In this document: one piece after another, positions 1 to 12,553 of the stretch
Position numbering within the stretch: the first letter of the stretch is position 1
Layout: every line of letters begins with the position of its first letter
Source: an uncultured Nitrososphaerota archaeon
GTDB taxonomy: Archaea > Asgardarchaeota > Njordarchaeia > Njordarchaeales > Njordarchaeaceae
Length of the DNA: 12,553 bases
Assembly: GCA_964518475.1 (NCBI GenBank)
Contig: CAZFGR010000037.1
Coordinates: 1-12,553, forward strand
Reading direction: 5' to 3'
Made by a program: the position numbers and the translations under genes
The notes under the pieces: generated by a model
Told to the model about the DNA's origin: nothing
What the model saw: the letters and a program-made list of their open reading frames with translations, nothing else
The model's database searches: none

Positions 1-259
1 ATCTTCTCATATATCTCTCTTGATACTCTCTTTCTATACCGCCACCACAACCGATGTTCATAAAGACCAAATCATCATCTTTAATTTCCTTCGGATCTAT
101 AAGCCTTGGCTTATATCCCTGTTCCAATACGGGATCTACTAGCTCATTGAATTCTTCATAGGTTAGCGCTGAAGCTCCACCTCCAGTTGCTAGTGCTGCT
201 GCACCAAGTATTAATGCCCACATATCATTCTTCTCTAGTTCCCTCATTTTAGCCACCAT
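1..259 (-). CDS. DUF917-family protein (S-methyl thiohydantoin desulfurase-like), N-terminal part; runs off the window edge
   Basis: Not in the ORF track. Manual translation from ATG 259 (alternative in-frame ATG 247 preceded by GGTGG): MVAKMRELEKNDMWALILGAAALATGGGASALTYEEFNELVDPVLEQGYKPRLIDPKEIKDDDLVFMNIGCGGGIEREYQERYMR. It aligns by eye with the N-terminus of the 1639-2778 protein (GAEILGTGGGG...IRIIDPKDVPEDAVIVGAAGVGGGVEEE). Confidence 0.85.
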   Translation of the reverse strand, partial: MVAKMRELEKNDMWALILGAAALATGGGASALTYEEFNELVDPVLEQGYKPRLIDPKEIKDDDLVFMNIGCGGGIEREYQERYMRR

Positions 260-292
260 AATTTAGTAGACTGAAAGATTTTTAAATTTTAT

Positions 293-313
293 GAGAAATA
301 AATAAAAGGGGGG
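293..313 (-). terminator. Probable archaeal pyrimidine/oligo-T terminator after the M20 gene
   Basis: Minus strand reads CCCCCCTTTTATTTATTTCTC about 10 nt after the stop codon at 323. Confidence 0.4.
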
Positions 314-322
314 TGTAGATGA

Positions 323-1522
323 CTATTTGTTTAAATAGCCTAATTTAGTTGGCAGAATTGCGAAAACTTTTGCAAGAGTTGTTAACTCTTCCACCGTTAT
401 ATATTCATCTGCCATATGACAACGTTTCTCGTCACCCATGCTGAAGACTGGTGCAGGTATACCACTTAATAGAAAGAGTTTAGCAACAGTTATCCCTCCG
501 ATTCCGAAGCATCTTGGCTTATAACCCGCTACATCATTTATAGTATCAGATAATAATTTCACTATTGGTTCATTCTCCGACATCGATGTAGCTGGTATCG
601 ACCTTGAAACCTCAACAACCACATTTATCTCTGGATCATTTTCCTCTGTCCTTACTTTTTCAATAAAGTTCTCCAGGTCTCTTTTTACTGTTTCTTGATT
701 TTGCCCTGGGACTATTCTGATATCTAGCTGGGCCTCACAGGAAGGTGGAACCACATTTACTGCCACTCCACCTTTTATTGTCCCTACATTCAATGTCGGT
801 TTCCCTAATAGTGGATCTGGTTTATATGTGAATTCAAATTCATCAAGTCTTGCCAAGATTTTTGCCAATTTCACGATGGCATTTATTCCCTGTTCAGGCA
901 TACTTCCATGTGCTTGTTTGCCTCTAGAAATTAACTTTGTTCCAACAGCACCCTTTTCAGCTATTTCAATATTTCCATTAGTTGCCTCTGCTACAAGAAC
1001 ATAGTCTGGATTTATGAGTTTCTCTTCTAGGAGATATCTAACTCCATACATGCTTCCACGTTCTTCATCAGCGACACCAGCTATCGATATAGTTCCATCA
1101 AATTTTACATCCAATTCTTTAATAGCTCTCGCAGCTATCAGAGCAGCTGCTAATGGACCTTTGTCATCAACTGTTCCTCTTCCATATATTTTATTATCTT
1201 TAATCGTCGTTTTGAAGGGGGGATAACTCCAGCCTTCTCCCTCAGGCACAACATCTAAATGTGCAATTATCATTAAATGAGGAGAACCACTACCAATCTT
1301 CCCGATTATATTTGTTCTTCCCTCAGCTTTTTCATAAATTTCATATGGAATATCTAGCTTATTGAATTCTTCTTCAACTATTTTTGCAGCTTCTATTTCA
1401 TTTCCAGGTGGATTCACTGTTTTTGCCCTTATTAATCTATCTAGAAGATCTATCAAATCTTTCTGATGTTCTTCGACATAACTTAATAACTCTTCTTTGT
1501 TAGTTGTTGAAGAACATCCCAT
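323..1522 (-). CDS. M20-family metallopeptidase/amidohydrolase (ArgE/DapE-like deacylase)
   Basis: Motifs AHLDVVP, IYGRGTVDDKG, ADEE, AE, QAHGS, GG-x-AVNVVP, DIR and C-terminal H-x-ADE. The start is placed at ATG 1522 (GAGGGG upstream) rather than TTG 1537. The substrate cannot be determined. Confidence 0.93.
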   Translation of the reverse strand: MGCSSTTNKEELLSYVEEHQKDLIDLLDRLIRAKTVNPPGNEIEAAKIVEEEFNKLDIPYEIYEKAEGRTNIIGKIGSGSPHLMIIAHLDVVPEGEGWSYPPFKTTIKDNKIYGRGTVDDKGPLAAALIAARAIKELDVKFDGTISIAGVADEERGSMYGVRYLLEEKLINPDYVLVAEATNGNIEIAEKGAVGTKLISRGKQAHGSMPEQGINAIVKLAKILARLDEFEFTYKPDPLLGKPTLNVGTIKGGVAVNVVPPSCEAQLDIRIVPGQNQETVKRDLENFIEKVRTEENDPEINVVVEVSRSIPATSMSENEPIVKLLSDTINDVAGYKPRCFGIGGITVAKLFLLSGIPAPVFSMGDEKRCHMADEYITVEELTTLAKVFAILPTKLGYLNK

Positions 1523-1549
1523 TACCAATCCCCTCAAAATTAGAGGCAG

Positions 1550-1578
1550 TTAACTTAAAAATTTTATCCTTAAGTTAA
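1550..1578. promoter_or_regulatory. Perfect 9-bp inverted repeat TTAACTTAA-N11-TTAAGTTAA in a divergent promoter region; putative operator overlapping the M20 gene BRE/TATA
   Basis: Arms at 1550-1558 and 1570-1578 are exact reverse complements. The minus-strand GATAAAA-TTTTTAAG BRE/TATA-like element lies inside it. Confidence 0.5.
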
Positions 1579-1597
1579 ATTCTCTTCAATCTTTCAA

Positions 1598-1615
1598 TGA
1601 AAAATTTTTTAAAAA
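1598..1615 (+). promoter_or_regulatory. BRE/TATA-like promoter for the DUF917 gene
   Basis: TGAAAAA followed by TTTTTTAAAA (1605-1614), about 25 nt upstream of ATG 1639, consistent with a leaderless archaeal mRNA. Confidence 0.5.
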
Positions 1616-1638
1616 GGAACCCCTTTCTTAACGATGAT

Positions 1639-2778
1639 ATGACGAAAGAGAAGATTCTCTCTGATCAGGATATTGAGGACTTTCTGATAGGTGCCGAGAT
1701 CCTGGGTACTGGTGGTGGCGGTGGACGAAGATGGGCTGAATCTATGTTAAAAATAATGAGGGAAAAGGGAAAGAAAATTAGGATCATAGATCCAAAAGAT
1801 GTACCTGAAGATGCAGTTATTGTTGGTGCTGCAGGAGTTGGAGGAGGAGTGGAGGAAGAGATCAGGAAGAAAATACAGCAGAAATTCGGTGCAATGCCAA
1901 GTTTGGAGAGTTTTATGGAGCGAGCATCATTAGCTGAAAAGTTAATGGTCGGATACCTCGGTGAAGAGATATATGGATATCTACCTTTTGAATTAGGATG
2001 TGGAAACACGATACTTCCAGCAGTTATGGCAGCATTAGGAGATAAACCAGTTATAGATGGAGATTGCAATGGACGAGCAGTTCCAGAAGTGGAGTTATGC
2101 ACGCTAAATGTGGTAGGCCTACCCTTTACTCCAATAGCCCTCGTGACACCCTGGGGAGAGACAATGATCATTAAGAAGGTATTTGATTACAGCAGAGCTG
2201 AGGACTTCTGTAGGGCGATAGCGGTGATTTCAGGTGGAAGTAGCTTAATTGTAAGTGCGCCTATTAGAGGCAAGGTACTCCCCGATTCCATAGTTCTAAA
2301 CACTATATCCAAATCCATAAAATTGGGGAGAGCTATAAGAGAAGCAAGAGATAAGGGAAAGGACCCCATCGAGGCAGCGCTTCAGGCGTTGGATGATGCC
2401 TTTCTCCTCTTCAGGGGGAAGGTCACCCACTTCGAGAGGGAGGAGCGCGGAGGCTTCATGTGGGGAGAGCATAGATATGAGGGAACAGATGAATTCAAGG
2501 GTAGAAAATTCCGTATCTGGTATAAGAATGAACATTTAATATCATGGCTCGATGATCAACCATATGTAACATGCCCAGATCTCCTCTGCGTCTTAGATGC
2601 AAAGACGGGGCAGGGACTCTCAAATTGGGGCGAAGACTTCTACGAGGGAAGAGAGGTTGCGATCATAGGCGTGAAGGCAGATAGACTCTGGCGTACGGAG
2701 AGAGGACTCTCCATCTTAAATCCAAAGCACTTCGGCTTCGATATAGAGTACAAACCCATTGAAACCCTGGTGAAGTAA
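1639..2778 (+). CDS. DUF917-family protein (S-methyl thiohydantoin desulfurase-like)
   Basis: Hallmark motifs GA-x-ILGTGGGG, E-x-G-x-GN, P-x-IDGD-x-NGRAVPE, KNE-x-L and PDL-x-CVLD. The start is probably ATG 1639; the ORF-track ATG 1597 overlaps the promoter. Confidence 0.9.
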   Translation: MTKEKILSDQDIEDFLIGAEILGTGGGGGRRWAESMLKIMREKGKKIRIIDPKDVPEDAVIVGAAGVGGGVEEEIRKKIQQKFGAMPSLESFMERASLAEKLMVGYLGEEIYGYLPFELGCGNTILPAVMAALGDKPVIDGDCNGRAVPEVELCTLNVVGLPFTPIALVTPWGETMIIKKVFDYSRAEDFCRAIAVISGGSSLIVSAPIRGKVLPDSIVLNTISKSIKLGRAIREARDKGKDPIEAALQALDDAFLLFRGKVTHFEREERGGFMWGEHRYEGTDEFKGRKFRIWYKNEHLISWLDDQPYVTCPDLLCVLDAKTGQGLSNWGEDFYEGREVAIIGVKADRLWRTERGLSILNPKHFGFDIEYKPIETLVK

Positions 2779-2788
2779 TTAGAGCTCC

Positions 2789-2834
2789 TTCTTTTTATTA
2801 AATTTTTATTTAATTGAAATTAATTGAAATAAAT
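2789..2834. terminator. AT-rich region between convergent genes; likely terminator(s)
   Basis: TTCTTTTT and TTTTT runs follow the stop at 2778. Includes a 10-bp tandem duplication TAATTGAAAT x2 (2811-2830). Confidence 0.4.
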
Positions 2835-2846
2835 AGAGTCGAAGGG

Positions 2847-3992
2847 TTATTCCTCCAGGATCTCCACATTTGCTCTTGGTACGATAACTTTACCTATATC
2901 TAACTCTACTTCCACTACTCGTACCATCGACTCAGTTTCTATTTTTTGTAAATGCACCGGTAGACTCACAACAGTACCAATTTTTCCAAAGTATGGTTCA
3001 CGAATTATTCTCACTAACGTTCCTGGTTTCATGCCTTTTGATAACTCTATTTCTCTATCTGAAACTTCAGAGATGTATTTCTCATTTGGTATTATAATTT
3101 CAGGTCTCATTACTCCTGCCCTAATTTGTGTCGCCCCATTTATGGCAGCTTCATATCCATCAAATTCCTTTAATATATTGAAAACTCTTTTTGACATTGG
3201 CATTTTTCCAAATCCCTCTGTAATTATCAAAGTTGTATTTATTTTTTCATGACCTGTAATTGCAACACCTATTTCATACCCCAGGAAATCAGTCACAGTT
3301 TGACCTTTTATACCTCCAACCACTATCCCCCTAACGCCTAATTTCTCGGCCTTTTTCAAAGCGTCTAAAGTTACAAGGCTCCCTCCAACGATTATTTTTC
3401 CTTTGTGTTCATTTTTAATCATGTCTTCCTCTAATATATCATCTGGGGAATCAACTAACACACAGATTTCTCCGTGCTTTTCTCCTCCTATGCCGAAGAT
3501 TCCCTGAATGAAGGCCCCAAAACATTCTATTTCTACTCCCCTCTTTGGGATAATTTTTTTAACTTCACCTGGGATATATGCATTTATTTCTATTGGATGT
3601 GGCATCTCTCTTATAATTATTTGTCCAGTTATATCAGACACTGATTCAATTACCCCTTTAATAGGTGAACGAACATATTTTTTTATTAAGCCCCAAAATG
3701 GCGTATATTTAGCTATTATTTCATTTTCTTCCACTATATCCCCAACTTTTTTTACCATTAATTTTGGAAGCACCTCTGTTGGAACGCCCAATATCTCATA
3801 TGCCTTTATTATATATGGTTTGCCTAGAATTGATGATCTTGCTACTATCGTTTCAAAATTAACTTTATCTCCAACTTTTACAGTTACCTCCCCATCGATT
3901 GGAAGTAGTCTCGTTTTTCTAATCCTCATTCCTTTTTTAACCTTTAATCCAGGAGTATATGCATGTGTTTCTTTAGTTGTTTTCTCACTCAT
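2847..3992 (-). CDS. Conserved hypothetical protein, partner of the GlmL-like ATPase: barrel-sandwich hybrid repeats, swivelling beta/beta/alpha-like domain and C-terminal KOW motif
   Basis: Two hybrid-motif-like segments (GEVTVKVGDKV...IVAR and LMVKKVGDIVEENEIIAK...VRSPIKGVIESV), a central GKIIVGG...GVRGIVVGG...TLIITEGFG...GYEAAING region, and a C-terminal KPGTLVRIIREPYFGKIGTV KOW. ATG 3992 overlaps the upstream stop (ATGAGTGA) and has the RBS GAGGGTGA. Confidence 0.8.
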   Translation of the reverse strand: MSEKTTKETHAYTPGLKVKKGMRIRKTRLLPIDGEVTVKVGDKVNFETIVARSSILGKPYIIKAYEILGVPTEVLPKLMVKKVGDIVEENEIIAKYTPFWGLIKKYVRSPIKGVIESVSDITGQIIIREMPHPIEINAYIPGEVKKIIPKRGVEIECFGAFIQGIFGIGGEKHGEICVLVDSPDDILEEDMIKNEHKGKIIVGGSLVTLDALKKAEKLGVRGIVVGGIKGQTVTDFLGYEIGVAITGHEKINTTLIITEGFGKMPMSKRVFNILKEFDGYEAAINGATQIRAGVMRPEIIIPNEKYISEVSDREIELSKGMKPGTLVRIIREPYFGKIGTVVSLPVHLQKIETESMVRVVEVELDIGKVIVPRANVEILEE

Positions 3993-5889
3993 TAATCTCA
4001 CCCTCCCATTTTTCAATTATCTCTTTAGGATAGGCATCTAAATTACTAAACCATTTTAATAGAGTTCTCTTTCTTTCATCTTCTTCAGAAGGTAAAGTGA
4101 GAGGCCTTCCTCTTGCATCTATAAGTATACCGACGACTCCACCTTCCACAGTGGCCTCTCTAGATTTTCCAGGACCATTACCAACGTCTAATCCACCTCT
4201 TGGATCGATGAAAACTTTAGCTTTTTGTCTTTCTTCAAGAGATATTCGAATGATGTCGCCGTATTCTACCTCTTTCTCTATTGTTTCTCCATTGGGCATC
4301 TCAATCCTTACATTCAATGCTGGCTCTGTTTTATTCAATGTTCCAGCTGGAGCTATCACAGTTCCAAGTCTCACTAAGCAATCTTTATCAAATATATTCC
4401 AAGCTATTTCTGGAAATGCCTTGGATAAAACCCCTAAGTGTGGCATCATAAATACGCTATCCTGATAAATCTTTGTTACACCCTCTGGTTGGAAGGCGTC
4501 AGTTAAAATCAACATTGATTGTACTCTTCTTGGTGCATGCGATAATAATCCACCAGTTCCAGCGATTATTCCTATTTTCATCATTTCTATGTAAGTTTCC
4601 TTTAAACTGTATTCCAATAGATCTCCTATTGTTCTATCTCTTCTTAATGCACCCTTTAATCTAGTCGCTATAGTCTTATGGTGAATGAATCCTAATCTTA
4701 TGGCTTCTCTTGCAACAGCATGTTCAACTACCAGAGATTCTATTGTTTGTGGAATTGTTGTTGGTCGGATCATCTTATTTCTTAACATATCAATTAATTC
4801 CTCTTTCTCTATGTAAAATGGAACCCAGCGAATTATATTATCTATGCCAGCTTCCTTCATTACATTACATATACTGTAACTCATTCCTAGATTTGCACTT
4901 ACACTTCTCACGAATTTACCGTCAAAGACAGAGTATATATTTGTTGTAGCTCCTCCAAGACCAACCCCTAAGAGATTTTTCTTTTCCATGTATGCAATTA
5001 ATTGCATTGCCATTCCTTCTCCAGCCGGAGTGGGAAGAATATCTAGATCTGTCCAACTCATTAGTTCCGGATAACCTGGAGCATGAGACATCACATGTTC
5101 CATGAAGAGTTCGTGAATGGCATTTCTAGCTGGTTCGATGTTTTCTATCTCTAAAACTGGTCTTATATTATCGACTATTGATAATGCAAATTTATCTCCC
5201 ATTAATTTCTTTATTTCTGGACGAACATCTTTATTACCAGCATAGACTATAGGTAGTTTATAATCTTCACCTAATCTAGGTTTTGGATCTGATGCTGTGA
5301 TCAATTCAGCGATCTGCATGACCAAGGTTTTTGTACCTCCATCGGTTCCACCGGCTAACAATATCATATCTGGTCGTAGATGACGTATCTTCTCTATCTT
5401 CTCATAATCTGGAACTCCATCATCGACAGCTATGACATCCATGACGATGGCGCCGGCTCCAAGGGCGGCCCTATTGGCGCTCTCCGCCGTCATCGTCTTG
5501 ATTACTCCGGCCACCATCATCTGAAGCCCTCCACCAGCGCTGCTGGTGGAGCAGTAAAAGTCGACTCCCCGCCCCTTTGAATGAGGCTTAATAATTTTGC
5601 CATCTGGAGACAGAATCTGTAGGCCGGTTAGATCCTCTATCTCTCTTATAGCGTTTCTTACACCTAAAATTACGTTTTCATACGGCGCTTCCACAGTTGT
5701 CGGGGCTTCTCCACTTATAACGTATCTCCATTCACCTTTAATCTTCTTAAATAATCTAGCCTTGGTGGTTGTGCTCCCAACATCCGTCACTAGGATATAT
5801 TCCATCTCCTCCTCAGATTTAGGAAGCCTACGTATCGCCTTCTCATCTCTTTTCCAAATCATAGTTTTAATGGGTTTTGACAAGTTCAT
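3985..5889 (-). CDS. GlmL/MutL-like (glutamate mutase L family) ASKHA/actin-fold ATPase, long form
   Basis: Phosphate-1 DVGSTTTK, family motifs APTTVE, SSAGGGL, A-x-RAALGAGA, PDMILLAGGTDGG, YAGN, NIRPVLE, PTP, phosphate-2 GLGGATTN, RSVSANLGMSYS and adenosine motif GTGGLL. It has an extra C-terminal ~120 aa ending in GG-x-VGILIDARGRPL. The exact start is uncertain (5889 or a downstream ATG). Not the DNA-repair MutL. Confidence 0.85.
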   Translation of the reverse strand: MNLSKPIKTMIWKRDEKAIRRLPKSEEEMEYILVTDVGSTTTKARLFKKIKGEWRYVISGEAPTTVEAPYENVILGVRNAIREIEDLTGLQILSPDGKIIKPHSKGRGVDFYCSTSSAGGGLQMMVAGVIKTMTAESANRAALGAGAIVMDVIAVDDGVPDYEKIEKIRHLRPDMILLAGGTDGGTKTLVMQIAELITASDPKPRLGEDYKLPIVYAGNKDVRPEIKKLMGDKFALSIVDNIRPVLEIENIEPARNAIHELFMEHVMSHAPGYPELMSWTDLDILPTPAGEGMAMQLIAYMEKKNLLGVGLGGATTNIYSVFDGKFVRSVSANLGMSYSICNVMKEAGIDNIIRWVPFYIEKEELIDMLRNKMIRPTTIPQTIESLVVEHAVAREAIRLGFIHHKTIATRLKGALRRDRTIGDLLEYSLKETYIEMMKIGIIAGTGGLLSHAPRRVQSMLILTDAFQPEGVTKIYQDSVFMMPHLGVLSKAFPEIAWNIFDKDCLVRLGTVIAPAGTLNKTEPALNVRIEMPNGETIEKEVEYGDIIRISLEERQKAKVFIDPRGGLDVGNGPGKSREATVEGGVVGILIDARGRPLTLPSEEDERKRTLLKWFSNLDAYPKEIIEKWEGEINE

Positions 5890-5924
5890 TCACCCGAAGT
5901 CTTTCCATAATAGGAGGAAAGATT

Positions 5925-5944
5925 TGATTTATAAGTTATCCTTT
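5925..5944 (-). promoter_or_regulatory. BRE/TATA promoter for the glmL-like/KOW gene pair
   Basis: Minus strand AAAGGATAAC-TTATAAAT (TATA at 5927-5934). Confidence 0.5.
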
Positions 5945-6025
5945 TAGCTTTAGATGGAAACTTAATTCAAAGGGTGAAGGCTCTTATAAGATTTTTAAGA
6001 GACTTTAGATACTTATATTATAATA

Positions 6026-6529
6026 ATGGATATCCAACCAATTATAAAAATCCATGAAAAACACCGGGAGATAATGGTTTTCATTTATTCCATCGCAATT
6101 ATTATTTTTACATTTTTTATCGCGAGAGGGATCTCCTCTAGAAGCTATTTGAGAGCTGATCTGACATGTTACACGGTGTTGCATGGATATACGGCATATG
6201 ATCCGTTATTAGTAGGTGAAAATGTGAGTTGGATTGGTTCATGGGGACGTGAGGGAAGTATTGTTATTGAAGGTTGGATATATAATTTGGGTCCTGAGGA
6301 TGTAAATGTGACTCTTCATCTATGGATTTATGATGGAACTAAAAATGGAGGGGGAATAGGTTGCAATCAATCAGAATACTGGCAAAGTAATTATATACCG
6401 ATAGGAGTCGTACCAAAACATGGTAAAAAATGGATTCACATAGAAAAACGTTATAATCCATTTGACCCCACGACGGCTTCCTTCGATTATGAACTCATTG
6501 CAAAGCCCCTTTTTTATAGTGGCCCTTAA
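6026..6529 (+). CDS. Hypothetical membrane-anchored protein with a predicted beta-rich extracellular domain
   Basis: 167-aa ORF with one hydrophobic N-terminal helix (IMVFIYSIAIIIFTFFIA), then alternating beta-strand-like segments (SIVIEGWIYNLG, VNVTLHLWIYDG). Its stop overlaps the convergent gene stop (TTAA 6526-6529). Confidence 0.65.
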   Translation: MDIQPIIKIHEKHREIMVFIYSIAIIIFTFFIARGISSRSYLRADLTCYTVLHGYTAYDPLLVGENVSWIGSWGREGSIVIEGWIYNLGPEDVNVTLHLWIYDGTKNGGGIGCNQSEYWQSNYIPIGVVPKHGKKWIHIEKRYNPFDPTTASFDYELIAKPLFYSGP

Positions 6530-6873
6530 TTCGAGCTCCCTTTAAAGAAATTGAAAAATACTCTACGAAGGAAACCCGATTTCGATTTGGTTTTTTGTTC
6601 TTTCATTTTTTTCTCTTTATGTAGTTTTTTCAATTTCTTAATTAAAGCTTCTATATTCTCAATCTTTCCAAAGGTATCAACAAATAAATATCCATATTCA
6701 TCTAATAATGGAAGAAATGGAGCTAAATAAAAATAAGCTAATTCTCCCCCAATCATTGATAGGGGTTTTATTGTTTGAAGAATGAAGATAGCCAAATCTT
6801 CCATGTCTAAGTCTGATATTTTTTGAGCGACTTTATCTATTAATTCTCTTTCCTCATCAATTGACATCTTCAT
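6526..6873 (-). CDS. Small conserved hypothetical helical protein (KPLS-x-IG motif)
   Basis: 115-aa ORF with LIDKVAQKI...AIFILQTIKPLSMIGGELAYFYLAPFL and a basic C-tail. Preceded by a CCAAAAA-TTTTTTATTATA promoter-like element. Confidence 0.75.
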   Translation of the reverse strand: MKMSIDEERELIDKVAQKISDLDMEDLAIFILQTIKPLSMIGGELAYFYLAPFLPLLDEYGYLFVDTFGKIENIEALIKKLKKLHKEKKMKEQKTKSKSGFLRRVFFNFFKGSSN

Positions 6874-6887
6874 AAATTAAGGAGAAT

Positions 6888-6908
6888 GGTATAATAAAAA
6901 ATTTTTGG
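6888..6908 (-). promoter_or_regulatory. Oligo-T tract that could serve as terminator of the membrane operon and/or BRE/TATA for the 115-aa gene
   Basis: Minus strand CCAAAAATTTTTTTATTATAC, just downstream of stop 6917 and about 15-30 nt upstream of ATG 6873. Confidence 0.35.
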
Positions 6909-6916
6909 ATCTCTTT

Positions 6917-7549
6917 TTATAGACCTAGCCATAGCTTGATCAATCGATATAGCGAGCTTACCGCTAATCCTGATAGTTGCATTATGGCACTCCCTACTGA
7001 AAGACCGAAGTATATTAGGAAGATATATTTTCCTATGGTTCTTAGATATTCTGCTGGTTTGCTCGCTGGACTACGTACAAATACCGTGAAAAGTAGGTAG
7101 AATACTGCGATAGGGGTAAATATCACTTTTATTAGGTAGCCTATCTGATCGGTTAATGGTGGTGTGAATATTAGTGCAGCTTCAGATATCACCGCCTTAA
7201 CGTTTCCAATGATGTCTGTCATCATTAGAGCTCTCATAGATATACCGGTGCCAACCCCGATCATAACAGCTATTGGGAAGGAAGCTACCCAAGCATATTT
7301 TCTCCATGCTACAAATAGCGACATTATTCCCAGTATTAGTGGGATGATTAGTATTGGTTTCTGGCCTGTAAATAATGGTAGGAAACGGCTTTTTAATGTG
7401 AAATATCCAGTTACAACTGAATGCCCTATTACAGTGCCTGCATAAGTGTATACTCCTATTCTGAATAATGGATTGTCACCATATAGTAGTGAATAGGAAC
7501 AGATTGTCAGAAGCGCTGATAACCAGATCCAGGGATCTGTCGAGATCAT
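6917..7549 (-). CDS. Conserved hypothetical integral membrane protein (~5-6 TM; W-x-x-ALLT...S-x-LYGDNPLFR motif)
   Basis: 210 aa, strongly hydrophobic throughout; ATGA overlap with the upstream gene at 7546-7549. Confidence 0.85.
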   Translation of the reverse strand: MISTDPWIWLSALLTICSYSLLYGDNPLFRIGVYTYAGTVIGHSVVTGYFTLKSRFLPLFTGQKPILIIPLILGIMSLFVAWRKYAWVASFPIAVMIGVGTGISMRALMMTDIIGNVKAVISEAALIFTPPLTDQIGYLIKVIFTPIAVFYLLFTVFVRSPASKPAEYLRTIGKYIFLIYFGLSVGSAIMQLSGLAVSSLYRLIKLWLGL

Positions 7550-8376
7550 TCCTCTTCCTCCCCCAACCTAGTTAACATCGTGATGTTTCCTAATATTACG
7601 AAGATGACGAAGGCGATGACTAGGAAACTGTAGGCGTTCATCGCTGCGTATCCTAATCCCTTTATTCCTACCAATTTTTCGTATTGAGCGCCTCCAAGGA
7701 ATCCAAGGGTCATGAAGACCTTGCCTGGATACATCGCCATGTATGGGGCATAGGAGGCATAGGCTGCAGCCTGGGCGAAGTAAACGCTGGGAATTCCCCT
7801 CTCTGAAGTTACGTATCTCACTATCATTGGGAAGGCCCAGTGGATGCAGATCCATAGCGAGATGTCTTTATAGCTATGGAGATCGCGCATGAGGGGGAGT
7901 TCATCGAGAGGGGTTCCATATACATCGGTGGCTACCGCGGAATGCACATCCGTTAGGAAGGCGACGAGGGCAGCATCCATCCCCGGCATGTAGGGAAGCT
8001 GCACATAGTCTCTACCATATTTCCAGGGTCCACCATACTTCTCATCAACTCTCGCCATGTCGATACAGTATTTATGCATTTGCACCGCCTCGACGGATAG
8101 TGGAACGAAGACCACCCTTAGATGGTTACGTGCCATCTGCTTTAGGCAGGCTATCATGGAGGCTGATGACTCAAGGTCGAAGGCGAATACATAGGCGCCT
8201 CCCACTGCTACTATGCTTCCTTCAGGTAGATTTTCTATCATGTTATAAACATCTAATGTTGCTTTACTCATAGGAATCGGTATTTCGATGGGGTGTATTA
8301 TCGCTACTGTAAATATCGCTAATAAAATAGCCCATATATATTGAGACTTTAATTCAGGTATCCTCATCGCCATCAC
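7546..8376 (-). CDS. Conserved hypothetical membrane protein with a central soluble alpha/beta domain
   Basis: 276 aa; N- and C-terminal TM helices flank ~200 soluble residues (IENLPEGSIV, KYGRDYVQLPY, GGAQYEKLVG). ATGA overlaps on both sides. Confidence 0.85.
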   Translation of the reverse strand: MMAMRIPELKSQYIWAILLAIFTVAIIHPIEIPIPMSKATLDVYNMIENLPEGSIVAVGGAYVFAFDLESSASMIACLKQMARNHLRVVFVPLSVEAVQMHKYCIDMARVDEKYGGPWKYGRDYVQLPYMPGMDAALVAFLTDVHSAVATDVYGTPLDELPLMRDLHSYKDISLWICIHWAFPMIVRYVTSERGIPSVYFAQAAAYASYAPYMAMYPGKVFMTLGFLGGAQYEKLVGIKGLGYAAMNAYSFLVIAFVIFVILGNITMLTRLGEEEE

Positions 8377-9014
8377 ACCTCCGTAGCTCTTAGAGCACCT
8401 TTCTCCAATCCTAATAATATCCGTATCCCTAGAACTACCCCTCCTACTCCTCCTGTGATCAGTAGTGCTCTACTACCTGCTGATGCAGGATAGTTTAAGA
8501 ACCAGAATACTATCTTATCGGCCGCTGGAAAAGTAGCGGATACTATTGGAGCATTGCATATCGCTATTAGTAGGGTACAGCAGGCGAATATTGCAGTCCT
8601 TAAAGTCCTCATCCTGAATAGTCGATAACATGCTGAGATCATGAAGAATACCAGTTGGCCAAGGATTGCTATATGTAACGTGATTTTTGTACATAGATAT
8701 GCCTTCTGATAAATGTCTGAATATAGCCCAACTTTCAGGCCGAAGATTATCCATACAACTATCAGTATCGCTGCATATAGGTGATATTGCCAATACTTTT
8801 CTCTATTCATAATGCTGCGAATATATCTTGAGTATACTGATAGCAATCCTACGAACAGAGTGAATGTGGCTATATTCATGTTCCATATCTGAAGCTCATT
8901 TGCTATTACATCTGCCTCTGGAGATACAAAGTACCAGCTAATTAGTACTGATAACATTCCGATCAATATTAGTATTCTTGTGAGGTATAACCTTATATAT
9001 ACTACGGCGGACAT
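8373..9014 (-). CDS. Conserved hypothetical integral membrane protein (~5-6 TM)
   Basis: 213 aa, hydrophobic, C-terminal AGSRALLITGGVGGVVLGIRILLGLE. The start lies 1 nt after the upstream stop. Confidence 0.85.
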   Translation of the reverse strand: MSAVVYIRLYLTRILILIGMLSVLISWYFVSPEADVIANELQIWNMNIATFTLFVGLLSVYSRYIRSIMNREKYWQYHLYAAILIVVWIIFGLKVGLYSDIYQKAYLCTKITLHIAILGQLVFFMISACYRLFRMRTLRTAIFACCTLLIAICNAPIVSATFPAADKIVFWFLNYPASAGSRALLITGGVGGVVLGIRILLGLEKGALRATEV

Positions 9015-9015
9015 T

Positions 9016-9810
9016 TTACATCCCCAATAGATTTAATATCAGGTTTGACCCCGCTGCAGATAATATTGCTCCAACGATCATTAAGACTAGCAATATTAGT
9101 TTTATCCAATCTTGTGCAGCTAAGGTTGCGATAGCATATTTATCTCTTGTAATGGAAGCCGCAGCGGCGTAGAGCTCTTCTCCTACTAGGAAATAGTCAC
9201 AGAAAACTGTCATCATATCCATGCTTCCGAGGGTTCCTCCAATTTGGATTGCTCCCACCCTCGCTCCTGTTTCGCCATCGACGATCACGTCGAATAGGAA
9301 ATAGCCGATAAAACAGATCATACCCGGTTTATGTGCTAGGATCTGCCCCGCGGCCCCCACGGCATAGGCGAATTGATCGCCTCCGAACCATTCAACATAT
9401 TTACCTGGAGCATAGAGTTCTGGTTTACCTGCAGCGGTGTAAGCGCTGCCTATAACTGCCTCGGCGGCGGTGATTACCGCTGAGTTGCTGGCGCTTGTGA
9501 TCGTTGGAACCCCTATCTCCGCTCCCCTTTGCGCCAGCTCTCCTAATACAGTTAATCCAGCGATTGTTTGTGGATTACCTAGATCACTTATTCCAGGTAA
9601 CACCATCATGGGTCGACCCATCTCCGCGCATCTTCCTACTCCTTCATACATCGCCTCTAATGCCTCAATTGGTCTGATCTCCCAGACCTTACCCTTTTTT
9701 GCTAGAGATGATGCTATATAGGTTAATATAGCTACCAGAATCAACAGGAATAGTTGAAATGCTCTTCCCTCTTTTATTATCATACCAGCCATGACAAAGT
9801 TAGTTGACAT
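9016..9810 (-). CDS. DUF6754-like membrane protein
   Basis: TM-soluble-TM layout with IRPI-x-AL...VGRCAEMGRP, QFAYA, ETG-x-RVGAIQIGGT, CDYFLVGEELYAA and LAAQD motifs, recalled as DUF6754. The start is probably ATG 9810 (AGGGG RBS; a TATA at 9855-9862 lies inside the longer ORF-track call that starts at 9882). Confidence 0.75.
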   Translation of the reverse strand: MSTNFVMAGMIIKEGRAFQLFLLILVAILTYIASSLAKKGKVWEIRPIEALEAMYEGVGRCAEMGRPMMVLPGISDLGNPQTIAGLTVLGELAQRGAEIGVPTITSASNSAVITAAEAVIGSAYTAAGKPELYAPGKYVEWFGGDQFAYAVGAAGQILAHKPGMICFIGYFLFDVIVDGETGARVGAIQIGGTLGSMDMMTVFCDYFLVGEELYAAAASITRDKYAIATLAAQDWIKLILLVLMIVGAILSAAGSNLILNLLGM

Positions 9811-9854
9811 TTTAATTCCCCTTTTCCTAGTAATAACCTCTTTTGGTAATTCAT

Positions 9855-9870
9855 ATTTATAGTTTATTCC
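9855..9870 (-). promoter_or_regulatory. BRE/TATA promoter of the four-gene membrane operon
   Basis: Minus strand GGAATAAA-CTATAAAT, about 45 nt upstream of ATG 9810. Confidence 0.45.
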
Positions 9871-9939
9871 ATTTTCCATCAATTATATGTAAAACAAACG
9901 GAAACCTAAAATAAATTAAAATAAAATTTGTTTAATGAA

Positions 9940-10137
9940 ATGCTGGTGGCAATAATAGGTTTTTTAATCTTTTTAATGATCGCGCTATTATGTGGAACAA
10001 TAACTCCACCAACTAGAGAAGAGATGTTTCTTCTATTTGCGTCAACGTGTTTGTTGATATTCTCCTGGTTTTATTCTAAAAATCGTGAGAAAATGATGGA
10101 CGAAGATAAGAAATTAAAGAAGAGAGAGAAGGCTTAA
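9940..10137 (+). CDS. Small two-TM hypothetical membrane protein
   Basis: ATG 9940 (track start TTG 9928); two hydrophobic helices joined by TITPPTREE, and a charged C-tail. Co-oriented with the radical SAM gene, 31 nt upstream of it. Confidence 0.55.
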   Translation: MLVAIIGFLIFLMIALLCGTITPPTREEMFLLFASTCLLIFSWFYSKNREKMMDEDKKLKKREKA

Positions 10138-10168
10138 ATTAGATAATCTTTTCCGTCTTTAGTGGGGT

Positions 10169-11539
10169 ATGGTGGACGTTCTTTTGATTTCCCCTCCGTT
10201 TAAGGGCCTTTTAAGGGAGCCTATTGGTCTTTATTATCTCGCAGGGGTGCTCGAGGAGGAGGATATTTCTGTTAAAATAATGGATTTTAATGTGGAACAA
10301 CCGAGCAGATCATATTTTCACAATAAGATTAGGAAACTTGATCCCAAAATTGTTGGTGTAACTTCATATACATTTAATTTTTCAGCTGCAAAGAAGATAG
10401 TTAAAGAGATCAAGAAAGTCAAACGAGATTGCATTATTGTTATGGGTGGGGTTCATGTTTCTTCACTTCCAAAAGAGACTTTCGAAAGCGTTCACGAATT
10501 AGATTTCATCGTCATCGGGGAGGGAGAATTTACTTTTTTGGAATTATGTAGAAGTATAATTAATTGTGAAGATGATGCATTTAATATTGAAGGGGTAGCA
10601 TATAAAGATAATGAGAGAGTGATAATTAATCCACCAAGAAGATTAATTAAAAATTTAGATGATTTACCTATGCCGAACAGAGAACTACTTCCCTTCAACA
10701 AATATCCAGTCGCTTCAGTTCAGACTTCTAGAGGTTGCCCTTATAATTGTATATTTTGTAACATTAACAAATTTTATGGAAATAGAATAAGATTTAGAGA
10801 TCCCATTGAGGTTGTAAAAGAATGTGAATATATTGTTAAAAGATATAATAAGGATAAGATTTTCTTTTTTGGAGATGCCTTTACCTTTAAATCAGATTGG
10901 GTTGAAACATTTTGCGATGAGATTGTTCGTCGCAAACTTAAATTTAAGTGGGGTTGTGAAACAAGAGTTGACAATGTAAATTATAAACTTCTTAAGAAGA
11001 TGAGGAGAGCAGGATGTATTGAAATACAATATGGCATAGAATATGGAGATGAAGAAATTCTTAAGATATTGGGTAAAAATATATCTTTAGAAGATGTTCA
11101 TAATGCAGTTAGATGGGCTAAAAAGACGAATATGTTTGTTGGGGGATTTGTTATATTTAATGTCCCATATGAAAATGAGGAAACTATGGAGAAAACATTT
11201 AGATTACTTCAAAGAGTTCCTGTTGACGCTATAGAAATAAATCTGTTAACTCCTTATCCAGGTACAATCCTTTGGAAAAATCCTGAGATATTCAACATGA
11301 GGATCATTAATTATGATTTTGATTATTACACAACTAAGAAATATGTTATGGAGAATTTGAATTTCCCAAGAGAAAAATTTGTTCCAGCATTTAAGAGACT
11401 TCTCAAAAGATTGAATCTGATACCTATGCCGGGCCATGAGCCAGAGATTTTCAATTTTTTGAAGAGAGATATCAAAATAAAAGTATGGAAAGAGGAGGAA
11501 AGTAGAATTAAACACTTTTTAAAGATTTTGAAAGGATGA
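10169..11539 (+). CDS. B12-binding-domain radical SAM protein (class B methyltransferase-like)
   Basis: N-terminal cobalamin-binding region (PIGLYYLA, VGVT, MGGVH, VIGEGE), SRGCPYNCIFC CxxxCxxC, ETRVD, GIE-x-G and TPYPGT. RBS-like GTGGGG before the ATG. Confidence 0.92.
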   Translation: MVDVLLISPPFKGLLREPIGLYYLAGVLEEEDISVKIMDFNVEQPSRSYFHNKIRKLDPKIVGVTSYTFNFSAAKKIVKEIKKVKRDCIIVMGGVHVSSLPKETFESVHELDFIVIGEGEFTFLELCRSIINCEDDAFNIEGVAYKDNERVIINPPRRLIKNLDDLPMPNRELLPFNKYPVASVQTSRGCPYNCIFCNINKFYGNRIRFRDPIEVVKECEYIVKRYNKDKIFFFGDAFTFKSDWVETFCDEIVRRKLKFKWGCETRVDNVNYKLLKKMRRAGCIEIQYGIEYGDEEILKILGKNISLEDVHNAVRWAKKTNMFVGGFVIFNVPYENEETMEKTFRLLQRVPVDAIEINLLTPYPGTILWKNPEIFNMRIINYDFDYYTTKKYVMENLNFPREKFVPAFKRLLKRLNLIPMPGHEPEIFNFLKRDIKIKVWKEEESRIKHFLKILKG

Positions 11540-11833
11540 TGTTCTTCTTTTCCGTTTCTTCCACTCTTCTATAAATATTTTTAGGAGTTCTTTTTGGAGT
11601 TTTTTCCTTTCATCTCTATTTACCATTATTTGCCTCTCTTTTAATTTATTCCTTAATTCATCGTAAAATTTATCATCTCTTAATTCACTTATCAATTTTT
11701 GCAGATCGAGGAGTTGTTGAAAGAGATCCATGAAGCGGAGGGAGGCGTAACTTCTTTCGTCAGCGAACTCTATGGCATAGTTTAATGTACGTAGTAGAGT
11801 GTCGAAAAATTTATTCCTCAGTTCTTCCCTCAA
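11519..11833 (-). CDS. Small alpha-helical hypothetical protein (possibly DUF6092-like)
   Basis: Charged helical ORF with SYASLRFMDLF...DDKFYDELR. The likely start is TTG 11833 after GAGGTGG (track ATG 11854). It overlaps the nitroreductase 3' end and, convergently, the radical SAM 3' end. The family call is tentative. Confidence 0.6.
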   Translation of the reverse strand: MREELRNKFFDTLLRTLNYAIEFADERSYASLRFMDLFQQLLDLQKLISELRDDKFYDELRNKLKERQIMVNRDERKKLQKELLKIFIEEWKKRKRRTSSFQNL

Positions 11834-12335
11834 GTTTTTCCCACCTCTGCCCATACATATTAAGATAAACTATCTCAGATAGAGGTTTCCTATATGGAGG
11901 TGGGGGTATCTTATCTGGATATCCCAGTGATATAATCAATATCGGATCCCATTCTTCTGGGATCTCCAGTATCTCTCTTATTGCCTCCTTATTAAAGGAG
12001 GCTATTGCACAGCTTCCAATTCCCAGGGCATGAGCAGCCAAGAGAATGTTTTGAGAGGCGAAGCCAGCATCCAGAAACCCTAACATCCCTGCTTCTCGCC
12101 TTATGTTGATAACTATCGCTGCTGCGGCATCTCCATAAAATCCGGGGGAGCAATTTTTCACCATCCTCAATGTTTCTTTATCTTTGACATAGATATAACA
12201 CCAAGGTTGTCTATTCCCGGCGGAGGGCGCCCATCTAGCAGCTTCTAGGATCTTCACAACATCCTCATCTGGAATTTCTCCACTTCTAAAACTTCTAATG
12301 CTTCTTCTAGTCCTTATTGCTTCCAATACTTCCAT
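11811..12335 (-). CDS. Nitroreductase-family flavoprotein
   Basis: RRSIRSF, AARWAPSAGNRQPW, DAGFASQNILLAAHALGIGSC, ISLGYP and RKPL motifs. Confidence 0.95.
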   Translation of the reverse strand: MEVLEAIRTRRSIRSFRSGEIPDEDVVKILEAARWAPSAGNRQPWCYIYVKDKETLRMVKNCSPGFYGDAAAAIVINIRREAGMLGFLDAGFASQNILLAAHALGIGSCAIASFNKEAIREILEIPEEWDPILIISLGYPDKIPPPPYRKPLSEIVYLNMYGQRWEKLEGRTEE

Positions 12336-12360
12336 ATTTAGGTAAGGAGGAAACTTGAAA

Positions 12361-12374
12361 ATTTATAGTTTTCG
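12361..12374 (-). promoter_or_regulatory. Canonical archaeal BRE+TATA for the nitroreductase (leaderless)
   Basis: Minus strand CGAAAA-CTATAAAT; the TATA ends 26 nt upstream of ATG 12335. Confidence 0.65.
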
Positions 12375-12553
12375 AATTGATATTTACATGAGAAAAATGG
12401 GATCATTTAGTACCCAACGACTTTAGATACTGTGATTTACTCAATTCATCAACTTTTGATATATACATCTATGGCCAGCTGTCCAGCAGTATTCGGGATT
12501 TTTAGATGATCATGCAGAAGTCGATGGCGTTGATGATGGCTTAGGCTATCGGC

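Follow-up and report, generated by a model that had tools for sequence, protein, structure and literature searches.

The window analysed here, a stretch of 12,553 nucleotides taken at its full length, contains the seven co-oriented minus-strand genes that a first-pass annotation had placed in it, with their coordinates unchanged. We denote the four membrane genes a, b, c and d, the gene for the small protein s, that for the ATPase G and that for its partner P. Gene a (9016–9882) encodes a 288-residue DUF6754 protein (PF20539, E 3.7e-59), b (8373–9014) a polytopic membrane protein of 213 residues, c (7546–8376) a membrane protein with a Rossmann-like α/β domain and d (6917–7549) a second polytopic protein, of 210 residues; b and d are without a family, and c belongs to no Pfam or NCBIfam family. 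The same holds for the 115-residue product of s (6526–6873). G (3985–5889) is a long, 634-residue MutL/GlmL-family protein of the ASKHA (actin) fold (Pfam MutL PF13941, E 1.6e-115), while P (2847–3992) combines a barrel-sandwich hybrid, a swivelling β/β/α and a KOW-like domain in 381 residues, counted from an ATG at 3992 that other assemblies also call as the start. As the first-pass annotation had held, no ABC, TRAP, PTS or respiratory family matches any of the seven proteins.

The sequence bears out most of the proposed gene junctions: a and b are separated by a single nucleotide (TAA, one base, ATG), c and d share an ATGA overlap, and G and P overlap by 8 nt. The b/c junction, for which ATGA had also been claimed, instead reads GTGATG, giving c either a GTG start with a 4-nt overlap or an ATG start with a 1-nt overlap. 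The two blocks described for the locus do not adjoin each other: a plus-strand open reading frame encoding 167 residues (6026–6529), convergent with s, sits between s and G; it is kept in close relatives only (48% identity in one of them, L005). A near-identical assembly of the stretch was found in three other metagenomes, whose contigs span the G–P join and cover the sequence from the 5' part of G to most of a. Six genomes of the same genus contain no counterpart of the contig, so that its host is uncertain. Genes for M20, DUF917, hydantoinase and racemase proteins flank the locus. A B12-binding radical SAM gene adjoins a in the window, and is absent at distant loci.

The ATPase, its partner and the small protein

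The product of G matches the Pfam MutL profile from end to end of the profile (386.9 bits, positions 1–450 of 450, above the gathering score), sharing with MutL/GlmL an ASKHA-fold domain of ~470 residues to which a conserved C-terminal extension of ~130 residues is added. Among 51 full-length homologues the conservation of its nucleotide-binding motifs is 95% or higher and, judged by these residues, the protein looks nucleotide-competent. No solved structure related to G was found. The family to which it is closest comprises the accessory protein of B12-dependent glutamate (methylaspartate) mutase and Or-4, a protein of ornithine degradation (PF13941; NF040745, NF040744, TIGR01319), which it resembles in the ASKHA domain and the conserved nucleotide-binding motifs. 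However, G reaches none of the three NCBIfam cut-offs for GlmL, Or-4 and glmL_fam (210.9 bits against 475 for NF040745 and 149.2 against 204.05 for TIGR01319; 207 against 600 for the Or-4 model NF040744), and differs from these proteins in its C-terminal extension, its obligate partner P and its co-occurrence with membrane proteins. Glutamate mutase E (PF06368) was found in none of five carrier genomes, the window's own included, and methylmalonyl-CoA mutase in one of the five; Pfam and NCBIfam searches detected no mutase gene within the window. These results support the earlier suggestion that G is a GlmL-like orphan as regards B12 mutases.

The P family comprises 2374 clusters at 50% identity, and the AlphaFold model of P has a pLDDT of 93. 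Residues 56–130 match the N-terminus of NqrA (Z 7.5), residues 159–303 the His-domain of PTS Enzyme I (Z 9.8, rmsd 2.6 over 107 residues) and rifampin phosphotransferase (Z 9.1), and the KOW-like domain matches the KOW domain of NusG (Z 8.1); a second P paralogue present in Bacillota is recognised by Pfam RnfC_N (E 4.5e-8). NqrA and RnfC are soluble proteins mounted on membrane complexes, as P would be. Across 71 aligned P sequences no His or Cys position is invariant or close to it; the His of the ITGHE motif seen in the window is not conserved. Both G and P are extremely conserved, with 50–70% identity across domains, and natural G–P fusion proteins of 995–1003 residues exist.

The small protein begins with an acidic helix, continues with a hydrophobic hairpin that is conserved and contains an invariant Pro, and ends in a tail rich in Lys and Glu. 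A family member is present in 35 of 80 related loci, usually directly upstream of G and even where no a-b-c-d block is nearby. The small protein is therefore to be grouped with the ATPase pair and not with the membrane block.

The four-subunit membrane unit

The membrane genes follow each other in a fixed order, a, b, c and d. The DUF6754 protein a (200.4 bits against a cut-off of 27, above the gathering score) consists of a transmembrane helix, a conserved cytoplasmic α/β domain and a second transmembrane helix, with a basic AKxGK stretch after the first. The other three subunits are less well conserved than a, which has ~33% identity in its alignment and contains no invariant His or Cys there. 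In its bacterial homologues a signal peptide and an Fn3-like domain precede the first transmembrane helix, which places the N-terminus outside and the α/β domain inside. Gene b lies directly after a in every a-b-c-d block mapped in the analysis, and its product has a nearly invariant F..SA..R..R motif in the middle. Neither b nor d has a relative in Pfam, NCBIfam or the PDB, and 36 and 32 of their respective homologues gave no Pfam match even at E ≤ 1; the Atlas matches of d are confined to unnamed clusters from the same phyla.

Subunit c is built from a transmembrane helix, a Rossmann-like α/β domain, a long transmembrane helix and a basic cytoplasmic tail. The bias in its Lys and Arg residues puts both termini inside, and on the basis of this charge bias and of fusions the α/β domain is predicted to face outward; some Chloroflexota homologues bear an N-terminal Zn-ribbon. 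Structural comparison of the AlphaFold model (pLDDT 90) returned only generic Rossmann-like folds (best Z 8.8), and Foldseek no match at E ≤ 1e-3. The model is similar in shape to those of DUF6754 proteins (TM 0.65 over 235 residues), and judging from this likeness the cytoplasmic domain of a would be Rossmann-like as well. None of the subunits could be matched to a known family of transporters or to a solved structure. The topology, with the domain of a inside and that of c outside, is consistent with a transporter.

Distribution and copy number of the two gene sets

The locus holds one copy of a widespread and hitherto unstudied system that occurs in both archaea and bacteria. In 80 loci of ~15 phyla the placement of the a-b-c-d block relative to s-G-P varies (upstream, downstream or divergent), its internal order being always kept, and the gene set is retained with different flanks in distant archaeal contigs. 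Carriers span archaea, monoderm bacteria and diderm bacteria and include the Chloroflexota and Cloacimonadota, the taxa named in the first-pass annotation. Among 151 Planctomycetota genomes, P and DUF6754 occur together in 39 of the 43 carriers (P only in 1, DUF6754 only in 3, neither in 108; Fisher p 2e-31). For the Thermoproteota (201 genomes) the corresponding figure is three of four carriers, with no genome having P only, one a DUF6754 fragment only and 197 neither. The association persists when the genes are dispersed: all ten genomes in which P stands apart from the other genes encode DUF6754 elsewhere, a long MutL is also present in the five of these ten that were searched, and in Poribacteria and WOR-3 the genes are scattered over the chromosome.

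The two modules differ in copy number. Genomes contain from 1 to 9 a-b-c-d blocks, and single or few G–P pairs where these were counted; three genomes of 1.4–1.9 Mb hold 8, 7 and 9 complete blocks, with at most two G–P pairs at the loci examined. Zixibacteria have two or three blocks in tandem behind a single s-G-P, and each position in the tandem forms its own orthologous group across genomes. The window's own genome has a second a-b-c-d block on contig C53 (DUF6754 match of 135.8 bits), with an s paralogue beside it and no ATPase of its own, and only one G and one P. Three findings support the proposal that all seven products are parts of a single functional system: a synteny kept, with rearrangements, from one domain to another, a strong co-occurrence even of dispersed genes, and the G–P fusions. 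The idea of a fixed seven-gene machine gives way to one cytoplasmic set and many membrane units. This way of working recalls the ECF-type ABC importers (EcfAA'T plus many S components), in which one cytoplasmic energiser per genome likewise serves several diverged, substrate-specific membrane units at scattered loci. The likeness is one of logic and not of homology: none of the seven proteins matches ABC_tran (PF00005) or a related family, EcfT and S-component homology is absent, the energiser here is of the actin fold, and four subunits make up every membrane unit.

The genes beside the membrane units offer a clue to the substrate. Of 59 genes lying no more than two positions from 15 blocks, ~17 encode peptidases or amidohydrolases, against ~6 of 72 further away (p 0.003), a comparison drawn from two genomes with partial family lists and distal controls that are peptidase-rich too. 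This enrichment beside paralogous units lends weight to the amino-acid, peptide or hydantoin class proposed in the first pass. The substrate is probably a peptide or amino-acid-derived amide, and for the copy in the window perhaps a hydantoin-type compound. The binding protein of Opp/Dpp systems (SBP_bac_5) had no match in three archaeal carriers.

A proposed importer and its alternatives

The reading we favour, at a probability of roughly 0.45, is that of an ATP-driven modular solute importer in which a shared s-G-P set energises exchangeable a-b-c-d units. It draws on the conserved synteny, the co-occurrence of P and DUF6754, the G–P fusions, the ratio of one set to many units, the membrane topology, the motifs of G, the neighbouring genes and the absence of SBP_bac_5. 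The a-b-c-d module exists in many diverged paralogous versions, and the cytoplasmic s-G-P set, usually encoded once per genome, would be common to all of them. Substrate would be met by the poorly conserved, outward-facing α/β domain of c and pass along a membrane path formed by the polytopic b and d, while the well-conserved cytoplasmic domain of a would provide a common docking site for the ATPase set, possibly aided by the hairpin protein s. G would bind and hydrolyse ATP, and the swivel domain of P would pass the movement on to the membrane unit. We infer the physical contact between the modules, the hydrolysis of ATP and the direction of transport, as well as the substrate. Several points count against an importer: no ASKHA protein is known as a driver of transport, no subunit resembles a known transporter fold or family, the GlmL proteins related to G are regarded as helpers of a chaperone- or reactivase-like kind (a role that suggests maintenance and not transport), and scattered genes are commoner for housekeeping functions than for catabolic transporters.

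The last two points bear on a rather unlikely alternative, namely that a-b-c-d is a membrane enzyme or ion-translocating complex and G–P its ATP-dependent assembly, activation or repair factor, as proposed for GlmL, EutA and DdrA. G is indeed a member of the MutL/GlmL family, whose characterised members serve client enzymes, the genes are scattered in Poribacteria and WOR-3, and the conservation of G and P across domains is what would be expected of a core machine. P, moreover, joins a swivel domain to a barrel-sandwich domain like that of NqrA and RnfC. The DdrA and EutA reactivases combine an ASKHA ATPase with a swivelling domain acting on a B12 enzyme client; the top 50 structural matches of P include none of their chains. 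However, P and a show no apparent cofactor motif, given that neither has an invariant His or Cys, and P differs from its counterparts in Rnf and Na+-NQR in having no flavin or Fe-S motifs and no conserved Cys. The membrane proteins match neither the Rnf/Nqr families in Pfam nor decarboxylase membrane subunits, and up to nine diverged units per small genome, beside different hydrolases, fit substrate-specific uptake better.

Export or surface insertion of peptides, envelope components or surface proteins, as opposed to nutrient import, appears improbable. Two elements could deal with envelope material, the outward domain of c and the Fn3-like domain that bacterial a has in the periplasm, but the archaea, monoderms and diderms that carry the system have unrelated envelopes, and the neighbouring genes mostly encode cytoplasm-type hydrolases of small amides and peptides.

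The group translocator that the first-pass annotation had offered beside an importer fares worse, and we regard it as very unlikely. G would here be a kinase, as many ASKHA proteins are, phosphorylating the incoming substrate or a carrier, and the swivel and barrel-sandwich domains of P would form a mobile arm comparable to PTS Enzyme I and EIIA. Two observations speak for it: the best structural matches of P residues 159–303 are phospho-histidine domains, P sharing its middle domain with the swivelling domain of Enzyme I and other PEP-utilising enzymes, and the cytoplasmic domain of a may, from its likeness to c, be Rossmann-like. Yet Z scores of 8–10 are no more than moderate, and P is matched equally well by RraA and aconitase X, neither of which carries phosphate. 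The phospho-acceptor His of the PTS proteins is absent from P, whose swivel domain contains no conserved His (making a PTS-like phospho-relay unlikely), a has no invariant His or Cys to offer, a PEP-binding domain and HPr are missing, and the Pfam searches with homologues of b and d gave no EIIC or EIID match even at E ≤ 1.

Finally, it is scarcely tenable that G–P lies next to the membrane genes without any relation to them, G being an ordinary GlmL whose B12 mutase is encoded elsewhere in the genome. In its favour, the two blocks of the window form separate transcription units, divided by a gene on the opposite strand, and a B12-binding radical SAM gene adjoins a. This explanation is already contradicted by the co-occurrence and synteny statistics, the rarity of mutases in the five carriers searched, the distance of G from the GlmL and Or-4 cut-offs and the lack of the radical SAM neighbour at distant loci.

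Returning to the modular importer, we tentatively suggest, at a little under even odds, that it constitutes a new class of primary active transporter, with four-subunit units containing two similar subunits in opposite orientations and one shared ASKHA ATPase with a swivel-domain partner. If this is true, it would add a third mode of energising uptake to those of ABC transporters and the PTS, used for peptide or amide nutrients by hundreds of uncultured archaeal and bacterial species.

Gene content and provenance of the locus

The window corresponds to the complete contig C37 (12,553 bp), part of an archaeal genome bin of 2.33 Mb. On its minus strand, seven genes lie at 2847–9882. Four of these encode membrane proteins (a, 9016–9882; b, 8373–9014; c, 7546–8376; and d, 6917–7549), and are followed by s (6526–6873), which encodes a 115-residue small protein, G (3985–5889), a 634-residue ASKHA protein of the MutL/GlmL family (Pfam MutL, E = 1.6e-115), and its 381-residue partner P, which starts with an ATG at 3992 and ends at 2847. 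MutL and the DUF6754 match of a (E = 3.7e-59) are the only Pfam assignments among the seven products, with P giving a sub-threshold KOW match. The gene junctions are those described in the first-pass annotation, with the exception of b-to-c, which reads GTGATG instead of ATGA. That description also lacked a 167-aa open reading frame on the plus strand (6026–6529), located between s and G, which overlaps the stop of s by 4 nt and encodes an N-terminal transmembrane helix. Since this frame divides s from G, the two blocks are separate transcription units in the window. It matches no family and is conserved only in close relatives, at 48% identity in the nearest of them; it is probably an insertion particular to this lineage and not a component of the system. 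Contigs assembled from three other metagenomes match the stretch almost identically and span the gene boundaries. In one metatranscriptome, two short contigs match parts of d and b exactly, at a depth of only 2, which is too low to indicate transcription.

The RNA polymerase A subunit encoded on the largest contig of the bin is 63% identical to its Njordarchaeia counterparts and only 41–42% identical to those of Bathyarchaeia. P has its nearest named relatives in Bathyarchaeia, and the a protein of C53, another contig of the same bin, groups with Bathyarchaeota. No P was found in 300 genomes from the phylum of the bin, no DUF6754 in 13 from its order, and no DNA resembling C37 in six genomes of the same genus. 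In tetranucleotide correlation with the genome, C37 and C53 rank within the lowest four of 68 contigs. On the basis of these Bathyarchaeia-like genes, the absence from relatives and the outlying composition, both contigs may therefore have been mis-binned or acquired horizontally.

The nearest known protein family to G is GlmL/MutL, whose members are encoded with B12 mutases, but G fails the defining tests of GlmL: it scores 211 bits against the NCBIfam GlmL model (cut-off 475), 207 against Or-4 (cut-off 600) and 149 against the glmL family model (cut-off 204). At least 95% of the 51 homologues compared keep the phosphate and adenosine motifs of the ASKHA fold, a C-terminal extension of ~130 residues is conserved, and a profile search against PDB sequences returned no known relative. 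G does not track B12 mutases, in keeping with its description as an orphan in the first-pass annotation: glutamate mutase E was found in none of five carrier genomes and methylmalonyl-CoA mutase in one of the five. The "Glutamate mutase L" label attached to these genes is misleading, an annotation that the present analysis corrects.

The structure model of P (pLDDT 93) has no whole-chain counterpart among PDB structures, and a profile search against PDB sequences produced KOW matches only. Taken in parts, residues 56–130 resemble barrel-sandwich hybrids such as that of NqrA (Z 7.5), residues 159–303 the swivelling domains of PTS Enzyme I (Z 9.8), rifampin phosphotransferase (Z 9.1) and RraA (Z 8.8), and residues 316–381 KOW domains (Z 8.1). 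Homologues of P fall into at least 8000 clusters when grouped at 90% identity, and into 2374 when grouped at 50%. In Bacillota, a second, diverged G'–P' pair lies directly upstream of s-G-P (locus L024, 4248–7506, as well as L025 and L073), where P' is ~450 residues long and matches Pfam RnfC_N (E = 4.5e-8). The small protein s starts with an acidic helix, followed by a hydrophobic hairpin that is conserved and contains an invariant proline, and ends in a charged tail.

Synteny and co-occurrence of the seven families

To follow the genes across genomes, iterated HMMs for all seven proteins were mapped on 80 loci. G adjoins P at 50 of them, and the two also occur as natural fusions of 995–1003 residues; s lies directly upstream of G at many loci, including some that have no membrane genes nearby, and so belongs with the ATPase pair. 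The internal order of the a-b-c-d block is constant, with the block placed upstream, downstream or divergently relative to s-G-P, and the flanks of distant loci are wholly different. When one genome per species was scanned, relatives turned up in at least 565 genomes, among them archaeal carriers in Bathyarchaeia, Methanomethylicia, Culexarchaeia and Sulfolobales-labelled MAGs, and bacterial carriers that include Bacillota, Zixibacteria, WOR-3, Poribacteria, Eisenbacteria, Stahlbacteria, Cloacimonadota, Brocadia and Ignavibacteriales.

Where the genes are dispersed, the remaining components are found elsewhere in the genome. P stands alone amid unrelated genes in WOR-3 and Poribacteria, with a long MutL elsewhere in 5/5 genomes and DUF6754 elsewhere in 5/5, and in five of five further genomes with an s-G-P locus devoid of membrane genes DUF6754 is again encoded at another site. 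In an unbiased sample of 151 Planctomycetota, 39 genomes carry both P and DUF6754, one P only, three DUF6754 only and 108 neither, so that the families are present in about a quarter of the sample; among 201 Thermoproteota, sampled likewise, the corresponding figures are three, none, one (a fragment at a contig end) and 197. The associated Fisher p values (2e-31 and 3e-6, respectively) are overstated, since related genomes are not independent. P and DUF6754 therefore do not have independent profiles (both are present in 39 of 43 planctomycete carriers and three of four in Thermoproteota), and the conserved synteny, the co-occurrence and the G-P fusions make it very probable that the seven proteins constitute one functional system, as the first-pass annotation had proposed.

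Both in the window (10169–11539, plus strand) and in close relatives, a gene for a B12-binding radical SAM protein lies divergently from a. On C53, a second a-b-c-d block is followed by another radical SAM gene, one that lacks the B12 domain (1610–2674 of the C53 locus, minus strand). We considered such a protein as a core part and rejected it: a gene of this kind accompanies the window, the locus of the closest relative and the C53 copy, and is absent from the distant locus L006 and most others, so the association with a-b-c-d is probably local.

One cytoplasmic set and many membrane units

Four genomes of 1.4–1.9 Mb encode eight, seven, nine and seven copies of DUF6754, and in the two of these that we inspected every copy lies within a complete a-b-c-d block. 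P is present in a single copy in the one multi-DUF6754 genome searched genome-wide, and one or two G-P pairs were seen at the loci examined in the others. In Zixibacteria, a single s-G-P is followed by two or three tandem a-b-c-d blocks. Blocks at a given tandem position group together as orthologues from genome to genome; the tandem copies are therefore old, differentiated subfamilies. The bin itself contains one MutL gene, and its second a-b-c-d block, on C53, is 27–30% identical to that of the window and has an s paralogue nearby, with no G or P on the contig. G and P are conserved far better than the membrane subunits (60–74% versus 25–38% identity to the distant locus L006). One Bathyarchaeota chromosome has three copies each of P and DUF6754. 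The second block on C53 is adjoined by an S58 (DmpA-type) aminopeptidase gene and flanked by two 134-residue membrane reading frames with weak DUF3792 matches (593–997 and 5761–6165, both plus strand).

None of the four membrane subunits had a known relative when its profile was searched against the full set of PDB sequences. The model of c (pLDDT 90) comprises a transmembrane helix, a Rossmann-like domain and a long transmembrane helix; Foldseek returned nothing for it at E ≤ 1e-3, and structural comparison (VIA) gave generic Rossmann-like matches only (Z ≤ 8.8). Its shape is similar to that of DUF6754 models (TM 0.65 over 235 residues), and a and c therefore appear, as far as the models go, to be structural counterparts. 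This likeness is confined to predicted shapes: profile–profile comparison found no sequence homology between the two (probability 1.5%). In bacterial a proteins, the N-terminus consists of a signal peptide plus an Fn3-like domain, and the first transmembrane helix is followed by a basic stretch, features that would place the conserved domain in the cytoplasm. The basic N-terminal motif and C-terminal tail of c, together with an N-terminal Zn-ribbon on some homologues, would put its domain outside, and thus the two domains appear to be oppositely oriented. A 903-residue form of a (locus L060, 11145–13856, plus strand) has ~640 extra residues after the signal peptide, which lack a Pfam match and may represent a large periplasmic extension. 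Both b and d are polytopic proteins that match nothing known. Even at lenient thresholds, Pfam assigned no family consistently to the 36 homologues of b and 32 of d that were scanned; weak matches to TMD0_ABC in six of the 36 (best E = 0.001) were regarded as noise. Complex prediction of b, c and d against a scored 0.79, and a control in which an unrelated protein replaced c scored 0.85, so the prediction speaks neither for binding nor against it.

Candidate functions

The genes next to the membrane blocks offer clues to a substrate. In one Methanomethylicia and one Bacillota genome, peptidases and amidohydrolases account for ~17 of the 59 genes that lie no more than two positions from any of 15 a-b-c-d blocks, versus ~6 of 72 at three or more positions (p = 0.003; the counts are approximate, being taken from partial family lists), which agrees with the catabolic setting noted initially. 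The families comprise Amidohydro, DUF885, S9, TldD, M20, M14, S10, M24, M81 and GGT. The window has a hydantoin-type catabolic island of its own (1–2778; 11215–17685 in a 46-kb version of the contig), with an M20 peptidase and, in the longer version, an upstream hydantoinase A gene and two Asp/Glu-type racemases; its DUF917 genes (up to four, S-methyl-thiohydantoin-desulfurase-like) fall far below equivalog cut-offs. The Opp/Dpp binding-protein family, which 11 of 14 control genomes encode, had no match in three archaeal carriers (from Bathyarchaeia, Methanomethylicia and Culexarchaeia).

A modular uptake system is the best-supported reading, and we give an ATP-driven importer a probability of roughly 45%. 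In such a machine, the shared cytoplasmic ATPase set would dock onto the conserved inner domain of a, b and d would make the path across the membrane, and the diverged membrane units would provide specificity through the outward domain of c. In its logic of a shared energizer serving many specificity units, the closest analogy is the ECF transporter, to which the system has no homology. A membrane enzyme or ion pump formed by a-b-c-d, with G-P as its chaperone or reactivase, appears unlikely, and a role in export or envelope work rather more so. Group translocation, which the swivelling domain of PTS Enzyme I might call to mind, is improbable, as the 71 P sequences contain no invariant His or Cys, evidence against both a phospho-histidine relay and metal clusters. 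Finally, chance neighbours, or an ordinary GlmL, can be set aside almost entirely: the family resemblance of G stops short of the GlmL cut-offs, and glutamate mutase E was found in none of the five carrier genomes searched.

Searches of the literature for DUF6754, PF13941/GlmL and ASKHA with transporter found no paper describing the system, and the initial view that the seven products are without a characterised counterpart holds across the PDB relatives, families and papers searched. These results would give context to seven uncharacterised families, including the highly conserved ATPase pair to which databases attach the name of glutamate mutase. Should the system prove to be a transporter, it could account for substrate uptake by peptide-fermenting archaea and fill a gap in metabolic models, and, if true, it would represent a new energy-coupling principle in membrane transport.

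Follow-up and report, generated by a model that had tools for sequence, protein, structure and literature searches.

At 3985..5889 on the minus strand of the window (the whole 12,553-nt stretch of DNA analyzed) lies a gene for a 634-aa protein, P0001, which Pfam, NCBIfam, and a fold model identify as a long-form PF13941 (MutL/GlmL-like) nucleotide-binding protein with an actin/Hsp70 fold. A 625-aa database cluster takes Met10 (5862), an alternative start, as its first residue. The PF13941 match scores 386.9 bits over model positions 1 to 450 (residues 32 to 504), against a gathering cutoff of 27. In the structure model (pLDDT 92.6, pTM 0.91), residues 28 to 495 form a two-lobed actin fold, matched best by FtsA (1e4f_T; Z 14.8, root mean square deviation 3.8, 245 aligned residues; Z 14.3 is also listed) and PilM (5eou_A; Z 12.7), then by DdrA (2d0o_A) and ParM, both with Z 11.3; Hsp70s match the model at Foldseek probability 1.0. 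Both FtsA and PilM are tethered to the membrane and form cytoplasmic platforms on membrane proteins. They share no sequence family match with P0001, in which the 1C domain of FtsA is replaced by a flavodoxin-like alpha/beta insert (residues ~119 to 270; 5080..5535, minus strand) that carries the family motifs SSAGGGL and GGTDGG and matches flavodoxin-like and REC chains at Z of about 10 to 10.8. We saw no evidence of filaments for P0001, and sequence searches of solved structures gave no meaningful match for the protein, for profiles of its family, or for its C-terminal part alone. That C-terminal extension (residues 505 to 634; 3988..4377, minus strand) is a beta-rich domain with strands at 505 to 591, followed by two helices at 603 to 633; its 130 residues match no Pfam family at E values up to 1.

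The nucleotide site of this protein is half canonical. The sequence-only reading had described an intact phosphate-1 loop, a phosphate-2 loop stripped of both aspartates, and a beta-rich extension reaching IDARGRPL, and all three are borne out by the translation, the alignments, and the structure model. The phosphate-1 loop DVGSTTTK (5761..5784, minus strand) is the DxG(S/T) loop of ASKHA proteins and is canonical. The phosphate-2 loop is GVGLGGATTNIYS (4930..4968, minus strand): VGLGGATTNIYS stands where xDxGGATTD is expected, so that the ASKHA phosphate-2 aspartate (DxGG) is Gly310 and the second aspartate is Asn317. In Hsp70 and actin-fold ATPases, the phosphate-2 aspartate has a role in Mg/K coordination. 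The IDARGRPL motif is kept across the long-form family, with D591 and R593 present in at least 90% of 95 alignment rows. We refer below to loops of the VGLGGATTN type as G..N and to those of the xDxGGATTD type as D..D; the two types are represented by the 80 loci related to that of the window (G..N) and by 80 loci of bacterial type that carry the same system (D..D).

The gene had also been called an orphan, a label that does not hold: a partner gene coupled to it in translation and a cluster of membrane protein genes accompany it. The partner gene (2847..3992, minus strand) begins with an ATG that overlaps the ATPase stop codon (ATGAGTGA), and the two proteins are evidently cotranslated. The partner lies directly downstream of the ATPase gene in 67 of the 69 related loci with enough flank and in 46/61 D..D loci; moreover, 49 of its 50 longer relatives carry PF13941 and are natural fusions, and one (P0249) is fused to DUF6754. 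Two relatives have odd N-terminal fusions, to an M1 peptidase (P0301) and to a TSP3 repeat (P0297), which may be gene-calling read-throughs. On the other side of the ATPase gene, a cluster of five genes (6526..9882), four for membrane proteins and one small, usually adjoins the pair. All five are on the minus strand: a gene for a 115-aa protein (6526..6873; found in 49/80 related loci), one for a 210-aa polytopic membrane protein (6917..7549; 35/80 related and 32/80 D..D loci), one for a 276-aa membrane protein with a soluble middle part (7546..8376; 49/80 and 30/80), one for a 213-aa polytopic membrane protein (8373..9014; 43/80 related loci), and one for a 288-aa DUF6754 (PF20539) membrane protein (9016..9882; 47/80 and 44/80). 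Of the 36 related loci that span 12 kb or more, 28 hold three of these membrane genes, whereas 8 lack the membrane genes. Membership in this system can be read from a partner directly downstream or fused, together with adjacent DUF6754 or polytopic membrane genes, and both are found around P0001. A search of the ESM Atlas with DUF6754 gave matches confined to its own family, and none of the eight cluster proteins belongs to a PADLOC family of anti-phage defense.

Three other genes of the window were considered as functional partners and set aside. A DUF917 gene (S-methyl-thiohydantoin-desulfurase-like; 1597..2778), which is convergent with the pair rather than co-oriented, and an M20 amidohydrolase gene (323..1537), which flanks the pair together with it, recur in only 2/80 and 5/80 related loci, respectively, and a homologue of the B12-radical-SAM gene (10169..11539) recurs in 4/80.

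Does the altered loop define the long-form family? An alignment with seven fetched short forms, six of them from glmS-glmL-glmE-mal operons and one from an oraE/ortB/orr operon, agrees with the D(I/V)GGATTD motif that the sequence-only reading had given as typical of GlmL/hydantoinase-type ASKHA proteins: all seven mutase- or aminomutase-linked proteins read xDxGGATTD, so the variant is not common among them, and the five long forms aligned with them all have VGLGGATTN. The G..N loop is not a chance variant, since it is carried by all 120 close homologues and by 82/82 copies in the 80 related loci. It is rare among long forms at large, however. Position 310 is Gly in 25/25 rows of its clade, and the 70 other long forms have 68 Asp, 2 Asn, and no Gly; of the best 150 cluster representatives, 113 are D..D and a single one is G..N; and the bacterial-type loci are D..D in 80/80. 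In a FastTree phylogeny with SH-like supports, for which the program warns of long branches and uneven composition, short and long forms separate at 99% support, and the G..N proteins make up one nested clade inside the long forms, labeled Bathyarchaeia, with a support of 100. Hence, the proposal of a functionally distinct subfamily stands insofar as the long forms are set apart from GlmL and Or-4 by model cutoffs, by the tree, and by their own partner and membrane neighbors, but the altered loop is not a marker of them. Identity across the class is 57 to 80% within the G..N clade, and such strong conservation fits any retained function, catalysis included. The bacterial long forms, found in Neomarinimicrobiota- and Planctomycetota-labeled records and in metagenomes, belong to the same seven-gene system and match P0001 in length, C-terminal domain, SAN motif, partner, and DUF6754-type neighbors, at about 40 to 51% identity. 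They differ in keeping xDIGGATTD, and many of them are fused to the partner, which in the window is a separate gene.

The 381-aa partner has no Pfam match and consists of a barrel-sandwich hybrid domain (~22 to 157), a swiveling beta/beta/alpha domain (~159 to 303), and a KOW-like barrel (~318 to 381). The middle domain shares the swivel fold of phosphotransferase system (PTS) enzyme I (2wqd_A; Z 9.8, root mean square deviation 2.5, 105 aligned residues) and rifampin phosphotransferase (5hv1_A; Z 9.2), but in the partner it stands between barrel-sandwich and KOW domains. When the ATPase and the partner were modeled together, the complex reached an ipSAE of 0.80 (median of three runs), against 0.00 for the best of three controls; this mark is reached by 116/157 solved complexes and 2/215 mismatched pairs, counts that hold only roughly because our own alignments were used, one of which contains natural fusions. 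Contacts are shared between runs to at least 95%, the partner's pLDDT is 85 or higher, and the two proteins are thus modeled as a tight complex. The motifs most conserved in the partner (QGIFGIGGE, TEGFG, TQIRAG, and PRAN) rest, in this model, on the conserved NKMIRPTTIP segment of the ATPase and contact its phosphate-loop residues; the interface comprises ATPase residues 39, 314, and 333 and partner residues 229 to 231, 260 to 262, and 288 to 294.

Several residues differ consistently between the two lineages. ATPase residue 291 is Glu in 82/82 G..N copies and Val in 80/80 D..D copies. Partner residue 229 is Asp in all 48 partners that stand beside D..D ATPases, where D230 is kept as well; among the 68 beside G..N ATPases, it is Arg in 33, Lys in 10, Glu in 7, Asn in 4, and Ile in 4. 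Partner residue 206 is Arg in 48/48 of the former and Leu (42), Met (9), or Arg (8) in the latter. Along with G310 and N317, the G..N lineage thus shows V291E and E139N in the ATPase and D229 to R/K, D230 to H, R206 to L, and D263 to K/E/R in the partner, while the phosphate-1 and GTGG loops stayed intact. From these alignments, the ATPase and the interface of the partner appear to have changed together in the G..N clade, a covariation that is newly described here; since two lineages are compared, it represents one evolutionary event and is no proof of physical coupling.

What kind of protein results from these changes? We favor, at somewhat better than even confidence, a nucleotide-binding subunit of a conserved, uncharacterized membrane-associated system, acting in this lineage as a slow or nonhydrolyzing switch rather than reactivating a B12 mutase. 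P0001 would be the cytoplasmic actin/Hsp70-fold subunit of a system in three parts: the ATPase, its obligate three-domain partner, and a membrane module made up of the four membrane proteins and the small protein. The bacterial D..D ATPase probably hydrolyzes ATP and in doing so would move the partner against the membrane module. Because both aspartates are lost while the phosphate-1 and GTGG loops remain, we infer that the G..N protein still binds nucleotide but hydrolyzes it slowly or not at all, so that it may serve the membrane module as a switch or scaffold that depends on nucleotide. The sequence-only reading had proposed a motor, a switch, or a kinase; judged from the motifs, the loss of both aspartates argues for a switch over the other two in the G..N lineage.

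A possible but clearly less likely reading is that the protein still works as an ATPase or kinase through relocated catalytic residues: Glu291 and the partner's Lys/Arg229 would stand in for the cation bound by the lost aspartates, and the partner's swivel domain would carry or relay a phosphoryl group toward the membrane module, in the manner of PTS enzyme I or rifampin phosphotransferase. The contrasting residues at ATPase position 291 and partner position 229 are what this reading would lead one to expect, and partner residue 229 belongs to the modeled interface, as do ATPase residues 39, 314, and 333; the likeness of the partner's middle domain to phospho-His swivel domains and the strong conservation of the G..N clade also agree with it. 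However, the partner has Thr208 at the place of the enzyme I phospho-His (Thr in 64/68 and 41/48 partners beside G..N and D..D ATPases, respectively) and no conserved His was seen in its swivel domain, positions having been equated by reading the sequence and not by structural alignment. The covariation also represents a single lineage event. A more specific version, which we consider rather improbable, would place a composite catalytic center between the ATPase and the partner swivel domain to energize a new membrane machine: the bacterial acid-bound cation or cations (D310, D317, and partner D229 and D230, with R206 nearby) would have been exchanged in the Bathyarchaeia-labeled lineage for partner R/K229 and ATPase E291. 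If true, evolution would here have replaced a bound metal ion with an amino-acid side chain across a subunit interface.

The family name raises the question of whether P0001 serves a cobalamin enzyme. GlmL/MutL (NF040745, TIGR01319, PF13941) is the accessory protein of glutamate (methylaspartate) mutase and shares with P0001 its Pfam family, the motifs DxGSTxTK, SSAxGGL, GGTDGG, PTP, and GGATT, and about 25 to 30% identity. It has about 460 residues, whereas P0001 has 634, with an extra C-terminal domain and inserts; P0001 also has G..N in place of D..D and SAN in place of EGD, with a deletion of ~15 residues before it. Or-4 of D-ornithine degradation is of the same Pfam family, and its Acetoanaerobium copy is 32% identical to P0001, but it keeps D..D. 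Against the GlmL model (NF040745), P0001 scores 210.9 bits, with a cutoff of 475 and reference GlmLs at 448 to 646; against the Or-4 model (NF040744), it scores 207 bits, with a cutoff of 600; and against glmL_fam, it scores 149 bits, with a cutoff of 204. The order glmS-glmL-glmE, seen in seven reference loci (annotated or rescored), does not occur around P0001, which has the partner and membrane genes as neighbors instead; a gene for methylaspartate ammonia-lyase, which accompanies glmL in such operons, is likewise absent from the window.

Searches for a client enzyme likewise gave no link to a B12 mutase in the window, in the genome bin, in 160 loci, or in four Bathyarchaeota chromosomes that carry the gene. 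As the sequence-only reading had noted, no mutase gene was detected by Pfam or NCBIfam in the window, nor was a dehydratase gene. A genome-wide check for mutase and aminomutase genes found no GlmE (PF06368), OraE, KamD, or methylmalonyl-CoA mutase (MCM) and no match to NF040743 in the bin, which is 91% complete; oraE, oraS, and ortB were found neither near P0001 nor in the bin, and all four of the bin's B12-binding proteins are B12-radical-SAM enzymes. The membership of the contig in the bin is itself in doubt, which makes this bin-wide absence weak evidence. Probing the 160 loci with the window's proteins found no mutase gene beside the ATPase gene. None of the four chromosomes has GlmE, three of them have MCM-type genes, and chromosome G401, with five copies of the protein, has no match to PF01642 or PF06368. 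A GlmL-like reactivase or chaperone of a cobalamin or radical enzyme, such as an MCM-type mutase or the B12-radical-SAM enzyme of the window, is very unlikely. It would agree with the membership in PF13941, the MCM-type genes of the three chromosomes, the presence of a B12-radical-SAM gene in the window, and the diol/glycerol dehydratase reactivase DdrA/GdrA, in which an actin-fold ATPase is combined with a swivel domain and acts on an adjacent B12 dehydratase; the latter likeness is one of fold only (1nbw_A ranks 49th for the partner, at probability 0.51). The rarity of the B12-radical-SAM homologue among related loci, the lack of PF01642 and PF06368 matches in G401, the scores far under the GlmL and Or-4 cutoffs, and constant neighbors that are membrane proteins stand against it.

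We give equally little credence to a hydantoinase/oxoprolinase-type enzyme degrading cyclic amides with the flanking DUF917 and M20 proteins: the closest Foldseek matches are acetone carboxylase beta (5svc_B; E 8.7e-11), acetophenone carboxylase, and N-methylhydantoinase (E up to 3.7e-10), relatives show weak matches to PF01968, and PF13941 is described in Pfam as similar to that branch, but TM-scores are only about 0.3, P0001 itself has no PF01968 match at E values up to 0.01, the window has no hydantoinase B-type subunit, and the two flanking genes, rare among related loci and the first convergent with the pair, were not detected in the 80 D..D loci.

Returning to the nucleotide-binding subunit of a membrane-associated system, a search of literature outside subscription journals gave no description of the ATPase-partner-DUF6754 arrangement or of its function. 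Thousands of these genes (>8,000 matches; 3,025 clusters at 50% identity) are annotated as "glutamate mutase L" or "methylaspartate mutase," an annotation that implies a B12 fermentation pathway absent from these genomes. They mark instead a conserved ATPase-partner-membrane system of many uncultured bacterial phyla. Within it, the nucleotide site has been rewired in one lineage, with corresponding changes in the partner, and a comparison of D..D and G..N versions could serve as a natural experiment on whether the system needs hydrolysis to function. The system occurs in 65 of 201 genomes sampled, or about one in three, from the class to which Bathyarchaeota chromosome G400 belongs. The same archaea keep a second paralogue whose phosphate-1 loop is degenerate, also newly described here; its pairs with the partner occur without the membrane genes.

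The long-form PF13941 protein of the window (3985..5889, minus strand, 634 residues) is a divergent member of its family and not a GlmL. An alternative start, Met10 at 5862, is the one used by a 625-aa database cluster. PF13941 (MutL) covers residues 32 to 504 with 386.9 bits in Pfam, and the protein scores below all three NCBIfam cut-offs: GlmL (210.9 versus 475), Or-4 (207 versus 600), and glmL_fam (149.2 versus 204). MutL/GlmL is called a chaperone for glutamate mutase reactivation in a figure legend (PMC4682846). The translation contains the intact phosphate-1 loop DVGSTTTK (5761..5784, minus strand) noticed in the sequence-only reading, and the C-terminal extension containing IDARGRPL (3988..4377, minus strand) is beta-rich as had been claimed, with strands at residues 505 to 591 of the model followed by two helices at 603 to 633. 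This extension has no sequence match in Pfam or PDB; it is conserved across the long-form family, with D591 and R593 in at least 90% of 95 aligned rows.

The structure model of the ATPase is confident (pLDDT 92.6, pTM 0.91) and places an actin-fold core at residues 28 to 495. FtsA is nearest to this core (1e4f_T, Z 14.8, rmsd 3.8, 245 residues aligned; 7q6d_A, Z 14.3), followed by the ATPase subunit of aroyl-CoA reductase (Z 13.6), PilM and a dehydratase activator (both Z 12.7), and DdrA (Z 11.3). Acetone carboxylase beta, acetophenone carboxylase, and N-methylhydantoinase are the top Foldseek matches (E 8.7e-11 to 3.7e-10; TM ~0.3). A flavodoxin-like insert at residues 119 to 270 (Z about 10 to 10.8) holds the family motifs SSAGGGL and GGTDGG.

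The ATPase had been described as an orphan, which is contradicted by its gene neighborhood. A partner gene (2847..3992, minus strand, 381 aa), whose ATG overlaps the ATPase stop codon in ATGAGTGA, follows the ATPase gene immediately and in the same orientation in 67 of the 69 related loci that have 700 nt or more of flank (all but L034 and L074). Natural fusions also join the two proteins: PF13941 is present in 49 of 50 longer relatives of the partner, 48 of which are 920 to 1022 aa, corresponding to ATPase and partner combined, and in the 50th, P0249, the partner is fused to DUF6754. In the ESM Atlas, a 995-aa PF13941 cluster matches the partner with a TM of 0.85. A model of the ATPase-partner complex reached an ipSAE of 0.80 (median of three runs), and the best of three controls 0.00; 116 of 157 solved complexes attain that mark, as do 2 of 215 mismatched pairs, counts that are only approximate here because the alignments were our own and one of them includes natural fusions. 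Contacts agreed between runs by at least 95%, with a partner pLDDT of at least 85. Two loci, L069 and L079, each carry two ATPase-partner pairs tail to tail, and several MAGs hold 2 to 5 copies (L030, L060, L063, and L071 belong to one MAG). A long N-terminal part precedes the long-form PF13941 domain in P0301 (1332 aa, with an M1 peptidase domain), P0297 (1304 aa, with a TSP3 repeat), and P0399 (1187 aa); these could be genuine fusions or else result from read-through in gene calling.

The partner itself is modeled as three domains (pLDDT 89.3, pTM 0.77): a barrel-sandwich hybrid at residues ~22 to 157 (BCCP 2d5d_A and NqrA 4u9o_A, both Z 7.7), a swivelling beta/beta/alpha domain at ~159 to 303 (PTS enzyme I 2wqd_A, Z 9.8, rmsd 2.5, 105 aligned; also rifampin phosphotransferase 5hv1_A, Z 9.2, and RraA, Z 8.6), and a KOW-like barrel at ~318 to 381 (NusG and Spt5, Z about 7). 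Since Z values of 7 to 8 are common for the fold search, the swivel match alone is notable.

Together, the pair and a tightly packed five-gene block (6526..9882, minus strand) with 4-nt gene overlaps at 7546-7549 and 8373-8376 make up the real unit, a cluster of seven genes. The block encodes a small protein (115 aa), three membrane proteins (210, 276, and 213 aa), and a DUF6754 protein (288 aa), which in several arrangements lie beside the pair in 49, 35, 49, 43, and 47 of 80 loci, respectively; three of these genes are present in 28 of the 36 loci that span at least 12 kb. The ATPase belongs to an ATPase-partner-membrane system that is undescribed, a literature search having returned no description of it. 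Other genes of the window were rejected as members. To the left of the pair, the DUF917/S-methyl-thiohydantoin-desulfurase-like gene (1597..2778, plus strand, convergent with the pair and far below NCBIfam cut-offs) and the M20 ArgE/DapE-type deacylase gene (323..1537, minus strand) recur in only 2 and 5 of 80 loci; to the right, the B12-binding radical SAM enzyme (10169..11539, plus strand), one of four in the bin, has a homologue in only 4 of 80. Between the cluster halves, on the opposite strand, an ORF of 167 aa whose N-terminus has a hydrophobic segment (6026..6529, plus strand) has homologues in only two of the 80 loci, L010 and L013.

The phosphate-2 loop, VGLGGATTNIYS (4930..4968, minus strand), has lost both Asp residues of xDxGGATTD (G..N versus D..D), as the sequence-only reading had observed. 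Reference short forms, i.e., mutase- or aminomutase-linked GlmL and Or-4, were collected by tblastn against a plasmid collection (10 records); seven loci have the order glmS-glmL-glmE-methylaspartate ammonia-lyase (the Fusobacterium one confirmed by re-scoring), and one has ortB-oraE-Or-4-orr. In an alignment of six GlmLs (E. coli copy omitted), Or-4, the window's ATPase, and four other long forms, xDxGGATTD is found in 7/7 short forms and VGLGGATTN in 5/5 long forms, in agreement with the view that D(I/V)GGATTD typifies mutase-type GlmL; the variant occurs in none of the seven. Where short forms read KR(T/S)VEGDLGM, long forms, including this one, read FVRSVSANLGM, preceded by a deletion of ~15 residues.

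VGLGGATTN(V/I)YS is present in all 120 close homologues listed (66 to 100% identity), among which those with a source name are all called Bathyarchaeia or Bathyarchaeota, and in 82/82 copies in the 80 top-ranking loci of species genomes. An exhaustive search matched 3025 cluster representatives at E ≤ 0.001 and 738 at E ≤ 1e-30; the best 150 comprise 113 with D..D, one with G..N (a 238-aa fragment), one with D..N, and 35 unmatched by the pattern. Across 95 aligned long forms, the first Asp position is Gly in 25/25 rows of the close clade and Asp in 68, Asn in 2, and Gly in none of the other 70, 48 of which keep both Asp residues. In a FastTree phylogeny of 120 rows, which carried a warning of long branches and uneven composition, the seven short forms split off at 99% support, and the 27 G..N rows formed one clade (100% support) that is nested within the D..D long forms. 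This nesting makes the altered loop a derived state of one lineage and not a hallmark of the long-form family. A functionally distinct subfamily, as proposed from the sequence, is therefore upheld in part: the protein is a divergent PF13941 member with its own partner and membrane system, but the altered loop does not mark the subfamily. G..N copies 67 to 68% identical to the window's protein in MAGs labelled Patescibacteria, Krumholzibacteriaceae, and Anaerolineaceae (L026, L054, L028, and L058) look like mis-binned archaeal contigs, not bacterial genes.

D..D forms were compared through 80 metagenome loci around P0296, a long form, and its relatives. All 80 copies are D..D; the partner adjoins the ATPase in 46 of the 61 loci with enough flank, and DUF6754, the 210-aa protein, and the 276-aa protein are found in 44, 32, and 30 of the 80, so that one system includes both the D..D and the G..N forms.

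Phosphate-2 Asp residues of Hsp70/actin-fold ATPases hold catalytic cations, and their loss usually makes hydrolysis much slower without abolishing binding. ATPases of the G..N lineage would accordingly be expected to bind nucleotide with slow or no turnover, which is our reading. In the complex model, the interface takes in ATPase residues 39 (phosphate-1), 314 (phosphate-2), 333 (SAN motif), 363-386, and 451-454 and partner residues 165-166, 229-231, 240-244, 260-262, 288-294, 330-335, and 371-377, the latter being the partner's most conserved motifs. Twenty-three ATPase positions, V291E and E139N among them, separate the G..N clade from D..D forms; residue 291 is Glu in 82/82 G..N copies and Val in 80/80 D..D copies. 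Partners beside D..D ATPases (48) were compared with those beside G..N ATPases (68, commonest residues given): position 229 is D in 48 versus R 33, K 10, E 7, N 4, and I 4; position 230 is D in 48 versus H 33, D 22, and G 4; position 206 is R in 48 versus L 42, M 9, and R 8; and position 263 is D 39 and E 8 versus K 28, E 20, and R 10. A rival reading is that the active site still works, rebuilt from E291 of the ATPase and R/K229 of the partner, as the invariance of the former and the frequency of the latter could suggest; however, the covariation stems from a single lineage event and so shows evolutionary coincidence, not coupling. The nucleotide site is a lineage-specific rewiring, whose probable consequence is slow or absent turnover of bound nucleotide.

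No link of the protein to a B12 mutase emerged. A single PF13941 gene is present in the bin (2.33 Mb, 91% completeness, 5.8% contamination). Bin-wide searches returned zero matches to the GlmE, MCM, and OraE families, and to KamD, a weak result given that control genomes were silent too; each of the bin's four B12-binding proteins is a B12-radical-SAM enzyme. That mutases are missing across the bin is weak evidence, since the contig, C37, which the window spans entirely, may have been mis-binned or transferred. Elsewhere in the bin's class, none of the 13 genomes has the gene; among 400 genomes sampled from the phylum (bin included), there are only two other matches, both weak; and six genomes of the same genus have no DNA syntenic with the contig, the whole of which is syntenic with Bathyarchaeia-labelled contigs (L010, L012, and L013). 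In GC content and tetranucleotide usage the contig does not stand out. Four Bathyarchaeota chromosomes that carry the gene all lack GlmE, and three have MCM-type genes; G401, a Bathyarchaeota chromosome with neither GlmE nor MCM, yet encodes five copies of the protein.

In the class to which the Bathyarchaeota chromosome G400 belongs, the gene occurs in 65 of 201 evenly drawn genomes, often in 2 to 5 copies, and ~26 of the 65 have a further match at 39 to 44% identity. Translations of this second paralogue were inspected at four loci, L173 (4828-6570, minus strand), L174 (4709-6448, plus strand), L175 (4312-6042, plus strand), and L176 (4430-6142, minus strand), and show ~40 to 43% identity. 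All four come with a shorter partner of their own that matches residues 15 to 302 only, so that the KOW domain is apparently missing; within ~5 kb, no membrane genes were detected. Their phosphate-2 loop is canonical, VDVGGATTDVYS, and their phosphate-1 loop is degenerate (DIDDWLTR, DIDDSLTR, NIDNLLTK, and DIDNNRTK versus DxGSTTTK). The same archaea hold two paralogues with opposite degenerate loops, phosphate-2 in one and phosphate-1 in the other.
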